From contig VBAX01000051.1 in the NCBI GenBank assembly GCA_005883075.1, positions 1 to 58,433 on the forward strand: a DNA stretch of 58,433 bases. Reading direction: 5' to 3'. The notes beneath the pieces were generated by a model that saw only the letters and a list, made by a program, of their open reading frames with translations, searched no databases and was not told the origin of the DNA. The stretch is from Candidatus Bathyarchaeota archaeon (GTDB lineage Archaea; Thermoproteota; Bathyarchaeia; 40CM-2-53-6). A program made the position numbers and the translations under genes. Positions 1 to 58,433 of the stretch are shown here, one piece after another; positions within the stretch are counted from its first letter, which is position 1; every line of letters begins with the position of its first letter.

Positions 1-459
1 ACCTGGCGGCAGAGAGCAACCGCTGAAGAGAGTTGGAGGAAGAGTTGCGCCTGGTCCGGTGCATTTCATGGTGGCCGCGGTTATGTGAAATGATAAGCCC
101 GGTGCGAAGGCGTTCGGCATTATGGTCCAGCCCGTGATGTCTACAGCCAGATGTACTGGGTTATTGGGTTGCCCCAAGTCAGTACGCGCATATTGAGCGA
201 GTTGACAGTCGCCTATTGTTCCTGTAGTTCCGAGGGCTGTGCTTCCATTGCTGCCGCTGAAATCACACCATCCCCCCAAGCCGAAGGTTCCTGTTCCACC
301 TCCAGGTGGACCACACAGAGTGGGGACGTTGCATGTGCTGGAAAATCCGACCTGCCATTGAGCAGCATTGCCGTAGGCGTGTGCTCCAGGTAGCAGGGGT
401 CCCAGTAGCAGAAGACCTGCTGTGGCGATGAGGATCAGTATTCCACTGTGTTCGTTCAA
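1..459 (-). CDS. Secreted Cys-containing hypothetical protein (3' end outside window)
   Basis: Manual translation from TTG at 459: MNEHSGILILIATAGLLLLGPLLPGAHA-YGNAAQWQVGFSSTCNVPTLC..., open to position 1; signal-peptide-like N-terminus ending AHA. Not in ORF track. Confidence 0.7.
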   Translation of the reverse strand, partial: MNEHSGILILIATAGLLLLGPLLPGAHAYGNAAQWQVGFSSTCNVPTLCGPPGGGTGTFGLGGWCDFSGSNGSTALGTTGTIGDCQLAQYARTDLGQPNNPVHLAVDITGWTIMPNAFAPGLSFHITAATMKCTGPGATLPPTLFSGCSLPPG

Positions 460-689
460 GGGTTCTTCGACGGTTGGTCAGGATGATGTTTCTTAAGTCT
501 ATGCAATAATACTCTATCGTTAGGTATCTCTGGACTACGGAACACGAACGCGTGAAATTATGTGGGTCACACCCTGAAACAGTATCAGGTAGAATGCTAG
601 AGTAGGCAGGCTCACTCTCCCTTAGGTCCTGCTCGACGAAGAGACGCTACCAGCCCAAATGATAGTAATCTTCCCAAACGTGCTGCGTG

Positions 690-1670
690 CTAGATCATTG
701 TTCCAAGATAGGACATGGCAATGGCGAGTATGCCTGCGGCTGGCAGAGTCACGAGCCAGGGCAAGAGCATCGATCTCAACGAGGATTTGATCACACTGCC
801 TCGTCCACCAATTCCAGCGTTCGACCCTTCGTGAACCTGAGTCGTGGACATTGGCGCTCCAAGAAAGGCCCCGGCAGACACCACTAGAGCGGTGGCCGCC
901 CCAGCCTTCGACCTCTGGACTTGGTCCAGCGCAGCATGCCTACCAATAGCAGTCACCACCACGCGATGACCCAATACCAATGAACCGAGCAAGACCGCTA
1001 CGGCAACAATCGAGTAAGGAACCCAGGTCGCCTCAGAGGGATTGGCGAGGAGAAAGAAAGCTCCCAGAGCCGCCATCTTCGGAGCATCGTTAATCCCTCT
1101 CGCGTAGGCAACCGCTGCCCCGGACCCCCAGTGCTCGATGCTGGCAAGTCGAGGTCGCTGCTTTCCAGGCATTCCCGTTCGACGTGTTAGTCTATCTAGG
1201 AGATAAATTCCCACGAGTGCAGCTATCGGTCCTCCCGCCAAGGGCAAGACAACTCTGACCAACAGGAACTCCCACTGCACCGCTGATACCCCAAACAGGT
1301 AGATTGCCAACAATACAATTGCGCCTACGATCGCGTGCGTCGAGGAGACCGGAAGCCGGAGAAGAGTTGCCGCAAGAATCCATAACGTTGCGCCAGCGAG
1401 CGCTGCCAAAACGAAAGAAGATTCTGGAGTAGTGTTCAGAAGGGTTTGGGGCGTGAAAACCGTGAAGAGTCTGCCTGAGACCAGGATTGCGGAGACGCTT
1501 CCAATGCCGGTGAAGAATCCTCCCCAGATGAGTGGCTTGCGCTTTGGAGGCGAGCCTGAGGGTCCCGGCATCATCAGTGACGCCACGCTTTTTCCTGCAT
1601 CGTTAGCGCCGTTCGCGAAGGCTAGCGCGAACAGAGCCGCGAGGCCTATCTCTTCAATAGACAGTATCAA
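690..1670 (-). CDS. Inorganic phosphate transporter, PiT family
   Basis: Signature motifs ANGANDAG, PVSSTHAIVG, GINDAPK, PMSTTQ; multi-TM. Confidence 0.9.
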   Translation of the reverse strand: MILSIEEIGLAALFALAFANGANDAGKSVASLMMPGPSGSPPKRKPLIWGGFFTGIGSVSAILVSGRLFTVFTPQTLLNTTPESSFVLAALAGATLWILAATLLRLPVSSTHAIVGAIVLLAIYLFGVSAVQWEFLLVRVVLPLAGGPIAALVGIYLLDRLTRRTGMPGKQRPRLASIEHWGSGAAVAYARGINDAPKMAALGAFFLLANPSEATWVPYSIVAVAVLLGSLVLGHRVVVTAIGRHAALDQVQRSKAGAATALVVSAGAFLGAPMSTTQVHEGSNAGIGGRGSVIKSSLRSMLLPWLVTLPAAGILAIAMSYLGTMI

Positions 1671-1859
1671 AGGCAGCTCACTCCAGATCTAGTTGTCTCA
1701 CGAATAATTGCCTGGTCGATTGCATTGAATGGAGCGAGTGAAATTTCGCTTCGTTTTTCAGTCCCGAATAGACCATGTCTTTCCAGAATTTGAGAGTTCG
1801 CGTAAATCTGTTCATGGTTTTCCGCTTCTGTACGGGCAAGCCATGAGAGGGATGCGGTC

Positions 1860-2783
1860 CTAGCTTCGTGGCGTATCCCGCCCACCAACTTTTCCTAGCT
1901 CTTTGAGCCGGTTCAGCCTGTCTTGTTCGTCTGCGAGCCTGGGATCCTTTGAGAGTTCCTCGTAGGCGACGGCAAACCATCCCTGAGCCTCTTGTTCTTG
2001 GCCCATTACCATCATGCATTCCGCGATCTCCTCGTAGACGTATCCGCTCCTCCTGCCAGCCGCCTGATACTGCTCATACAGGTCTCGCTGCATTTCCAAG
2101 GCCTCCTCGGTATGATCCATCATCCGGAGAGTCTTAGCAACGCACCACTTTGCTATCATGATCTTGTTTGGGTCGCCTTGTTGTTCCTGGAACTCTCGAG
2201 CTTTCTCGAACATGAGGAGGGCTTCTTCGAACTGTCGTTGTTCGAAATAGGTCCAGCCTAGGTTGTTGTAGAGACTGCCCCTCCATTTCCTTGCCTTTTC
2301 GTCCGTCGAGTTCTCGGCAAGATCCAGCGCCTTCAGGTTCCACTGCAACTGTTTCTCAGGCGGCTCCACGATAGCTATCATATGGGCGGCGTCAACGGCA
2401 TAGAAGTCCTCGTTGGATTTGACAGCGAGCTCTAGCGCTTCGAGAAACAGGGGTCGAGCTTCTTCAGGTTTTCTTGACGAATTAAAGACCCTTCCTCGCT
2501 CAAGCAAGTACCGGACCCTTGTCTTAGCGTCTGTTTTGTCAAGGGCCTTTTGGACTCGGTCCAGAGTGTTATGAGCATCTTGGAATTTTCGTTGCAAGCC
2601 TTCCGTTCTTGCTATCTGGGTTAGAAGCTGTGATAGATACGAGAGGTCTAATGAGTCTAAGGCCACGGAAAGAAGTTCGCGGAACTTTTTCTCGGTCGCG
2701 CCTGGATGGTCGTAATCCCAGAGGCTGTCAAAGTCTGGAAGCTTGTTTTTTCGCGCGCTTCCATCGGCTAATTCGATCTCCAA
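1860..2783 (-). CDS. Tetratricopeptide repeat protein
   Basis: TPR-like helices, e.g. SLYNNLGWTYFEQRQFEEALLMFEKA. Confidence 0.85.
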   Translation of the reverse strand: MEIELADGSARKNKLPDFDSLWDYDHPGATEKKFRELLSVALDSLDLSYLSQLLTQIARTEGLQRKFQDAHNTLDRVQKALDKTDAKTRVRYLLERGRVFNSSRKPEEARPLFLEALELAVKSNEDFYAVDAAHMIAIVEPPEKQLQWNLKALDLAENSTDEKARKWRGSLYNNLGWTYFEQRQFEEALLMFEKAREFQEQQGDPNKIMIAKWCVAKTLRMMDHTEEALEMQRDLYEQYQAAGRRSGYVYEEIAECMMVMGQEQEAQGWFAVAYEELSKDPRLADEQDRLNRLKELGKVGGRDTPRS

Positions 2784-3033
2784 CCACCCTTGCGATGACC
2801 CGTGTTCTACTACTGTAAAGTATTGCTCTTGAGTAAAGTATTCAGTTGCAAAGAAGTGGGACTCGTGTCATTTGAGCAAATTGATACACGGTGTAAGCTG
2901 AGGGAGACTAAGTGTAGCTGCCGACGGCCACACGGCCGTTTCCTCCATAATGCCAAAGGCCCAACGAAGCTGATTGAAACGCAAGGAATGAACTCGTGAA
3001 AAGTAATTAAGCTCTGAAGACGAATAAAATTTC

Positions 3034-3507
3034 ATGAAACCTGCCCAGAAGGGCACGCAGAAGTCCGCCAAGAACACCACCGCGACCAGTAAGAAGTTCA
3101 AGGGATTTACGGACGAGGAACACGGCGCGATGAGGGATCGCGTCCAGGAACTGAGAGCGGACAAGGGGGACGGGGAAAGCGCCGTGCTCGCGAAGATCGC
3201 CGAGATGCCGGAACCGGATCGCACCATGGCCAAGCGGCTCCATGCTATCATCAAGGAAACCGCGCCAGCCCTCTCGCCGAGACTCTGGTACGGGATGCCC
3301 GCATATGCCACGACCGGCAAGGACGGCAAGGTCGTTTGCTTCTTCCAAACAGCGCAGAAGTTCAAAACCAGGTACGCAACGCTCGGCTTCAGCGACAAAG
3401 CGAACCTCGACGAAGGCGCCATGTGGCCAACCGCCTTCGCGCTGAAGGGGTTAACCGCCGCGGAAGAAGAAAGGATCGCCGCGCTAGTGAAGAAAGCGGT
3501 GAAATAA
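3034..3507 (+). CDS. DUF1801/YdhG-like protein
   Basis: Motifs [33 protein letters not shown]. Confidence 0.8.
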
Positions 3508-3564
3508 GCATGCTTTTCTCGACCCCCCGGGGTGGTCGATTTTCCCGCGCCCCGCCCTTCGTGA
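3502..3564 (+). repeat. 63-bp dispersed hairpin repeat, copy A
   Basis: 58/63 identical to the reverse complement of 24632-24694; contains TCGACC...GGTCGA stem. Confidence 0.85.
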
Positions 3565-3585
3565 GAATCAGTATTTCCGACCCTT

Positions 3586-4617
3586 TCAGAGCTTCTCTTT
3601 TGGGCCGGGGTCCGGGACATTTCTGTAGAAGACTTTCACATACGGTCTTGTAAGATAGATAATCGCAATGATGGATGTCGGAAACTCGATACCGTTCCCA
3701 GTGAGCAACCCAGAAAGCAACTCAGGACTCGCACCCAGCGAGGATGCATCCAAGAAAATCGAAGATATGCTTGTTGCGATTCCAAGACTCCAAGCCCAGC
3801 TCTTGCCCGTCCGGAGAACCAGCCCCGCCAGAATCTTGAGAGAGCCGAGAGCCAACGCGACGAACGCTAGAACCAATAATATTGTTGAGATTAGTCCAAT
3901 AGTTCCCGCCGGGAGGCCTATTCCTGAAAAGTCAGACGCAGTGATGACCGGCGGAAAGAGGATGTTTCCGACCCCAGCAAGTATGAGGTTTGCCCCACCG
4001 AGAATGGACAAGGCCGCGATAAAGGAGATACCCCTAGGCATCCTACCTTCAAGAACAGTGTCATGCTTCACGAACACCTCTCTCAGAATAACGACGATTC
4101 CGACAAGCGCGAGAGGCGTTCCAAAGCTCAATGATCCGAAAGCAAAGAGAATGAGCGAGAATCCTGTAACGAACACGCCTAGAAGGGCCAGGCCTTCACG
4201 GGTCATCAGATACGACACCTCCCTCAACAGCAGACTGCGATACCTGATGACCAAGAGAAGCAGTATACTAGCCGAGATTGCTCCGATGAAAAAATCATAG
4301 GTCAGCTCAGACTGATAGTTGCCGAGGGTAAGAAGGAGTCCAACCTCGTCACCAATGAACCCCGCACCGAGACCATACATCACCGCGTAAGCCCTATCGA
4401 GCCGCTCACTCTTCCAAGTGATCGCAAGCCAGCCCGCAATCCCCATCAAAGCTATCCCATACCAGAAATGATGGAAGTGGATGCCCTGTTGTTGGATCAC
4501 AATCGTCGGATTGAGTGTTGCAAAAAGCCGTGACCCAAAGAAACTGATTATGAACGATAATAGACCGATGAAGGAAAGGGCCGGACGAAACGTGCCTATG
4601 TGAAACCTTTGGAGCAT
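3586..4617 (-). CDS. Multi-pass membrane protein with HFHHFWYG motif
   Basis: 343-aa hydrophobic ORF, many predicted TM segments. Confidence 0.75.
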   Translation of the reverse strand: MLQRFHIGTFRPALSFIGLLSFIISFFGSRLFATLNPTIVIQQQGIHFHHFWYGIALMGIAGWLAITWKSERLDRAYAVMYGLGAGFIGDEVGLLLTLGNYQSELTYDFFIGAISASILLLLVIRYRSLLLREVSYLMTREGLALLGVFVTGFSLILFAFGSLSFGTPLALVGIVVILREVFVKHDTVLEGRMPRGISFIAALSILGGANLILAGVGNILFPPVITASDFSGIGLPAGTIGLISTILLVLAFVALALGSLKILAGLVLRTGKSWAWSLGIATSISSIFLDASSLGASPELLSGLLTGNGIEFPTSIIAIIYLTRPYVKVFYRNVPDPGPKEKL

Positions 4618-4775
4618 TGGAATCTGCGAGAATTAGTTTTGCAATAATAGGGTTTAGGACGCGGAAGCGTCGAAGCTCCTCATCCTTTCACTGCAGTTTC
4701 TAAGCCATCGTTAAGATCTGAAATAATAGGCATGGCTTTCAACGCTTATATCGGATTTTCCTCAATACTCACCAC

Positions 4776-5174
4776 GTGAAGTCGTCTAACCGAATTATCA
4801 TTGAACACATCAGCCACAATCCGCATGGAAAAGATGCTTCCGACAAGCTGAACGAAGAATTTGTTGTTCTCGAAAACGAGGGAACCGAAAAAATCTCACT
4901 AGCAGGCTGGACTCTCACCGACGAGACCGCTACAGGAGTGAGACGCCACACCTACAAGTTTCCACAAACAGTCTCCCTCTCCTCTCGCGAGAAGGCCTAC
5001 GTTCACACTGGGCCAGGAGAGGATTCGTTCGAAGAAGGTAAACCCTCCAAATGGATCCTACACTGGGGAAGACACGCTTTCGTCTGGAACAACGAAGGCG
5101 ATACCGCCACACTCTTCGACGCCAAAGGAAACAAAGTAGACTCGCTCCAAGTGGTCGCCCTCAAAGCGACCTAG
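4776..5174 (+). CDS. Stand-alone lamin-tail-domain (LTD) protein
   Basis: EEFVVLEN...ISLAGWTLTD...VHTGPG...VWNNEGDTATLFD matches the LTD pattern. Confidence 0.85.
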   Translation: MKSSNRIIIEHISHNPHGKDASDKLNEEFVVLENEGTEKISLAGWTLTDETATGVRRHTYKFPQTVSLSSREKAYVHTGPGEDSFEEGKPSKWILHWGRHAFVWNNEGDTATLFDAKGNKVDSLQVVALKAT

Positions 5175-5181
5175 TCCACGC

Positions 5182-5667
5182 CTAACGAGTAAGGGCCGGC
5201 GTTCTAGTCCTGACGCTCCTGCGTATCAGAGAGAGGGAGACAAGAGCTGTCACAACCCCGTAAACCAAGTGGAAGATGAAGCTGCCTCCATCAAACATCA
5301 AGTTCGAAAGGTCAGCAGGAGCAAGAAGATCCGTAATCGGTACGTAGACCAGAATCCAGACCGCGATTCCACCCAGCAGGCCTACCCAGAAGCTCTTCCT
5401 TGTCGTATCAAGAGCGAACCGTTTGAACAGCGCAGTGGTTGCGATGAATATTCCACCGGCGATGAGGCCTACGAGGAAGTGCAAAGCCCAACCAGTCAAT
5501 AGTGGAGAAGCTAGACCAAGTTTCCGCGCGATGGTCACATAGAATACTTCCTGGTCGAGAACGAACGCGCTGAGGCCTGCGAGAATGCCTAGAGCTAGAG
5601 CGCCAACAATCCCGCCTATCGCTCCAGCCTTCAAGCCTCGAAATGCGGAATAACTCGGGAACTGCAT
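5182..5667 (-). CDS. Small membrane protein (~4 TM)
   Basis: Hydrophobic ORF with GWALHF and FHLVYG His-containing helices. Confidence 0.75.
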   Translation of the reverse strand: MQFPSYSAFRGLKAGAIGGIVGALALGILAGLSAFVLDQEVFYVTIARKLGLASPLLTGWALHFLVGLIAGGIFIATTALFKRFALDTTRKSFWVGLLGGIAVWILVYVPITDLLAPADLSNLMFDGGSFIFHLVYGVVTALVSLSLIRRSVRTRTPALTR

Positions 5668-5850
5668 AGAACCTTAGAATGGGGCTCTGCCTGATTTCAG
5701 TAACTTGCCACCCGAGCTACGATGATCGAGTACTCAGTGTCTGACAGCTCTTGTCCCGAAGGTTCTATGGACTGATTCGAAAGTGGTGCGATGGATACAA
5801 TAAAGCTCAGCCTCTATCGTGGATAGGGGTAACAAATAGGGACCGTAGCC

Positions 5851-6336
5851 TTGACTGTAGACATAAATGACCCTGTGGTTCTGAGTACTATCGCGCAAAC
5901 GGCCGTCTTGACCCTTACCCTAGTTATTTTCATAATGTCATTTCGAAGCCAAAACAATGCCAACAAAGAAGCAGCATATCAGAAGGTCTTGGATGATTAT
6001 ACGGACGCGTTCCGAATGCTTGTAGACAAGCCTGAACTGGCCAAGCTTCAAAGCGAAATGGCGAGAGCGGCCATTCCAGGTTCGAGCACTGCGTCACTCT
6101 CACCGGAAGATATGACGGCTCGAAACTATCTCATGCTGCTCTACGGACTTTTTGAGAGAACACACCTGCTCTACCGAAGGAAATGGATTGATCAAGAAAC
6201 CTGGAACCAGTGGTCTGCTTTCCTAAAGGTAGTTGCGAAACACCCGCTGTTCAAAGATGTTCATCGGACAGGGGAAGGAATGTACGACAAGCCCTTCATG
6301 GAGTACGTCTCCAACATTCTGAACGCCAAGAGCTAA
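5851..6336 (+). CDS. Hypothetical protein with N-terminal TM helix
   Basis: 161-aa ORF: one hydrophobic segment, then a helical domain. Confidence 0.7.
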   Translation: MTVDINDPVVLSTIAQTAVLTLTLVIFIMSFRSQNNANKEAAYQKVLDDYTDAFRMLVDKPELAKLQSEMARAAIPGSSTASLSPEDMTARNYLMLLYGLFERTHLLYRRKWIDQETWNQWSAFLKVVAKHPLFKDVHRTGEGMYDKPFMEYVSNILNAKS

Positions 6337-6384
6337 GACTAGAAGCGTGATCGATGTTTCCTGCTGTAGCAGGAACAGTGTTTT

Positions 6385-7860
6385 CTAGCTGAATATGGGC
6401 CGTTCAAACTTCATTCTCGGGTTCTTAACGCGCAGAGCGATCAGTAACCCGATTGCACTAATAATTGTGGCGGCGAGGAATGCATATTGGAATCCAGTGA
6501 CCACGCCCGCTAGTGACCCTAGTTGGCTCGCAGGTCCAACGGGAGGCGGGTCCGTAACAGTTGCAATCGTCAGTAATATGGCGAGTCCCACGGGGAAACC
6601 GACTCGCTGAGAAGTGCCAATTATCCCTGAGGCTAGGCCCTCTTCCCCCGGCCTTGTCCCAGCCAGCGCGGCAATGTTCAGTGCAGGAAATCCTATGCTC
6701 GCTCCGAAGGACCAAACAAGCATACCGGGCAATATTCCGAAGTAACCACTGGTTACTGTAATCTGAGTAAGCAGAGCGGACCCCAGAGTGATTAACGACA
6801 TTGACGTCACCAGGACGAGCTTCAGGCCAACCCGGTTCACGAGCCATGATGAACCCCAGCCTCCCACAAAGAAGAATATGAGTGCAGGTGGGACGAACTC
6901 AAGGCCTGCAGCAAGTTGTGAGTAGCCGGACACTCGCTGAAGATAGATGGTCAGTAGGAAGATTACTCCTCCGGCTGACGAGGTTAGTATGAGGGCAAGG
7001 ATGTTCGCGGTAAAGACTGTGCCTCGCCGTAGGAACCCTAGCGGCATTAGCGGTGACTTTGATCGAGACTCTATTGCAATAAAGCCTGCCAAGACTAGGG
7101 CAGAGATTGCGAGAGGCACAATCGTGTAGAGGGAGGCAAATCCATCAGTTGAAGCATTTGTCAATGAATACACTAGCAGTATCAGTCCACTCGTCACGGA
7201 AAGCGCCCCAGGCAGATCTAGATGTTTGTCCGCTGCTCGCCCTGGATGGCTAACTAGGAACTTCTGGGAGAGGATAGCAGCGACGGTACCAATTGGGACG
7301 TTAACAAATAGGACTGATCTCCAACCGAACGCGGCCGTGAGGACCCCTCCAGAGATCGAGCCTGCAGCGAAACCTGCTGATAGTACAGAGACGAAGATGC
7401 CGAGCGCGCGGTTCCGTTCTTTCCCTTCTGGAAAGGTCGTCACGAGAATCGCGAAGGCGGTGGCGGTGGAGATGGCAGCTCCTATACCCTGAATTGCCCT
7501 TGACACGATCAGCGACAAAAGTGACGGGGCTAAGCCTCCGGTAAAGGAGGCGACTGTAAACAGGACGATTCCAAAGACGAACAGTTTCTTTTGACCGTAG
7601 ATGTCTCCTGCTCTGCCGCTGAGCAAGAGAAAACCTGCCAATGTGAGTCCGTACGCTCCTATGATCCACTGGCTCTCGGCGAGAGAGATGACGAGTTCAG
7701 TCTGTATGGTGGGTAGTGCAACTTGGACTATTGAGAAGTCGATGACGTCTAGGAATCCGGCGGTGATGATCAATGCGAGAATTAGTCTGGTTCGAGGTTT
7801 GGTGAGAGCGGAGATTCTAGGCTTAGGGTCTTCGCTCCTTTGAATTGTTACCTGTTTCAT
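6385..7860 (-). CDS. MFS drug/H+ antiporter (DHA2, EmrB/QacA-like)
   Basis: DFSIVQVALPTI, GRAGDIYGQK, WRSVLFVNVPIG motifs. Confidence 0.92.
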   Translation of the reverse strand: MKQVTIQRSEDPKPRISALTKPRTRLILALIITAGFLDVIDFSIVQVALPTIQTELVISLAESQWIIGAYGLTLAGFLLLSGRAGDIYGQKKLFVFGIVLFTVASFTGGLAPSLLSLIVSRAIQGIGAAISTATAFAILVTTFPEGKERNRALGIFVSVLSAGFAAGSISGGVLTAAFGWRSVLFVNVPIGTVAAILSQKFLVSHPGRAADKHLDLPGALSVTSGLILLVYSLTNASTDGFASLYTIVPLAISALVLAGFIAIESRSKSPLMPLGFLRRGTVFTANILALILTSSAGGVIFLLTIYLQRVSGYSQLAAGLEFVPPALIFFFVGGWGSSWLVNRVGLKLVLVTSMSLITLGSALLTQITVTSGYFGILPGMLVWSFGASIGFPALNIAALAGTRPGEEGLASGIIGTSQRVGFPVGLAILLTIATVTDPPPVGPASQLGSLAGVVTGFQYAFLAATIISAIGLLIALRVKNPRMKFERPIFS

Positions 7861-7889
7861 CTCGTTTCACTCGCTAGAGTTTGGATCTC

Positions 7890-8093
7890 TTAGTTGAACC
7901 CTGCAGCGTCCGCAGAATGTGGATGCTGCTTGTTCGGTTCTAATTCTTCGGCAAAAAGTCTTCGTATCATGGACATTATCGATCGTTTCTCAGTTTGGTC
8001 CTTCTTTTTGCGGATGAATGAGTAGTAATTCTTGGCTGACTCCCGCACAACTGTCAGGTGTAATGACTCGTGAGGCTCTGAATCTTCAGACAT
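7890..8093 (-). CDS. Small hypothetical protein upstream of the MFS gene
   Basis: 67-aa ATG ORF preceded by TATA plus operator copy at 8117-8142. Confidence 0.5.
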   Translation of the reverse strand: MSEDSEPHESLHLTVVRESAKNYYSFIRKKKDQTEKRSIMSMIRRLFAEELEPNKQHPHSADAAGFN

Positions 8094-8116
8094 GTCCCGG
8101 TATGGGTCTCGTAAAC

Positions 8117-8142
8117 ATATAAACGTATTGATGAGCGTCTAT
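8117..8142 (-). promoter_or_regulatory. Putative ArsR operator + TATA box (copy 1)
   Basis: Minus strand ATAGACGCTCATCAATACGTTTATAT; near-identical to 8559-8584. Confidence 0.7.
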
Positions 8143-8150
8143 GCACGCTG

Positions 8151-8459
8151 TTACTTCATTCTGGGAGCAACCGTGATGGTTCCCAGGCCTAAGCGCCGCT
8201 GCAGCTCTGTCACATAGGCTGATAAGACCTCAGCTTTCACTTGATAAAAGCAGAATTGGCCCTGTTTTTCCTTATCCAAGATCCCGGCGATGGCAAGTTC
8301 CTTCAGGTGATGGGACACTGTAGGCTGGGAGACATTGAACATGGCGTGAACGTCTGAGCAGTTCATCCGTCTTGCGACAAGTTTCTGGAGTATCTCGCGT
8401 CGCTGGGGGTCGGCTAGGGCTTTGCTGATCCTGTCGAACTCTTCGGTTGCGAGCTTCAT
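8151..8459 (-). CDS. ArsR/SmtB family transcriptional regulator
   Basis: KALADPQRREIL...VSQPTVSHHLKEL...GIL. Confidence 0.92.
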   Translation of the reverse strand: MKLATEEFDRISKALADPQRREILQKLVARRMNCSDVHAMFNVSQPTVSHHLKELAIAGILDKEKQGQFCFYQVKAEVLSAYVTELQRRLGLGTITVAPRMK

Positions 8460-8484
8460 TACCCACGTCTAGTGCCCAGCGTGC

Positions 8485-8510
8485 GTATTAACATGTCGAT
8501 ATGTATCTAT
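8485..8510 (-). promoter_or_regulatory. Putative ArsR operator + TATA-like box (copy 2, arsR promoter)
   Basis: Minus strand ATAGATACATATCGACATGTTAATAC; same spacing as the other copies. Confidence 0.6.
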
Positions 8511-8558
8511 GGGCTCGGATTAGGCCTCTTTGTCCGTTGAACTTGTCTGGGAGTACAT

Positions 8559-8584
8559 ATAGACATTCATCAATACATTTATAT
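8559..8584 (+). promoter_or_regulatory. Putative ArsR operator + TATA box (copy 3, thioredoxin promoter)
   Basis: ATAGACATTCATCAATACATTTATAT, ending 24 nt before ATG 8609. Confidence 0.7.
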
Positions 8585-8608
8585 TCAGACCAGCCCAATC
8601 ATACGGAT

Positions 8609-8989
8609 ATGAACAAACAAGACATGACCAGCAAGAAGGTAATTCCGGTAAACGAAACCGATTTCGATTCCGCTGTCCTCCGATCCGATGTTCCAGTGTT
8701 TGTTGATTTCTACGCCGACTGGTGCGGGCCTTGTAACATGATCGCGCCAACCATAGAGGCACTGTCCGAAGAGTACGATGGAAAGGTCAAGTTCGTCAAG
8801 ATCAACGTGGACAAGAACCAGCAGCTCGCTATGAAATACGATATCATGAGCATACCAACTGGCATGCTGTTCGAGAACGGAACCGTCAAGGACAGTCTCA
8901 TAGGGGCATACCCAGCTTCTGCCTACCGGCAACGCATCGACAACGCACTGGGTCCCATGGGTCTGTCACAGCCCAGGAGTGAGGCATAG
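8609..8989 (+). CDS. trxA: Thioredoxin
   Basis: VDFYADWCGPC and IMSIPT motifs; start moved to ATG 8609, downstream of the TATA box. Confidence 0.95.
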   Translation: MNKQDMTSKKVIPVNETDFDSAVLRSDVPVFVDFYADWCGPCNMIAPTIEALSEEYDGKVKFVKINVDKNQQLAMKYDIMSIPTGMLFENGTVKDSLIGAYPASAYRQRIDNALGPMGLSQPRSEA

Positions 8990-8992
8990 GAC

Positions 8993-9127
8993 ATGAGCCA
9001 TACCTGTCCCGTATGCGGAAGCATCAGCCCCTGCATCTATTCCGGACCCGTCTCGAACGCTCCATTCAGATACCATGACTGCCGCTTCTGCGGGTCCACC
9101 TGGAAAGAAGCATCAACCTCGAACTAG
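8993..9127 (+). CDS. 44-aa zinc-ribbon microprotein
   Basis: MSHTCPVCGS...YHDCRFCGSTWKE; starts 3 nt after trxA stop; below ORF-track length cutoff. Confidence 0.75.
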   Translation: MSHTCPVCGSISPCIYSGPVSNAPFRYHDCRFCGSTWKEASTSN

Positions 9128-9447
9128 AACAGAAAGCAGTCCTAGCCACCGGCGGTCTCCGCGAAAAAAATCGTCCATAATCAGCCCTATTCCTGAATCC
9201 AAGCCTACAATTTTCAGACACCAATTTTCCACGCCTATTCCTAGGGGACTCCACGGAGATCCGAAACAGCATGACAAGGCGAAAACAAGCCCATAATCCT
9301 CCCCGGACAGAACGGAACACTATCCCCGGAAAAACTGGACCCCCTCTAGTGTCGCTCTCCGCGTGGCCAGTTCCCCTCAAACCCTTCGCGAAAGTGACCC
9401 TACAAGCATGAACTTCCAACCTGCTAATCCGCGCCATGAAAACAAGC

Positions 9448-9620
9448 ACCTGTAAACCGCTTTCTGAAACGAGCATTTGAAAACGCGCTTCGAAAATCGG
9501 TCCCTGAAACTAGTTCCCGAAAAACGCCTCCGAAATTTCGAACTCTAAACACAGTTCTGAAACGACCCTCTAGAACGTCTTTCTGAACCGGCCCCTCAAA
9601 AACCGCGCATGAAAAGGGTC
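9448..9620. repeat. Degenerate ~13-bp periodic array (YYYGAAAM) in a long non-coding region
   Basis: A-tracts start at 9454, 9467, 9480, 9493, 9507, 9520, 9533, 9547, 9560, 9574, 9586, 9598, 9612. Confidence 0.65.
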
Positions 9621-9798
9621 CAAAAAACAATAGCCACGAATTTTCTAGCCCCCCGGGGCCTACCCAAGTCGCACGCCGCGCCCTCCGCGAAACACGCCTA
9701 GACCCCGCTTCAGCCCACGCTTTCCAACGCCCAACCCGGGTATCAGAACCCCTTTCTTCCCTTCTTCCCAGCACCGTTCTCCTCGAGATGAGGGACGC

Positions 9799-12423
9799 GT
9801 GGCCCAGCCTCTGCCCTACATGGCCCTGAAAGATGCGCCAGTCCAGATCCGGCGAGCCGCCACCGTCGCCCAGATCTCCATCAGCATCACACGCGCCCTC
9901 GGAATACTATTCACCACCCTAATCATAGCCACCCTCCCAACATGGGTCCCTGGCCTCCTCGCCTACCAGACAATACCAGTCGCACTCCTCGTCCTCGCGA
10001 TCGGCTCGGTCATCGTCTCACGCAAAGGCAGCAGGATAAGGGAAGAGATCGCAGAGCGACAGTTCGAAAAAGTACGCCGCAGCACCTTCGCCACCGCCAT
10101 CCTAGGATTCATAATCGGCGGCATCATACCCGGCCTACTCTACATCTACCTCTACACCCGAATAGGCAACGTCATGGTCAAACAGACCCCTGACGATCCC
10201 AGAACAGTCTACCTCCTCCCACACCCCAGCGAGGGCATCTTCCTGGGCCGCTACCTCGGATGGATCGGAGCATACCTCCTCGTCCTCTACATCGGCTACA
10301 CCCAGCTATCACCGGGCCTCCGAGAAGTAAGCGACTGGCTCTCACCAGTCCTAGGCGTCCACTTCAACACGATGATCATCGCCCTATTCCTCGTCTTCAC
10401 CAACCCGCTAACCTATCCCCCACTACTCTACCTCTGGACCTTCGCAGGATTCCTCGGCGGCCTAATCGCCGGCGGAAAAATCAGACGAGGCTTCCTAGTC
10501 GGCATGACAGTATACCTCTCAACCCTCGGAGCACTAGGACTCGCAGCCCTCGCAATCTACCAGAACGTCAACCTCTCAACACTCTCCAGCCTTCCGCCAC
10601 CACCACCAGGCTTCTCGATCATAAGCGCCACCTCAGGACCCGTAGCAGGCGACATCATCCCGATCCTCATCCAAGGCGCGTCTCCAACAACCCAGATGGT
10701 AATCCAAGACGTCATACTCACCATGATAAGAAACGCTGGCCTCGTCTTCGCTGTAGCCACAATATCCGGTCGAGCCGCCTCCCTCTTCTGGCAAGGAGAC
10801 GTTTTCATCCTCAAAACATTCTGGAAGACGATCAAGACCAGGAAACCAAATCTGCCACAGACCACTCGCACCCGCGCCATACCAAAAAAGGGAATCCTCC
10901 TGCTCGCGCTCGCAATCCTCTTCCTTATCCCAACCCAGCATACAACCCAGCCCTCAACAATCACCCAAGCACCACCAGGCGGGCCTTACCAGCAAAACCT
11001 GGCAATCGGACTGGACATGCTCGGTGCCCCCAACGCCAGTTTACGAATGACAAACCTTGACCTCTCAAGCAAAGGTCTTGTCCTCGACAACAACTACGCC
11101 GGAAACAATCTCTCCCTCTTCATAATCAACAACAATTACTCACAATCCCTCGGCACCAGTTCTGGCCTCGGAATCCCAAGCTTCATCCTCGGACTATTCT
11201 CACAGCCCGCCCTGATCACATTCTATACAGGAGACCCAGCAACGACCCGAGGAGAATCCGATAATGTTGCAGCTCAATTCGCCCAAGCCCTAGGCGTCGG
11301 CTTCACCAAAGCCTTCGCCATTCCCTCAGGCCAAGGAACTGTCACAATTTATGCGCCTAACCCTGAACTCACAAACAACGACGCCCTCACACGAGTCCTC
11401 GGGCTCCTACCCGGCTCAAGCTTCTCCACCCTCATCAAACCAGCCAATCTCCAAACCCTACAATACTTGGCCGCAGTAGGCCTCGCAAGCATAAGCCTCC
11501 CAGCCCCACTCACCCAAACGCCCACCCAAGCATTCAGCTTCATCCTCAACACCCAATTCGCACGCCAATTCTACAAAGCAGGACAACACTATCTCAGCCT
11601 GAAAACACTATTTGGATTCCAGACTGGAATCGTCGGAGACACCAACTCAAACGCCTCCATCGTCTCCATCAGTTTCCAACGAGGAACAGTTCTCTACAGC
11701 CCGCTCGGACAAGTGCCGCCCTCCAACCCAATCTACGACAACTTCACCTCGACATACATCTACAACGCCACCATAACACCGAGATCAGACTTTGCAGCGA
11801 ACTTCACCTATCCATTCGCCCCAAACATAACCATACATAAAACCGTGAACCCGCCTAGCGGACCTCTAGGGACCGCCCATAACATCGTAGTTATGATCCA
11901 GAACTTCGACAACGTTACCGTCACAAATCTCAACGTCACCGATGACGAGGCGCCATCTTCATACCAGAAGACGCTCCAGATCTCGCCCAGCGGCGTACAA
12001 ACCGGCCAATTCGCCAACTTCCCTCCAAGCCAGACACAATTCCTCAGCTATACAGCAACAACAAAAAGCAGCGGAACCTATGTTCTATCGCCGGCAATCA
12101 TCGAGTTTGTCTGGGAAGCACCGAACGGAACGCGGGTCCGATACACGGTTGCCACCGACAATCCTCTGATCTCGTCATCAAGCGGACCCTGGACACAGTT
12201 CACAAGAACGTTCACCGACCTCCAGCCCTACTCCTACCTACTTCTTCTCCCTCTTCTACTCACACCAATCATTGAAACCCTGAAACTTCTCGGCAGACAT
12301 CGGAAGAGGAAACCCGAGCCCTGGGTCAGCGCACCTATGAGACCTCAAAACACACCTCCGCCCCCGCCTGCGCAAGCAGGACCCGACAAACCCGCCGACA
12401 TGCCGAGCTCCAAAAATCCTTGA
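9799..12423 (+). CDS. Large multi-pass membrane protein with extracellular domain and C-terminal Ig-like region
   Basis: 874 aa; N-terminal TM bundle, many N-x-S/T sequons, ITIHKTVNP...NVTVTNLNVTD Ig-like segment, C-terminal TM and Pro-rich tail. Confidence 0.8.
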   Translation: MAQPLPYMALKDAPVQIRRAATVAQISISITRALGILFTTLIIATLPTWVPGLLAYQTIPVALLVLAIGSVIVSRKGSRIREEIAERQFEKVRRSTFATAILGFIIGGIIPGLLYIYLYTRIGNVMVKQTPDDPRTVYLLPHPSEGIFLGRYLGWIGAYLLVLYIGYTQLSPGLREVSDWLSPVLGVHFNTMIIALFLVFTNPLTYPPLLYLWTFAGFLGGLIAGGKIRRGFLVGMTVYLSTLGALGLAALAIYQNVNLSTLSSLPPPPPGFSIISATSGPVAGDIIPILIQGASPTTQMVIQDVILTMIRNAGLVFAVATISGRAASLFWQGDVFILKTFWKTIKTRKPNLPQTTRTRAIPKKGILLLALAILFLIPTQHTTQPSTITQAPPGGPYQQNLAIGLDMLGAPNASLRMTNLDLSSKGLVLDNNYAGNNLSLFIINNNYSQSLGTSSGLGIPSFILGLFSQPALITFYTGDPATTRGESDNVAAQFAQALGVGFTKAFAIPSGQGTVTIYAPNPELTNNDALTRVLGLLPGSSFSTLIKPANLQTLQYLAAVGLASISLPAPLTQTPTQAFSFILNTQFARQFYKAGQHYLSLKTLFGFQTGIVGDTNSNASIVSISFQRGTVLYSPLGQVPPSNPIYDNFTSTYIYNATITPRSDFAANFTYPFAPNITIHKTVNPPSGPLGTAHNIVVMIQNFDNVTVTNLNVTDDEAPSSYQKTLQISPSGVQTGQFANFPPSQTQFLSYTATTKSSGTYVLSPAIIEFVWEAPNGTRVRYTVATDNPLISSSSGPWTQFTRTFTDLQPYSYLLLLPLLLTPIIETLKLLGRHRKRKPEPWVSAPMRPQNTPPPPPAQAGPDKPADMPSSKNP

Positions 12424-12536
12424 GCAGTTTTCACAACCTGTAGAATCGCTTTTCTCAACCCAAGCACAGCCTCATCCTGTGGTCTGTTTCCCGATCTTGC
12501 CCTAGAACGGCTTCACTACCGGTGAGGTCGTTCATA

Positions 12537-12558
12537 GACCCCTTCGTTTCCACTGGAG
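12537..12558 (-). promoter_or_regulatory. ORB element (Orc1/Cdc6 recognition box)
   Basis: Minus strand CTCCAGTGGAAACGAAGGGGTC matches the archaeal ORB consensus with G-string. Confidence 0.8.
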
Positions 12559-12681
12559 CCCGTGGAAAATGACAGGATTATCAGTTGAGCATGTTCACAT
12601 ACAATATGAACAATGATGCGCGAGCCTTTTCTACATGTGAACTACGAACTGTGAATGCCACAGTTTTCTCGAGGAACAAAG

Positions 12682-13107
12682 ATGAGACCACGACGATTGA
12701 AGGTAGAATTCTACGACCAGGAAGGAGTCCGACACTCCATCGCGATCGACGGCCCTGTGACGAAGGAGAAAGTGGGTAGAATATTGGACCTGGTTGAGTT
12801 AATGTCCGGAACGCCTCAGGCGTCCGCTGCGGCCCTCGGACTGTCCCCCAGAAAATTCGACAGGCTAGCCAGCACAATCATATCCCAGCTGAAAGGAAGA
12901 GCCTTCACGTCACGCGAAGCGAGAAAAATGTTCGAGACTACCTTTGGAGAAAAGATACCTTTGAGCACGGTGTCCACCTATCTAACAAGGCTAACAGATC
13001 GCGGAGTCCTTGAGAGACGGCAGGAAAAACTTGGTTTAGCGTATCGAGTCAAGCTTGATGAGCAGAAACAGTCTCTCGCTCCTGCTCCTTTCCTTCAGCC
13101 TTCGTAA
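12682..13107 (+). CDS. Hypothetical protein with C-terminal winged HTH
   Basis: FTSREARKMFETTFGEKIPLSTVSTYLTRLTDRGVLERR; start ATG 12682 (ORF track 12655). Confidence 0.8.
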   Translation: MRPRRLKVEFYDQEGVRHSIAIDGPVTKEKVGRILDLVELMSGTPQASAAALGLSPRKFDRLASTIISQLKGRAFTSREARKMFETTFGEKIPLSTVSTYLTRLTDRGVLERRQEKLGLAYRVKLDEQKQSLAPAPFLQPS

Positions 13108-13726
13108 AGCTCTGCTTCACACGTTCCACAGTCGAGTATCGAAATGGGATCCGAGTCTGGTCCCGTCGAACATACCCCTCATCAAAGAGCTTCTTCATCA
13201 AACGAGCTGTGTGTTCCCTAGAACGTCCCACAACTCTTCCTATTTCTGGCGCCGACTTTGGCCCTTCGTCCGCCAAGAGAGTAAGCACTTGAAGCTCAGT
13301 GGGAGTAGTTATCGAGTTCAATGAGCCCGGCTGCACAACGGAAGGATCCATCCGGATTGGAGATTGAATCACGGTTGACTGTAAGCTAGGTCTTACAGGC
13401 TCCGATATCTCCTCGATCACCTTCGTTGCGGTTGAAATTGTTGCGGAAGGGTGCAGAACTGTATCAGCGACCTCCTTAATCCAGTTCAGCGACTCCCCCA
13501 GAAGCTTCTCCGTCTTTTGCAGCCGCTCAAGCAACACTAAATCGGAAAGCTTGGACTGATCACCCGAAATCTTGAGCCTTTCAACCTCAATGGCCAAGTC
13601 CCTTAGGCTCGCCTCGAAAGAGCTGAGCCTGGAAGAGAATACGTCGAAGAACAGCTTCGCAACATCCCCATTTCCAGGGGACCCCTTAACCCCCGCTCCG
13701 ATTGACCGTTTCCCTATTCCAAACAT
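13049..13726 (-). CDS. Coiled-coil + C-terminal MarR-like wHTH protein
   Basis: Heptad-like FEASLRDLAIEVERLK; TELQVLTLL...SAPEIGRVVGRSREHTARLMKKLFDEGYV; start taken at ATG 13726, just after the palindrome array. Confidence 0.8.
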   Translation of the reverse strand: MFGIGKRSIGAGVKGSPGNGDVAKLFFDVFSSRLSSFEASLRDLAIEVERLKISGDQSKLSDLVLLERLQKTEKLLGESLNWIKEVADTVLHPSATISTATKVIEEISEPVRPSLQSTVIQSPIRMDPSVVQPGSLNSITTPTELQVLTLLADEGPKSAPEIGRVVGRSREHTARLMKKLFDEGYVRRDQTRIPFRYSTVERVKQSFTKAEGKEQERETVSAHQA

Positions 13727-13730
13727 TTCT

Positions 13731-13992
13731 GTGACATCACACGATATGAACCGTGACGTCACCGTAAGCTCTACATGCGCATTTAACACTAACGATTGTG
13801 ACATTAATCCAGAGGGAACGCCATCACGAGTGATGATGTCGTGACTCCCGTGTTGCATCGTGACATCAAGCGCATGACATGTTAACTAACGTCTACTCTC
13901 AACCTCGCCAGAACGAACTCCCGATGGTAAAATTTGGAATAACGACCGTGATGTATGTGATGCCTAATCACTCGTGTGACGTCACGTATCAC
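13731..13992. repeat. Array of GTGAYRTCAC palindromic sites
   Basis: GTGACATCAC 13731, GTGACGTCAC 13753, GTGACATTAA 13798, ATGATGTCGT 13833, GTGACATCAA 13860, ATGACATGTT 13874, GTGATGTATG 13948, GTGATGCCTA 13957, GTGACGTCAC 13976. Confidence 0.8.
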
Positions 13993-14473
13993 GATTCCTT
14001 CCGAACATCGCATGAAACGCATGCTCAAGGTCATCGATTATCGAGTCCACGGTTCGCTGATAGACCTCAGGCTCGCCTTGCCCTGCGTCTCTGAGCTGGG
14101 AAGTTTGAGTTTTGAGGCGCTCTGAAGCTTCCAAAAAGGGGGCGATGCTTGGGGATTCCGTCAAGCCACAGTAGCCGAGGAGGAGAACGGTGTGAATTGC
14201 CTCCACAACATTTTCTCTCGCTTGTCTTAGGGTTCTATTGAAGGATCCGCGGCTGATTCCCTTCTCGTCCCGCCGCAATTGAGCCATATCACTGCGTGTT
14301 AGGCGTTTATTCGCCATATCATGTCCAAGCTGGTCTACCAGAAGCGTTTCGAACTGTGCTCCCGTTAGATTACTGCGCCGCAAAAGTGCTGAGAGTATTC
14401 TATCACCAAGCGTTTCCTCGATAACCGCACGCGTTCCCTCGTGCCAACCCTTTGACGTGTCAGAATTCTCCAT
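13982..14473 (-). CDS. Hypothetical protein with HTH-like segment
   Basis: SNLTGAQFETLL...LTRSDMAQLR...ISRGSFNRTLRQARENV. Confidence 0.75.
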   Translation of the reverse strand: MENSDTSKGWHEGTRAVIEETLGDRILSALLRRSNLTGAQFETLLVDQLGHDMANKRLTRSDMAQLRRDEKGISRGSFNRTLRQARENVVEAIHTVLLLGYCGLTESPSIAPFLEASERLKTQTSQLRDAGQGEPEVYQRTVDSIIDDLEHAFHAMFGRNRDT

Positions 14474-14595
14474 GGATACGGTTTTGTATCCGTCACTATT
14501 GTATCTTGCTCAGCCTCGCTTAGCAACGTTGGCAAGTTACACCACGCTTATTCCACAACTTTGACACCTTCGAATTAGTCAAACGCGGGTCTTAC

Positions 14596-15702
14596 ATGGC
14601 CACAGATGCGAGAACAGAATCAGGCAATTTGGTGGTGGACATGGTCTGTGACGTTTGCCGGGTCGAGGGATTTGAAGTTGAGAAGAACGCACAGGCAGGG
14701 GATTCGCCTACCCATTTTGTGGACATTCTCGCGTCCAGGAAGAAGGGTAAGAAGATGCAGAAAGTCGCCTTCGAATGCTGGGAAGGATCCAGTCAAGTTG
14801 AGGGACTGGAAGTCGAGAAGTTCGCGGCCCGCTTGAAAAGCCTGGGAATTCAGAGCGGAATCTACGTTTCTCCAAAAGGGTTCGGCGGCAACGCCGAATT
14901 CATGGCCCGCAAGCTCGGCGTCGAGCTTTGGGATCTGGCTAAGCTGAAGGAGAGGGTAGAAAATATCAAAGCCCCAGAGAGACACAAAGTTCCGGGAACG
15001 CTACCGGTCGCGAGAGCAGCGGCATCTCGCCTCTTGGCTCATGGCTTAGCCAACGGCACTTTCCTCAAGCTATCCTCTATGCCAAGACTTGAGTTTCGAC
15101 CGTACTTCTTTTCCAATTTCCAGATCGATAATCAACGGAAAAAACTGGCAGTGGGAGTTCTCGTGTTTGACGGTGTAGACGGTCGCGTATGCGACGCAGG
15201 TCTCTTCGAGGGACACATGGACGACCTTCCATCAACTGGGTTCTTTGTTGATTGTCTGGAGATCGAGCCGTCAATAGGTTCCATGCCGAAGCTGCCTCCT
15301 GAACTTGAGATGAAGAACACTGTTACCGTTGCGCCAGCAGGGGTAACTGAGGACATGGTCCGATCTAAAACCAAGGAAGCGGTGAGCGGTCATGGCAATG
15401 CAACCGTAACGGGGGTTCAATTGCTCCATGTTCCCATAGTGACCGTAGAGATGCTTGCTGCGGGCAAGTCCTATCGAAAGATCCTTCAGGCAGCTACGGG
15501 AGAGATGATCTGGGACGATACTCAGAAGTGTTCTCTTTGTGATCAAAAGTCCAGGGCGATATGCGAGGTCTGTGGTGGGACGGTTTGTGGTGAGCATGAG
15601 AGGACTTGCAGTTCCTGCCGCAAGCACCTTTGCACGGATTGCGTTGTGACCAAGGGGATCGTGAACAAGATTCCGCTTTGCCCGACGTGCAAGAATGCCT
15701 AG
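14596..15702 (+). CDS. Mrr-like PD-(D/E)xK nuclease domain fused to C-terminal zinc fingers
   Basis: VDILASR...VAFECW...GIYVSPKGF...ELWD resembles Mrr_cat; C-terminal run of CxxC/CxxH pairs. Confidence 0.75.
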   Translation: MATDARTESGNLVVDMVCDVCRVEGFEVEKNAQAGDSPTHFVDILASRKKGKKMQKVAFECWEGSSQVEGLEVEKFAARLKSLGIQSGIYVSPKGFGGNAEFMARKLGVELWDLAKLKERVENIKAPERHKVPGTLPVARAAASRLLAHGLANGTFLKLSSMPRLEFRPYFFSNFQIDNQRKKLAVGVLVFDGVDGRVCDAGLFEGHMDDLPSTGFFVDCLEIEPSIGSMPKLPPELEMKNTVTVAPAGVTEDMVRSKTKEAVSGHGNATVTGVQLLHVPIVTVEMLAAGKSYRKILQAATGEMIWDDTQKCSLCDQKSRAICEVCGGTVCGEHERTCSSCRKHLCTDCVVTKGIVNKIPLCPTCKNA

Positions 15703-15808
15703 AGAGGACTGGATCTCTCCTACTGCCGCGCAGGGATTCGCTCAATCTTGCTTAGTAACCACTAAGCACGCATTCTTCATCGGTTCATGATGGATAGGAA
15801 CCAGGTGG

Positions 15809-16030
15809 CTATCTAGGGATGTGGTTTTCTGCTATTGCTGCCTTGGCGAGCCGCTGTATCGTTTCCTCATGTCTGCTGATGTGAGCCATCATGTCCAACC
15901 GTAGCCTTTGCATCGCTGCTCGAGCGGCATCTCGTGCGGCCTGCTCCATCAAAGGGGTAAGCCTCTCTTCCATCCTCTTCAACAGCGCCTCTTCGAGCCG
16001 TAGAACCTCTTCTTCCCGCAATGTCTCCAT
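15809..16030 (-). CDS. Small coiled-coil protein
   Basis: 73 aa; strong SD GGAGGTGA upstream of ATG. Confidence 0.65.
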   Translation of the reverse strand: METLREEEVLRLEEALLKRMEERLTPLMEQAARDAARAAMQRLRLDMMAHISRHEETIQRLAKAAIAENHIPR

Positions 16031-16035
16031 TCAAC

Positions 16036-16281
16036 TCACCTCCTCCGAGAAGTCACAGTAGTCGACCCAATTTCGTCCATTATTGGCTCAATTTTCACGG
16101 ACTGTCGGGCGCACACCGCGCACTCCCAGACCCGGTCACAGGTGAAATTCTCGTAATTGCAACATCGCCTGCGGAAGTAATCGTTCAACTGATTCTCTCG
16201 ATTGGCCTTTTTTCCAGTCATGCCAGGCTCACCAACACAAGACCCATGAACTCTTACGTTGACTGTCCACTGCAGCCTCAA
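16036..16281 (-). CDS. Small Cys-containing hypothetical protein (start may be ATG 16221)
   Basis: CC..C..CAVC pattern; collinear with neighbours. Confidence 0.4.
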   Translation of the reverse strand: MRLQWTVNVRVHGSCVGEPGMTGKKANRENQLNDYFRRRCCNYENFTCDRVWECAVCARQSVKIEPIMDEIGSTTVTSRRR

Positions 16282-16313
16282 CGGGACGACTAAAGGCTCC
16301 TGTAACTGGAAAC

Positions 16314-16937
16314 CTAGCCAAGAGGTTCTGCAGAGAACAGGCCTCTAGCAAGTATACCCGCAACCCGCAAAGGTTCAGGCATTCGCGAGACGAATGCCGA
16401 AGCTTTCAAGATCAACCTGGTCTCACGAATTGAGCATCCGAACTGTTCAAAGAACACGGGACCTTCACTAGTTGTCCGAAGTTTGTGTATTGGGCCAAGT
16501 GATCTGATCAGTTCCCATCTCTTCTCCCAATCAGGAAAATGTTTGACCAGGGCACGCTTCACAGCCCTGTTATCCGGCCGGGAACCGACGACCACGATCA
16601 CCGGCGCCTTGCACAATTTCAGGACCTTCCAAGGGTCGATAAGATTGAATCCTCCGAAGGTCACGCCCGACAACAACACCGGAATCTTGTGGGAATCTCT
16701 GAGGAGAAACTCGGCTTTTCTAGTTGCGTCCAGCCCGTCAACTGTAATCCAGTCAGCTCTGAATTGATGAAGGTGAGGGCCTTTCAGCCAGACGGCTAGG
16801 AGAGGAGCGTGTCGGACCTTATCATCGGTTTTCGGCGGAAACGGGCCATCATCTATCCCAATACATCTAGAGACTTGTTTGATGTTTGAGGACGCTCCGT
16901 GGAACAAAGGTAAGCAACCCACGAACCATCTCGTCAA
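16314..16937 (-). CDS. DUF99 family protein (endonuclease V-like fold); start uncertain, probably near 16883
   Basis: IGIDDGPF, ITVDGLDAT, LSGVTFGGFNLID, PEPLRVA motifs. Confidence 0.88.
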   Translation of the reverse strand: MTRWFVGCLPLFHGASSNIKQVSRCIGIDDGPFPPKTDDKVRHAPLLAVWLKGPHLHQFRADWITVDGLDATRKAEFLLRDSHKIPVLLSGVTFGGFNLIDPWKVLKLCKAPVIVVVGSRPDNRAVKRALVKHFPDWEKRWELIRSLGPIHKLRTTSEGPVFFEQFGCSIRETRLILKASAFVSRMPEPLRVAGILARGLFSAEPLG

Positions 16938-18114
16938 CGTTGAATGAAGCGGTCACTGACCGAGCTTCGACGCCGAGCCGTATCTTCTTTGTTCGACCGT
17001 ACCGGCCGAAACTTACTACTCGCGCGTTTAGCACCCCCATAATGTCCAGCTCGTTGAGCAGTCCGCTAACCCTTCGCTGGGTGAGGGGTTCGACTGATCC
17101 AGCGCTGCACAGCTCGCGGTATACCTCGTATACGTCGCCTGTTACCGAACTCTCTTTCCTGGTATTCTCTAGCTGCATGACTGAGATTAGTAGGATTCGG
17201 GAGTGGAGGGGGAGGGATGATAGGGCTTCTGCCACGCGGTCATGTTCGACTTTCTGTTGTGCTTCGCGAACGTGGTTTTCGCCGACACGTAGCTCGCGTG
17301 ATCTTTCGGCAATCTCAGCGGCTACTCTGAGGAGATCGAGGGCGCGTCGTGCGTCACCGTGTTCTCCTGCGGCCAGGGCTGCGCAAAGGTGGAGAGCGCC
17401 TTCATCTAGAACTCCGGATCGGAAGGCGAGTTGTGCCCGTTCCTTTAGAATGTCATGTAGTTCGTCTGAGGTGTAGGGTTTGAACACGACTTCCTCCTCT
17501 CCTAGCGAGCTTAGGACTCTGGGGTCTAGGAAGTCTTTGAAGTGGAGGTCGTTGGATATTCCTATGAGCCCGATCCAGCCTTCGGTCAGTTTCTCGTTTA
17601 TCCTGGTTAGCTCGTAGAGTAGACTATCGTCTTCGCTTCTCTTCACCAACGCGTCTATCTCGTCCAGGACGACGAGGAATGCGGAGCCGCGTGATTGGAG
17701 AGCGCTTCTGAACCGGTCCAGAAGCTCGCCGACCGCTAGTCCAGTGAAGGGTACTTCTCGACCCAGAGATCTGCACAGATCGGCAATGACTCTGTAGTTT
17801 GTTCCTGCGAGACGGCAGTTGACGTAGCTCGTATCGAGGGCTCGTCCGTGTTCGCGAGCCTTCCGCTGTAACCGATCTAGAACGAATTTGGTCACGATTG
17901 TCTTTCCTGTTCCAGTTTTGCCGTAGGCGAAAAGGTTGGACACTCGATCTTTTGTCAGAGCTGGGGCGAGCACGGATCCGAGCCGGCGGATCTGTTCTTC
18001 TCTGTGTGGAAGGGTTGCAGGCATGTAGTCATGCCTGAGGAGGTTTCTGTCCCGGAAGACTTCTCCTCCTGACAGGACCCTTTCGAAGATGAGATCCAAT
18101 CCTTGCTGTGACAA
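16867..18114 (-). CDS. cdc6: Orc1/Cdc6 replication initiator
   Basis: LPHREEQI, Walker A GKTGTGKT, Walker B VVLDEID, GDARRALDLLR, C-terminal wH GRYGRT. Confidence 0.97.
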   Translation of the reverse strand: MSQQGLDLIFERVLSGGEVFRDRNLLRHDYMPATLPHREEQIRRLGSVLAPALTKDRVSNLFAYGKTGTGKTIVTKFVLDRLQRKAREHGRALDTSYVNCRLAGTNYRVIADLCRSLGREVPFTGLAVGELLDRFRSALQSRGSAFLVVLDEIDALVKRSEDDSLLYELTRINEKLTEGWIGLIGISNDLHFKDFLDPRVLSSLGEEEVVFKPYTSDELHDILKERAQLAFRSGVLDEGALHLCAALAAGEHGDARRALDLLRVAAEIAERSRELRVGENHVREAQQKVEHDRVAEALSSLPLHSRILLISVMQLENTRKESSVTGDVYEVYRELCSAGSVEPLTQRRVSGLLNELDIMGVLNARVVSFGRYGRTKKIRLGVEARSVTASFNVDEMVRGLLTFVPRSVLKHQTSL

Positions 18115-18146
18115 GCCTGAAACAGTCCGGTTTTCTGCGAGCTGGC

Positions 18147-18165
18147 TTCCAGTGGAATTAAGGGT
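18147..18165 (+). promoter_or_regulatory. ORB element in cdc6 promoter
   Basis: TTCCAGTGGAATTAAGGGT. Confidence 0.7.
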
Positions 18166-18280
18166 TCTCGTACAATGATTTCAACTGGACAAACCAAAAA
18201 CCCGATCATCGCTCCAAATAATTCCTGCCTAGAGACAGTTTCCCTTCAACCAGTCCTGCGTCACGAGATGCTCTGTGCAA

Positions 18281-18304
18281 TACCCCCCTCGTTTTTCTTG
18301 GGAA
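18281..18304 (-). promoter_or_regulatory. Degenerate ORB-like element
   Basis: Minus strand TTCCCAAGAAAAACGAGGGGGGTA with long G-string. Confidence 0.45.
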
Positions 18305-18486
18305 GATTTGCTGTCTGCCATTGGATTATGGGCGAGTCTCGTGATTCAGGGCAGGGTCTGGGCTTTGGTCCCGGAGCAAGTTAACGTGTAATCTAGGTCA
18401 GTTCCCGAACGATTCTAGGGCTAGTCTGGACCCCCAGTCCCAGATCGTGGATCAGGGCTGAAAACGGGCGATTTCGCTGGTGCTGG

Positions 18487-18807
18487 CTATTGGACCCTGA
18501 TTTCCACGCCCACGGTCCTCTTGATCAGTTCAGCCAAGAGGTCAACTTGAGACTTGCCGCCGCGCCTCGTTGGAATCGACACGACTAGTGGGAGTTCGAT
18601 CTCCTTCTTTCCTTGTCCAACCTTATCCTTGATCCAGTCGAAGACAGTGTCGGTAACAATGACGAGAGAGACAGTCTGTTTATTCTTGATATCTTCAAAG
18701 GTCTTGACAGCCTCGTCCTCGGACTTCACGACCCAGCTGTTCTTGACCCCTCCGATCTTGAAGTAGATCGCTGTCTCCTTATCTGCCATGACGCCGATCT
18801 TCCCCAC
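18487..18807 (-). CDS. atpF: A/V-type ATP synthase subunit F-like protein
   Basis: KIGVMADKETAIYFKIGGV...LVIVTD...PLVVSIP...IKRTVGVEI. Confidence 0.85.
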   Translation of the reverse strand: MGKIGVMADKETAIYFKIGGVKNSWVVKSEDEAVKTFEDIKNKQTVSLVIVTDTVFDWIKDKVGQGKKEIELPLVVSIPTRRGGKSQVDLLAELIKRTVGVEIRVQ

Positions 18808-18825
18808 CGTTTGCTTACCTACTTC

Positions 18826-19512
18826 CTACTTGAATATCCAGCCTGTTTCGCGTGACCAGAACAAGAGATCAAGATCCGCTAATGGTATTGCTATTTCCCG
18901 GGAAAAACGACGGAGCTTCTCCTCGATCTCCAGATAGCGCTTCTTCGTGATCGAAACCGGCACCTCAGTGATGACATCCAGCCTCTTGAGGTTTCGCAGA
19001 ATGTGCCTGTCTAGGATGGCGAATTCCTCCCCGAGCCCGACGTTTCGGAGAAAATGGCTGGCCTCCTTGTAGCCAAGGCCCTTCACGTTCTCTACCATCC
19101 ATTCCCTCAGCTCGAAGAGGTTTACGTAGCTGGAGAGGTGGGATTTGAGGAAGAGCTTGCCATCCTTACTGAAAGTTGCTCTTGCCTCAACGATATATTT
19201 CGCCTTACTGTCGCCAAAACGAACATCGTTTAGCTGCGGTTGAATCTCTGTAGCTCCTCCTTTCAAGAGGAGACTGCGTTCTCTGAGCCGGGACACTGCT
19301 GCCCAGCAGGTTTTCGCAGACGACTGCGGTGTCAATAGGCAGAAGCAGAGTTCAGCAAAAACGTCGTCATCATTGCGATCGAGAATCTCTCTGAATTCTC
19401 GCAGACGCTGATGAATAGCATCGCGCCTCTCACCGTAAAGTGCCTGTAGCTCCTCAATCGCTTTTTTCTGCCCCAACGGTGAGAGTTCAGTGCTAGAATT
19501 GCTTGAGAACAT
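18826..19512 (-). CDS. ogg: 8-oxoguanine DNA glycosylase/AP lyase
   Basis: ELCFCLLTPQS, HhH VKGLGYKEASHFLRNVG, AILDRHILR, LDLLFW. Confidence 0.93.
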   Translation of the reverse strand: MFSSNSSTELSPLGQKKAIEELQALYGERRDAIHQRLREFREILDRNDDDVFAELCFCLLTPQSSAKTCWAAVSRLRERSLLLKGGATEIQPQLNDVRFGDSKAKYIVEARATFSKDGKLFLKSHLSSYVNLFELREWMVENVKGLGYKEASHFLRNVGLGEEFAILDRHILRNLKRLDVITEVPVSITKKRYLEIEEKLRRFSREIAIPLADLDLLFWSRETGWIFK

Positions 19513-19966
19513 CGCTCTTCTCCATTATTCGGACACAGTAGTAGCACCGGAGCCGGAGGGGGTCCTGTGTTTCCACACTGAACCTTGGCTCAACAGGCTC
19601 AGCGTTAGATACGCACGCAGGATTTGAACAGCGAACAATTCCTCTAATCGAATCCGGCAGCTTGACCCTAGTCTTCTCAGCGACCTCATAGTCTCGAATG
19701 ATACTGATCGTCGCGCTCGGCGCTATCAACGCGATCTTATCCACCTCACCGGGCTTGAGCTCTCGATTCTCAACCTTGACGATATCCTTCTTGTTCTGCT
19801 TCTTCGAGATCACGTTCATGGCCGCGCTCACTATGTGTCCTTCGCGACCATCTATTCCGAGAATCTTGAGCACGTCCAAGGCATGGCCGGCGAAGATGTG
19901 GTCGATTACGGTTCCGTTACGGATTTTCTTAACGTAGAGCTCTTTCGGGCCGGTTCCTTTGGACAA
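19493..19966 (-). CDS. pyrI: Aspartate carbamoyltransferase regulatory subunit
   Basis: GTVIDHI, KKDIVKVE, CSNPACVS, RCYYC. Confidence 0.96.
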   Translation of the reverse strand: MSKGTGPKELYVKKIRNGTVIDHIFAGHALDVLKILGIDGREGHIVSAAMNVISKKQNKKDIVKVENRELKPGEVDKIALIAPSATISIIRDYEVAEKTRVKLPDSIRGIVRCSNPACVSNAEPVEPRFSVETQDPLRLRCYYCVRIMEKSDVLKQF

Positions 19967-20034
19967 GACCTCGAACCTCTCGGGCAGGAGCTAGGTTTCA
20001 TTCTTAATTCCTTGCCTGGAATAGGACTGGGATC

Positions 20035-20454
20035 ATGACTGTCGAGTCTCAAGAGTTGAGGTTTCGGACACACCGCGAAGGAGAAATTCTCGATATTACA
20101 GACAAGACTCAAACAGTAATCGAATCCTCAAGGATGAGGAACGGAGTTGCCGTTCTGTTCGTGCCTGGATCAACCGGAGCCATAACAACAATTGAGTACG
20201 AACCCGGACTTCTAGCAGATTTGACCGTAGCGCTGGAGAGACTTGCGCCCAAAGACGCGTCATACGAACACGAGAAGAGGTGGCATGATGGCAATGGACA
20301 CTCACATATTCGAGCCTCCATAATAGGGCCCGACTTGTCGGTGCCATTTCGAGACAAGAAGCTAACTCTTGGAACCTGGCAACAAATCGTCTTTCTTGAG
20401 TTAGACGTTAGACCGAGAGACCGAACTGTCATCGTTCAACTAGTTGGCGAATAG
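20035..20454 (+). CDS. yjbQ: YjbQ/UPF0047 family protein
   Basis: GSTGAITTIEYE, DGNGHSHIRAS, LGTWQQI. Confidence 0.93.
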   Translation: MTVESQELRFRTHREGEILDITDKTQTVIESSRMRNGVAVLFVPGSTGAITTIEYEPGLLADLTVALERLAPKDASYEHEKRWHDGNGHSHIRASIIGPDLSVPFRDKKLTLGTWQQIVFLELDVRPRDRTVIVQLVGE

Positions 20455-20464
20455 CCGGGTTTAG

Positions 20465-20695
20465 TACCTCTACCCGTACCCCTCTCCTTCCTCTGGAGAC
20501 TTGTTAAGAGATTACTCAGAAAACTCCCTGTCCTCTGCCTGGTACAGAATTTGAGACGAATTGGTTATGGAAAATATACAGGTCTGCATAAATTATCATA
20601 ATGCTAGTTAACCTTACCAGTAAGTTTTCTTAGAGTAAATTTAACACCCAAGGTAAGTTGAGGATTTGCACTGGAAACCCTGGGGTGGGGGTAGG
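20465..20695. other. Probable replication origin (inverted ORB-like sites flanking an AT-rich DUE)
   Basis: Minus-strand CTCCAGAGGAAGGAGAGGGGT (20478-20498), AT-rich ~20562-20645, plus-strand TTGCACTGGAAACCCTGGGGTGGGGGT (20666-20692); lies between cdc6 and DP1. Confidence 0.72.
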
Positions 20696-20759
20696 TCTCA
20701 TGGTCAGTTATTCAATTCACAAGTTTGTTTTTAGAATGTCGAGGGGATTGGTAGGGATA

Positions 20760-22268
20760 TTACTGGAAGTTGATCATCTTGACATCAAGGGTTTTCAGGT
20801 TAACAACAGGAAGGATTCCTGGCTTGGGGACTAGTCCCATCCGTTTCTGATAGTCCGTCTGTCCTTGCCATGCGCCACTATTCACTATCGTTGTTCCTCT
20901 GTAGAGGCCTGCACCTGAAACGTGGATGTGTCCCGAGGTAAAAACGTCCGGGACCCGATCTATCACTAGGAAGTCCTCTTGCTCGGGCCCAATGGGTGTC
21001 ATCTTCCCGTACTCGGGAGATAGATGACGGGCTCGCAGCTGGTACTCCATTGCCTCTACTGGACGTTGATAATCGAGCCCGGGGACTCCGCTCAGGATAT
21101 CCATCAGGCTAGTTCCATGGTAGAGTAGAAACTGGACCCCATGCAAGCGAACCTCCGCTGGATCTCCCAGCGAAACAATCTTCCGCGAGTCGTAAACAGG
21201 TCCGGCGAAATCTTTCGGGATGGCGGGTTGTGGCAGGGCCTGGCGTACTGCGTCATGATTCCCCGGTATCAATACCACGTCCATGTACTCTGGGATCTCG
21301 CTCACGAATTTCGCTGCGATTCGGTACTGTTCATAGATGTCGGGAACCGCAAGGTCCACCTCTTGGCGAGGATAAATCCCGATCCCGTCGACAAGGTCGC
21401 CCCCGATCAGAACATACTTTACTCGCTCGGCGACTTCGCGCTGGTTCGGTGTTCCAATCTCTCCTTTCAACCAGCTTAGGACCCGGCGGAACTCATTCTC
21501 GAGAAACACTTTGCTCCCGACATGAACATCGGATATTAGCGCGGCGTAGATCTCTTCGTTTGCATGATTGGGCTTTCTATCCGGTATCTCGGGGAGGACA
21601 ATGCTTTCCGCGACCAGAAGGGGGCCTGCGCTCTTCCGAGCCTGGATGTAGATGACTTGGTCCCTGACTATCTTTCTCGCCATCTCATACACTGTAGAGT
21701 TCTGTCGTCCAACTAGGACGGTAGCTTCATCCTCGTAGTCGTCAACCGTCAGAAAGATCCTGTCGCCTTTCTCTCTCTTTTCGAGGACCATGCAGATGAA
21801 GCGGCCCCGTCCATTTGATCCACCTTGAAGCGCGTCGGAAATGGTCCCGGCGTTTCGGGTGTCCATTCTCTGCCTGAAGAGCAGGCTCATCTTGTCGAAA
21901 CGGTTTCTGAAATAATGGAGAAAATCATCAAAAGCGCCCGTCGTTCCGAGCTTACCTGTAGGGTCCGAGACAACTTCTAGCCGAGACTCAAGCTCCTCAG
22001 CAAACCGTCGTGCATGCCGCAAACCAGCATGCTCTGCCTCCGTAACTTTGCTGGAGAGGTCTAGCTGTTCAGCTGCCTTGAGAACGAGGTCTCTGCTTAT
22101 CGATGAGGGTCGTGGTTCCACGGTTCCAGCGACTCGAAGGACTTCTCTGACAAGAGGGTCGAGCTGGCCTGCGCTGCTGATCTCCATGAGGGTTTTGAAG
22201 GCGTCGCTTTCCATCTGGAAACCTGCTTCCAGTATGGTGCCGATTGCCCTCTTCATCTCTTCAGACAT
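20760..22268 (-). CDS. polB: DNA polymerase D small subunit DP1
   Basis: ISDVHVGS, GDLVDGIGIYP, PGNHDA, YHG, RARHLSP, SGHIH, NSGAWQGQT. Confidence 0.96.
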   Translation of the reverse strand: MSEEMKRAIGTILEAGFQMESDAFKTLMEISSAGQLDPLVREVLRVAGTVEPRPSSISRDLVLKAAEQLDLSSKVTEAEHAGLRHARRFAEELESRLEVVSDPTGKLGTTGAFDDFLHYFRNRFDKMSLLFRQRMDTRNAGTISDALQGGSNGRGRFICMVLEKREKGDRIFLTVDDYEDEATVLVGRQNSTVYEMARKIVRDQVIYIQARKSAGPLLVAESIVLPEIPDRKPNHANEEIYAALISDVHVGSKVFLENEFRRVLSWLKGEIGTPNQREVAERVKYVLIGGDLVDGIGIYPRQEVDLAVPDIYEQYRIAAKFVSEIPEYMDVVLIPGNHDAVRQALPQPAIPKDFAGPVYDSRKIVSLGDPAEVRLHGVQFLLYHGTSLMDILSGVPGLDYQRPVEAMEYQLRARHLSPEYGKMTPIGPEQEDFLVIDRVPDVFTSGHIHVSGAGLYRGTTIVNSGAWQGQTDYQKRMGLVPKPGILPVVNLKTLDVKMINFQ

Positions 22269-22340
22269 CGAGCAGCTTCTCCTTGGAACTCTATCTGATA
22301 CGTAACCGCGGCTTATCCGGTTATCGCGAGACCGGGTCCC

Positions 22341-23309
22341 TTATCTTGTAATTGTAAGGTCGGATATGTCAACGGAGACCTCGCACATTCTATTCAGGGC
22401 TATGAGTGCGGCGACGAGGTGGTTGACCATTGGACGTGGGGCTTTCGCTATGCTTGTCTCAGCTTCCGCAAGGGTCTTCTTGGTCTCTTTGAACCTCGGA
22501 CTCACAGATGAGGCGAGTTTGAGATCTCGTGAGAGGACAGACCCGACGGCATCCTTGTACATCATATTTACTGAGGCTCCAATCTTCTGGAACAGGATCT
22601 GCTGTTCTTTTGGAACTGGGATCTTGTCTTGGGTGTTCTCGGCGACGGTTACGGAGTAGTCGGCGAAGGTTTCGATGTAGCTTGCTAGAAGGCGGAAGTC
22701 CAGACAGTCTACCGAAGAGACCTTGATCTTCTCCAGCAAGTACGTGTCGGCGATAGCCGCTCTGACCAGTCGGACGAGGAGGAAGTACCATCTATCCACT
22801 TCCTCATCTCGCTCAACGACTCCGTTGGCAAGTTCGGTGTTGGATTCTACGAATGCCTGGACGGCGTCTATCTGCATGGGCATGGACAGCATTTCTAGCC
22901 GTCGCAGGATGCGTTCAGGGTTGAGTAGTGAAGGTTCCATGAGGCATTGTAGTACGATCTTCTTCGCGTCCTCTTCTAACACCTCCAGCCCTACAAGCCG
23001 TTTGGTGGTTTTGCGGACCTCGTCCCTGGTCTCGGGGGACAAACTATCTTTTGATTGAATGCGGATTATGTCGTATCCGAGGAGATATCGCTCGATGATC
23101 TCCCGTCTCACAAAGGGAGATGCTTCCAGTACGACTTCGAGGGGCTGCCTCTCCTCGTCAATTCTTGGGGACAGCAGGAGTCTCCCGTCTTGGCGTTCTT
23201 CGTAGGATACGACGGACCCTTGGTCGAGTCCGACGCGTTTAGCCCACGCCTTTGGTATAGTGACTAGGAAAGTTCCATCTGGCGTTCGCTGAAGTTTCCT
23301 TAATTCCAC
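22341..23309 (-). CDS. phoU: Archaeal phosphate uptake regulator (AbrB-like + PhoU domains)
   Basis: RKLQRT...FLVTIPKAW N-terminus; ERDEEVDRWYFLLVR. Confidence 0.88.
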   Translation of the reverse strand: MELRKLQRTPDGTFLVTIPKAWAKRVGLDQGSVVSYEERQDGRLLLSPRIDEERQPLEVVLEASPFVRREIIERYLLGYDIIRIQSKDSLSPETRDEVRKTTKRLVGLEVLEEDAKKIVLQCLMEPSLLNPERILRRLEMLSMPMQIDAVQAFVESNTELANGVVERDEEVDRWYFLLVRLVRAAIADTYLLEKIKVSSVDCLDFRLLASYIETFADYSVTVAENTQDKIPVPKEQQILFQKIGASVNMMYKDAVGSVLSRDLKLASSVSPRFKETKKTLAEAETSIAKAPRPMVNHLVAALIALNRMCEVSVDISDLTITR

Positions 23310-23368
23310 TTAGAACAACCTATCTCCAACTGATAGCATTGAAGAATTTTAGGATTTCCCAGCATCTA

Positions 23369-24514
23369 CTATGGAGAGGAGTTCAGCTCTAGAGAACCAC
23401 TAGGCGCAATGGAGGTGCTGGCGCCGTTGAGGTGATGGTAGGCCTGTTTCACAACCTCATCGGTATTATTCCCCTTCAAAGCGCTCAGCTCTACGAGTGG
23501 GATGCCTTCGAATGTTCGCGAAATTAGTTTCTTTCCCTCCTGAAGCTGGTCGTCGTTGCAGAGGTCTGTTTTGTTTGCGCAGATGACCAGGGGAACTTTA
23601 GTCGCTATCTTCCTGAGAATCTCCTTGGAGGCGGATACCTTTCTGAACACTGATTCTAGATCCTCGCTGACATCGACGAACAGAAGGATGAGATCCGCAT
23701 TCGTTATCTCGCCTAGCGTTGTGTTGAATGCCTTGAGGATTGTCGGGTGCATGTCTTCGATGAAGCCGATCGAGTCTATGAGTATGAAACTGAAATTGTC
23801 GCCCCCGTTGTTCTGGTCGATTCTTCTCGCGAACGTGGACAGGGTCGTAAAGGGTCCTAGACCAGTGTCTTTGTGTTCTGCTGACATGCGGTTGAAGAAT
23901 GTGGTTTTTCCGCTCTGGGTGTAGCCGGCCAGCGCGACGATTGGGAAGCCTCGTTCCCGCCTGTGATCTCTGAGAAGGTCCTTCTTCGAATAGAGGTCTC
24001 TCAGTTCCTTCTCCATGTTCGCGATCCGTTTCTTAGCCGTCCTCTCATAATCATGGTAAGGATAGTCTCCAGGCCCGCTCCAACCGACCTGTCCCCCTAG
24101 AATGCCTTCAAGCCGGAGGAATTCTCTGCCCCAGGAGAAGGTATAGCGAAGTTTGGCGAGGGCGATCTGGAGTTTTGCTTCTTTTGTCATGGCGCGCTTG
24201 TCGAAGACTTCGAGGATCAGGAGGTTGCGGTCGATTACTTTGATGTCTGTCCCGCCGAGGACCCGTTGTATCTTGAAGACTTGGGCGCTGGGGAGAGTGT
24301 TGGCGAATACGACTGCTTCGATATCGTTTTCGGCGACGAGCATTTTGATCTCTTCCAGTTTTCCGGGTCCGACGCAGTAGGTGTGGTGGAGGTTTTTCCG
24401 GTGCTGGACGATGGTGTCGATTATCTCGTAGCCTATGCTCTCGGCCATGGTCTCGACCTCCTCGTACCGGGAGGGAGCCGTGGGAATCTTGCATTCTGCT
24501 ACGAGGGTCCGCAT
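23369..24514 (-). CDS. hflX: GTPase HflX
   Basis: VIDRNLLILEVF, EAKLQIALAKLRY, GYTQSGKTT, FTTLS, DSIGF, NKTD. Confidence 0.93.
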   Translation of the reverse strand: MRTLVAECKIPTAPSRYEEVETMAESIGYEIIDTIVQHRKNLHHTYCVGPGKLEEIKMLVAENDIEAVVFANTLPSAQVFKIQRVLGGTDIKVIDRNLLILEVFDKRAMTKEAKLQIALAKLRYTFSWGREFLRLEGILGGQVGWSGPGDYPYHDYERTAKKRIANMEKELRDLYSKKDLLRDHRRERGFPIVALAGYTQSGKTTFFNRMSAEHKDTGLGPFTTLSTFARRIDQNNGGDNFSFILIDSIGFIEDMHPTILKAFNTTLGEITNADLILLFVDVSEDLESVFRKVSASKEILRKIATKVPLVICANKTDLCNDDQLQEGKKLISRTFEGIPLVELSALKGNNTDEVVKQAYHHLNGASTSIAPSGSLELNSSP

Positions 24515-24631
24515 CCGAGAAGACTTACCCTAGAATGATGGCTGGGCGCTTATTTGAAGGCCCCGTGCCTTGGGTGCGCGTCTACCGGCATTGTGGCTGC
24601 AGGCGGCCCATCCGCGGATTTGTACGCGTTT

Positions 24632-24694
24632 TCACGAAGGGCGGGGCACAGGAAATTCGACCACCCTCGGGGGTCGAGAAAAGCATGCTTATTT
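24632..24694 (-). repeat. 63-bp dispersed hairpin repeat, copy B
   Basis: Reverse complement matches 3502-3564 with 5 mismatches. Confidence 0.85.
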
Positions 24695-24714
24695 TGGGGC
24701 GTCGGAAGCCCGGT

Positions 24715-25578
24715 TTACTCGATTCTGGTCGGGACTGTTTTCTTACCTATTTTCGGATAATGTAGGTTCATTTTTTCCATCGCTTTGACGATTACGCGGG
24801 AGACCACAAGGTCCCTGTACCATTTGTGATTCGCGGGTATCAGATACCAGGGAGCCCATTTCGTGCTGGTCTTGTTCATAGCATCCTCGTATGCCTTCAT
24901 GTATTCCTTCCAGAGTTTTCGTTCAGGAAGATCGTCACCACTGAACTTCCACCGCTTGGAAGGATCATCCAAGCGCTGTTGCAGCCTTCTCTTCTGCTCC
25001 TCCTTGTCGATATGGAGATAGAACTTGAGAACGGTCGTGTCTTCTTCAGAGAGTAACCGCTCGAAATCGTTGATCTGCCTGTACCGATGACTCCAGACTT
25101 CCTCAGGAACGATCTTGTGAACTCTCTCGATGAGAACGCCCTCGTAATGGCTCCGGTTGAAAATCGTGAGCTCTCCATTTCCAGGCACTTGTTTGTGTTC
25201 TCGCCACAAGAAACCATGATCGATCTCTTCAGGTGTAGGTTCTTTGAAGTGGGCGACGCGGACCCCTTGAGGGTTGACTCCCTGAAAAACCCGGTTTATG
25301 ACTCCGTCTTTGCCGCCAGTATCCATGGCCTGCAGAACAACTAGGACTTTCTGCTCGTGCTCTGCGTAGAGCATTTCCTGAAACTGTCGAAGTTTCTCGT
25401 TGAGCTTCTTAGACTCTATCTGTTCATCCTCATCCTTTCCCTCGAAACCTGAAGTGTCGCTTGGGTCGAAGTCGCTCAAGCGAACCTCGTATCCCGGCTC
25501 AATTCTGTAGCGGCCCGTATGAAGATCCTTTGGCAAGCTGAAACGTTTCCTCTCCGGACGAGTTCTTAGCTGTTTCAC
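24715..25578 (-). CDS. ppk2: Polyphosphate kinase 2 family protein
   Basis: QAMDTGGKDG, FNRSHYE, KFYLHI, APWYLIPANHKWYR. Confidence 0.95.
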   Translation of the reverse strand: MKQLRTRPERKRFSLPKDLHTGRYRIEPGYEVRLSDFDPSDTSGFEGKDEDEQIESKKLNEKLRQFQEMLYAEHEQKVLVVLQAMDTGGKDGVINRVFQGVNPQGVRVAHFKEPTPEEIDHGFLWREHKQVPGNGELTIFNRSHYEGVLIERVHKIVPEEVWSHRYRQINDFERLLSEEDTTVLKFYLHIDKEEQKRRLQQRLDDPSKRWKFSGDDLPERKLWKEYMKAYEDAMNKTSTKWAPWYLIPANHKWYRDLVVSRVIVKAMEKMNLHYPKIGKKTVPTRIE

Positions 25579-25649
25579 AGCTCAAAGGTTTAGCAACAGA
25601 TAGTTTACGGGAATGTTTGAGTACCCCCAACAGGTGAGGGGCCGTTTCA

Positions 25650-27620
25650 ATGTCAGGAGAAAGCCAGAGCAAACCATCTGGTCCGGCATCGGGAGGCGCA
25701 GGTCCAGCATCGGCCACGGGCTCAACCAAGATCGAGCGAAAACAGCTTCTCATCCTGCTCGTCCTGAGCCTCTCCCTTGCAATCATCGTAATTGACGCAA
25801 CGATCGTGATCGTCGCTCAGTATCAAATCCAGAAAGACTTCGGAATCTCCCTGAAGGATCTAGAATGGATCACCTCACTCTACGCTCTGATCTTCGGATC
25901 GTTCCTTCTCACTTGGGGAAAACTAAGCGATGAGTTTGGCAGAAAACGAATCTTCGTAGCTGGAATCTCTCTATTTATTATCGGATCCATCGTCGATGGA
26001 TTCTCACAAGGTCTGAGCCAGATCCTTGTAGGTCGTATAATGCAAGGATTCGGGGCGGCGATGGCTTCTCCCTCCACCCTTTCTATCCTAACAACCACTT
26101 TTACCGGCAAAGCGCGGAACGTCGCTTTCGGAATATGGGGCGCAACAGCAGGCGCGGCCGCAGTTCTGGGACCAGTCTTAGGTGGGTACTTTACAAGCGA
26201 TCCGACTCTCACCTGGCGTTGGGCGTTCTTCATCAACATCCCGATAGGGATCACAGCCCTTGTCGGGGCGGCGTTTGCGATCAAGGAAACCCGATTCAAG
26301 GATCCAAAATACACTACAGACTACCTTGGACTGGTCTTCATCACTATAGGTCTAGCCAGTCTTTTGTTCGGCTTCATCGAAGCCCAAACCTACGGGTGGA
26401 TCGTACCCAACAATGACTTTGCTGTGGGAGGGTTCTCGTGGTCGGCCTCAAACCCTGTATCACTTCCCCTCGTTTCAATCATAACAGGGCTGACTCTACT
26501 CACCCTGTTTACTCTCTACGAGGTCCGCCGTCTTAGGAGTGGGAGGGTTCCTCTCTTTGATTTCGGTCTCCTCAAATTCAAGGGTTTCAGGTACGGCCTA
26601 TTCACGGTCACGATCGTTGCTATGGGTGAGTTCGGAGCAGTATTCATCATCTCAATATTCCTTCAAACGGTCAAGGGACTCACGGCATTCAATGCCGGTC
26701 TCACATTCCTACCCATGGCGATCTCAGTATTCATCTTTGCACCTGTAGCCGGCATTCTAGCTACCCGGTTTGGACCCAAATGGGTTGTCACCACCGGCAT
26801 GGCTCTCGAAGCCATTGCGCTCTTCAGCCTATCACAAATCATCAGCGTCGAGAATCCTGTCTACTACATGTATCCTATCCTCGTCATCTATGGCGCAGGG
26901 GTTGGTCTGGCGATTAGCCAGCTTACGAGTACAGTTTTGCAGAGTATTCCTTGGCAGAAGGCCGGAGTAGGATCCGGAGCAAACAACACTGTCAGACAGA
27001 TCGGTTCAGCCTTCGGAATCGCCGTAATCGGCGCCGTTCTGGTAGCCCAGATTTCCACGGTTGGAGTGGCCGACCTCGCGACCAGTACAGCTAGTTTCAG
27101 CGTGCAACAAAGGGTCGCTTTGACAGCTGCCCTCAACTCAGGACTCTCTGGGGGGATCGACCCTTCCTTTCTCGCCCTCTTCGGTGGGAACGTATCCGCC
27201 GTCCTATCAATACTGTACGATGCAATTACGCAGGGAGCACGCTGGGCAGCGTTCACAGCGGGTATCTTTGTCTCGCTCGGAGCTATCAGCTCACTCCTAA
27301 TCCCGAATCCAAAGTCAGCCCAGACCGCGAAAACTACCATTGTCGCGAAAGCTAGTCGCCGAGGAGCATCGCGAGCCGTGACCGCTATCGTCATCGCTCA
27401 GTTCGTGATCACAATAGTCCTCCTTGTTGCTATCTCTAACGAGTACAAGTCGAATTATTTCATGCGACAATGGGTAAGCCAGAACGCGTCGCCGCTAGGT
27501 TACTTCCTCGCAGACTACGTTGGACCGGCCTTGGCAGCGATCGTTGGAGGGGTCCTTGTTGCATGGAAACTTTTCCTCGCTCGAAGGCGATCCGAGGCAA
27601 AGTCAGAGCCGAACAACTGA
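25650..27620 (+). CDS. MFS DHA2 transporter with extra C-terminal TM hairpin
   Basis: GKLSDEFGRKR, WRWAFFINIPIG; 656 aa. Confidence 0.9.
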   Translation: MSGESQSKPSGPASGGAGPASATGSTKIERKQLLILLVLSLSLAIIVIDATIVIVAQYQIQKDFGISLKDLEWITSLYALIFGSFLLTWGKLSDEFGRKRIFVAGISLFIIGSIVDGFSQGLSQILVGRIMQGFGAAMASPSTLSILTTTFTGKARNVAFGIWGATAGAAAVLGPVLGGYFTSDPTLTWRWAFFINIPIGITALVGAAFAIKETRFKDPKYTTDYLGLVFITIGLASLLFGFIEAQTYGWIVPNNDFAVGGFSWSASNPVSLPLVSIITGLTLLTLFTLYEVRRLRSGRVPLFDFGLLKFKGFRYGLFTVTIVAMGEFGAVFIISIFLQTVKGLTAFNAGLTFLPMAISVFIFAPVAGILATRFGPKWVVTTGMALEAIALFSLSQIISVENPVYYMYPILVIYGAGVGLAISQLTSTVLQSIPWQKAGVGSGANNTVRQIGSAFGIAVIGAVLVAQISTVGVADLATSTASFSVQQRVALTAALNSGLSGGIDPSFLALFGGNVSAVLSILYDAITQGARWAAFTAGIFVSLGAISSLLIPNPKSAQTAKTTIVAKASRRGASRAVTAIVIAQFVITIVLLVAISNEYKSNYFMRQWVSQNASPLGYFLADYVGPALAAIVGGVLVAWKLFLARRRSEAKSEPNN

Positions 27621-27758
27621 TCGCGATGCGGGGCCCTTGGCCCTTCGCCCCATCGTGGAGAGTGCTCTTTGTTTCGGGGGAGAGGGCGTCTGGGTTAGGG
27701 AACGCTTATGCCCGCCCTGAGCCTCGTTTCTCGCGAACAGGGTCCTAGGAGATATTCT

Positions 27759-28097
27759 ATGGCAGATGGCGATAGGGGAGAGATGTTTGCGGAACTGGAG
27801 AGGGCTTGTGACGAGCTCGACCGGGCGCTCGAACAGCTCAAGAAGGCAGGATATACTCTGCGAGAGTTTTCCAAGGGCCTTGAGACGGACCCGACCGGGA
27901 TACTGCTGACGCACTATCCTAACGGCTACATGATCTATCCTGACGAGATCAACAAGACTCCCTGGGAGTATCCCGCTCTGCGTCCTATAGTCGACTTGGA
28001 TTATCTGATCGAGCTGCTCAAGCGCGCTAGGCAACTGAAGCGGGCAAAGATGGACATCGAGCGAAGACTGGGCAAGAAGCTCATGCCCGTCTCCTAA
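27759..28097 (+). CDS. Hypothetical helical protein
   Basis: ATG 27759 after AGGAG; coiled-coil-like composition. Confidence 0.6.
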   Translation: MADGDRGEMFAELERACDELDRALEQLKKAGYTLREFSKGLETDPTGILLTHYPNGYMIYPDEINKTPWEYPALRPIVDLDYLIELLKRARQLKRAKMDIERRLGKKLMPVS

Positions 28098-28567
28098 GCA
28101 TGGGACGCGGGTTTCAGTCCGTATCCGTTTACGAATATCCAATCAAGGAACTGCAAGACCTCGGGTGTTATATCGCACCATAGATGGACCCCGCTCGGCA
28201 GGCAGTCTATACGTCCTGTGAGCAGAGTCGCCTTGAACCCTTCGTGGCCAAAACGGGCAGGGTCAAATGATTTGGGGCCAAGCGGTTGAATCGCTTGCCT
28301 AGCATCCTCTTCTGTCAATGTATCGAACTTCTTCCGGTTCTTGTCCACTAGAATAGTCAAGTTTCTGCGTCCAATGCGGGCGGCTTCCGGTCTTTCCTGG
28401 CCGGGTGGAAAGTTGATCTGTATGAGAACCCCCCAGCGGTCGCCGACTTCGCTGGCAATCCAGTTGATCGTCTCAAAGGCCCGCAAAGTACGATCCTCCC
28501 AGAGACTCTCGAATTCTCCACGGCGCTTGTCAAGTGTGTCCCAGAGGTCTTTGACGATCCAGCTCAT
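28094..28567 (-). CDS. Hypothetical protein
   Basis: 157-aa ORF, ATGA-coupled to the upstream gene. Confidence 0.7.
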   Translation of the reverse strand: MSWIVKDLWDTLDKRRGEFESLWEDRTLRAFETINWIASEVGDRWGVLIQINFPPGQERPEAARIGRRNLTILVDKNRKKFDTLTEEDARQAIQPLGPKSFDPARFGHEGFKATLLTGRIDCLPSGVHLWCDITPEVLQFLDWIFVNGYGLKPASHA

Positions 28568-28932
28568 TTGGCCTTGACCTTCTTCTCTAGGACACTCTTC
28601 AGGGTCTTGATGAAACGGGAATTGGGAACAATGTAATCGATCTTCACTTTCTCTGCCTTCAGCTTAAGGTCCGTTCTGACATGGGGGAATGACCCCAAAA
28701 TCTCAGGTTGGGATGTCATGGCCCTCAACTGTTGGGCGCATGAGAACGGATCGTAGTCCGATGCGGCTAGGTCGAGGACGACCAAGTCTGGGTGCATCGA
28801 GTTCGTTTCTCTAATCAAATCTTCCTCACTTGTTACGATCTTGGCAATCGCACCCAGCGACTTTGCAAGCTCCATGATTCTTGAATGGAGGAACAGGTCT
28901 GTAGTTATCGCGAGAACTTGAACAGCCATCAT
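28564..28932 (-). CDS. Atypical stand-alone receiver (CheY-like) domain
   Basis: VLAITTD...PDLVVLDL pattern; conserved receiver Lys not evident. Confidence 0.7.
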   Translation of the reverse strand: MMAVQVLAITTDLFLHSRIMELAKSLGAIAKIVTSEEDLIRETNSMHPDLVVLDLAASDYDPFSCAQQLRAMTSQPEILGSFPHVRTDLKLKAEKVKIDYIVPNSRFIKTLKSVLEKKVKAK

Positions 28933-28984
28933 TGGTTCACTCTGAAGATAGTTATAGGACTCCTCGATTCAGATACCAGTCGGA

Positions 28985-29914
28985 ATGCCGCTCACATCTA
29001 ACTTTGCCGGCAGAGACATAGTTAGCGTTCGCGACCTATCCCGATCAGAGATTGATCATATTCTGGACATGGCCCAGGTCATGGAGCCCCTGGCGAAGAC
29101 GGGGTCCGATATGCTTCATGGGAAGATAATGGCGACCCTATTCTACGAGCCCAGCACTCGCACGAAATTGAGCTTCGAGTCTGCGATGACGCGGCTCGGC
29201 GGGACGGCTCTCGGATTTGCAGAGACAAAGGGGACATCTGTGGAGAAGGGTGAAAACCTCGCAGATACAGTGCGGGTTGTCGAGAACTATGCGGACGTGC
29301 TGGTGGTCAGGCACCCTCTAGAGGGAGCGGCGCGAATGGCGGCCGAGTTCTCAAGGGTCCCAGTGATTAACGCGGGATCGGGTGCGGAGGAGCATCCTAC
29401 TCAGGCATTACTCGACCTATACACGATCAAAAAAGAGCTGGGCACTATTGATGGTATTAGCATAGGGCTCATCGGGGACTTGCGGTATGGCCGGACGGTT
29501 CACTCGCTCGCCTATGCGCTAGCGAAATACAAGGTGAGATTGGTCCTCATCTCCCCAGAGATACTGCGGATGAGGAAAGAGGTCTTGGAAGAGGTCTCGA
29601 AAAAAATTGACGTTGAAGAAACTACATCATTGCAGCAACACTTGAAAGAATTAGATGTCATCTACATGACGAGGGTCCAGAAGGAACGATTCGGAGATCT
29701 AGCCGAATACGAGAAGGTCAAGGGGTCCTACAGACTGACATCAGATGAGTTATCCCGAGCAAAGAAGAGTTCGATAGTGATGCATCCGTTGCCGAGAGTC
29801 GATGAGATAGACTCTAGTGTCGACTCAACGAGCCATGCGAAATATTTTCCACAGGTCGGGAACGGCGTGGTGCTGAGGATGGGATTACTCGGCTTGGTCT
29901 TTGGAGCCGTCTAG
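28985..29914 (+). CDS. pyrB: Aspartate carbamoyltransferase catalytic subunit
   Basis: FYEPSTRT, HPTQALLD, GDLRYGRTVHSL, MHPLPR. Confidence 0.98.
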   Translation: MPLTSNFAGRDIVSVRDLSRSEIDHILDMAQVMEPLAKTGSDMLHGKIMATLFYEPSTRTKLSFESAMTRLGGTALGFAETKGTSVEKGENLADTVRVVENYADVLVVRHPLEGAARMAAEFSRVPVINAGSGAEEHPTQALLDLYTIKKELGTIDGISIGLIGDLRYGRTVHSLAYALAKYKVRLVLISPEILRMRKEVLEEVSKKIDVEETTSLQQHLKELDVIYMTRVQKERFGDLAEYEKVKGSYRLTSDELSRAKKSSIVMHPLPRVDEIDSSVDSTSHAKYFPQVGNGVVLRMGLLGLVFGAV

Positions 29915-29941
29915 CATATTCGACGATTCTTGCATAACCCC

Positions 29942-32900
29942 TCACTGAACACTCAAAACTGTGTAGGGCAACGTGGTGCTGTCGACCACTACGGTGATCG
30001 TAGTTGGAACAGTAGTGCTTGTATTGCTGATCCTGTAAATGTCGGTTGTCGTTAGGGTCTCAGCCTTTGCAAGGACCTGAACTGTCGTCGTACTCGTTAT
30101 TTTTATTCCAAGAATCCATCGAGTGTTTCCCCCTTGCTCGTATTGGTATCGGTAGGCCAGAGTGCCATTGACGGTCGCCTGTGTTGTCGATATGCCGATG
30201 GTGCTGACAGCTTTTGTCGTTGCGCTGCCCACTTCGATAGAGCTAGTAGGGTCTTGAATGAAATAGTGGCCCACCTGTTTCGAAGATCCATCGACCACCG
30301 CCACCATTTCTGGCACCGTCAGATTTCCTTGCGTTCCATAGTATGGTATGACATAGATCAGGCGCCCGTTCACCGAATACAGGAGTATGTTTCCAACCGT
30401 CCAGTCGGGGTGGAGCGTTAACTGGGTTTTGATTATCGGGTCGGTCACCACGGCTGATATGGCCGAGTTGGGTCCGATAACTGTCGTTCCCTCAGGGAAC
30501 CTGATCAGATAGACTTGCCCTGTCCGGACTCCTGCTGGAGCGATGTAGAGACCTGCAAGGTTCTGAGATGGGCTGTGGTAAATTTCCACCAGCCTGACGG
30601 CAGCCCACGTCAGGGTCCCGTTGATCGGCATGATTATGAACCGGGTGGTTTCAGTAGATTGAAGGAAGACATTCCTCTGCCATTGCAGCGGATCTGTCTG
30701 GAAGTAGAAATTGTACACGTCTTGTTGAGTGTTGAAGTATGTCTCAGGATATCTCAGCTGAGGGAGGAGCCAGGAAGGCATTTGCTGGTTCCACTGAGGA
30801 TACATGGAATTGTAGAACGACCTGACGTAATCGTTCTTGCCACTGTTGTACAGATACCCTGTAACATCTCCGGTCTTCATGTCGGTGAGCGTTGCTGCGA
30901 AGAGTCTGAGAATCGATGTGTCAGCATGGTCTGGATAGTCTGCGAAGTTGCTAGGACTCTGCCAGTCTATCCAAACCCAGTGCAGCAGGTAGATGTTTCC
31001 CTGTCTGTCCACCACCGGGTAAGGATCTGGATCTAGCCGCATGTTGGGCAATAGAATGTTAGAGATTCTGGCGTCCGCATCTCGGTATTCCAATGCTTTG
31101 ATATTGCCGTAGGCTCCGTTTGCGAAGTCGAACCTTCCCTGCCAGAAGAACTTCCAGTACAACCAGAAGCCCTTGTAGGTATAGTCCGCTGTTCCATTGT
31201 AGGAAGGCGGTCCTGTGTAGCCTGATAGGTGGGTCTCGTTGAAGCCTGGAATATTCAGGTAGACCTCGTCCACCGACTGCCATAACCCTCCTTCTCCATA
31301 GTAGACCTGGGGAGATTGGGTCAGGTTCCAGATCTTTGTTATGTCCACAGCTTGTGTCGTGGCCGCGTCAACCGCGAGGACCTTCTCCGAATGCGTCAGC
31401 AAGAGATGTTGGGTGCGCCAGACATCAGGGTCGTTCGGGAGGCCAGCTTGTATAAGCTGGAGAATGGATACCCAGTACTCTTTGCCGTTGATGTAGATGA
31501 TGTCGACAGGAGCGTTGTCGATGGACATCCAGTTGACCCCGACTAGCGGTTTCATGTTCAGTCGGGCCGACTGGTTGGTGAATATGCGGATGTGGTCCAG
31601 TGTATTAGTCTGGTTTCCTAAGCTCTTTATGAGAGACTGATCAGCGCTAGTGACCGAGTCCACTCCGTACGCCCAGCGAGTGTACTGTATGGTTGGGACG
31701 TAAGCTGGGCTCCATTGATAATTGATGTATTGGCCTGACTGGGCCCGAAGATAGGTCCCGTACACAGGAAGCGTGATTGTTGAAGCTAGGACGATTGCGA
31801 GTATTACGAGCCCTTTAACCAGGGTGATCTTGATACGCAGTATTCTCGGGGTTCGTGTGAATCCGGCCACGAACGCTACCCCGATCATCACGATGACCAG
31901 GGTGGAGAGAATGAAGGATGTGCCTACGTCATAGACCCAGGCCCCACTGCTTAGCACTAGGTAGATAATTGGTAGAGCGGCAATGACGAATACGTTGCTG
32001 AGCGCGATCCGAGACATCCCGAAGGCCTTCTTTGAAAGTCCCACCATAGCGTTTGCAAGGAGCGCGACTCCGAGTCTGATTCCTACCACAGCAAAGGCTA
32101 GGCCGATTATTGACAGGATGAACTTGAAGACTTCAAATGTGAAGACGTTGTCGATGCCGAAAGTCGGCGACACTTGGTAAGTTCCCGATAGTCTTGTTGC
32201 GAGGATTGAGAAGTAGTTCTGTACTTGTGCGAACCAGGTGCCGTTTGTTTGGACAAGATATTCTGTATGGTGACGAATCTTAGGGCGATGTCATTGGCGA
32301 TGGCTGCCGCGATTCCTAGGGCGAGGAGAAACTTGATCGTCGTCCACGCTAGGAATGGGGGAGAGGAGACTGGGAACTTGTCGTTCCATTGCAACTTGCC
32401 ATTCTTCGATAGGACGGCATGGTCAGGGGTCTCTCCAATATCCCAGTCAAAGGATGGTCTTGGGCCGGATTCATAGTAGCTTCTTCTGGTGGACTGCATG
32501 ATCGCTCCCAGGTTCGTCCGGAATAGTAGTCGAAGAATTCCGAGGAGTTTGCTGTGCATGTAGAAATGTCTCTTCCCATCGCTTCCCGTAACTGACGAGA
32601 TTCTCGGGTCGCTGAGCATGAATAGAGCCGTCAGGAGGAGAGTTGTCCAGATGACCGCTCCGTTCAGGTACTGAAGGTTGAGAAAGTTGATTCCTGCTTT
32701 CGTGGCATAGGTTGAATATTTCACGTCAAAGGTGAGACCATTGTTCACCCCGAGGGTAAAGGCAGCGAAACAGGCGAGACCGAGAAGAATATGGTATACA
32801 ACCCAAGGGGTCCGAGAACCAGACTGGCGTTGAACCCTTGGAGACAAGAATGATCCAACGAGTACTAGGGCCAAAAGCAGAGCAGCGGTAGCAACGAACT

Positions 32901-33054
32901 CTGTGGCAAGGACCCAGAGCCCAAGCCCTGTGTTGAAGACGGAAAGTTCTCTGAGAAGAGCGAACTGTATTCCGAGAACGATTATGATGGCGAGAATTCC
33001 AGTGAGGAGACCTATTCCAAAGGATCCCTTCAAACCAGCTCGGATCTCTGTCAA
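29942..33054 (-). pseudogene. UPF0182-like membrane protein split by a 1-nt frameshift near 32260
   Basis: ORFs 32107-33054 and 29942-32173 join as ...TIQ[fs]YLVQTNGTWFAQVQNYFS...; motifs QYTRWAYG, QVYYGE, DPDPYPV, QLRYPE, VGNILLY. Confidence 0.7.
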
Positions 33055-33167
33055 AGTGGGCGCTTCCTAACTCCTAGTCAAACGGTCAATGAGATAAACT
33101 CAATTGGGTCTGTCCGACCGATTGTAACACCGTTGTCTGATGTATTGCAAGGGGCGCCTTGGTCTGT

Positions 33168-35411
33168 TTATGAGAAGTCATTGGCTGCGATTCTGTCTAG
33201 GTCTCTCCGCCTTGGTTCGGTCCACAGGTCGAGTGGAATCAGTCTACCAGCATACTTCGCGATAATTGTCAGCTTGTCTGAATCGCACCTTGAGCACTTT
33301 GCATGGACTCCGGTATCGACGTAATAACATGACTGACACCGGGACAATATTCTAGAAAACGTGAAGTGTTTGACTCCCGATTCTGCGAGTAGTTGGGATG
33401 CTTTCGTCAAACCTACGGCCTCTACTTTGTCTCCTAATAGGAGCGGCAGGATTGATCCTCCGTCGAGGAATCTCTGAACTTCTCCCTCAATAGAGGCGCG
33501 TGACGAGAATGGAATCTTCTGGGTAAGCGGGATCGCCGACATATCAGTGTAGTATGGGTATCGCTTGGATCCTTGATACACGATTGTTGAGAAACCGTAT
33601 TTTTCAGAGTCGATACCCGCAAGCCTCGATGATGCTTCGGGAGACGGATGAAGCCCAACCCGAATTCTAAGCTTACGAGAGTCGGTTTCCGATATCGCGC
33701 GTCTCGCGGTCTCGATGATTTTTTTGACAAAGACAAGAGAATCCTTGTTGTCCACATCCTTCTTTATGTGGTGCTTTACCGCCTCGTTCAATCCGAGGAG
33801 GCTAATCTCTGCCATCGGGTGAGATCCATAGTAGGTGCTCCCATTTGTCTGCCAAGAAAGCAGCGGCAGAAGTCCCTCTCGCATTCGTTCATGAATAGCT
33901 TGTCCGCGAATCTCTAGGGCCCTAACTGCCTCGTCTACGGCGTTCGTCACTCCTTGGAGAAATCGCTCGTCTTTCCATGCTGATTCATACGCGATTCTTG
34001 GCAGATTGACTTGGACCGTTCCCACCAGCGCTCCTCTGGCCACATCGCCCATGCTGTCGGTGACGAACATGCAGCCGTCTGAAGATACGGTGTAAGATTC
34101 TCCCGGATTTTGTATCAGATAATTCATGATGGAGTATCTTAGAGAGGTCTCGTGGGCCATTGAGAGAAGTCCATCGGGTTCAGAGAGTTTGTTGCGATCG
34201 AGTCTCAGGGTGATCGAGGGATTGACAAGTGGATTGTCTTGAGCAATTTCTTGAGCTGCATCGATCATTGTGCGGAGTAACTCCTCAGCTTCGCGTGCGT
34301 AGTCTGCGTACTTGCCCTCTGTTTTTCCGTTGGGACCAATCGCATCGGATTGTCCGAGGATGTTTGGGGCGACACGATCGAGCCCAATGGTCGACCGTGA
34401 AGGAAGTGTGTTTGAGAAACCTTCCCAGTTCAGCTGAGAGAGAAAGAGTCGGACGGCTTCTTGGACCCTTTGACTTGGGACGCCCTTGACGAATGGTGCG
34501 AGAAGGATGTTAACGTGATCGAGTACTTGCTCCTCGGATACCTGCCCTTCGGTCACTCTTGCCAGCCGCAGCAGTGTTCCTAGCGCGCTTTCGAAAGAGA
34601 TGGGTGGTTGCGATCCAGGCAGTCCTTTTCGGAAGAACGGGCGTGGGTCATGTGAAAAGACGCTGGGTTTGAGGATCCAGGACTCCGCGTCTTCTAGGTG
34701 GATTTGTCCCGAGAAATGTGCATCGACCAGAGGTCGTGGAAGACTATTGAGCAAGACATACTCTTCGGTCACCGCCGCGCCTGCGGACGATTGAACCCAA
34801 GCCGAGTCAAGGCGCTTCTGTCCTGCCTCCCTTAGAAGGACTGTCACGTCGTTGACGGGGAGTCCAAGTCGAGTTAGTTTGTGGCGGTACTCTTCGAGCT
34901 TTCTCTCGACGAGGATGGTATTGACAAGCTCGCGTACTAGGGGCGCAGTGAGGTAAGTTGTCCCGAATCGCAAGAGCCTCTCTTCTGCTTCAGACGCAAT
35001 CTCGTCAGCTAGGCTCTGAGGCATACCGGCTTCAGTTACAAGTGATGAAGCGATTCTGGTCCGGTCAAATTCCTCTATCGTCATTTTGGAGGTTCGGACG
35101 AACAGGCGGCCTCGCTTGACCGCGACCCATTCCTCTAAGTCGCGCGAGAACTCGACGAGTATCTTTCCGAGGTCTGTTATACTGTACTTTTTCGTGCCTT
35201 TTTCGTTCGCAACCAAACCGGCCTTACGAAGGGTTTTGAGATGATAGACGAACTTTCCAGCGTCCCGCACAGGATCCATCTTCGCTTCGTACATTATCTC
35301 AGTGTACGGAAGAGGACCTTTGGAGACTAACAGCTTGAGAATGTGAAGCCGAACGGGGGCAGAAGCAGCGTCTAGAACATCCGAACTGAAGCGCTCGTAG
35401 GATCGCTGCAA
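33168..35411 (-). CDS. wHTH + ATP-cone + degenerate class III ribonucleotide reductase (NrdD-like) fusion
   Basis: ArsR-like N-terminus; VRTSKMTIEEFDRTRI ATP-cone; NrdD-like AHFSGQIHL, VNLPRIAYE, GLNEAV, YYT, CQSC/CSRC; catalytic motifs altered. Confidence 0.85.
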   Translation of the reverse strand: MQRSYERFSSDVLDAASAPVRLHILKLLVSKGPLPYTEIMYEAKMDPVRDAGKFVYHLKTLRKAGLVANEKGTKKYSITDLGKILVEFSRDLEEWVAVKRGRLFVRTSKMTIEEFDRTRIASSLVTEAGMPQSLADEIASEAEERLLRFGTTYLTAPLVRELVNTILVERKLEEYRHKLTRLGLPVNDVTVLLREAGQKRLDSAWVQSSAGAAVTEEYVLLNSLPRPLVDAHFSGQIHLEDAESWILKPSVFSHDPRPFFRKGLPGSQPPISFESALGTLLRLARVTEGQVSEEQVLDHVNILLAPFVKGVPSQRVQEAVRLFLSQLNWEGFSNTLPSRSTIGLDRVAPNILGQSDAIGPNGKTEGKYADYAREAEELLRTMIDAAQEIAQDNPLVNPSITLRLDRNKLSEPDGLLSMAHETSLRYSIMNYLIQNPGESYTVSSDGCMFVTDSMGDVARGALVGTVQVNLPRIAYESAWKDERFLQGVTNAVDEAVRALEIRGQAIHERMREGLLPLLSWQTNGSTYYGSHPMAEISLLGLNEAVKHHIKKDVDNKDSLVFVKKIIETARRAISETDSRKLRIRVGLHPSPEASSRLAGIDSEKYGFSTIVYQGSKRYPYYTDMSAIPLTQKIPFSSRASIEGEVQRFLDGGSILPLLLGDKVEAVGLTKASQLLAESGVKHFTFSRILSRCQSCYYVDTGVHAKCSRCDSDKLTIIAKYAGRLIPLDLWTEPRRRDLDRIAANDFS

Positions 35412-35467
35412 GAAAAGGTCAAGAGCCTTCTACCCCAAACCTGTTTAAAAAATTGTACTTGACTACA

Positions 35468-35713
35468 TCATATTGGACTCTGACTTCTGTCAGGAGCGGT
35501 TCGGCGGCATACAGTGCACGTTTTCCAGCCTAACGTGTCCACGCTGAAAAGCTGTTCCCGCCCGCAACTCGTGCAGTACTGGTGGAATCCTGTGGGATGC
35601 CGCGGTTCTGATAGAGTCTCGGTCGATGTTGCCGCTCGCATGTTCGGGTCTTTCTTAGGAATAGGTTTCGCCAAACGCTGGAGGTAGTCCTTGCTGAACT
35701 TGAGTTTTGGCAC
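35468..35713 (-). CDS. Small zinc-finger protein
   Basis: YCTSCGR...WKTCTVCRR. Confidence 0.65.
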   Translation of the reverse strand: MPKLKFSKDYLQRLAKPIPKKDPNMRAATSTETLSEPRHPTGFHQYCTSCGREQLFSVDTLGWKTCTVCRRTAPDRSQSPI

Positions 35714-35886
35714 CGCTACCCACCATACATGTCACTCTCTAGGCTTTGAGGACTTGGGTCCACCGAATTGCTGCCATGTGGACGGTCAACGTGACACAAC
35801 AATCACATTGGTTCCCACCCAAACACCGCGAAGGAGACAATTTCTTGAAATCTTTCACGCCCCTCATCAATTCATGAGGCAATAAT

Positions 35887-37320
35887 TTGATAGCCTCGGG
35901 AACGAAACCCGATCCTCAAGCTCTCGAATCCTCGGTAGTCCGTGCGACATCATCTCCTATGATGAACATGTTCTTGGAGTTTCTCGAAGTTCCCGGAAAC
36001 GTCCTTCTCATCCAAGGAGCACCCGGCACTGGGAAAACAACTCTCGCCTTCGAGATCCTGAATGCTGTTGCGGACTCGCGCAGGGTCTACGCGTCCAGCA
36101 GGGTCTCACCCGTGAAGTTGCGTATTCAGTTTCCTTGGATCGATGAGGTTATCGATTCTATGTCCGGGAGATCGTCCAAGGCCAGCTGGAATGACGAATT
36201 CCACGACCTCCGCGGCTCCGACACCGACAGTGTCTTTTCGAAGGTCGTACGCCTGAAACAGGCGAAACAGAAATCAATCCTTGTCGTAGATAGCTGGGAG
36301 GGAGCGTTGAGAAACGCGACACCTGAAGGACGCAAAATGTTGGAGTCAGCCGTCATGTCCGAACTAGATCAGACAAAAGTAAGCGTGATTCTCGTCAGTG
36401 AGGCCGAACGAGCCGACAGCCTCGGTTACCTCGTCGACGGAGTCGTAACCCTCGAACAGAGCGAGCTAGATGGGAGACGAATCAGGTCCCTTGGAGTGGA
36501 CAAGCTAAGAGGATTCAGAGTCCAGAGCCAACATTTCCCCTTCTCCCTGGAAAAGGGAAGGTTCACTTTCTTGGACCAAGAATACGAAAACGGTCCACCG
36601 AATATAGTGAGAAACCCAGAGAAAGTTCCACACACAGAAACCCACTACTCCACTGGGAGCAGGGAACTCGACCTGTTACTGGGAGGTGGCATCCGGAAAG
36701 GTGCTTTCTTCATGATCGACACGGACAGCAACGTTTCCCCGCAGTCGCTGAGATTGTTGATCAATATGATCAGGTCCAATTTCGTCAACCAGGGCGGGGC
36801 CTGCTTCAGCGTTTCAACCGGGACCTTCAGCTCTGAATCCTCAGCGGAGGCACTGAGATCCTACGTAGGCGACAAAGCCTTGGCAGATAAAGTTCGGATA
36901 GTCGAATTCAACTCGCAGCTCCCTTCGAAGCCTTGGAGGCTAAAGTTGAGGGGGCAGCTAATGAGCGATCTCGCAGAGTTCTACAGATCATGGAACGCCT
37001 TGAAAGAAACGTCGAGTGGCATGATGCTAACTATGAACTTTGACAAGCTCGTGCAGGTCTACGGTGAGGAGCTGACACTTCCGGGTTTTACAGAAATAGG
37101 AGAAGGTCTGCGGGACGAGGGGGCCTTCAGCATCGGAATATCGTCACGTCCCACTAAGGTGCGTGATGAGTTTCTCAGACAAGCGGACTATCACATAAAA
37201 GTCCAAAGTTGGAACGGTCATCTTCTGATCTACGGCGTGAAACCTTTCACGCATGTTCACGGGGCTACTTTCAACTTCGACAAGGGATACCCGTCCCTCG
37301 ACCTCATAGAGATCGTCTGA
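35887..37320 (+). CDS. Two-domain KaiC/RecA-superfamily ATPase (GvpD-like)
   Basis: GAPGTGKTT, VVDSW, YLVDGVV, KLRG; second domain STGSRELDLLLGGG lacks Walker A Lys. Confidence 0.85.
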   Translation: MIASGTKPDPQALESSVVRATSSPMMNMFLEFLEVPGNVLLIQGAPGTGKTTLAFEILNAVADSRRVYASSRVSPVKLRIQFPWIDEVIDSMSGRSSKASWNDEFHDLRGSDTDSVFSKVVRLKQAKQKSILVVDSWEGALRNATPEGRKMLESAVMSELDQTKVSVILVSEAERADSLGYLVDGVVTLEQSELDGRRIRSLGVDKLRGFRVQSQHFPFSLEKGRFTFLDQEYENGPPNIVRNPEKVPHTETHYSTGSRELDLLLGGGIRKGAFFMIDTDSNVSPQSLRLLINMIRSNFVNQGGACFSVSTGTFSSESSAEALRSYVGDKALADKVRIVEFNSQLPSKPWRLKLRGQLMSDLAEFYRSWNALKETSSGMMLTMNFDKLVQVYGEELTLPGFTEIGEGLRDEGAFSIGISSRPTKVRDEFLRQADYHIKVQSWNGHLLIYGVKPFTHVHGATFNFDKGYPSLDLIEIV

Positions 37321-37510
37321 GCCTTTCCAGAGACTCACGATTGATTCGCTAGAATTCGATGTGGTATGATCCCAAGTCTAGAAGAAGTACGGAGGTTATC
37401 TCGACTAGGACTTCTGAGTAATTGGACAAGATTGACATTTTCATTGCTTGACTGGGACGCAGTAGAAAAAGTCGGGTCGCCTTTTCTATCCTCCTATAGC
37501 GCTATACTGC

Positions 37511-37825
37511 ATGAGCGATCTGTCGTACAAGCTGGCTGAACTACGACCAGCTCTACGTCCCGTCGCCGAGTCGGCGGCCTGGGTAGCCAGCTTCCTGATC
37601 GCCAACGCCATAAGCCAAGAACCAGTATACTTCCTGATCCTCCTACTTGTCCTCGGCTCAGACGTTCTCGATACCTCTGACAAGAGCAAGGGACTCTTCC
37701 GAGACTTCATAGCAGGAAGCTTCACAGCAGTACTCTCGCTAGCTCTCAATGAACAGTTAGGCATAGTCGTTGGGGCCCTAGTCGCAGTCACGGCAGTTGG
37801 TAGGCTTCTGCAGAAGCTCGTCTAG
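37511..37825 (+). CDS. Small membrane protein
   Basis: 104-aa hydrophobic ORF. Confidence 0.7.
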   Translation: MSDLSYKLAELRPALRPVAESAAWVASFLIANAISQEPVYFLILLLVLGSDVLDTSDKSKGLFRDFIAGSFTAVLSLALNEQLGIVVGALVAVTAVGRLLQKLV

Positions 37826-37945
37826 AACCCAGCTAATCGGGCACCGGATGCCCAGTTTCAGGCTCTTATTCCTTGCCGATCGGATATGGCCTCAGGGGAT
37901 AAGCATAAAACGGCCCAGAGCTATCTGCAGTAGTCTAGAGATACC

Positions 37946-38119
37946 ATGGGCAAAGTAATAGTCTCTTTATCGTCCGAGGCAGAACACTTGGTTAGACAAG
38001 AAGTCGACAAGGTATACTATGGCAGAACAGGAGGCTTCAGCATATTCTTTGAACATCTAGTCCGAACATACTTCAACGGACACAAGAAAGGTCAGACTGG
38101 TCGCAAGGTAGCGAAATAA
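37946..38119 (+). CDS. 57-aa ribbon-helix-helix-like protein
   Basis: MGKVIVSLSSEAEHLVRQEVDKVYYGRTGGFSIFFEHLVRTYF...; strand-helix-helix pattern; not in ORF track. Confidence 0.6.
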   Translation: MGKVIVSLSSEAEHLVRQEVDKVYYGRTGGFSIFFEHLVRTYFNGHKKGQTGRKVAK

Positions 38120-38305
38120 GACACACGCTCTTTCACCAAGAATCGTGGTTCCCGGGTGGCAGTGGGTTCTTACTACCAGTGCTGTTAGTTATCGAATCTT
38201 CAGCCGTGTTTTCTATTCGGCCTAATGGAGCACAGTCCAGCGTGCCTAGTTCCGTTAGCAGTCTAACCAAAGCATTTTGAATCATTGAGTTGGAGGCACG
38301 CGGCA

Positions 38306-38436
38306 GGGGCGGTGGTCCAGACCACCCACCTGTGGGGACAGCTTGGTCTAAGAGAACTGGCAGGCAACTACCAGTTCTAGGAAATACTGGTCTCGGGCAC
38401 CAGTGATCGTGGGTTCAAATCCCACCCGCCCCACCA
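38306..38436 (+). tRNA. tRNA-Pro(CGG) with two introns (38321-38341, 38353-38383) and encoded CCA
   Basis: Acceptor GGGGCGG/CCGCCCC-A-CCA; anticodon arm CTGGT-CTCGGGC-ACCAG; T arm GTGGG-TTCAAAT-CCCAC; both introns bounded by BHB-like motifs. Confidence 0.92.
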
Positions 38437-38466
38437 CAGATCTGAACACCCCGAAAGGGGCCAAGC

Positions 38467-38901
38467 TTGGCTCGAAAGATTACCCTGAACATGTACATGA
38501 CACTCGCTGGGTACGGAGAGTTCCCCAAGTATCCTGGGTCCGACATTCAGTCGAAGGAACCCGGTAAGGGGTTCACCGACATGTGGATCAACCGGTATGA
38601 TTTGGTGGACACGATCTTGTACGGTCGGCGGTCCTATGAGGGTCACCTTACCTACCACTCAGAATCCGCGCGGAAGGCATCTGATCCAAAATATCTCTTC
38701 GAGTTCTCACGCTTCCTGGATCGTACTCAGAAAATTGTCCTCTCTCACTCCCTGAAGAAGACCGATTGGCAAAACTCTAGGATAATGAAGAGTCTCAAAC
38801 ATGGAGAGTTGATGCTACGCTACGAGACGGTCCCGATAGATGATGCCGAGATAGCCCGCGAGTGGATTCGAACCTCTGTAATGCACCTGGAGCAGATGTG
38901 A
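38467..38901 (+). pseudogene. Dihydrofolate reductase/RibD-C-like gene, apparently internally deleted
   Basis: RKITLNMYMTLAGY, DTILYGRRSYE, KIVLSHSL..WQNS, then jumps to GELMLRY; central GG-motif region missing. Confidence 0.55.
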
Positions 38902-39006
38902 ATCCATTGGACTCGGTCACTATCCTCCCCACCCCCAGCGCGGGATGCACTTCCAGATAGTCCCGATTGGCTAGCCTGATATTTTCGGTTACGCGTTTGG
39001 GTTCGT

Positions 39007-39879
39007 TTAAGTGAATTCCTTTCTCTCGAAGAAAAGAAGGCCAAGTACTGCAGTGACAACAAAGTAGCCAACCAGTATAGCGATCCCCTCTGGGATACTC
39101 ACAGCGAATACCCTCGAAGTGTCCCCTCGGAATCCTCCCCTCACAGTCTGAGTTGTGGGATACGGATCTGTGAGCACGTTGCCGATTATTCCTGACCCGT
39201 AGGTAATAATGAACCAAGGTTCTACTTGGGCAAGTGTTGAGACAATCACCTGAATGAGCGAGAAGGCAAAGAGAAAGAGGATGGCGGTTACAAGAATGGA
39301 CATCGAACTACTTTTGAAAAGTGAGCTGAAGAAGAAGGTGAAACCGAGTACGGCGATCAGATAGAGCACCGAGAAGATGAGTGACTCGCCAAACTGGTAG
39401 GGTAGGTTTGCACCGAAGTAGTAGATGCCATTGCCTATGGCGATTGCGGCATAGATGGCGAGTATGATCAGCGATGCTGTCAAGGCGGCGATCCACTTGC
39501 CAACATAGATTGAGGATCGTCGTAAGGGGTTTCCGACAAGGAAATAGCCTGTCTTGTTCTGGAACTCGCCCGATATTGCGTCTCCTCCGAAAAATATTCC
39601 TGAGAGGATAACGACTAGAGTGATGGAGTTACCCCACCAGAAAGAGTAGAATCCGAGGGCTGCGGTTGCGAAGCTGCTGACGCCATAGTATGCAACTAGT
39701 GCTGTGAAAATGGAACTTATGATAAGGTCGATTATCAGAAGGATGAAGAACCTTCGGGATCTGAAATAGTTCAAAAGTTCGTATTTGGTCATCACTCCGA
39801 TTTGGGCGATGCTACTTGGGAGATTTGGGAGGACTACTGGATCTGCTTTGAGGGATGAGCTGCTCATGTTTCTTGTCAC
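39007..39879 (-). CDS. ABC-2 type exporter permease
   Basis: DAISGEFQNKTGYFL..PLRRSSIYVGK. Confidence 0.9.
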   Translation of the reverse strand: MTRNMSSSSLKADPVVLPNLPSSIAQIGVMTKYELLNYFRSRRFFILLIIDLIISSIFTALVAYYGVSSFATAALGFYSFWWGNSITLVVILSGIFFGGDAISGEFQNKTGYFLVGNPLRRSSIYVGKWIAALTASLIILAIYAAIAIGNGIYYFGANLPYQFGESLIFSVLYLIAVLGFTFFFSSLFKSSSMSILVTAILFLFAFSLIQVIVSTLAQVEPWFIITYGSGIIGNVLTDPYPTTQTVRGGFRGDTSRVFAVSIPEGIAILVGYFVVTAVLGLLFFERKEFT

Positions 39880-40829
39880 AGAGTTGCCTTGATCATGTTC
39901 AGATACGTGTCTTCGAGGGCTGAAGAGGATGGATGGAAGCTGACCAGACCGATCTTCAGAGCTACAAGGTCTGAGAGCAACTTTTCTTGATTCTCCAGAG
40001 TGCCAGAGAATTTTATCCTCAAGCTCTTCATTTCCAGTTTTTCGGCCGAAACTACTCCAGACAGAGACGATATGCTCCTGCTAATTGTCTGATCGTCGAT
40101 ATCCCTTGATAATCCTACGTCGATGATGATCTCGCCTCCGTCGCCGGAGAAGCGGGATACGACGTTGTTGAGCTTGTCGTAGACGAGTAGTTTTCCGTGG
40201 TCTATCATGGCGACCTCGTCACATATCTCGGATACCTCGTTCAGTAGGTGTGAGCTCATGAAGATGAGCCGGTTCTTATGCTTGAGCGATTTTACGATCT
40301 CTCTGACCTCGGACATTCCTCTAGGGTCGAGACCGGTGCTAGGCTCGTCTAGGAGGAGGATTTCAGGCTCTGAGAGGAGGGCTGCGGATATGTTGATCCG
40401 CTGTTTCATTCCCTTGGAGAATTTTCCGACTTTCTTGTCTAGCCATTCTTCCATCTTTACCTCTGCAACAACCTCTTCGATTTTCTTCTTTCTATCCGAC
40501 CGCGGCATTCCTCGGATCTCCGCGACCATCGAGAGAGCGTCTCTCGGGGTCAGAGACGGGTAGATCTCCGGGCTTTCGATAAGTGATCCGACGGAGGCGA
40601 GAGCTTTCTTTTTGTTCTCATGCACCGAGATACCGTTGATCAGGGCTTTCCCTTCGGATGCTCTTATCATGTCAGTGAATAGTTTCAGAGTAGTTGTCTT
40701 TCCAGCTCCGTTCGGCCCGAGAAAACCGACGCATTTCGAACCCTCAATCTTCAGGTTGAGATTGGATAGCGCGGAAAACGAGCCGTACCGTTTTGACAGA
40801 TTTACAGCTTCAATAGAAGGGCTGGACAA
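39876..40829 (-). CDS. ABC transporter ATP-binding protein
   Basis: GPNGAGKTT, FSKGMKQR, LLDEPSTGLDP, SSH. Confidence 0.95.
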   Translation of the reverse strand: MSSPSIEAVNLSKRYGSFSALSNLNLKIEGSKCVGFLGPNGAGKTTTLKLFTDMIRASEGKALINGISVHENKKKALASVGSLIESPEIYPSLTPRDALSMVAEIRGMPRSDRKKKIEEVVAEVKMEEWLDKKVGKFSKGMKQRINISAALLSEPEILLLDEPSTGLDPRGMSEVREIVKSLKHKNRLIFMSSHLLNEVSEICDEVAMIDHGKLLVYDKLNNVVSRFSGDGGEIIIDVGLSRDIDDQTISRSISSLSGVVSAEKLEMKSLRIKFSGTLENQEKLLSDLVALKIGLVSFHPSSSALEDTYLNMIKATL

Positions 40830-41066
40830 GCCAGAATCTCCTAGGATTTCAATCCCCGATTCATGAGAAGTATTCTAACGGCGTCCAATGTTTCACGAGG
40901 TGGATAATAGAGACAGTGCTCAAAATACCCATTATTTAGACACTTTTCTTCTCTAAAAAAACCAACAAAGGCGTGTCTCCGTTTCTGGCGTAAGAGTGCG
41001 TGTCTGGTTGAGATTCAAAGTTTAAAGGAATGATAGGCTTCCAAACGCTCCGAGCATCTGTTCGGT

Positions 41067-42260
41067 TTGACGAGTACTATTCTTCCGCGTTCGGCTGACT
41101 ACGAGGTCAAGTTGACCCCGGACCACGAGAGCCTCCGGAACACTATCCGTGATTTTGCCGAGAAACAGATCCGGCCGATAGCAGGCGAGATCGATCGGAA
41201 GAACCACATTCCACGAGAGTTGCTCAACCAGATTGCAAAGCTCGGCGTGACAGCCATCACCTACAAAGAAGAGTACGGTGGGCTCGGTGCGGACCTATTA
41301 TCAATGGTCATTGCGCTCGAGGAACTGGCTCGCGTCTCAGCCGCTTGCTCAACGGTCTTCGTTGCTAGCCATCTTGTTTCTGAGCCATTGAACGAGTGGG
41401 GGACGGAAGAGCAGAAGAAACGCTACCTCATCCCGATGGTCGCGGGCGAGAAGATTGGGGCTCACGCAATGACCGAGCCCGGCGCTGGGTCGGACGTAGC
41501 AGGAATCAAGTCCACAGCGAAACTTCACGGGACCCACTGGGAGATATCAGGGCGGAAGACGTTCATCACAAACGGTGAGATAGCCGACCTATACCTTGTC
41601 TTCGCTAGGACGAGCCCGTCGCCCAGCAGACAGGAGAGACACAAAGGTCTCAGCGCGTTTCTAGTCGAGCGAGGAACGGAAGGATTCCAGGTAGCAAGCA
41701 AGATCGAGACAACCGGATTGCGCGGCTCGCAACCATCCGAGCTAGTTCTTGACCATGTGAAGGTTCCCAAGGACAATTTGCTGGGAAAAGAGGGTGATGG
41801 CTTCTATGTCGGAGTAAAGACCTACGACAGAGGCAGGATAGACGTCGCAGCACAGGGAGTCGGGATTTGTCAAGCCGCGTACGAGGCTGCTGTGAGCTAC
41901 GCGCAGACCCGAATCAGTTTTGAGAAGCCGTTGGTCGAGTTTCAACAAGTACAGTACAAGTTGGCGGAGATGGCTATGGGATTGCATACTGCTCGATTGT
42001 TGACTTATTGGGCCGCATCGTTGAAGGATCAGGGAAAAGATTTCGTCAAGGCTTCGTCGATCGCGAAGGTTACCTCGACAGAAGCGGCAGAAAAACTGTC
42101 GCTGCTTGCAATGATGATACATGGCGGTTATGGTGTCGCGACGGAATATCCGGTGGAACGGTTTCTGCGGGACTCGCAGATCATCAAGACCTACGAGGGC
42201 ACCAACGATATTCAGAGATTAACGATTGCAAAACAGCTATTGCGGGAACTGAAAGCATAG
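41067..42260 (+). CDS. Acyl-CoA dehydrogenase
   Basis: AMTEPGAGSD, GRKTFITNG, HGGYG, YEGTNDIQRL. Confidence 0.95.
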   Translation: MTSTILPRSADYEVKLTPDHESLRNTIRDFAEKQIRPIAGEIDRKNHIPRELLNQIAKLGVTAITYKEEYGGLGADLLSMVIALEELARVSAACSTVFVASHLVSEPLNEWGTEEQKKRYLIPMVAGEKIGAHAMTEPGAGSDVAGIKSTAKLHGTHWEISGRKTFITNGEIADLYLVFARTSPSPSRQERHKGLSAFLVERGTEGFQVASKIETTGLRGSQPSELVLDHVKVPKDNLLGKEGDGFYVGVKTYDRGRIDVAAQGVGICQAAYEAAVSYAQTRISFEKPLVEFQQVQYKLAEMAMGLHTARLLTYWAASLKDQGKDFVKASSIAKVTSTEAAEKLSLLAMMIHGGYGVATEYPVERFLRDSQIIKTYEGTNDIQRLTIAKQLLRELKA

Positions 42261-42281
42261 ACCTAACTTCTGGCTCTAAAC

Positions 42282-43155
42282 TTGAGGTTCATTCTCTCAG
42301 GTCTCGGAAACTGGTACAACGGCTGGAGCCTGACGGATCAAGCGGTTCAGCTTGCTGACAAGCTCGGATTCTGGGGTGCAGTTATCCCAGACCACTACAT
42401 GTGGGCCGAAGCCTACGGACAGCCGCAGAAAGATTCAACTCTAGAAAGCTGGATCGCCCTCAGCTACCTCGCAGCCAAGACCCAGAATATCAAGCTCGGA
42501 ACCATTGTCACCCCGATACCGTTCCGTCCACCGGCAATGCTGGCCAAAATGGTGTCCACAATGGACGTGTTGTCGTCTGGACGCGCAGTCCTCGGAGTAG
42601 GAGCCGGATGGTCCCAGACAGAATTCGAAGGCTACAGCATTCGAAGGCTACAGCACATGGGACGATCCGAAAACACGGGTCGACAAGACCCGGGAAGGCG
42701 TGGAACTAATTCTCGAGCTCTGGCAGAAGCCACAAGTTGAGTTCAAAGGAAAATACTATCATGCGAAAGGTGCGATTCTAGATCCTAAACCAGTTCAGAA
42801 GCCCCACCCGCCTCTAATGTTCGGAGGCGTCGGGACACGAATGCTACGGCTTGCGGGCCAGTACTCTGACATCTGCCACATCCCACCGTGGGTCCATGTT
42901 CCCATGGAGAAGGCACGATCCACCGTCAAGCAAGAGGCACGAAGATTCCATTGAGAGGACAAGATAGCTTTTGCAGCCGGGTCCGTTGCCAACCGAGACC
43001 AAAAATTCGATCTAAAAGCCGTCGGTCAAGACGTGGAAAAGGCCACAAAAGACGGAGCACTATACTACATTGCACCTCTCCATCGTATAGGATATCTTGA
43101 CAACCTGAAAGAATTCGCCAAGAGCATCATACCCTCCTATTCAGGACCGGACTAG
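42282..43155 (+). pseudogene. LLM-class (luciferase-like) flavin oxidoreductase, disrupted
   Basis: PDHY, SYLAAKTQNIKLGT, GVGAGW, PKPVQKPHPP; 16-bp tandem duplication 42623-42654 shifts frame; in-frame TGA at 42952-42954. Confidence 0.85.
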
Positions 43156-43165
43156 AATAAGCAGG

Positions 43166-44196
43166 CTGCAGATTCCCAGAGGAGCTGGCGACGCATTATC
43201 CGCATGGAACATAGGTGAAATACTAACGTGCGGGCTCGTCAAGAGAGGTGCGGTAAATCACAATTTCATAATTGGCTCGTCCGAGGGGAAATATATCCTA
43301 CGACAGGTTTCCCACGTTCATCACAAAAGCTCTCGTGACTTGGAGTTCGAACTATCCTACCTTGCCTATCTCAAACAGTCGGATTTCCCCATATAGAGTT
43401 CCATCAGCAATTCCCACCAGGAATGGAAGCCTATTCGTAACCGTTCAAGACCACTACTACTGGCTCTACAAGTTTCTCGAAGGCAGAGTCGTTGAGAGGC
43501 TCAACCGGTCACATCTCGCACAACTCGCGCAGATGATGACGCGGTACCACGCTCTGATCGAAAAATCAAACCTCCACAATGGAAAACCGGCTTCGGACTT
43601 GTACAATCGATCTGTCACGTTGAGAGAGATCGAAGAATATCGGAAAAAAAATTCTGCGAAAAACCAAAGCGAATCCTAAGGAGAACGCGTTTCTTGCAGA
43701 GTTCGCAAGGCTTACCCCGATATTGCGTGGCTTCGATGACGATCCTCGGTCGAGCATCGAGTTGTATCCTATTCACAGCGACCTTATCTCAGAAAATCTG
43801 CTCTGGAAACAGGGCAAGCTAGCCGGGGTCATTGACTTCGAGCACGTCAGCGAGACAAACGATCCCATTGTCAAAGACCTCGCTGTGACAATGCAATACT
43901 GCTGCCGAGACAATAAGGTCAAGAATCGGCTGGACATAGATTCCGCAAGCCGTTTCTTACAGGCGTACAGGGAATATCACCCTTTATCCAACAAAGAGGT
44001 TGTATTGATTCCAGACCTAATAACCGCGGGTTTCGCAGAGGATTTTGTCTTCGCGTTTTGGATGATAAGAAATGATCCGAAAAGGGCGAAACAATCCGAA
44101 GAGGAGGACTACGGGCTGACCATGTATTCGAGGGCTGCCCAGTGGAGCCATTCGAACAGGGAACGAATCACCCAGTCCTTTCTGAACGAGAAATAA
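43166..44196 (+). pseudogene. APH/homoserine kinase type II-like phosphotransferase with two frameshifts (start approximate)
   Basis: GAVNHNF..KYILR, IHSDLISENLL, GVIDFE; frame changes at C-run ~43387-43390 and A-run ~43644-43651. Confidence 0.75.
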
Positions 44197-44371
44197 GTCA
44201 CCAGCGGGTCCAACCGGTAAGAATCGGTGGAGAAATTATCAAATCCTGACAAACTGCCCGCACTATTTGCTGTCTCGTGAGCGAAGGTTACAATCTTCTC
44301 ATATCGACGGGAGCTAGCGATGGCTGGCCGAGTTAGGGGTTCAGGTTGCCGGGAACGGTCGATCGGAGAAA

Positions 44372-45157
44372 ATGAGGCAACGTACCGGGGTTAATGAGTT
44401 AGACGAAATGCTGTGCGGAGGCTTCCTACCAGGAGATGCCGTACTGCTTGCAGGTGGGGCGGGGACGGGGAAAACCACTCTTGCGCTCCAACATCTAGTG
44501 AACGGGGCAACACAGTTCGGAGAGAGCGGAATCTATCTAACCTTTGAACAATTACCTAATCAGATTTACAGAGACAGCCAGGCCCTTGGATGGGACATAC
44601 GCAGGCTTGAGGATGAGGACAAGTTCCGATTGATCTGTACCTCTCCAAACATTCTCTTGGAGGATGGTGGTGGAGAGAACATCCTCTCAGAACCGATCAA
44701 AGAGATCAATGCACAAAGGATTGTGGTTGACAGTCTAAGCCACCTGGCTATGTTCACGGGCCACAATGAGTTGAGAAGGGAACTCTATCGTTTGATCATG
44801 TTGTTGAAGGCCAAGGGTCTTGGCTCCCTACTCATTTGGGAGAGCGACGAACGATCTGACCAATCGAAAGCATTGGCCGACGGGGGCATCAGCTTCCTCG
44901 TGGATTGCATCGTCTCCCTCAAACCCGTGGAGATAGAGTCCACGATTCGAAAAGCATTGGTTGTCTGGAAAATGCGGGGTAGCGACCATGATAAGCGATT
45001 GAGGCAGTACGAGATTACCTCCCACGGTATCGAGGTCTCTTCACCCTTCACAAATTACGAGGGCCTCCTAACCGGAAGTCCAAGGCGGTCCATGACCGAA
45101 GACGCCGCGAATAACTGGGCGATGGCCTTTGCCAAGAACAAACAGAAACATTCCTGA
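44372..45157 (+). CDS. Single-domain KaiC-like (RAD55) ATPase
   Basis: TGVNELDEMLCGG, GGAGTGKTT, VVDSLS, KMRGSDHD. Confidence 0.92.
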   Translation: MRQRTGVNELDEMLCGGFLPGDAVLLAGGAGTGKTTLALQHLVNGATQFGESGIYLTFEQLPNQIYRDSQALGWDIRRLEDEDKFRLICTSPNILLEDGGGENILSEPIKEINAQRIVVDSLSHLAMFTGHNELRRELYRLIMLLKAKGLGSLLIWESDERSDQSKALADGGISFLVDCIVSLKPVEIESTIRKALVVWKMRGSDHDKRLRQYEITSHGIEVSSPFTNYEGLLTGSPRRSMTEDAANNWAMAFAKNKQKHS

Positions 45158-46013
45158 ACCAACCTCAACAGGGCAAGTCGGACGGACCTCTGCAACTATT
45201 CCCCCGCATTGGAAACCCAACCTGATCGTCGCGATTCCCCTCCCCGTTGTAATAGCGTCAGTAGTTGTGTTCAACATTATCCTGCCGCCTCCAGCACAGT
45301 TTAGCAAGGGGTTAGCGTTTGAACCCCCATTCCTGAACGCGATCTTGTATACAGTCTTCCTCGCATTCACATCGTTCATGGTCGGCTACATTTCTTTCAA
45401 GAGCTACATGCAGAACGGCTGGACGTTCCTTGTCCTAATGGGAAGTGGCGCATTGGCGTGGGGGTCAACCTCTCTCCTCTCAGGTTGGCTGACGAACCTT
45501 CCCAGTGGACCAAATGCAGCAATAACAATTTCGAACACTGGGGCGCTCGTTGCATCGCTATTCCATTTCGCGAGCACAACCTGGTCCAAAGGACCCTCGC
45601 TGAAGAAGGACCCTCGGCTTCGAAGGTCAATATTGGTCCTCGCGTACGGCGGGGTTCTTACATTTACGACTCTGCTCACCGTCGCCGCACTAGAAGGGCT
45701 AACTCCGCTGTTCTTCGTTCCTGGAGTCGGCCAGACAACTCTACGAATGGCTGTTCTCGGAAGCGCAGCGGCTCTATTCCTAGTATCATCGATCCTCTTT
45801 GCCAGACGCTACTTCTCTTCTAAGTCGAGGTCAAGCACTCTTTACTGGTACGTCCTAGCCCTCGGACTAACAGGAGTAGGAATAGCCGCAGTCTTCTTCG
45901 GAAGAGCTCCTGGTGATCCGATCTCATGGACAGGGAGAACTTCGATGTTCCTAGGAGGAACGTATTTCCTCAAAGCCGTTCACACAGCCTTCAAGGGAAT
46001 AGGCATACATTAG
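45129..46013 (+). CDS. Multi-pass membrane protein, possible sensor
   Basis: About 8 TM segments; overlaps the end of the KaiC-like gene. Confidence 0.7.
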   Translation: MPRTNRNIPEPTSTGQVGRTSATIPPHWKPNLIVAIPLPVVIASVVVFNIILPPPAQFSKGLAFEPPFLNAILYTVFLAFTSFMVGYISFKSYMQNGWTFLVLMGSGALAWGSTSLLSGWLTNLPSGPNAAITISNTGALVASLFHFASTTWSKGPSLKKDPRLRRSILVLAYGGVLTFTTLLTVAALEGLTPLFFVPGVGQTTLRMAVLGSAAALFLVSSILFARRYFSSKSRSSTLYWYVLALGLTGVGIAAVFFGRAPGDPISWTGRTSMFLGGTYFLKAVHTAFKGIGIH

Positions 46014-46073
46014 ACGGCCTAGAAAACTTAGAAATCTCGAGATCCTCCATGTTATCGCGAGCGGTGGGCACTC

Positions 46074-46556
46074 GTGAGGATATGTGTTATCTCTGATACT
46101 CACACGCACTCGATCGACAACCTTCCCCGGGAGGTCCTCGGCGAGCTATCCGGTGCAGATATGATCATTCACGCGGGGGATTTCACCAGCAAACGGCTTG
46201 TGGACGCTCTACGTAAGATAGGCCCATTCAGAGGAGTTTACGGGAACATTGACGGGCCTGAGGTCAGGAAAGAATTGCCAGCGATCGACACCATACGGGC
46301 AGAGGATTTCATGATAGGTGTGAACCATCCTGCTGAGGGAGGCTCTCCGCATACCCTACAGCATAGATTGAGGCCCAAGTTCCCAGGGGTCCAAGCGATT
46401 ATTCATGGTCACACTCATCGGACTAAGAACGATTTTCGGGACGGCGTTCTCTGGTTCAATCCTGGTAGCGCAACGGGAAGGTTTCCTGCGACGAAGAAAA
46501 CTTACGGAATTCTAACAATCAATAAGGAGATTCGCGGAGAAATCATCACACTCTAA
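46074..46556 (+). CDS. YfcE/MJ0936-type metallophosphoesterase
   Basis: ISDTH, HAGD, GNID, HGHTH, NPGS. Confidence 0.93.
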   Translation: MRICVISDTHTHSIDNLPREVLGELSGADMIIHAGDFTSKRLVDALRKIGPFRGVYGNIDGPEVRKELPAIDTIRAEDFMIGVNHPAEGGSPHTLQHRLRPKFPGVQAIIHGHTHRTKNDFRDGVLWFNPGSATGRFPATKKTYGILTINKEIRGEIITL

Positions 46557-46673
46557 GCAGTTTGACAAGTTAGACCTGCCTGACACGCGATGCGTTCGAA
46601 CAAGACCCATCCTTAGGAGCTAGCCTGGAGAGAAGCGAGGTGGGCGGAACCTTCCCCACCACTCCCTGTCGTT

Positions 46674-47246
46674 GTGGATTTCGCGGAGGACTTGAAACGT
46701 GAGGGCGCGAAGAGGGTTCTGGATCTGGGTTGCGGGGCAGGTCGTCATTCCATACTTCTCGGCAAAGAGGGCTTTCAGGTTGTGGCTCTTGACATTTCGG
46801 AGACAGCCCTCCAAACCCTTGAGGCTCGGTTGAAGACTGCTTCGACCGACAACGTCGCTCTTGCCAAGCATGATATGTTGGAGCTGCCGTTCATAGACGA
46901 TTACTTTGACGGTGTGATCTGTACAAACGTTCTCCACCACGGGAAGCTCGTGCAGATCAAGCAGGCGACTAGAGAGGTTCATCGGGTGATGAAGAGGGGA
47001 GCCTCGGCTTTCGTCGTGGCCCTATCGACTGCGGATTTCAGAAGGGGTAACGGGAGGAAACTTGAGCCGAATACCTTCGTTTTTACCGAGGGAGACGAGC
47101 GAGGAATAATCCATCACTTCTTCCCGCGGAAAGAGCTGCAATCCTGTTTCAGAAAATTCGAGATCACATCTTTCGAAGAGAGGATGATCCCTGTTGAAGA
47201 GGGCGGAAACCGTGCCCATTTTCTGGTGAGACTGAGAAAGTCCTAG
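46674..47246 (+). CDS. Class I SAM-dependent methyltransferase (original start likely ATG 46590, interrupted by in-frame TAG 46614-46616)
   Basis: VLDLGCGAGRH, DISE, FDGVIC..VLHH. Confidence 0.85.
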   Translation: MDFAEDLKREGAKRVLDLGCGAGRHSILLGKEGFQVVALDISETALQTLEARLKTASTDNVALAKHDMLELPFIDDYFDGVICTNVLHHGKLVQIKQATREVHRVMKRGASAFVVALSTADFRRGNGRKLEPNTFVFTEGDERGIIHHFFPRKELQSCFRKFEITSFEERMIPVEEGGNRAHFLVRLRKS

Positions 47247-47330
47247 AGACTCGCTCAACAAGTGTCCTGCCCATAATGGAGGCGCGGATCTTACAAAGGT
47301 TTAACCAATCGCGACTATGTCAAAGGTTTC

Positions 47331-48314
47331 ATGTCGGGACAGTGGACACTCCCAATTGAACTGAGAGAGTTCAGACCAGAGGACTACGGGAGACTGGCCC
47401 ACGTCTTTGGTTCAATCTTTCCCGATTACGACCGAACGCCCGAGGAATGGAAGTTTGATGACGAGAGTCTCGACAAGTCGAAGTTCCATTTCAAACGATA
47501 CTCGTGCATAACGAAAGAGAGCGAAGACCCAGTCGGGTTCGCTCAGTGCCAACATATGCCCTGGATGTATCATCCGAAGAAACTCTGGTTCGATATCTGG
47601 GTCGATCCACAGCATCAGAGAAAGGGCATAGGGAGCGCACTCTACGATCGGCTGATCCAGGACTTCAGGGACCTAGGTACTGTCACCTCTTGGACCGGTG
47701 TAAAAGAGGACATGCCCTACCCGATCAAATTCGCTACTAACCGAGGATTCCATGAGAAGATGAGGGCTTGGGAATCACGCCTCAACCCCGCCACGGTCAA
47801 TCTCTCAGCTTTCCAAAAATACGTGGAGAAGGCATCCCAACATCGAATTCGCCTCGTTACATTGGCCAGTGAGATGAAGAGCGACCCGGAATGCTACACC
47901 AAACTTCACGCTCTGGTTCAATCCGTCTCTGAAGATATTCCTCGACCTGAACAGTTCACACCTGTCTCTTTCGAGCAGTGGTCAGCTTTCGAGATGAAGA
48001 ACCCCAACCTAGTCCCCGAAGGCTACATGATAGCGAAAGATGGCGACAAATACGTGGGTATGAGCACTGTATGGAAGGCTCAGAAGGATCTCAAAGGACT
48101 CTATCAGGGACTTACAGGAGTAATTCGAGAATACCGGGGACGGGGAATAGCGGTCGCGTTGAAGCTCAAAGTCATCGAATTCGCAAGAGACAACAAGTAC
48201 GAGAAGCTCAAGACCTGGAACGACTCGACCAACGCACCCATGCTCGGAATCAACATCAAGCTCGGCTTCAAACGAGAAGTAGGCTGGATAACCATGGAGA
48301 AGAACCTGGCCTAG
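47331..48314 (+). CDS. Tandem GNAT acetyltransferase
   Basis: VDPQHQRKGIGSAL and TGVIREYRGRGIAVALK; NAPMLGINIKLGF. Confidence 0.92.
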   Translation: MSGQWTLPIELREFRPEDYGRLAHVFGSIFPDYDRTPEEWKFDDESLDKSKFHFKRYSCITKESEDPVGFAQCQHMPWMYHPKKLWFDIWVDPQHQRKGIGSALYDRLIQDFRDLGTVTSWTGVKEDMPYPIKFATNRGFHEKMRAWESRLNPATVNLSAFQKYVEKASQHRIRLVTLASEMKSDPECYTKLHALVQSVSEDIPRPEQFTPVSFEQWSAFEMKNPNLVPEGYMIAKDGDKYVGMSTVWKAQKDLKGLYQGLTGVIREYRGRGIAVALKLKVIEFARDNKYEKLKTWNDSTNAPMLGINIKLGFKREVGWITMEKNLA

Positions 48315-48321
48315 ACCCAGA

Positions 48322-49443
48322 ATGAAAACGAAGCTTCCAATATTATCTCTGAGAGGCTCGACGTACCAGAAAGGACGTAAACACGGAAAACGGGCTCGAC
48401 CCGAGATCGAGAATAACTTGGAGGTCTATTTCCGGCGGTTCAAGAGTGAAACTGAGCTCTCACACGATCTGGCAATTAGTCGTGCGGCAAAGTTTCTCGA
48501 AGTGATCAACAGGGTTAGTCCTGAATATGCCGAGACGGTGAAGGGTGTCGCCGATGGCTCGGCCCAGGATATTCTCGATATCACCGCGTTGAACGTTCGG
48601 TACGAGTTGATGTACAGTCAGTTTTCAAAAATCGGGTTGAAGCCATTGCCCAAGACCTTCGGTTGCACGGCCTTCGCAACACTTCCGACAACGGTCGAGA
48701 ATGGGCATTTGATCATGGCGCAGAACTGGGACTGGATACCCCAGGTCAAGGGGCTCTTCCTCAAGGAGAGAAACGAAAACGGCCCTGATGTTCTGTCTTT
48801 CACGGAAGCAGGCGTTGTCGGCGGCAAGATCGGTCTTAACTCCGATGGACTTGGACTCTTGATCAACGGAATCGTGTCCAGCAAGGACGACTGGGCACGG
48901 CTCAAGAAACCCTTCCACGTCCGTTGCTGGGAGATCCTAAGGTCGAAGACTCTCGCACGCGCAGTCAAAGTAATCGCCCAGGGTCAGAGAAACTGCTCTG
49001 CGAACTTCATCTTGGGACAACAGAAAGCGAAAGGCTCCGGGAAAGTTGTTGATATCGAATCAGCGCCCGACGCTGTCTGCGAGATCGGCCCGGACCGTGG
49101 CGCAGTAGGACACACGAACCATTTTTCTAATCCGAAAATTCTGGGGGTCAAACAGGTCGTGGATGAGGAGCGTCTGTCGACAATTCAACGATATCGCAGG
49201 ATCCAGAAGCTTCTCAATGAAACAGTTCGAAAAGGACACAAGCTGGATCTAGCCGGAGCTCAGAATATGTTGAGAGATCATTACGGAGAACCGGAATCTA
49301 TTTGTCGACATAACAACTTGAATCTGCCCGAGTATCAGAGGTACGAGACAGCAGTCTCTGTAGTAATGGATCTTTACAGCAAGAGACTCTGGGCGACTAT
49401 CGGCTCGCCCTGCTCAACCGAGTATCAGCCTATCACGCTGTGA
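48322..49443 (+). CDS. C45 family autoproteolytic acyltransferase/hydrolase
   Basis: GCTAF cleavage site, AQNWDW, GLNSDG, HTNHF. Confidence 0.9.
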   Translation: MKTKLPILSLRGSTYQKGRKHGKRARPEIENNLEVYFRRFKSETELSHDLAISRAAKFLEVINRVSPEYAETVKGVADGSAQDILDITALNVRYELMYSQFSKIGLKPLPKTFGCTAFATLPTTVENGHLIMAQNWDWIPQVKGLFLKERNENGPDVLSFTEAGVVGGKIGLNSDGLGLLINGIVSSKDDWARLKKPFHVRCWEILRSKTLARAVKVIAQGQRNCSANFILGQQKAKGSGKVVDIESAPDAVCEIGPDRGAVGHTNHFSNPKILGVKQVVDEERLSTIQRYRRIQKLLNETVRKGHKLDLAGAQNMLRDHYGEPESICRHNNLNLPEYQRYETAVSVVMDLYSKRLWATIGSPCSTEYQPITL

Positions 49444-49517
49444 GGAAGGTCCTTGAGGGGACTGGAAGCGAATCATATTTCAACAGGCAGATTGACTACG
49501 AGTTCTGCGAGTCCCCT

Positions 49518-50177
49518 TTGCCTTCTGCTCATAAACGCAAGGTCCAAGAGAGGACGCGTAAAAGGAAAAGTCGCGGCTTACTCTATCTTGTCCTAGCGAT
49601 TGTCCTCATCGTGATTGTAGGAGTCGGAGTGTACGCATACGTCTCGTCGCTACCTCCGGACATCATCTACGCTACACTCAATACCTCGAAGGGTACTTTC
49701 GAGGTTGAGCTTTATCGCAGCCAAACTCCAATTACCGTGAACAACTTTGTTAACCTCGCGAAATCCGGATTTTACAACAATCTTGTCTGGCACAGAATCC
49801 AGCCTGGATTCGTAATCCAGACCGGAGATGAAAATACAAAAAATGGTGGAGGCAACAACAACACTTGGGGACAATACCAGGGGACGACAATACCTGACGA
49901 AATAGTGAGTTCACTCCACAACTACGAAGGATATATGGCGATGGCGAACACAGGAGCCGCGAACAGCGGTAGCACCCAGTTTTTCATCAATCTTGTTGAT
50001 AGTAGCGCTAATCTTGACGGGAAGTACACCGTGTTCGGCCATGTAATTAGCGGCATGGACGTGGTCAAGTTGATAGGGGGTGTTCCAGTTTACCCTGCAC
50101 CACCCGGGGGCGTATGTTGTCAACCAAGCGCTCCTCTGCCTTTCCTGACGAGTGTTACGATTTCAAACACTCCGTAA
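49518..50177 (+). CDS. Membrane-anchored cyclophilin-type PPIase
   Basis: WHRIQPGFVIQTGD, AMANTG, STQFFINL, GKYTVFGHV; N-terminal basic + TM segment; start TTG 49518 inferred. Confidence 0.9.
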   Translation: MPSAHKRKVQERTRKRKSRGLLYLVLAIVLIVIVGVGVYAYVSSLPPDIIYATLNTSKGTFEVELYRSQTPITVNNFVNLAKSGFYNNLVWHRIQPGFVIQTGDENTKNGGGNNNTWGQYQGTTIPDEIVSSLHNYEGYMAMANTGAANSGSTQFFINLVDSSANLDGKYTVFGHVISGMDVVKLIGGVPVYPAPPGGVCCQPSAPLPFLTSVTISNTP

Positions 50178-50203
50178 ACTTGTTTGTACACACACTGTCT
50201 ACT

Positions 50204-51103
50204 CTAAGCTCCCGCGGTTCTTAGGTAGTAGGCCCAATAGCCTTTCCAGCGGCCGTACTTCTCGACGATAACGTGAAGCCTCTGTTCTGTCATCGGTTTT
50301 CCATAGACTCTAGCTGCAGCAGCGATCAGACGTTTCTCTACAGCAACCTTCTCCATTCTCCCAAGACCTCTCAGGAGGATTAGTCTCGCGGACCATTCGC
50401 CGATCCCTTTGATATTCTTCAGCCATTCCTCCACTTTGTCGTATTCGGTAGTTCTGAGAAATCTCTCATCAACCTCGTTGAACGCTCTGATCACATTTCC
50501 CAGATACTCTTCTCGACGCTCATGCTTGATCAGCGACTTCAACTCTTCCTTCGATGCATCGGCAAGCTGGCCCGGCTCCGGAAAAGCACGATAGACGTGG
50601 CCCTTCACTCCGAGACTTGTCCCGAAGCGTTCCAGCAAAGCTTGCTTCGCTCGTCGTGCCGCGCTTAGCTGGTTTCGCTGCGACAGCACTGCCCAGCAGG
50701 CACACTCGAACGGAGTGAGAAACTTCACTTGGTGTAGCCCGTAGAGCTTCTGAAGGACTGGTGCGAAGTTGGAATCGTTGATTGCTATGCGGTAGAACTG
50801 ATCTAGATCGTCGGAGAGGCTTAGGAAGAAGGAGATCCGGTCGATCACAACCTCTGTCAGTCCGCGAGAGAGGGGATGATCAGCAAAGAGAGTATACTTG
50901 AGTCCGGGCATCTTTATTGTTCCAGTCGGTTTTAGCTGGAACACGATGGCTCGGCCGCCGACTCGAACCGCCTTGGTCATTGATAGCTCGCTTACAGTCT
51001 GGTCCTCTCGCATCGGAGGAAACATTCCGAGAAAGTCTAGCGACTTCGCAAAATCAAATGGAGGGGTCGGCCTGAGCGAACCCTCTTCAGAGTACAACCC
51101 CAT
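50204..51103 (-). CDS. AlkA-family DNA glycosylase
   Basis: TPFECACWAVLSQ, AFPEP, HhH KGIGEWSA, WKGYWAYYL. Confidence 0.85.
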   Translation of the reverse strand: MGLYSEEGSLRPTPPFDFAKSLDFLGMFPPMREDQTVSELSMTKAVRVGGRAIVFQLKPTGTIKMPGLKYTLFADHPLSRGLTEVVIDRISFFLSLSDDLDQFYRIAINDSNFAPVLQKLYGLHQVKFLTPFECACWAVLSQRNQLSAARRAKQALLERFGTSLGVKGHVYRAFPEPGQLADASKEELKSLIKHERREEYLGNVIRAFNEVDERFLRTTEYDKVEEWLKNIKGIGEWSARLILLRGLGRMEKVAVEKRLIAAAARVYGKPMTEQRLHVIVEKYGRWKGYWAYYLRTAGA

Positions 51104-51231
51104 CTTGATTATTCGCCCCTAGATTATCCATGGGATTGCCTCCATTAGGATGTTGTGGGGAACGACATTCAGAAGTGCTAAACAGATTTAATAGAAATAC
51201 AAAACCGGAAAGCTGGTATGGCCGTGATCGG

Positions 51232-52431
51232 TTGGACTTACTGAAAGAAGCGGCGGAGATCGAACCCGAGATTATCAAGGTCCGACGAGAGATTCATCAG
51301 AAGCCCGAATTGGCCTACCACGAAGAAGTCACGTCCAAGCTGGTCGCGGAGAGACTCGAAGCTCTCGGAATACAGGTCAAGCGAGGAGTTGGCGGAACGG
51401 GAGTTCTAGGGGTTCTCAAGGGTCCAAGACTGGGGAGGGTCGTCGCTCTCAGGGCGGACATGGATGCTCTTCCCCTGGATGAGATGGCTGATGTCGAGTT
51501 TAAGTCCAAAGTCAAGGGAGTAATGCATGCGTGTGGGCATGATACGCACGTGGCCATGCTCCTCGGAGCGGCCAAGCTTCTCGTCAAACATAAGGACGAG
51601 CTCCAGGGCACTGTGAAATTTCTCTTCCAACCTGCCGAAGAGCATGGCGGAAGGGGTGGAGCAAAACCAATGATCGAAGACGGAGTCATGAAAGATCCCA
51701 AGGTCGACTACGTATTCGGACTCCACATCGCCGGAGACCACAACTCCGGTGTCCTCGGCTTCAGACCGGGTCCCTTCGCCGCATCACCTGACACGTTCGA
51801 GGTCCGAATAATCGGGAAAGGAGGTCATGGAGCCGCGCCACATGAAACGATAGATCCAGTTTACGTAGCCGCTCAGGTGATTATCGCTCTTCAAGGTGTG
51901 TCCGGGCGAATGATCGATCCCATGCAACCTATCGTAATCTCGGTCGGAGCGGTACACTCAGGGACCAAGGAGAACATCATACCGGACGAAGCCGTGTTGC
52001 AGGGCACGATACGGACTCTCGACGAGGTTACTAGGAAGAGAGCGAAGGCGAAAGTGGAAGGTGTCGTCAAAGGCGTCTGCAAGGCGTTCGGTGCCAAAGC
52101 GATCGTCGAGTCCGAAAAGGACGCGTATCCCGTCACAGTCAACGATGAAAAAGTGACAGAACGGGCGATGAAGATCGTGAGAAAGATTCGTGGCGGGACA
52201 AAGGTGAAGTTGATAGAGCCGATGCTGGGAGGCGAGGACTTTTCCAGATTCCTACATGAGGCCCCCGGCACATTCTACTTCCTCGGTACAAGGAATCCTG
52301 CGAAGGGATGCATCTATCCAAATCATAGTTCAAGGTTCAAAGTCGACGAGGACGTTTTGAAATATGGAGCCGCATCACTTGCTCTTTTGGCGGTAGAGTT
52401 CACGGACCCAACCGGCCCGAGCAAGGATTGA
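51232..52431 (+). CDS. M20D family amidohydrolase/carboxypeptidase
   Basis: RREIHQKPEL, LRADMDALP, MHACGHD, QPAEE, GEDFS; start TTG 51232 inferred. Confidence 0.95.
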   Translation: MDLLKEAAEIEPEIIKVRREIHQKPELAYHEEVTSKLVAERLEALGIQVKRGVGGTGVLGVLKGPRLGRVVALRADMDALPLDEMADVEFKSKVKGVMHACGHDTHVAMLLGAAKLLVKHKDELQGTVKFLFQPAEEHGGRGGAKPMIEDGVMKDPKVDYVFGLHIAGDHNSGVLGFRPGPFAASPDTFEVRIIGKGGHGAAPHETIDPVYVAAQVIIALQGVSGRMIDPMQPIVISVGAVHSGTKENIIPDEAVLQGTIRTLDEVTRKRAKAKVEGVVKGVCKAFGAKAIVESEKDAYPVTVNDEKVTERAMKIVRKIRGGTKVKLIEPMLGGEDFSRFLHEAPGTFYFLGTRNPAKGCIYPNHSSRFKVDEDVLKYGAASLALLAVEFTDPTGPSKD

Positions 52432-52577
52432 ATTTTCTTAGCTGGTGTAACAAATATCTCCGTTGGCCAGCGACGTCGGCTGAGAGTCCTCCGGGTCAGA
52501 CTCTTATTTTTGAGAGGTTGAATCAGAACTAAAAAAATCGGGTTTTGATATTTGACACCGAACCTTCAAGTTCGCTC

Positions 52578-52664
52578 TCAGGCGCTCTTGTCGGTTGTGG
52601 TGGGTTGTGTTTGTTCCATGGTTCCGCCGCATCCGCATCCGGGTCCGCAGCAGCAACAGCTCAA
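52578..52664 (-). CDS. 28-aa Cys-rich metallothionein-like peptide
   Basis: MSCCCCGPGCGCGGTMEQTQPTTTDKSA; SD GAGGTGA 9 nt before TTG; not in ORF track. Confidence 0.65.
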   Translation of the reverse strand: MSCCCCGPGCGCGGTMEQTQPTTTDKSA

Positions 52665-52691
52665 AGTCACGCTTCACCTCGGTTAGTGAAT

Positions 52692-52743
52692 TACTTTTCT
52701 AAAGTATTTAAACGGGCAAGTACCCAAACAGTAACGGAGTTAC
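52692..52743. promoter_or_regulatory. Divergent promoter with inverted repeats (candidate HxlR operator)
   Basis: TACTTT-TCT-AAAGTA (52692-52706) abutting TATTTAAA; GTAAC-GGA-GTTAC (52731-52743). Confidence 0.55.
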
Positions 52744-52746
52744 ACG

Positions 52747-53100
52747 ATGGTAAGGACGAAAGAAGGAGAACCATGCTGCACCTGCCCCTGCCCATGCGAA
52801 GGAATAATCGAGATTATCGGGAAAAAATGGGCACTCTGCGTACTCGCACTCTTAGGAAACGATGGAACCCTACGATTCAACAAACTTGCCGAGAAACTTC
52901 CGGGAATAAGCGCGAAGACACTGACGGAAGTTCTGAAGGATCTTCAGCGAACCGGACTGGTTAAACGTCAAGCCTTCGCCGAAATTCCACCACGTGTAGA
53001 ATACCATCTGACCAAGGAAGGAAATGAGCTAACAATGCTCGTAGCACCGTTAATGGTCTGGGCTGATAACAGGACAGGGCTTGTCAAGTTCGAATCTTAG
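52747..53100 (+). CDS. HxlR/DUF24-family wHTH regulator with N-terminal CCTCPCPC
   Basis: IIGKKWAL, LRFNKL, ISAKTLTEVLKDL, EIPPRVEYHLT. Confidence 0.93.
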   Translation: MVRTKEGEPCCTCPCPCEGIIEIIGKKWALCVLALLGNDGTLRFNKLAEKLPGISAKTLTEVLKDLQRTGLVKRQAFAEIPPRVEYHLTKEGNELTMLVAPLMVWADNRTGLVKFES

Positions 53101-54625
53101 GATGCTTCATCCTAGACTCGACAAGCTTTCCAGCCCGCTCTTCTAGCTGAGCCGCTTCCTTCCGAAGTTCGGAGACCTGTCTCGCAATCTTCTCCACATA
53201 CTTTTGATCATCGAGACCGGCTAGATTGATCAGGACGTTGCTTGCGGCTCCTTCAACAGCCGCACGCGCCGCAGAGACAGCAGTCACCACATCGGATAAC
53301 GCATTCGTGGACCCTTTCTCCGCAACTTCGCGAGCCAGTCGCAGAACTCTAACTGAACAGTCCAGTGTTGATAGGGGGGTCTCAGATGCTTTGACAGTTG
53401 CTTCTGCTATCGCCTTTTTTCGAGCCTCAGGCTGTTCTTTCGAGAGCTTGATCGCTTTCATTACCAGATCAAAGGCTTCAGTGTCTTCGACGACCAGGCG
53501 TAGGAGTTTCTGGCGAAGGGCTTCGCCCTCCTTCACCACCTCGTTGAGCTTCTCTGCACCGGGCGGCGTCTCTTTCTTTCCCAACGTTATCCGAGCAACC
53601 ATGGAGACGAGACCCGCTGCGAGTGCTGCCATGTACGCGGAGACGCTTCCGCCTCCCGGGGTTGCTTTCTTAGAGGCGACTTCTTCGCTGAACAAAGCCA
53701 GACTCTGGTCGGTCAGTGTTGAAGACCTCGGGGCAAAGATTTTCCTCTCAATGACTTGGTCTCTGCTGAAATTCTCCAACCGCAAATAGAACTCTGCCGA
53801 GTCGACAAGGGAATCCATGGGCGCGAGCCCGACGATTTCGCTCCCGACAACTGGGACCCCGTAGCGATCGGCGAAGAGCTTGACGAGTTCGTAGGCTTTG
53901 AACAACTGGCTCTTGCGATAATTCGTCAGGTTCATCGACACCTGAACTATCCCCCGCTCTTTCAGCTCAAACCCGAGCGCCTTCACAAACGTCAGCCCTC
54001 CATCTTTCGCCCGTAATTGATGCGCGATCTTCTTCGCGATATCTAGGTCCTTCGTTCCAAGGTTGACGTTGTAGGCTATCAGTATCTCTCGGGCTCCAAC
54101 AGCCGTCGCTCCCGCAGTAGGATGAATCTTGTCGGGACCAAAATCCGGCCTCTTCGCAGGGTCCTTGCCAATCTTATCCCGGAGGCCTTCAAACTCCCCC
54201 TCCCGGATATCGGCGAGGTTCCGCCTTTCGGGAGTCGTGGCCGCTTCCTCGTATAGGAAGACAGGCACGTGAAATTTCTCAGCAAACTCCTGCGCGAAAG
54301 CACGGGCTAGAGAAACGCAATCGTCCATCGTTACGCTGGATATTGGTACGAAGGGGACAACATCAACAGCGCCCATCCGTGGATGTTCGCCTTTGTGATG
54401 TCCCAGGTCGATGAGCTCGATCGCTTTCTGGCTAGCTGCTAGGGCTGCGTCTTTCACGGGTCCAGGCTCGCCGACGAAACTTATCACGGACCGGTTGTGG
54501 TCTGGGTTCGATTCCACATCAAGAAGTGTGACGCCAGGGGTTTTTCTTATTGCGTCAGCAATAGATTCGACGACGTCTTTCCTCCGGCCCTCACTATAGT
54601 TGGGGACACATTCGACTAGCTGCAA
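53084..54625 (-). CDS. ftcD: Glutamate formimidoyltransferase-cyclodeaminase
   Basis: VECVPNYSEGR, DHNRSV, HPRMGAVDVVPF, TPGGGS. Confidence 0.95.
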   Translation of the reverse strand: MQLVECVPNYSEGRRKDVVESIADAIRKTPGVTLLDVESNPDHNRSVISFVGEPGPVKDAALAASQKAIELIDLGHHKGEHPRMGAVDVVPFVPISSVTMDDCVSLARAFAQEFAEKFHVPVFLYEEAATTPERRNLADIREGEFEGLRDKIGKDPAKRPDFGPDKIHPTAGATAVGAREILIAYNVNLGTKDLDIAKKIAHQLRAKDGGLTFVKALGFELKERGIVQVSMNLTNYRKSQLFKAYELVKLFADRYGVPVVGSEIVGLAPMDSLVDSAEFYLRLENFSRDQVIERKIFAPRSSTLTDQSLALFSEEVASKKATPGGGSVSAYMAALAAGLVSMVARITLGKKETPPGAEKLNEVVKEGEALRQKLLRLVVEDTEAFDLVMKAIKLSKEQPEARKKAIAEATVKASETPLSTLDCSVRVLRLAREVAEKGSTNALSDVVTAVSAARAAVEGAASNVLINLAGLDDQKYVEKIARQVSELRKEAAQLEERAGKLVESRMKHPKIRT

Positions 54626-54682
54626 TCTGGACGCCTCTCAATCGTCTTCATGTCAACTCGTCTCCTTAATAGTCAAGCGGGA

Positions 54683-55150
54683 CTAGAGAAGCTCGATCCT
54701 GTGATCGACTAGTTTCTCAAAATCCCCTCGAAAATAGAAATCTCCACGAAAGCTTCTCCCCTCGACCGCGTACTGGTACCAGTATTTGTCATCCTTCCAC
54801 ATCTCGTCCAATGGAGGCCGATCGATCGGGTACCATTGGAGAATGCCTTCTTTGCCCTCCTTGATGGTCCCGTGGAACTGTTTCGTGAGGAATACGTGTG
54901 CTATCCAGTCCGGGTCTTCTCGTTTGTTGTACTTGAAGAAAACGAGCGTTCCAATCTTTCTCGGCTTTTGAACCTTGAGCCCGGTCTCTTCGTAGACCTC
55001 TCGCGAAGCGCACTGCTCAGCCGTCTCTTTGGGTTGTAATTTTCCGCCAGGCGCGTTCCATTTGCCTGCACCAAAGAGCTCAGGGTTCTTTTTCAGCAAC
55101 AGAACTCGGTTATTGTGAATGATGAAGCATAGGGTTGCGTGAATAGTCAA
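54683..55150 (-). CDS. NUDIX hydrolase (8-oxo-dGTPase-like)
   Basis: GGKLQPKETAEQCASREVYEETGL, MWKDD. Confidence 0.9.
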   Translation of the reverse strand: MTIHATLCFIIHNNRVLLLKKNPELFGAGKWNAPGGKLQPKETAEQCASREVYEETGLKVQKPRKIGTLVFFKYNKREDPDWIAHVFLTKQFHGTIKEGKEGILQWYPIDRPPLDEMWKDDKYWYQYAVEGRSFRGDFYFRGDFEKLVDHRIELL

Positions 55151-55159
55151 TTGGACAAT

Positions 55160-55534
55160 TCAGGGGCTGCGTTTCTGTTTAAGCAGGATGATCGCCTGGG
55201 CCAAGTCACCGTTTGATTGTCGCAGCGCAGTAGCCGCCTCATCAGCGGAAACGCCTGCTTGTGAAGCGACAAGTTTCACGTCCTCATCTGATCCGCCGCC
55301 AATTCCTTCCTCCCTCATAGTTCCCCCTCCGACTTGGTAGACCGTCTGTCCTTGGACTGTTACAGTCGCGACTTCGGGGTTGTCGATGACAATGCGTTTG
55401 GTCGGCGTCTCCATTATCACTTTTGTGATCTCGTCTAGTTGTTGGACTTGCATGCCCATGCGTTGCATCATTCTGTTTGCTTCGCGGGGATTGATCTTTC
55501 CTCGACGCATCATCACGAAATCACTCTCTTCCAT
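55160..55534 (-). CDS. nac: Nascent polypeptide-associated complex protein
   Basis: NPREANRMMQRMGM...QTVYQV; UBA-like DVKLVASQAGVS...GDLAQAI. Confidence 0.93.
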   Translation of the reverse strand: MEESDFVMMRRGKINPREANRMMQRMGMQVQQLDEITKVIMETPTKRIVIDNPEVATVTVQGQTVYQVGGGTMREEGIGGGSDEDVKLVASQAGVSADEAATALRQSNGDLAQAIILLKQKRSP

Positions 55535-55554
55535 CTGCTCGGTGATTGTTAAGC

Positions 55555-56046
55555 CTATTCAGAATCCGCGATTCCATGCCGAACTTTTACTGCCACTCCA
55601 ATTTTGAAGCTCTGCATCTCTATCGCGTTGAAGAAGGATCTTCCAACAGCCAACAAACGATCTTTCTTGTCCACCACGAGAACCTCTTCCTCAGGCCGTA
55701 GCTCCGGGTCCACACCGATCACATGCTTAGCGAACACGTTTCCGCCCTTCCTGATGAACGGCTCTACTCCAGGAGTGACTTTGACCCGCAGCTTCGGAGC
55801 CTTGAACACACCTTTGAGGGCAAGGCCTCCATTTACGGTTAGAGCCAAGAGTCCGTCCTTGGGACGGTATGTGGCCAGTAACTTCCCGTCGTTGTAGACG
55901 TGGCGTATTCTATGGGTGTTAGGGGATCGCACGATTAGTATTGAGGGTGGAAAGGCCTTCTCGGCTCCTTTGCCGAACTGGTAGGCCGCTACCGCTCTGA
56001 TCCGTCGCAGCTCGTGGAGTTGGGGCTTGACAGGTTCGAGAGGCAT
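55555..56046 (-). CDS. PUA-domain protein (like the archaeosine TGT C-terminal module)
   Basis: AAYQFG, GGNVFAKHV, LRPEEEVLVVD, GVAVKVRHG. Confidence 0.88.
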   Translation of the reverse strand: MPLEPVKPQLHELRRIRAVAAYQFGKGAEKAFPPSILIVRSPNTHRIRHVYNDGKLLATYRPKDGLLALTVNGGLALKGVFKAPKLRVKVTPGVEPFIRKGGNVFAKHVIGVDPELRPEEEVLVVDKKDRLLAVGRSFFNAIEMQSFKIGVAVKVRHGIADSE

Positions 56047-56123
56047 TCTTGTTCCGATAGCTAATTAAGCCTGGTCGGAGCCTATTTCTACTGTTTCTCG
56101 GCCGCGAGGTCTTGTAGCAGCCA

Positions 56124-56636
56124 TTGTACTGTGAGGTTTGTGGGAGCGAGATAGTCGGCAAGCCCGCCCGGTCACTAGTTGAAGGCGCAACCCTGATCGT
56201 CTGCCAAAAGTGCTCCAGCCTGGGAAAGGAGCTTCCCGGTTTTCCCGAGAGGAAACAGAGAACAGCCCGCCCCGGATTGGTGCTCTCTCACACTCGAACT
56301 CCGATAGAGAGCCTTCCAAAAGCGGTCGAGGACTCGGATCTCGTCGAGGATTATCCCATGATCGTAAAGGAGGGTCGAGAAAAGCTAGGCTTGTCACAGA
56401 CGGATCTCGCATTCAAAGCGAAGGAGAAGATCACAGTGATCCAGAAGATCGAGTTAGGCAAGATACTGCCCACGATGCGGCTGACGAAGGAGCTAGAGCA
56501 CATCCTACGAGTGAAGCTGCTTGCGCCGAGAGCAGAACTTGAGGGTTCAACCGTTCCGGTCAGGCAAGCGGGACCGAGAGAGCTAACCCTCGGCGACATC
56601 GCGCTGGTAAGGCATAAAGAACCAGAAAACAAGTAG
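56124..56636 (+). CDS. mbf1: Archaeal multiprotein bridging factor aMBF1
   Basis: CEVCG...CQKC Zn ribbon, HTH GLSQTDLA, LTLGD. Confidence 0.93.
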   Translation: MYCEVCGSEIVGKPARSLVEGATLIVCQKCSSLGKELPGFPERKQRTARPGLVLSHTRTPIESLPKAVEDSDLVEDYPMIVKEGREKLGLSQTDLAFKAKEKITVIQKIELGKILPTMRLTKELEHILRVKLLAPRAELEGSTVPVRQAGPRELTLGDIALVRHKEPENK

Positions 56637-56708
56637 CGTGAGAACAGGGAGCAGTGAGCCCGGTAACATCGTTAAAGCATTATCTACTCAAAAACAAGAT
56701 CGATATTC

Positions 56709-57354
56709 ATGGCTTCACTGAGCGAAGCAAAGAATCTTGGCGGAATAGGCGCCATACTCGCCTTACTGTCCGGCTTACTGTTCTGGGTTCCCTACAACGC
56801 CGGTATTGGCTTGCTGTAGTAGGACTCGTGCTGATGCTTATCGCCGTGAAAAATATTGCAAACACGGTTGAAACCCAGCAATCTATAGCTCGATGATGTA
56901 TTCCGTCATCTTAGCGATCATAGGACCGGTCATAGCCGTAGCGGTCGCGTTCGCCGCTGCCGCGTCATTCATCAGTACTTTCCGCGGTTACACACCTGGA
57001 ACGACCACTCTTCCTTCCGGATTCTTGGCCGCACTGGGCTTCCTAATCTTGGCCGGTGTTATTCTGATTGTTTGTATTCTGATCTCCACGATCTTCCTCA
57101 AGAGAAGCTATGACGCTATCGCTTTGAAATTGAGAGTTGACATGTTTCATACCTCTGGTCTCCTTTTCCTCACCGGGGCCGCCACTCTAATTGTCGGCGT
57201 AGGTGTTGTGATACTCCTCATCGCGGCAATCCTTCAAATTGTAGCGTTCTTTTCGATCCCGGAACAAGTCCCATCGCAGATGCCCTCCCAGCAAACTTGG
57301 GGACCCCCAACCCCGCCCGCACCGATGCCTCCTTCTCTGACCCCGACGCGATAG
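56709..57354 (+). pseudogene. DUF996-like membrane protein with two frameshifts
   Basis: MASLSEAKNLGGIGAIL...[fs ~56810]LAVVGLVLMLIAVK...[fs ~56880]IYSSMMY...LQIVAFFSIP. Confidence 0.7.
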
Positions 57355-57474
57355 ACCTCTTCTCCGATATTCTTCAGTCACAAAGTGAACATCTGGCCCG
57401 CCTCTGGGCTTATGAGGAAGGGCCTAAACCGGCCACGCAGACTATTCTGAAAACCCTATTTGAACGGATGAGAC

Positions 57475-58433
57475 ATGGCGAAGCTTCTGATAGGACAGAC
57501 AGGCTATGGGAAGCCGTTCACAGTCGATCCCGGCAGCCTAACCAAGCATACCGTCCTATTCGGAGCAACAGGGTCCGGGAAGACGGTCCTCTGCAAGTCG
57601 ATAATGGAGGAGGCTTGACGTGCCAGTTCTATTACCAGATCTTCGACCAGGGCGAATCCGGGATTCTCAGTCCCAGATGGCTGATCAGCTATCCCCGCGG
57701 GCCGCTCGAACCTTTAGAAATAAAGAGATTGAAAGAGGGAGCGGCTCCTGAAAAGATGACGGTCAGAGCAGTCCCACTGTCAGTGCCGGAGGAAGTCTTC
57801 CTCCGTGACACCGACAGGAAACGGGCCAAGAAAGGCATTCTAGGCGGAACAGAGGAAAAGGTTGCATTCGCTAAGAAGATCTTTCTGCCCTACCTCGATT
57901 TCACCTACCGGTTTCCAGCAGAAAAGGGCCTCCTGTCAAAGCAGATGGTGATAAGCGAGGGCCGATCAACAGTCTTGGCCTTGCGAGAGGCCAACTTCGG
58001 CTTTGATCCCAGACTAGTAGAGTTGGCTCCAATGCTTGCTGATATGGAACTGGACTCTGCATCAATCATTAACGGCGTTGACTCCACAGTCCTCGTCAGC
58101 GAACGGCTGGCCGAGCTCAAGAACCTCCTCAGAGATTACGAGGTGCAGTCAGAAGAGAGATCGAAACAGTACGAGGCTCTCCCGAAAGAGAGTCCCGCGA
58201 GAGAAAACCTGAAAGAGAATATCGAGTTCTTGAGAAAGACGAAGTTGTTGCGATGGAAGATGTTTGCCGATGGACTACAACTTCCTGCAAAACTCGATCT
58301 CGACAAGCTAGAACTCCTCAACGGGACGCTGTTCTACATGCCCTATTTTATCGCAAAACTCTCGCGTGAAGGAGAATCACGCTATATTGTCTGGAACCAC
58401 GAAGGCAGAGAAGACGACACGATCGCGGACGAG
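57475..58433 (+). pseudogene. HerA/DUF87-like P-loop ATPase remnant with large internal deletion (runs off window)
   Basis: 57475-57618 encodes LTKHTVLFGATGSGKTVLCKSIMEEA*; a second frame from 57615 (RWLISYPRGPL...) stays open to the window end. Confidence 0.65.

Follow-up and report, generated by a model that had tools for sequence, protein, structure and literature searches.

A conserved three-gene cassette beside the orc1/cdc6 gene and origin of Bathyarchaeia and ammonia-oxidising archaea

The three genes and their predicted proteins

The DNA analysed here, called the window throughout, is a 58,433-nt stretch (contig VBAX01000051.1) of a soil Bathyarchaeia MAG whose assembly measures 1.9 Mb and whose population occurs in many soil metagenomes. 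It carries three small neighbouring genes: g1 at 12682–13107 on the forward strand (141 aa, with a predicted winged helix), g2 at 13049–13726 on the reverse strand (225 aa, a helical N-terminal part followed by a MarR/TrmB-type winged helix) and g3 at 13982–14473, also on the reverse strand (163 aa, predicted to be all-helical and of an undescribed family). The gene for the Orc1/Cdc6 initiator, whose identity is backed by Pfam, lies at 16867–18114 on the reverse strand. The block is rearranged compared with that of relatives, and the trio here faces the 3′ end of cdc6, with 2.4 kb between the end of g3 (14473) and the cdc6 stop codon (16867). A first-pass annotation had singled out these genes, and all three open reading frames were found at the coordinates it gave. 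Its distance of about 2.4 kb from cdc6 and its 59-nt convergent overlap of g1 and g2 (13049–13107) also proved accurate. Among the 23 Bathyarchaeia loci that carry both genes, g1 and g2 overlap by 8–74 nt in 18, abut in one and lie about 2.6 kb apart in four.

The conserved start of g1 is the ATG at 12682, ahead of which the alignment of relatives shows a conserved GAGG; the first ATG of the reading frame, at 12655, lacks such conservation. In an AF2 model (pLDDT 72.5), an N-terminal domain of a beta-hairpin and a helix is followed by a C-terminal half with a predicted winged-helix fold. The best Foldseek matches of this half were Fur, RosR, MarR and BlaI, all with prob 1.00 and E-values between 7e-4 and 1e-2. 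No Pfam family passed its cut-off, the score for Penicillinase_R (21.7 bits) falling just under the required 22.6. The N-terminal domain is highly conserved in the alignment, and one relative of g1 gave a weak match to the MCM_C winged helix (E 3.7e-4, below the cut-off).

The true start of g2 is the ATG at 13726, which corresponds to M45 of a 269-aa reading frame, since stop codons occur upstream of this ATG in relatives. In Pfam, g2 scored 29.3 bits for MarR, where 24.6 are required, and 28.7 bits for TrmB, where 25.6 are required, the match spanning residues 185–245 of the 269-aa frame. Classical MarR proteins are about 140–150 aa long and dimerise through N- and C-terminal helices on either side of the winged helix. 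In g2 the alignment to MarR is limited to the winged-helix segment, and the N-terminal 140 aa form a separate helical part, which weakly matches coiled-coil chains. The alignment shows four invariant residues in the recognition helix, R170, E171, H172 and R175 (R-E-H-x-x-R). The segment PEIGRVVGRSREHTARLMKKL aligns ungapped, although weakly (E 0.05–0.9), with the helix-turn-helix of Vfr and CRP, with which it has the pattern S-R-E-x-x-x-R in common. In CRP, the R, E and R residues read the GTGA/TGTGA half-site.

A search for hydrophobic segments (criterion, KD19 of about at least 1.9) revealed an N-terminal hydrophobic helix followed by basic residues in 23 of the 36 g2 homologues examined; among these, other Bathyarchaeia orders had it in 8 of 9 cases and the ammonia-oxidiser family described below in 7 of 7. 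The g2 of the window and those of its genus have no such helix (maximum KD19 0.75), and the palindrome array described below is still present there. This distribution suggests that g2 was ancestrally a membrane-anchored winged-helix protein that became soluble in the genus of the window.

g3 contains a conserved helix, SRGxFxRTLxQAxxN (R75, G76, R80, Q84, N88), followed by a C-terminal helical hairpin. It had no match in profile searches of Pfam, NCBIfam or the PDB, and a Foldseek search of its model against the PDB returned nothing at E <= 0.001. A wide VIA-align comparison reached at best Z 7.1, on the C-terminal hairpin only and within the normal range for helical models. DUF134 matched 2 of 100 members of the g3 family (best E 6e-4), and an Atlas lead at 0.78 pointed to a cluster with Sigma70_r4 in 14% of its members, so that a helix-turn-helix of the sigma-70 region 4 or DUF134 type has only weak leads. 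The families of both g1 and g3 are without any Pfam model. Of the three genes first annotated as helix-turn-helix-like, the description thus holds for g1 by predicted fold and for g2 by Pfam; g3 showed no family or clear fold match.

Metatranscriptome contigs from two runs of one study matched parts of g1 (12715–13041) and g3 (14221–14512), which is weak evidence that both are transcribed, as DNA carry-over is possible. These contigs do not cover g2 or the spacers, which says nothing on the expression of g2. A complex of g1 and g3, predicted with both proteins supplied as alignments, scored 0.00 and counts neither way.

DNA elements of the locus and the likely origin

Upstream of g1 lies a complete ORB at 12537–12558 on the reverse strand, made up of CTCCAGTGGAAAC, GAA and a GGGG G-string and placed about 125–145 nt before the g1 ATG. 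CTCCAGTGGAAAC has a single exact match in the window (12546–12558, reverse strand), and the core of the ORB does not vary among the 10 aligned relatives. With its GAAGGGG, the element is among only three good ORBs of the 1.9-Mb assembly, and it is kept even in loci where g1 no longer adjoins cdc6. An inverted-repeat search added a second, inverted TGGAAA half-element that follows the ORB at 12559–12568. The stretch 12590–12655 on the forward strand is a putative g1 promoter region, judging by conserved blocks of the alignment; it carries a conserved TTTTCTAC and, just before the GAGG ribosome-binding site, GTGAAC, GAAC and GTGAA repeats. Control by Cdc6 is plausible for g1 only, through its ORB. 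Alternatively, the lone ORB may be left over from an origin that was split, instead of being a control site.

The first-pass annotation had further taken the trio to lie next to the origin. An archaeal oriC has at least two ORBs, inverted with respect to each other, around an A+T-rich stretch near orc1/cdc6, whereas the spacer at 12.4–12.7 kb has a single ORB and a lowest 60-nt GC of 0.37. The likeliest oriC of the window is at 20477–20685, away from the trio, where inverted ORBs surround an A+T-rich stretch beside the gene for the PolD small subunit. The GC skew of the window is governed by one Pro/Thr-rich gene and gives no origin position.

The spacer between g3 and g2 contains a dense array of GTGA-N2-TCAC palindromes (13731–13985). 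Two proximal copies, GTGACATCAC at 13731–13740 and GTGACGTCAC at 13753–13762, precede the g2 ATG by 5–36 nt and, in the direction of transcription, follow a TATA-like box, the nearly invariant TTAAAT at 13781–13786 (reverse strand, within GTTAGTGTTAAATGC), whose promoter role is putative. In the middle of the array (13798–13869), the palindrome ATCACGAGTGAT at 13823–13834 is flanked by two GTGACAT half-sites, at 13798 and at 13860, and a distal copy of GTGACGTCAC at 13976–13985 includes the TGA stop codon of g3. GTGA/TCAC tetramers number 14 in 264 nt, compared with 1.9 expected, the highest count of all sliding 264-nt stretches of the window, and 7 of the 12 window matches to GTGACRT fall within the array.

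The order of TATA-like box, palindrome, palindrome and ATG is conserved in the alignment. Of the 27 Bathyarchaeia loci that hold g2, 25 have a palindrome no more than 25 nt from the g3 stop, overlapping the stop codon in 21, as against 0 of 7 loci without g2 (Fisher p = 7e-6, related genomes not being independent). One locus (L034) has five palindromes across 5 kb. Upstream of g2 in ammonia oxidisers, TGTGA/ATCACA appeared abundant, as judged by eye with no count or control.

The ORB and the array had both been noted before, and the present analysis bears out their existence. The description of the array as centromere-like fared less well: the proximal palindromes sit between TTAAAT and the g2 ATG, they track the presence of g2, and the assembly holds no other intergenic copies, for which reasons the palindromes are best read as operators through which g2 would repress its own gene. 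GTGAYRTCAC occurs only seven times genome-wide (6.4 expected), with three sites in the array and four inside open reading frames, so that g2 looks like a local regulator. We considered the four further sites as additional targets of g2 and rejected them, as all lie inside reading frames and agree with what chance would give.

Linkage to cdc6 across archaea

In a sample of 41 genomes of the order, cdc6 was found in 40, g3 in 37, g1 in 35 and g2 in 30. Conservation of the genes near origins had been named beforehand as the test of the first-pass proposal, and it was borne out. Within the order, 31 of 40 relatives have at least one of g1 and g3 on the same contig as the orthologous cdc6 and no more than about 6 kb from it; of the other nine, six have them on different contigs and three gave no match. 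cdc6 falls within the stretch examined in 8 of 9 loci from other Bathyarchaeia orders. A further family, taken to be ammonia oxidisers on the basis of an AmoA match in one genome (G209), contributed 13 loci, every one ordered g1, g2, g3; cdc6 is present in 12 of these, and the 13th ends at the edge of its record. The Orc1/Cdc6 of the window is a slowly evolving copy, with 93–99% identity in close members of the genus and 79–84% in distant ones.

The usual order in relatives is cdc6 <- oriC -> g1 <- g2 <- g3. In most lineages g1 is thus divergent from cdc6 across a spacer flanked by ORBs, which are inverted, carry G-strings and stand 130–196 nt apart. g1 and g3 are retained even in lineages without g2. 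Local rearrangements are found as well: the cdc6-EndoDU-small block is inverted within the genus, an Mrr gene is inserted or absent, and inserts of 2.4–2.6 kb separate genes. Beyond Bathyarchaeia and the ammonia-oxidiser family, cdc6 is missing from the stretch around g3 in 8 of 11 loci, 2 ending at a contig edge. The synteny across Bathyarchaeia and the ammonia-oxidiser family shows, at the level of gene order, that the trio is an ancient cassette, which has stood beside the main orc1/cdc6 gene and origin since before the two lineages split.

Readings of the locus and comparison with known systems

From the anatomy of the locus and the patterns of co-occurrence, we infer the steps of an origin-coupled regulatory circuit of three small DNA-binding proteins, and not an ATPase-driven partition machine, and we put this preferred reading at a little under an even chance. 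g2 would pair or oligomerise through its helical N-terminal part, and its winged helix, with the CRP/Vfr-like S-R-E-x-x-x-R, would read the GTGA-N2-TCAC palindromes and the extra GTGA half-sites. With two palindromes interposed between the TATA-like box and the start codon of g2, bound g2 would be expected to silence the promoter from which it is expressed. The third, about 220 bp away on the stop codon of g3, could loop to the proximal pair or block read-through from g3. Since g1 sits behind a complete ORB, its expression may be set by the occupancy of that ORB by Orc1/Cdc6, and the GTGAA repeats near its start would permit feedback. g3 would act as a third, new type of helical nucleic-acid binder. 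The ORB would thus serve to read the replication state, and g1 and g3 would deliver the output.

Some features fit another role for g2. The 14 half-sites in 264 nt exceed what a simple operator needs. A structural or tethering role accounts for this density, and for the membrane helix of most g2 relatives, no less well than plain autoregulation does. The cassette could then be an ATPase-free tethering or segregation system close to the origin, in which g2, tied to the membrane in most lineages, would hold a centromere-like array and g1 and g3 would serve as adaptors or regulators. The N-terminal helix in 23 of 36 homologues, the unusual density of the array, the strict adjacency to the origin across classes and the five palindromes over 5 kb of locus L034 speak for it. 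A precedent is the haloarchaeal origin-adjacent oapABC cluster, which is reported to position cell division (PMC13228585). Against tethering, the g2 of the window's genus has no membrane helix and yet the array is kept, the AAA_31 and Pfam searches described below revealed no motor or ATPase in the cassette or elsewhere on the contig, the proximal sites fall exactly on the g2 promoter, and the assembly has a single site cluster. Moreover, some transcription factors are membrane-anchored too. We regard tethering as unlikely.

It is also doubtful, and to the same degree, that g1, g3 or both, bound inside oriC or next to it, are accessories of replication initiation that influence the binding of Orc1/Cdc6, the opening of the DNA or the loading or egress of MCM. 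Such a role would suit the divergence of g1 from cdc6 over an ORB-flanked spacer in most lineages, the persistence of g1 and g3 after loss of g2, an N-terminal domain of g1 conserved as if for protein contacts, and the sub-threshold MCM_C match of one g1 relative (E 3.7e-4). Non-Orc factors of this kind exist, as shown by UBP, the ucm-binding protein that binds DNA at Sulfolobus origins (PMC12141716), and a comparable case is WhiP, a non-Orc winged-helix initiator at oriC3 (PMC3914693). However, no motif other than ORBs is shown to be common to origins and the target of g1 or g3, g1 lies several kb from the likeliest oriC in the window's genus, and no homology with UBP, WhiP or Cdt1 is known.

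In a plainer alternative, the three are ordinary, unrelated transcription factors with targets elsewhere, found near cdc6 because the region seldom rearranges. The small, regulator-like proteins, the resemblance of g2 to a self-contained autorepressor and the frequent break of the cdc6 link beyond Bathyarchaeia and the ammonia-oxidiser family would agree with this, but the region does rearrange and the trio nevertheless stays together near cdc6, the same arrangement occurs in two classes, and the ORB is retained at g1, which makes it quite improbable. Least credible of all, and very improbable in our judgement, is an ATPase-free origin-handling system of Bathyarchaeia and ammonia oxidisers in which anchored g2, assembled on the GTGA array, would pin origin-near DNA to the cell membrane, g1, switched by Orc1/Cdc6 through its ORB, would join g3 in timing or releasing the tether during the cell cycle, and the genus of the window would have lost the anchor.

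To our knowledge, little is known beyond a few model archaea about how replication initiation is coupled to gene expression, chromosome placement and division. The cassette is common to soil and sediment Bathyarchaeia and to ammonia-oxidising archaea, including cultured and globally abundant species, and it hints at a connection, so far unstudied, of DNA replication with the control of genes or the handling of the chromosome. Its proteins and DNA sites give a tangible way into the question of which factors other than Orc1/Cdc6 act at archaeal origins or read them out. This question is directly testable, since the same gene order exists in cultured ammonia oxidisers; marker-frequency mapping of the Nitrosopumilus origin reportedly exists. 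We found no description of the cassette in the main texts of the open full-text literature.

Like ParABS, SegAB and AspA-ParB-ParA, the cassette has a (here predicted) site-specific DNA binder, with sites immediately ahead of the gene that encodes it and near an origin. The trio differs in that the searches described next gave no Walker-type ATPase for the cassette, for its neighbours or for the contig, and that its proteins showed no ParB/SegB-like domain. One partition ATPase model (AAA_31) searched across the assembly hit seven places, none on the contig, Pfam searches of 18 reading frames at about 5.2–23.3 kb returned no such ATPase, and none accompanied the trio in the mapped loci, whose maps covered homologues of eight window proteins. 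The earlier statements that a ParA/SegA ATPase is absent and that the cassette is unlike these three systems, which follows from the lack of an accompanying partition ATPase, therefore agree with our results.

g2 resembles autoregulated MarR/TrmB repressors in its winged helix, which passes Pfam, and in the palindromes that overlap the g2 promoter and follow the TATA-like box; it differs in its long helical N-terminal part, ancestrally with a membrane helix, an array far denser than one operator and the locking of its gene to the origin. With CRP and Vfr, g2 has in common the weakly matching S-R-E-x-x-x-R helix-turn-helix (E 0.05–0.9) and the (T)GTGA half-site, whereas its half-sites are spaced by N2 instead of N6 and no cyclic-nucleotide domain was found in it. 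UBP and WhiP are likewise non-Orc proteins of DNA-binding type that are encoded beside archaeal origins or act there, but UBP binds hundreds of sites genome-wide, in contrast to the g2 motif, which lies essentially at one locus.

The closest parallel in layout is haloarchaeal oapABC (also ArvABC or DipABC), which adjoins the major origin, is transcribed away from orc1 and is conserved class-wide (PMC7002104, PMC7921747). Its function, long missing, is now linked to cell biology and not to replication itself (PMC10927574, PMC13228585); its members include the small GTPase OapA and the DUF2073 protein OapB (PMC10927574), and the system is reported to be an oscillating, membrane-binding divisome positioner (PMC13228585). 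Like oapABC, the trio comprises three clustered genes that diverge from orc1 over the main origin, in relatives at least, the window being rearranged. By contrast, its proteins are of DNA-binding type, and g1, g2 and g3 gave no GTPase or DUF2073 match. Homology of the two was rejected on the domain content that the papers give, not by sequence comparison, and we regard oapABC as an analogue instead. The trio would thus be a second origin-adjacent three-gene cassette, unrelated to oapABC by domain content.

Gene layout and conservation of the trio

Inspection of ORFs and conserved starts bore out the first-pass placement of the three small genes near orc1/cdc6, with g1 at 12682–13107 (+), g2 at 13049–13726 (−) and g3 at 13982–14473 (−), as well as the 59-nt convergent overlap of g1 and g2. 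The conserved start of g1 is ATG 12682, preceded by a conserved GAGG, and g2 starts at ATG 13726. A longer g2 ORF of 269 aa was rejected because relatives carry stop codons in its extension, although the extension DNA is conserved. Among 23 Bathyarchaeia loci having both genes, g1 and g2 overlap by 8–74 nt in 18, abut in one and lie ~2.6 kb apart in four. Metatranscriptome contigs (two runs, one study) overlap parts of g1 and g3, a weak sign of transcription in soil; close relatives of the window's proteins carry the label Candidatus Bathyarchaeota/Bathyarchaeia and are of soil origin.

Several other genes surround the trio. At 9799–12423 (+) lies a gene for an 874-aa protein that is rich in Pro, Thr and Ser, has hydrophobic segments at its N-terminus and belongs to no Pfam family; the gene gives rise to a pronounced local GC skew (−0.32 to −0.38) and adjoins g1 in the loci of the window's family that were checked (L001–L005, L007, L008, L022, L024). 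Inserted between g3 and cdc6 is a gene for a 368-aa Mrr_cat nuclease-domain protein (14596–15702, +; N-terminal Mrr_cat, E 5e-9), which ends in a Cys-rich tail with CxxC motifs. Further along are a Glu/Leu/Arg-rich 73-aa ORF without known family (15809–16030, −), Endonuclease dU (PF01949; 16314–16937, −), Orc1/Cdc6 (16867–18114, −) and the PolD small subunit (20760–22268). Endonuclease dU sits directly 3′ of cdc6, with a 71-nt overlap in the window (16867–16937), and stays near cdc6 in most of the order's loci, as it does in several other Bathyarchaeia loci; the 73-aa ORF is kept beside it in L022 and L023 (BLASTP E 1e-13 to 1e-15).

Co-conservation of the trio near cdc6 and the origin had been set beforehand as a test of the proposal that these HTH-like genes form a segregation or cell-cycle module, and it was found in the order, in other Bathyarchaeia orders and in family f18. 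Among 40 relatives of the order, g3 was present in 36, g1 in 34, g2 in 29 and an orthologous cdc6 in 39 (37, 35, 30 and 40 of 41 genomes when the window's own assembly, of 1.9 Mb in 147 contigs and 87.6% complete, is included). In 31 of the 40, g1 or g3 was on the cdc6 contig, within ~6 kb; g1/g3 and cdc6 fell on separate, mostly short contigs in six (G001, G009, G014, G022, G023, G034), and three gave no match (G013, G029, G030). The usual order outside the window's family is cdc6 (−), a spacer of ~330–600 bp, g1 (+), sometimes g2 (−), and g3 (−).

Across the phylum, the g3 profile matched 97 of 201 sampled genomes, with no match in seven sampled families (f19, f23, f24, f26, f27, f32, f34). 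Twenty loci around g3 were fetched from this sample, nine from other Bathyarchaeia orders and 11 from other classes. In the other orders, eight of nine loci contained cdc6 and g2, six of these g1 too, and in the ninth (L034) g1 and g2 lay at the edge of the fetched stretch. In the other classes, cdc6, g1 and g2 were all present in three of 11 (L038, L044, L048); six had g1 and/or g2 beside g3 with cdc6 not in the stretch (contig ends cut two), and g3 stood alone in two. Locus L048 belongs to family f18, and its genome G209 encodes archaeal AmoA (E 7e-117), which identifies it as an ammonia oxidiser. All 12 further f18 loci (GC 0.32–0.62) carried g1, g2 and g3 in identical order; cdc6 was found in 11, the remaining locus reaching the end of the record. 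In the f18 loci g1 and g2 are also separated by an additional, fourth small gene (L052:5942–6103, −; same place in the others), which encodes a 53-aa DNA-binding protein of the AbrB/MazE type (SpoVT/AbrB; Pfam E 2e-8) and lies beside an A+T-rich stretch.

The cdc6–g1 spacers of these relatives contain inverted ORBs (origin recognition boxes) with G-strings, 130–196 nt apart, which is the usual archaeal origin anatomy. Together with the shared synteny, these origin-like spacers indicate that the cassette is ancient and origin-adjacent. The origin region is not simply frozen: it was rearranged while the trio stayed intact. The block of cdc6, Endonuclease dU and the small ORF is inverted in the window's genome relative to L022, from the same genus, and L023, from another genus of the family; L023 and L024 have the Mrr_cat gene, L022 lacks it, and other orders have inserts of 2.4–2.6 kb between g2 and g1 or between g3 and g2.

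The palindrome array and the g2 winged helix

The g3–g2 spacer holds the palindromes GTGACATCAC (13731) and GTGACGTCAC (13753 and 13976), seven of the window's 12 GTGACRT sites and 14 GTGA/TCAC tetramers in 264 nt (1.9 expected), a count that tops every sliding 264-nt stretch in the window. GTGAYRTCAC occurs seven times in the entire assembly (6.4 expected), three times in the spacer and four within ORFs. When the spacers of 11 genomes from the window's family were aligned, a conserved order emerged. It runs from the distal palindrome, which contains the g3 stop, through several half-sites (ATCAC/GTGAT), the middle element TGACGTCA and a palindrome of the form ATCAC-N2-GTGAT to the conserved block GTTAGTGTTAAATGC, which includes the TATA-like TTAAAT (13781–13786), and then through palindromes at ~−36 and ~−14 to the g2 ATG. 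Archaeal transcription starts ~25 nt past the TATA box, so the position of TTAAAT means that both proximal palindromes cover the predicted g2 start site and leader, the position at which archaeal repressors typically sit.

We compared 34 Bathyarchaeia loci having g3, 27 with g2 and seven without. GTGANNTCAC lay no more than 25 nt from the g3 stop in 25 of the 27 g2-bearing loci, overlapping the stop in 21, and no palindrome was found near the g3 stop in the seven others (Fisher p = 7e-6, which overstates the association because eight loci come from one closely related genus group). The g3 stop was TGA in 26/27 loci with g2 versus 2/7 without. The g2 ATG of families f5 and f6 is preceded by the palindrome at a distance of precisely 28 nt. 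The full palindrome is absent from the g2 upstream regions of ammonia oxidisers, which are rich in TGTGA and ATCACA when read by eye, without count or control.

The C-terminus of g2 is a MarR/TrmB-type winged helix that exceeds Pfam cut-offs; this domain makes g2 a superfamily member, although its architecture differs from that of classical MarR. The N-terminal 140 residues are helical, with weak matches to coiled-coil chains. Invariant in 13 homologues are L148, R170, E171, H172, R175 and Y197, of which R170, E171, H172 and R175 are recognition-helix residues. The match list for the helix-turn-helix consists mostly of Vfr/CRP chains (ungapped, PEIGRVVGRSREHTARLMKKL versus QEIGRIVGCSREMVGRVLKSL; E-values weak, 0.05–0.9), and CRP reads TGTGA via R, E and R of its recognition helix. 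The co-occurrence data and this CRP-like helix suggest that g2 is likely the binder of the palindromes. In L034 (G210:C15, 4689–9470), five GTGAYRTCAC palindromes are scattered across ~5 kb of the g2–g3 interval, which suggests a larger g2 site set in that genome.

g1, g3 and the origin recognition boxes

A complete ORB, GACCCCTTCGTTTCCACTGGAG, lies upstream of g1 (12537–12558), its core invariant in 10/10 aligned genomes. It is preceded by a TTCAC-N-GTGAA dyad, and the region from a TTTTCTAC block to the g1 ribosome-binding site contains GTGAAC, GAAC and GTGAA repeats. The other two of the assembly's three best ORBs, ACCCCTCTCCTTCCTCTGGAG (20477–20499) and TTGCACTGGAAACCCTGGGGT (20664–20685), carry G-strings and form an inverted pair around a low-GC stretch of ~165 nt; the pair adjoins the PolD small-subunit gene and is ~2.4 kb upstream of cdc6. 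This pair (20477–20685) is the window's best oriC candidate. With only one ORB in the g1 spacer and the best origin candidate elsewhere, the g1 ORB would be either a retained Orc1/Cdc6 control site or a split-origin relic. We favour a function, because the ORB is invariant in a family whose g1 has lost its position facing cdc6. Weaker ORB-like elements just upstream of the cdc6 start (18145–18190), TTCCAGTGGAATTAAGGGT (+) and GTCCAGTTGAAAT (−), may be an autoregulatory Orc1 site.

The AF2 model of g1 (pLDDT 72.5) has a strongly conserved N-terminal domain, a small beta-hairpin plus helix, and a C-terminal winged helix similar in fold to Fur, RosR, MarR and BlaI; Pfam Penicillinase_R scores slightly under cut-off. 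The g3 model is all-helical (pLDDT 82.8, pTM 0.73). The g3 sequence had no match in Pfam, NCBIfam or the PDB, and fold searches returned nothing convincing. Its conserved core, LTxxQxExL ... SRGxFxRTLxQAxxN ... TxLLLGY, is still near-invariant across 100 diverse members, and one long helix bears R75, G76, R80, Q84 and N88, which would suit nucleic-acid reading. Weak leads are DUF134, matching 2/100 family members, and an Atlas cluster (score 0.78) with Sigma70_r4 on 14% of its members. With 345 representatives (E <= 0.001) out of 1.84 billion, the family is of modest size. A GGATAC-N6-GTATCC inverted repeat, followed by a GTGAC half-site, lies immediately upstream of the g3 ATG (14474–14500) and may serve to control this gene.

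Proposed role and related systems

Anatomy and co-occurrence point, tentatively, to an origin-coupled regulatory cassette as the best-supported account. Here g2 would repress its own gene via the palindrome array, g1 would be under Orc1/Cdc6 control via its ORB, and g3 would be a third, new helical binder.

Alternatively, the trio could serve as an ATPase-free tether or in segregation. In line with the first-pass note, no ParA/SegA-type partition ATPase was found: an AAA_31 search of the assembly gave seven places, all of them on other contigs, and Pfam scans of 18 ORFs (~5.2–23.3 kb) revealed none in the cassette or among its neighbours. An N-terminal hydrophobic helix (19-residue Kyte–Doolittle mean of ~1.9 or more) followed by basic residues was found in 23 of 36 g2 homologues examined, including 8/9 from other Bathyarchaeia orders, 7/7 from f18 and four inside the window's order. 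This predicts that g2 is usually membrane-anchored, and the positive-inside rule places its coiled coil and winged helix on the cytoplasmic side. In most lineages, membrane-tethered g2 would thus hold origin-proximal DNA, and the density of the array also fits a tether. However, g2 of the window's own genus has lost the anchor (Kyte–Doolittle maximum 0.75), starting ~20 residues ahead of the conserved motif (D/E)I(V/I)xSFxxxL, which in other homologues comes after the hydrophobic helix, and the sites sit at a promoter. We consider this role unlikely. That the trio are initiation accessory factors seems similarly improbable, and unrelated regulators merely hitch-hiking together are the least probable reading.

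Keeping to the regulatory cassette, we class the finding as an origin-associated gene cluster around a putatively autoregulated winged-helix protein. It is notable for its deep conservation, for two protein families without Pfam models and for being testable in cultured ammonia oxidisers. A search of the full-text literature, with subscription papers and supplements outside its reach, found no description of the cassette. The nearest parallel is haloarchaeal oapABC, whose three genes are described as running divergently from orc1 at the main origin (PMC7002104, PMC7921747) and whose products include a small GTPase, OapA, and a DUF2073 protein, OapB (PMC10927574); a 2026 preprint presents the system as an oscillating divisome positioner (PMC13228585). 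Going by the protein content described in these papers, oapABC is a positional analogue of the trio, set apart by the proteins it encodes.

What the first reader, a model, noticed from the sequence alone, without database searches (positions are those of the whole stretch)
33168..35411. Ribonucleotide reductase apparently turned regulator: wHTH-ATP-cone-pseudo-NrdD
Seen: an intact 747-aa ORF with an ArsR-like wHTH, an ATP-cone and a full-length class III RNR body. Against the NrdD consensus as I recall it, the glycyl-radical loop RxxGY reads KYAGR (Gly at 33246-33248), the Cys after IHxxD is absent (KPSVFSHD), GGQ reads EEQ, TPAE reads HPSP and YYTNS reads YYTDM. A finger-loop-position Cys (DGC, 34071-34073) and the Zn site remain. 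No NrdG activase is in the window. Inference: a catalytically dead RNR scaffold used as an (d)NTP sensor controlling DNA binding, an archaeal analogue of NrdR, ~13 kb from the origin.
Basis: partly seen in the sequence, partly recalled or inferred. Interest (0 to 1): 0.85.

Follow-up and report, generated by a model that had tools for sequence, protein, structure and literature searches.

The report
Dead anaerobic RNR turned gene regulator
This archaeal gene encodes a copy of the anaerobic ribonucleotide reductase that has lost its catalytic residues, gained a DNA-binding domain and kept a nucleotide-sensing domain, and it most likely acts as a so far undescribed regulator of DNA-precursor synthesis.

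Summary
The 747-aa ORF at 33168-35411 (-) is real, and its wHTH + ATP-cone + class III RNR architecture is confirmed (Pfam; AF2 pLDDT 89.8; best fold match T. maritima NrdD).

It is not an enzyme. Of 83 wHTH-bearing representatives, 0 keep all three radical features. The query's own Cys447 and Gly722 are not conserved even in close relatives.

Selection is strongly purifying (dN/dS 0.06-0.11). It is tightest on the wHTH and cone and loosest on the former active-site loop.

The genome has a separate B12-dependent class II RNR and no NrdG or NrdR was found in it. Its only ATP-cone match is in this protein.

The gene is in 41/41 related genomes, and its N-terminal module is in 208/301 genomes sampled across the phylum, including ammonia oxidisers, where it is labelled "anaerobic RNR".

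It sits beside real RNR genes: class II in 40/43 Nitrosopumilaceae-type genomes and class III nrdD in four Bathyarchaeia genomes.

In the query's order a palindrome (TTTAKAC-N6-GTMTAAA) lies upstream of RNR genes of both classes.

Best reading (about 0.65): a nucleotide-sensing transcription regulator of RNR genes, analogous to NrdR. DNA binding and nucleotide sensing are inferred, not shown. No description was found in the searched literature.

The parts
33168..35411 (-). Whole gene: wHTH - ATP-cone - non-catalytic NrdD-like protein, 747 aa, TTG start
   Evidence: ORF; domains; AF2 model pLDDT 89.8, pTM 0.79; dN/dS 0.06-0.11
35133..35381 (-). N-terminal winged helix-turn-helix (aa 11-93; ArsR-like/DUF7347); putative recognition helix aa 51-63 ('AGKFVYHLKTL')
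   Evidence: HTH_20, HTH_5, DUF7347 and HTH_45 matches; DUF7347 in 64/64 and HTH_20 in 50/64 family members; dN/dS 0.01-0.04; helix and wing strands; invariant L28, H57, Y76, G82
34887..35102 (-). ATP-cone (aa 104-175), variant beginning 'VRTSK' where canonical cones have 'V-x-K-R-D-G'
   Evidence: PF03477 at 23.7 bits and 26.7 bits, the only match in the genome; 63/64 family members match; dN/dS about 0-0.01; many invariant residues; the same variant occurs in the true NrdD paralogues
33204..34778 (-). NrdD-like alpha/beta barrel body (aa 212-736) without conserved catalytic residues
   Evidence: PF13597 E 5e-52; Foldseek top hits TmNrdD, PcNrdD and T4 NrdD; TIGR02487 155 bits against a cut-off of 326
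34657..34680 (-). Site of the lost C175-type cysteine (aa 244-251; V251 aligns with E. coli C175)
   Evidence: this column is never Cys in the 45 orthologues
34032..34091 (-). Remnant of the thiyl-radical finger loop (aa 441-460), with a non-conserved Cys447
   Evidence: Cys only in the nearest clade (F, N, P or L elsewhere); dN/dS 0.2-0.37 in the 80%-identity pairs; the only low-confidence block of the model
33285..33338 (-). Retained Zn ribbon, CxxC-N10-CxxC (C692, C695, C706, C709)
   Evidence: Invariant in the 64-member alignment; aligned to the four E. coli Zn Cys
33243..33257 (-). Degenerate glycyl-radical loop KYAGR (aa 719-723): Gly722 kept, the following aromatic residue replaced by Arg
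   Evidence: the Gly is not conserved in the ~40%-identity clade and the whole C-terminus is absent in the f19 homologues
35442..35460 (-). Deeply conserved TATA-like promoter element 'AAGTACAATTTTTTAAACA', 31-49 nt before the start codon
   Evidence: A 'TTTTTTA' core lies 22-62 nt upstream in 43/43 orthologous loci; it is unique in the genome, PWM 31.8 bits against 16.2 for the next hit
35468..35713 (-). Small upstream Zn-ribbon-like ORF (81 aa) on the same strand; association uncertain
   Evidence: Conserved at 85-96% only in the >=80%-identity clade; no family match; covered by metatranscriptome contigs

Best explanation
The gene encodes a non-catalytic descendant of a class III ribonucleotide reductase. 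It arose by duplication of an archaeal nrdD of the 'VRTSK-cone' clade, lost the radical machinery and gained an N-terminal winged-helix DNA-binding domain.

Shown:
- The fold is kept.
- The catalytic residues are lost across the family.
- The protein is under strong purifying selection, centred on the wHTH and the ATP-cone.
- It is near-universal in its order and widespread in the phylum.
- It sits next to genuine RNR genes in two distant lineages.

Inferred:
- The protein senses the ATP/dATP state through its ATP-cone.
- In response it binds DNA through the wHTH at RNR promoters. In the query's order the candidate site is the palindrome TTTAKAC-N6-GTMTAAA, which includes a TATA-like box, so binding would most simply repress transcription. 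The protein may also act at its own unusual promoter.
- The dead barrel serves as an oligomerisation and allosteric scaffold.

Functionally this would be the archaeal counterpart of bacterial NrdR.
For: (1) Architecture and fold.

(2) Loss of catalysis:
- 0 of 83 wHTH-bearing representatives have all three features: a Cys near the C175 column, a Cys near the C384 column and an RxxG[FWY] motif.
- Among 45 orthologues the C175 column is never Cys, and Cys447 and Gly722 vary.
- The f19 homologues end right after the Zn ribbon.
- The HxHD triphosphate motif is degraded.
- TIGR02487 scores 155 bits against a cut-off of 326.

(3) No activase:
- None was found in G000. Only 3 radical-SAM matches occur, all in frames longer than 500 aa.
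- NrdG is over cut-off in 0 of 22 genomes of the genus and in 7 of 41 relatives. In 5 of those 7 (G026, G030, G031, G038, G039) it lies next to a separate canonical nrdD. In G027 and G040 it lies on another contig than the canonical nrdD paralogue.
- It is over cut-off in 0 of 5 phylum-level genomes.

(4) Another RNR is present:
- G000 has a class II enzyme, NF005122 at 1434 bits against a cut-off of 859.
- PF02867 matches 36 of 41 relatives. Of the other five, four have a canonical nrdD.

(5) Selection: dN/dS is 0.06-0.11 overall, 0.01-0.04 for the wHTH, about 0-0.01 for the cone, and 0.2-0.37 for the finger loop.

(6) Distribution: 41 of 41 relatives and 208 of 301 genomes sampled across the phylum.

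(7) Gene neighbourhood:
- Directly upstream of a canonical nrdD in L050, L056/L060, L061 and L062.
- Adjacent to class II RNR in 40 of 43 f19 genomes, 39 in tandem and 1 divergent (4 of them inspected).
- By my reading of the coordinates, also in tandem with class II RNR in G155 (f11).

(8) No rival sensor: NrdR is over cut-off in 0 of 41, and the only ATP-cone match in G000 is this protein.

(9) RNR box:
- A PWM built only from class II promoters of family f1 puts its top hit in the nrdD-upstream intergenic region in 4 of 4 tandem loci, upstream of canonical nrdD in L063 and L065, and in L086.
- In the pattern scan of 41 genomes, by my hand count, 24 of 45 sites lie upstream of RNR genes.
- These include G025 (0 mismatches), G029/G037 and G036, which were not used to define the pattern. 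There the site lies 65-136 nt before the start codon.

(10) Own promoter: an element conserved in 43 of 43 loci and unique in the genome.

(11) Tree: the wHTH proteins form one clade beside the VRTSK-cone NrdD clade.
Against: - No experiment or direct computation shows DNA binding, nucleotide binding or regulation.
- A rigid PWM from the gene's own promoter does not find the RNR promoter (rank about 1,210 of 3.79 million positions). The 'GTACAA..TTTAA' pattern seen at both promoters was defined after the fact.
- The cross-validation is partly circular.
- The palindrome was not found upstream of RNR genes in families f3, f8 and f10 of the order. It was not found in 5 of 5 Bathyarchaeia genomes of other orders with a recognisable RNR start (in a sixth, L104/G155, no RNR start was found), and I saw none in 4 ammonia-oxidiser intergenic regions. 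Yet the putative recognition helix is conserved phylum-wide.
- Palindrome sites are not enriched overall: 45 against 69 for the reversed control pattern, by my hand sums.
- Another transcription factor could bind the box.
- The cone lacks the canonical Lys-Arg pair (T107-S108 instead).
- In examples I checked from families f23, f26, f32 and f38 the gene is not next to an RNR.
- The query itself still has Cys447 and Gly722, and the MAG is only 87.6% complete.
Confidence: 0.65

Rival explanations
1. The protein is a nucleotide-sensing transcription regulator, but its main targets are not RNR genes. They could be pyrimidine biosynthesis (pyrBI), replication or cell-cycle genes, or only its own gene.
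For: The convergent pyrB (ATCase) neighbour is conserved in most Bathyarchaeia loci, from 40% to 99% identity. The gene's own promoter element is unique and deeply conserved. The rigid PWM from that element does not hit the RNR promoter. Orc1/Cdc6 and PolD-small genes lie in the same window.
Against: Adjacency to genuine RNR genes recurs in independent arrangements: class III nrdD in Bathyarchaeia, and class II in 40/43 f19 genomes and in G155. The pyrB link looks like a leftover of the ancestral pseudo-nrdD / nrdD / pyrB order. The palindrome tracks RNR genes.
Confidence: 0.15
2. The protein acts at the protein level rather than on DNA. It would be an allosteric partner, inhibitor, chaperone or nucleotide buffer for the real RNR, and the wHTH would serve protein contacts.
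For: The tandem arrangement with RNR genes fits a physical partnership as well as it fits regulation. The barrel and Zn ribbon are conserved. No operator common to the whole phylum was found.
Against: The wHTH is the second most constrained part of the protein and matches DNA-binding HTH families: HTH_20 in 50/64, HTH_5 in 34/64, DUF7347 in 64/64. The partner RNR differs in class between lineages (II versus III), which is awkward for a specific protein-protein interface. In many genomes the gene is not next to an RNR.
Confidence: 0.12
3. The protein is still a radical enzyme: a class III RNR with unusual chemistry, or an aminoacyl-radical enzyme carrying Ala or Ser in place of Gly.
For: The query keeps Gly722, Cys447, the NLPR loop and the Zn ribbon. 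In part of the family the Gly column holds Ala or Ser, and Ala/Ser/Thr radical enzymes do exist (PMC11528403, abstract and passages).
Against: Those enzymes keep the catalytic Cys and have cognate activases nearby. Here 0/83 keep the full set, and Cys447 is replaced by F, N, P or L in close relatives. NrdG is over cut-off in 0/22 genomes of the genus. The f19 homologues lack the whole radical domain and come from ammonia oxidisers, which are aerobes (recalled). The finger loop is the least constrained segment.
Confidence: 0.03
4. The gene is a decaying relic (pseudogene in progress) with no function.
For: Catalytic residues are lost. A few loci (L048, L058, L059) show interrupted frames.
Against: dN/dS is 0.06-0.11. 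Intact genes occur in 41/41 relatives and in 208/301 genomes across the phylum. The model is confident. Metatranscriptome contigs cover parts of the gene (weak evidence).
Confidence: 0.01

Closest known systems
NrdR (bacterial RNR repressor: Zn ribbon + ATP-cone)
   Same: Both join a DNA-binding domain to an ATP-cone. NrdR boxes lie upstream of and overlap the transcription start of RNR genes, and NrdR often regulates its own gene (PMC9110341, abstract and passages). Here there is a palindrome upstream of RNR genes and a special promoter on the gene itself. No NrdR over cut-off is found in 0/41 genomes carrying this protein.
   Different: The DNA-binding domain is a winged helix, not a Zn ribbon. 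The protein is about five times larger and carries a complete dead class III RNR body. There is no sequence match to TIGR00244. The cone lacks the canonical Lys-Arg pair. The proposed function is untested.
Class III ribonucleotide reductase NrdD (T. maritima 4COL/4U3E, P. copri 8P2S, phage T4 1H79)
   Same: Same barrel fold (TM up to 0.77 on the target, rmsd about 4 A). It also shares the N-terminal ATP-cone, the NLPR loop, the C-terminal Zn ribbon and the Pfam NRDD match. In the tree it derives from an archaeal NrdD clade with the same 'VRTSK' cone.
   Different: The C175-type Cys is absent. The thiyl Cys and radical Gly are not conserved. The Tyr after the Gly is Arg. HxHD is degraded. No activase was found. 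A wHTH has been added. The score is far below the equivalog cut-off.
ArsR/SmtB-type winged-helix regulators (Pfam HTH_5, HTH_20) and Pfam DUF7347
   Same: The N-terminal 90 residues match these models just above their cut-offs. The predicted helix-helix-helix-wing topology fits.
   Different: ArsR proteins are small stand-alone metal or stress sensors (recalled). Here the wHTH is fused to a cone and a roughly 550-aa barrel. No metal-sensing site was examined.
Aminoacyl-radical enzymes (Ala/Ser/Thr in place of the radical Gly; PMC11528403)
   Same: They are GRE-fold proteins without the canonical Gly, found mostly in MAGs.
   Different: They keep the catalytic Cys, have cognate activases and are PFL-type enzymes, with NrdD used as the outgroup. 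None of this holds here.

Membership tests
Class III RNR (NrdD), catalytically competent | Ten-stranded alpha/beta barrel of the glycyl-radical/RNR type | tested here: met
   AF2 model pLDDT 89.8. Foldseek top hits are TmNrdD, PcNrdD, StNrdD and T4 NrdD, E down to 2.6e-27.
Class III RNR (NrdD), catalytically competent | C-terminal glycyl-radical fingerprint RVxG[FWY] (wording from PMC11528403) | tested here: not met
   The query reads KYAGR: the Gly is present, the aromatic residue is Arg and the Arg is Lys. Only 1 of 83 wHTH representatives has the motif. The motif is lost in the 40%-identity clade, and the domain is absent in f19.
Class III RNR (NrdD), catalytically competent | Thiyl-radical Cys on the finger loop (E. 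coli C384; numbering recalled, residue checked) | tested here: inconclusive
   The query has Cys447 at the aligned column. The column is F, N, P or L in orthologues of 64-90% identity, and only 10 of 83 representatives have a Cys within 3 columns. For the family the feature is not met.
Class III RNR (NrdD), catalytically competent | Second active-site Cys (E. coli C175) | tested here: not met
   V251 in the query. Never Cys in the 45 orthologues. 2 of 83 representatives have a Cys within 2 columns.
Class III RNR (NrdD), catalytically competent | Partner radical-SAM activase NrdG | tested here: not met
   No TIGR02495, TIGR02491 or PF13353 match in G000 (the MAG is 87.6% complete). Over cut-off in 0 of 22 genomes of the genus. 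In the 7 of 41 relatives where it is over cut-off, a separate canonical nrdD is also present.
Class III RNR (NrdD), catalytically competent | Curated equivalog HMM score | tested here: not met
   TIGR02487 scores 155.5 bits against a cut-off of 326.35. All other NrdD equivalogs fall further below their cut-offs.
Class III RNR (NrdD), catalytically competent | C-terminal Zn ribbon (four Cys) | tested here: met
   C692, C695, C706 and C709 align with E. coli C644, C647, C662 and C665 and are invariant in 64 sequences.
NrdR | N-terminal Zn ribbon followed by an ATP-cone; matches TIGR00244 | tested here: not met
   No TIGR00244 match over cut-off in 41 genomes. The N-terminal domain here is a wHTH. 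The protein resembles NrdR in proposed function only.
ATP-cone domain (PF03477) | Profile match and four-helix cone with a beta-hairpin lid | tested here: met
   23.7 bits (under the 25.8 cut-off) and 26.7 bits. 63 of 64 family members match, best E 9.9e-13. The model shows strands 104-106 and 112-114 followed by helices.
ATP-cone domain (PF03477) | Nucleotide-binding basic residues (PcNrdD Lys7, Arg8, Arg87, Arg91; PMC11226230 passages) | tested here: inconclusive
   The canonical K-R is T107-S108. Neighbouring R106 and K/R109, and R176, K178 and R181 in the last helix, are conserved. The true NrdD paralogues have the same variant. Binding cannot be tested with these tools.
ArsR/SmtB-like wHTH transcription factors | Winged helix-turn-helix profile match | tested here: met
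   HTH_20 27.5 bits (cut-off 27), HTH_5 22.7 (22), DUF7347 28.3 (27.6), HTH_45 25.5 (25.5).
ArsR/SmtB-like wHTH transcription factors | Sequence-specific DNA binding as a dimer | not testable with these tools
   Only candidate sites were found. EMSA or DAP-seq is needed.

The most novel reading that the evidence does not exclude
Much of the phylum Thermoproteota (Bathyarchaeia, the ammonia-oxidising Nitrososphaeria and other lineages) controls its dNTP supply through one previously unrecognised master regulator: a fossilised class III RNR. It keeps the enzyme's allosteric nucleotide-sensing apparatus but uses it to drive a winged-helix DNA-binding domain. This would be an independent, enzyme-derived invention of the NrdR principle. 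It would also be a molecular fossil showing that the ancestors of today's aerobic ammonia oxidisers used an anaerobic RNR.
Probability: 0.45. Interest if true: 0.9.

Novelty: new variant of a known kind. Interest (0 to 1): 0.85.

Why it matters
RNR regulation in archaea is essentially unknown, and NrdR is described as rare there (PMC9110341, Introduction passage).

This family is present in 208 of 301 genomes sampled across the phylum. That includes cultured ammonia oxidisers of global importance for the nitrogen cycle, where databases label it "anaerobic ribonucleoside-triphosphate reductase". That label would wrongly suggest an anaerobic capability in metabolic reconstructions.

If the regulator reading holds, three things follow:
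- It is a clear example of an enzyme converted whole into a transcription factor while keeping its allosteric domain.
- It gives a testable operator (TTTAKAC-N6-GTMTAAA) and a testable ligand (ATP/dATP).
- It offers an evolutionary series: active nrdD, then a cone-only dead copy, then the wHTH fusion.

Even if only the "dead enzyme" part holds, thousands of database annotations need correcting.

Tried and rejected
- **Shared rigid motif.** A PWM from the 43 upstream elements of the wHTH gene did not recover the RNR promoter in G000 (best score -1.3 bits, about 1,210 positions score as well or better). I therefore dropped the idea of one fixed shared motif. The gapped pattern GTACAA-N0-5-TTTAA hits only these two promoters in the genome, but I defined it after seeing both, so I give it no weight.
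- **Cross-validation.** A PWM from five nrdD-upstream sites puts its top hit in G000 at the RNR promoter. This is partly circular, because those sites were chosen with the class II PWM.
- **Palindrome enrichment.** In G000 the palindrome is not enriched over mononucleotide shuffles. In 41 genomes the reversed control pattern has more sites (69 against 45, my hand sums). Only the location of the sites is informative.
- **Extending the RNR box.** No site with up to 3 mismatches lies upstream of class II RNR in 5 of 5 Bathyarchaeia genomes of other orders. In a sixth, L104/G155, the fetched stretch ended inside the wHTH gene, no RNR start was found, and its only site has 3 mismatches. I saw nothing in 4 ammonia-oxidiser intergenic regions. 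L064, L066 and L067 gave no promoter hit.
- **Homodimer of the barrel.** Complex prediction on residues 196-690 in two copies returned 'no answer' (score 0.13, mark 0.42). This is neither support nor evidence against.
- **Expression.** Four soil metatranscriptome runs from one study hold small shares of the region. Contigs 95-99% alike cover parts of the gene, the 81-aa ORF and the start of the KaiC-like gene. DNA carry-over cannot be excluded, and no start, end or strand can be read, so this is a hint only.
- **Origin of replication.** No convincing origin repeats lie near the Orc1/Cdc6 gene.
- **Treekit tree.** The careful tree got no answer from the script machine. It was replaced by a FastTree run on 43 sequences that I chose (26 wHTH sequences, 7 sequences that I took to lack the wHTH, 10 canonical). 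Support for the wHTH clade is only 0.76.
- **Literature.** Searches (listings) and term look-ups inside 10.1101/2022.04.23.489257, PMC11226230, PMC3019208 and PMC9110341 (passages only) found no description of a wHTH-NrdD fusion or a non-catalytic NrdD. Subscription journals and supplementary files were not searchable. Supplements were not opened; AOA core-genome tables or RNR database lists there could mention these proteins.
- **Rows dropped.** L013 and L035 had incomplete ORFs. L048, L056, L058 and L059 had interrupted or over-extended frames. All six were left out of the orthologue table and the dN/dS analysis. For dN/dS, 11 pairs among 19 close sequences were computed, and the pairs at about 64% identity were saturated (dS undefined). 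Representatives outside 560-830 aa (37 of 151) were left out.

Full report
**1. The observation**

The ORF at 33168..35411 (-), 747 aa with a TTG start, exists.

Pfam finds three parts:
- an N-terminal winged helix (HTH_20, HTH_5, DUF7347, HTH_45; aa 11-93);
- an ATP-cone (aa 104-175; 23.7 bits, just under the 25.8 cut-off, and 26.7 bits in the genome-level search);
- a full-length NRDD match (aa 212-736, E 5e-52).

NCBIfam's NrdD equivalog scores only 155 bits against a cut-off of 326. An AlphaFold2 model built on a 64-sequence family alignment is confident (pLDDT 89.8, pTM 0.79). Its closest solved structures are class III RNRs: T. maritima NrdD (TM up to 0.77 on the target, rmsd about 4 A, 18% identity), then P. 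copri, S. thermophilus and T4 NrdD. Other glycyl-radical enzymes come far behind.

**2. Is it catalytically dead?**

I fetched E. coli nrdD and confirmed that the residues I recall as essential are C175, C384 and G681, with the Zn Cys at 644/647/662/665.

In the query:
- C175 aligns with V251.
- C384 aligns with C447.
- The Zn Cys are kept.
- The glycyl loop 'RRVCGY' / T. maritima 'RIVGY' aligns with 'KYAGR'.

Neither is a family feature.

Among 45 orthologous genes from Bathyarchaeia MAGs:
- The C175 column is never Cys.
- Cys447 is replaced by Phe in a 90%-identical orthologue, and by Asn, Pro or Leu in others.
- Gly722 is lost in the ~40%-identity clade.

Among 114 representatives (of 151 retrieved, those of 560-830 aa), 83 carry the wHTH recognition-helix motif. 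Of those 83, none has all three features (a Cys near the C175 column, a Cys near the C384 column, an RxxG[FWY] motif). All four sequences that do have them are among the 31 that lack that motif.

Other observations point the same way:
- Homologues from the ammonia-oxidiser family end right after the Zn ribbon, or lack even that.
- The substrate-triphosphate motif HxHD and the conserved Tyr after the Gly, both described for PcNrdD (PMC11226230, passages), read HLED and Arg in the query. Only the first His is conserved in the family.
- Nei-Gojobori dN/dS (my script) is 0.06-0.11 overall, 0.01-0.04 for the wHTH, about 0-0.01 for the cone and 0.04-0.13 for the barrel. It rises to 0.2-0.37 for the former finger-loop segment in the 80%-identity pairs.
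- That finger-loop segment is also the only low-confidence part of the model.

This pattern is the reverse of what a working enzyme would show.

**3. Genome context of catalysis**

The window belongs to a 1.90-Mb MAG that is 87.6% complete. This gene is its only NRDD match.

A complete B12-dependent class II RNR lies on contig C136 (NF005122 at 1434 bits against a cut-off of 859). No class I beta subunit was found.

No NrdG was found with three models. The genome has only three radical-SAM matches, all in frames longer than 500 aa.

In 41 related genomes (one order, 10 families, 14 genera):
- The gene is present in 41 of 41.
- PF02867 is present in 36 of 41.
- NrdG is over cut-off in only 7 of 41 and in 0 of 22 in the query's genus.
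- In 5 of those 7 (G026, G030, G031, G038, G039) NrdG lies next to a separate canonical nrdD. In G027 and G040 it lies on another contig than the canonical nrdD paralogue.

NrdR is over cut-off in 0 of 41. The only ATP-cone match in the query genome is the one in this protein; its class II RNR has none.

**4. Origin**

In G027, G032, G040 and the genome of L050, the wHTH gene lies directly upstream, on the same strand, of an ATP-cone-NrdD paralogue.

That paralogue has every catalytic feature: 'RPFCQEHDL', 'NSQCCR', the Zn ribbon and 'SRITGYY'. It also has the same unusual cone start, 'VRTS[KR]IEFE.FD', as the wHTH family.

A FastTree of the barrel region (504 columns, 43 sequences that I selected) places all 26 wHTH proteins in one clade (support 0.76, plus P0176, whose gene call lacks the wHTH). 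That clade sits beside this canonical clade, and three cone-only, non-catalytic sequences branch between them.

The simplest history is tandem duplication of nrdD, then loss of catalysis, then gain of the wHTH. In most lineages the active copy was later lost, leaving the conserved neighbour pyrB.

**5. Distribution**

The exhaustive representative search finds 261 clusters at E <= 1e-30.

The N-terminal 200 residues (wHTH + cone) match 208 of 301 genomes sampled across the phylum, in open frames of about 640-790 aa. Several families are at or near 100% (f19 43/43, f12 16/16, f32 18/18, f25 23/25) and others are at zero (f28 0/20, f20 0/13, f34 0/10, f36 0/10).

Proteins 87-99% identical to an f19 member are named Candidatus Nitrosotenuis. 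They are annotated as 'anaerobic ribonucleoside-triphosphate reductase', 'ArsR family transcriptional regulator' or 'helix-turn-helix domain-containing protein'. Ammonia oxidisers are aerobes (recalled), so the first label is very probably wrong.

**6. Link to real RNR genes**

In f19 the wHTH gene and the class II RNR are neighbours in 40 of 43 genomes: 39 in tandem with the RNR downstream and 1 divergent. Two are on different contigs of fragmented assemblies, and one is 5.8 kb apart (four inspected). By my reading of the coordinates, G155 (Bathyarchaeia, f11) is also in tandem.

Together with the nrdD tandems of section 4, the gene therefore neighbours RNRs of two different classes in distant lineages. 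In examples I checked from f23, f26, f32 and f38 it does not.

**7. Candidate operator**

Upstream of the class II RNR of the query's family there is a 40-nt conserved block (13 loci).

A PWM from that block alone puts its top hit in the nrdD-upstream intergenic region in 4 of 4 tandem loci, upstream of canonical nrdD in L063 and L065, and in L086. It gives no promoter hit in L064, L066 and L067. The common core is an inverted repeat, TTTAKAC-N6-GTMTAAA.

I scanned the 41 genomes with up to 1 mismatch. By my hand count there are 45 distinct sites, and 24 of them lie just upstream of an RNR gene. That covers 24 genomes and families f1, f2, f4, f5, f6 and f9. G025 (0 mismatches), G029/G037 and G036 played no part in defining the pattern. 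There, and in G022 and G034, the site lies 65-136 nt before the RNR start codon.

The limits of this evidence:
- The sites are not enriched overall. The reversed control pattern has 69 sites.
- The box was not seen for f3, f8 and f10.
- It was not seen in 5 of 5 genomes of other Bathyarchaeia orders with a recognisable RNR start, nor in ammonia oxidisers.
- Nothing ties the box to this protein except co-occurrence and the absence of NrdR.

The box includes a TATA-like TTTATA. A protein bound there would probably block TBP/TFB, which suggests repression (inference).

**8. Its own promoter**

In 43 of 43 orthologous loci a 'TTTTTTA' core lies 22-62 nt before the start codon. It is mostly embedded in '[AC]CTACA[AG]TTTTTTAAAC'. 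In the window it spans 35442-35460.

In G000 this element is unique: 31.8 bits against 16.2 for the next best site, and 'TTTTTTAAA' occurs once in the whole genome. Such conservation of non-coding sequence at 40% protein identity suggests specific recognition, perhaps autoregulation. A rigid PWM from it does not find the RNR promoter.

**9. Verdict**

I put about 0.95 on 'non-catalytic' and about 0.65 on 'nucleotide-sensing transcription regulator of RNR genes'. The main rivals are a regulator with other targets (0.15) and a protein-level partner of RNR (0.12). A residual radical enzyme, including the Ala/Ser/Thr-radical type of PMC11528403, is unlikely (0.03).

I found no description of this family in nine literature searches and four in-paper look-ups. 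Subscription journals and supplements were not covered.

Noticed in passing
window 16867-18114 (-) and 20760-22268 (-): An Orc1/Cdc6 gene (Cdc6_C, Cdc6_lid, AAA) and a gene like the DNA polymerase small subunit (DNA_pol_E_B/Metallophos) lie about 15 and 11 kb from the finding. A replication origin nearby is plausible, but I found no clear origin repeats.
   Followed up: partly
window 35468-35713 (-); L096, L097, L102 upstream of the wHTH gene: A small Zn-ribbon-like ORF (81 aa, no family match) lies directly upstream of the wHTH gene in the >=80%-identity clade. Three of the four ammonia-oxidiser loci I inspected (L096, L097, L102) have a different ~55-aa ORF with two CxxC motifs at the same place (read by eye from the sequences printed). 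It may be a recurring small partner.
   Followed up: partly
window 35887-37320 (+): A divergently transcribed KaiC/GvpD-like P-loop ATPase (477 aa) is conserved together with the small ORF in the nearest clade only.
   Followed up: no
window 29942-32173 (-) and 32107-33054 (-): A UPF0182-like membrane protein appears as two overlapping ORFs (743 and 315 aa). It is present between the wHTH gene and pyrB only in some close relatives, so it is a variable insertion into an otherwise conserved neighbourhood.
   Followed up: partly
G000 contig C136, about 5740-5832 (outside the window); loci L068-L082: Between the palindrome and the ATG of the class II RNR lies a leader-like stretch of about 95 nt with conserved blocks ('ACTCCTGC..TTCTCGCTCCG..GGGGAAGAAG'). 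It could be a structured 5' UTR.
   Followed up: no
G016:C27, G019:C48, G021:C38 and many phylum-level genomes: Class II RNR open frames of about 1,190-1,300 aa, with PF02867 matches stretched over about 2.6 kb, suggest intein insertions in the RNR of several lineages.
   Followed up: no
L048, L058, L059: Three loci carry interrupted copies of the wHTH gene (44-, 247- and 305-aa first frames). These are either real pseudogenes or frameshift errors in the assemblies.
   Followed up: no
L017, L018, L040, L047: Contigs carrying this archaeal gene are filed under bacterial MAG names (Dormiibacterota, 'bacterium', Acidiferrales, Methylomirabilota). They are probably mis-binned.
   Followed up: no
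window 9799-12423 (+): An 874-aa ORF without any Pfam match sits in the stretch with the strongest negative GC skew of the window (-0.35 at 10001-12000).
   Followed up: no
Representatives P0176, P0190, P0202, P0219, P0224, P0257, P0266: These are ATP-cone + NrdD-like proteins without the recognisable wHTH motif and without the full set of catalytic features. They are either truncated gene calls or a cone-only, non-catalytic intermediate form.
   Followed up: partly
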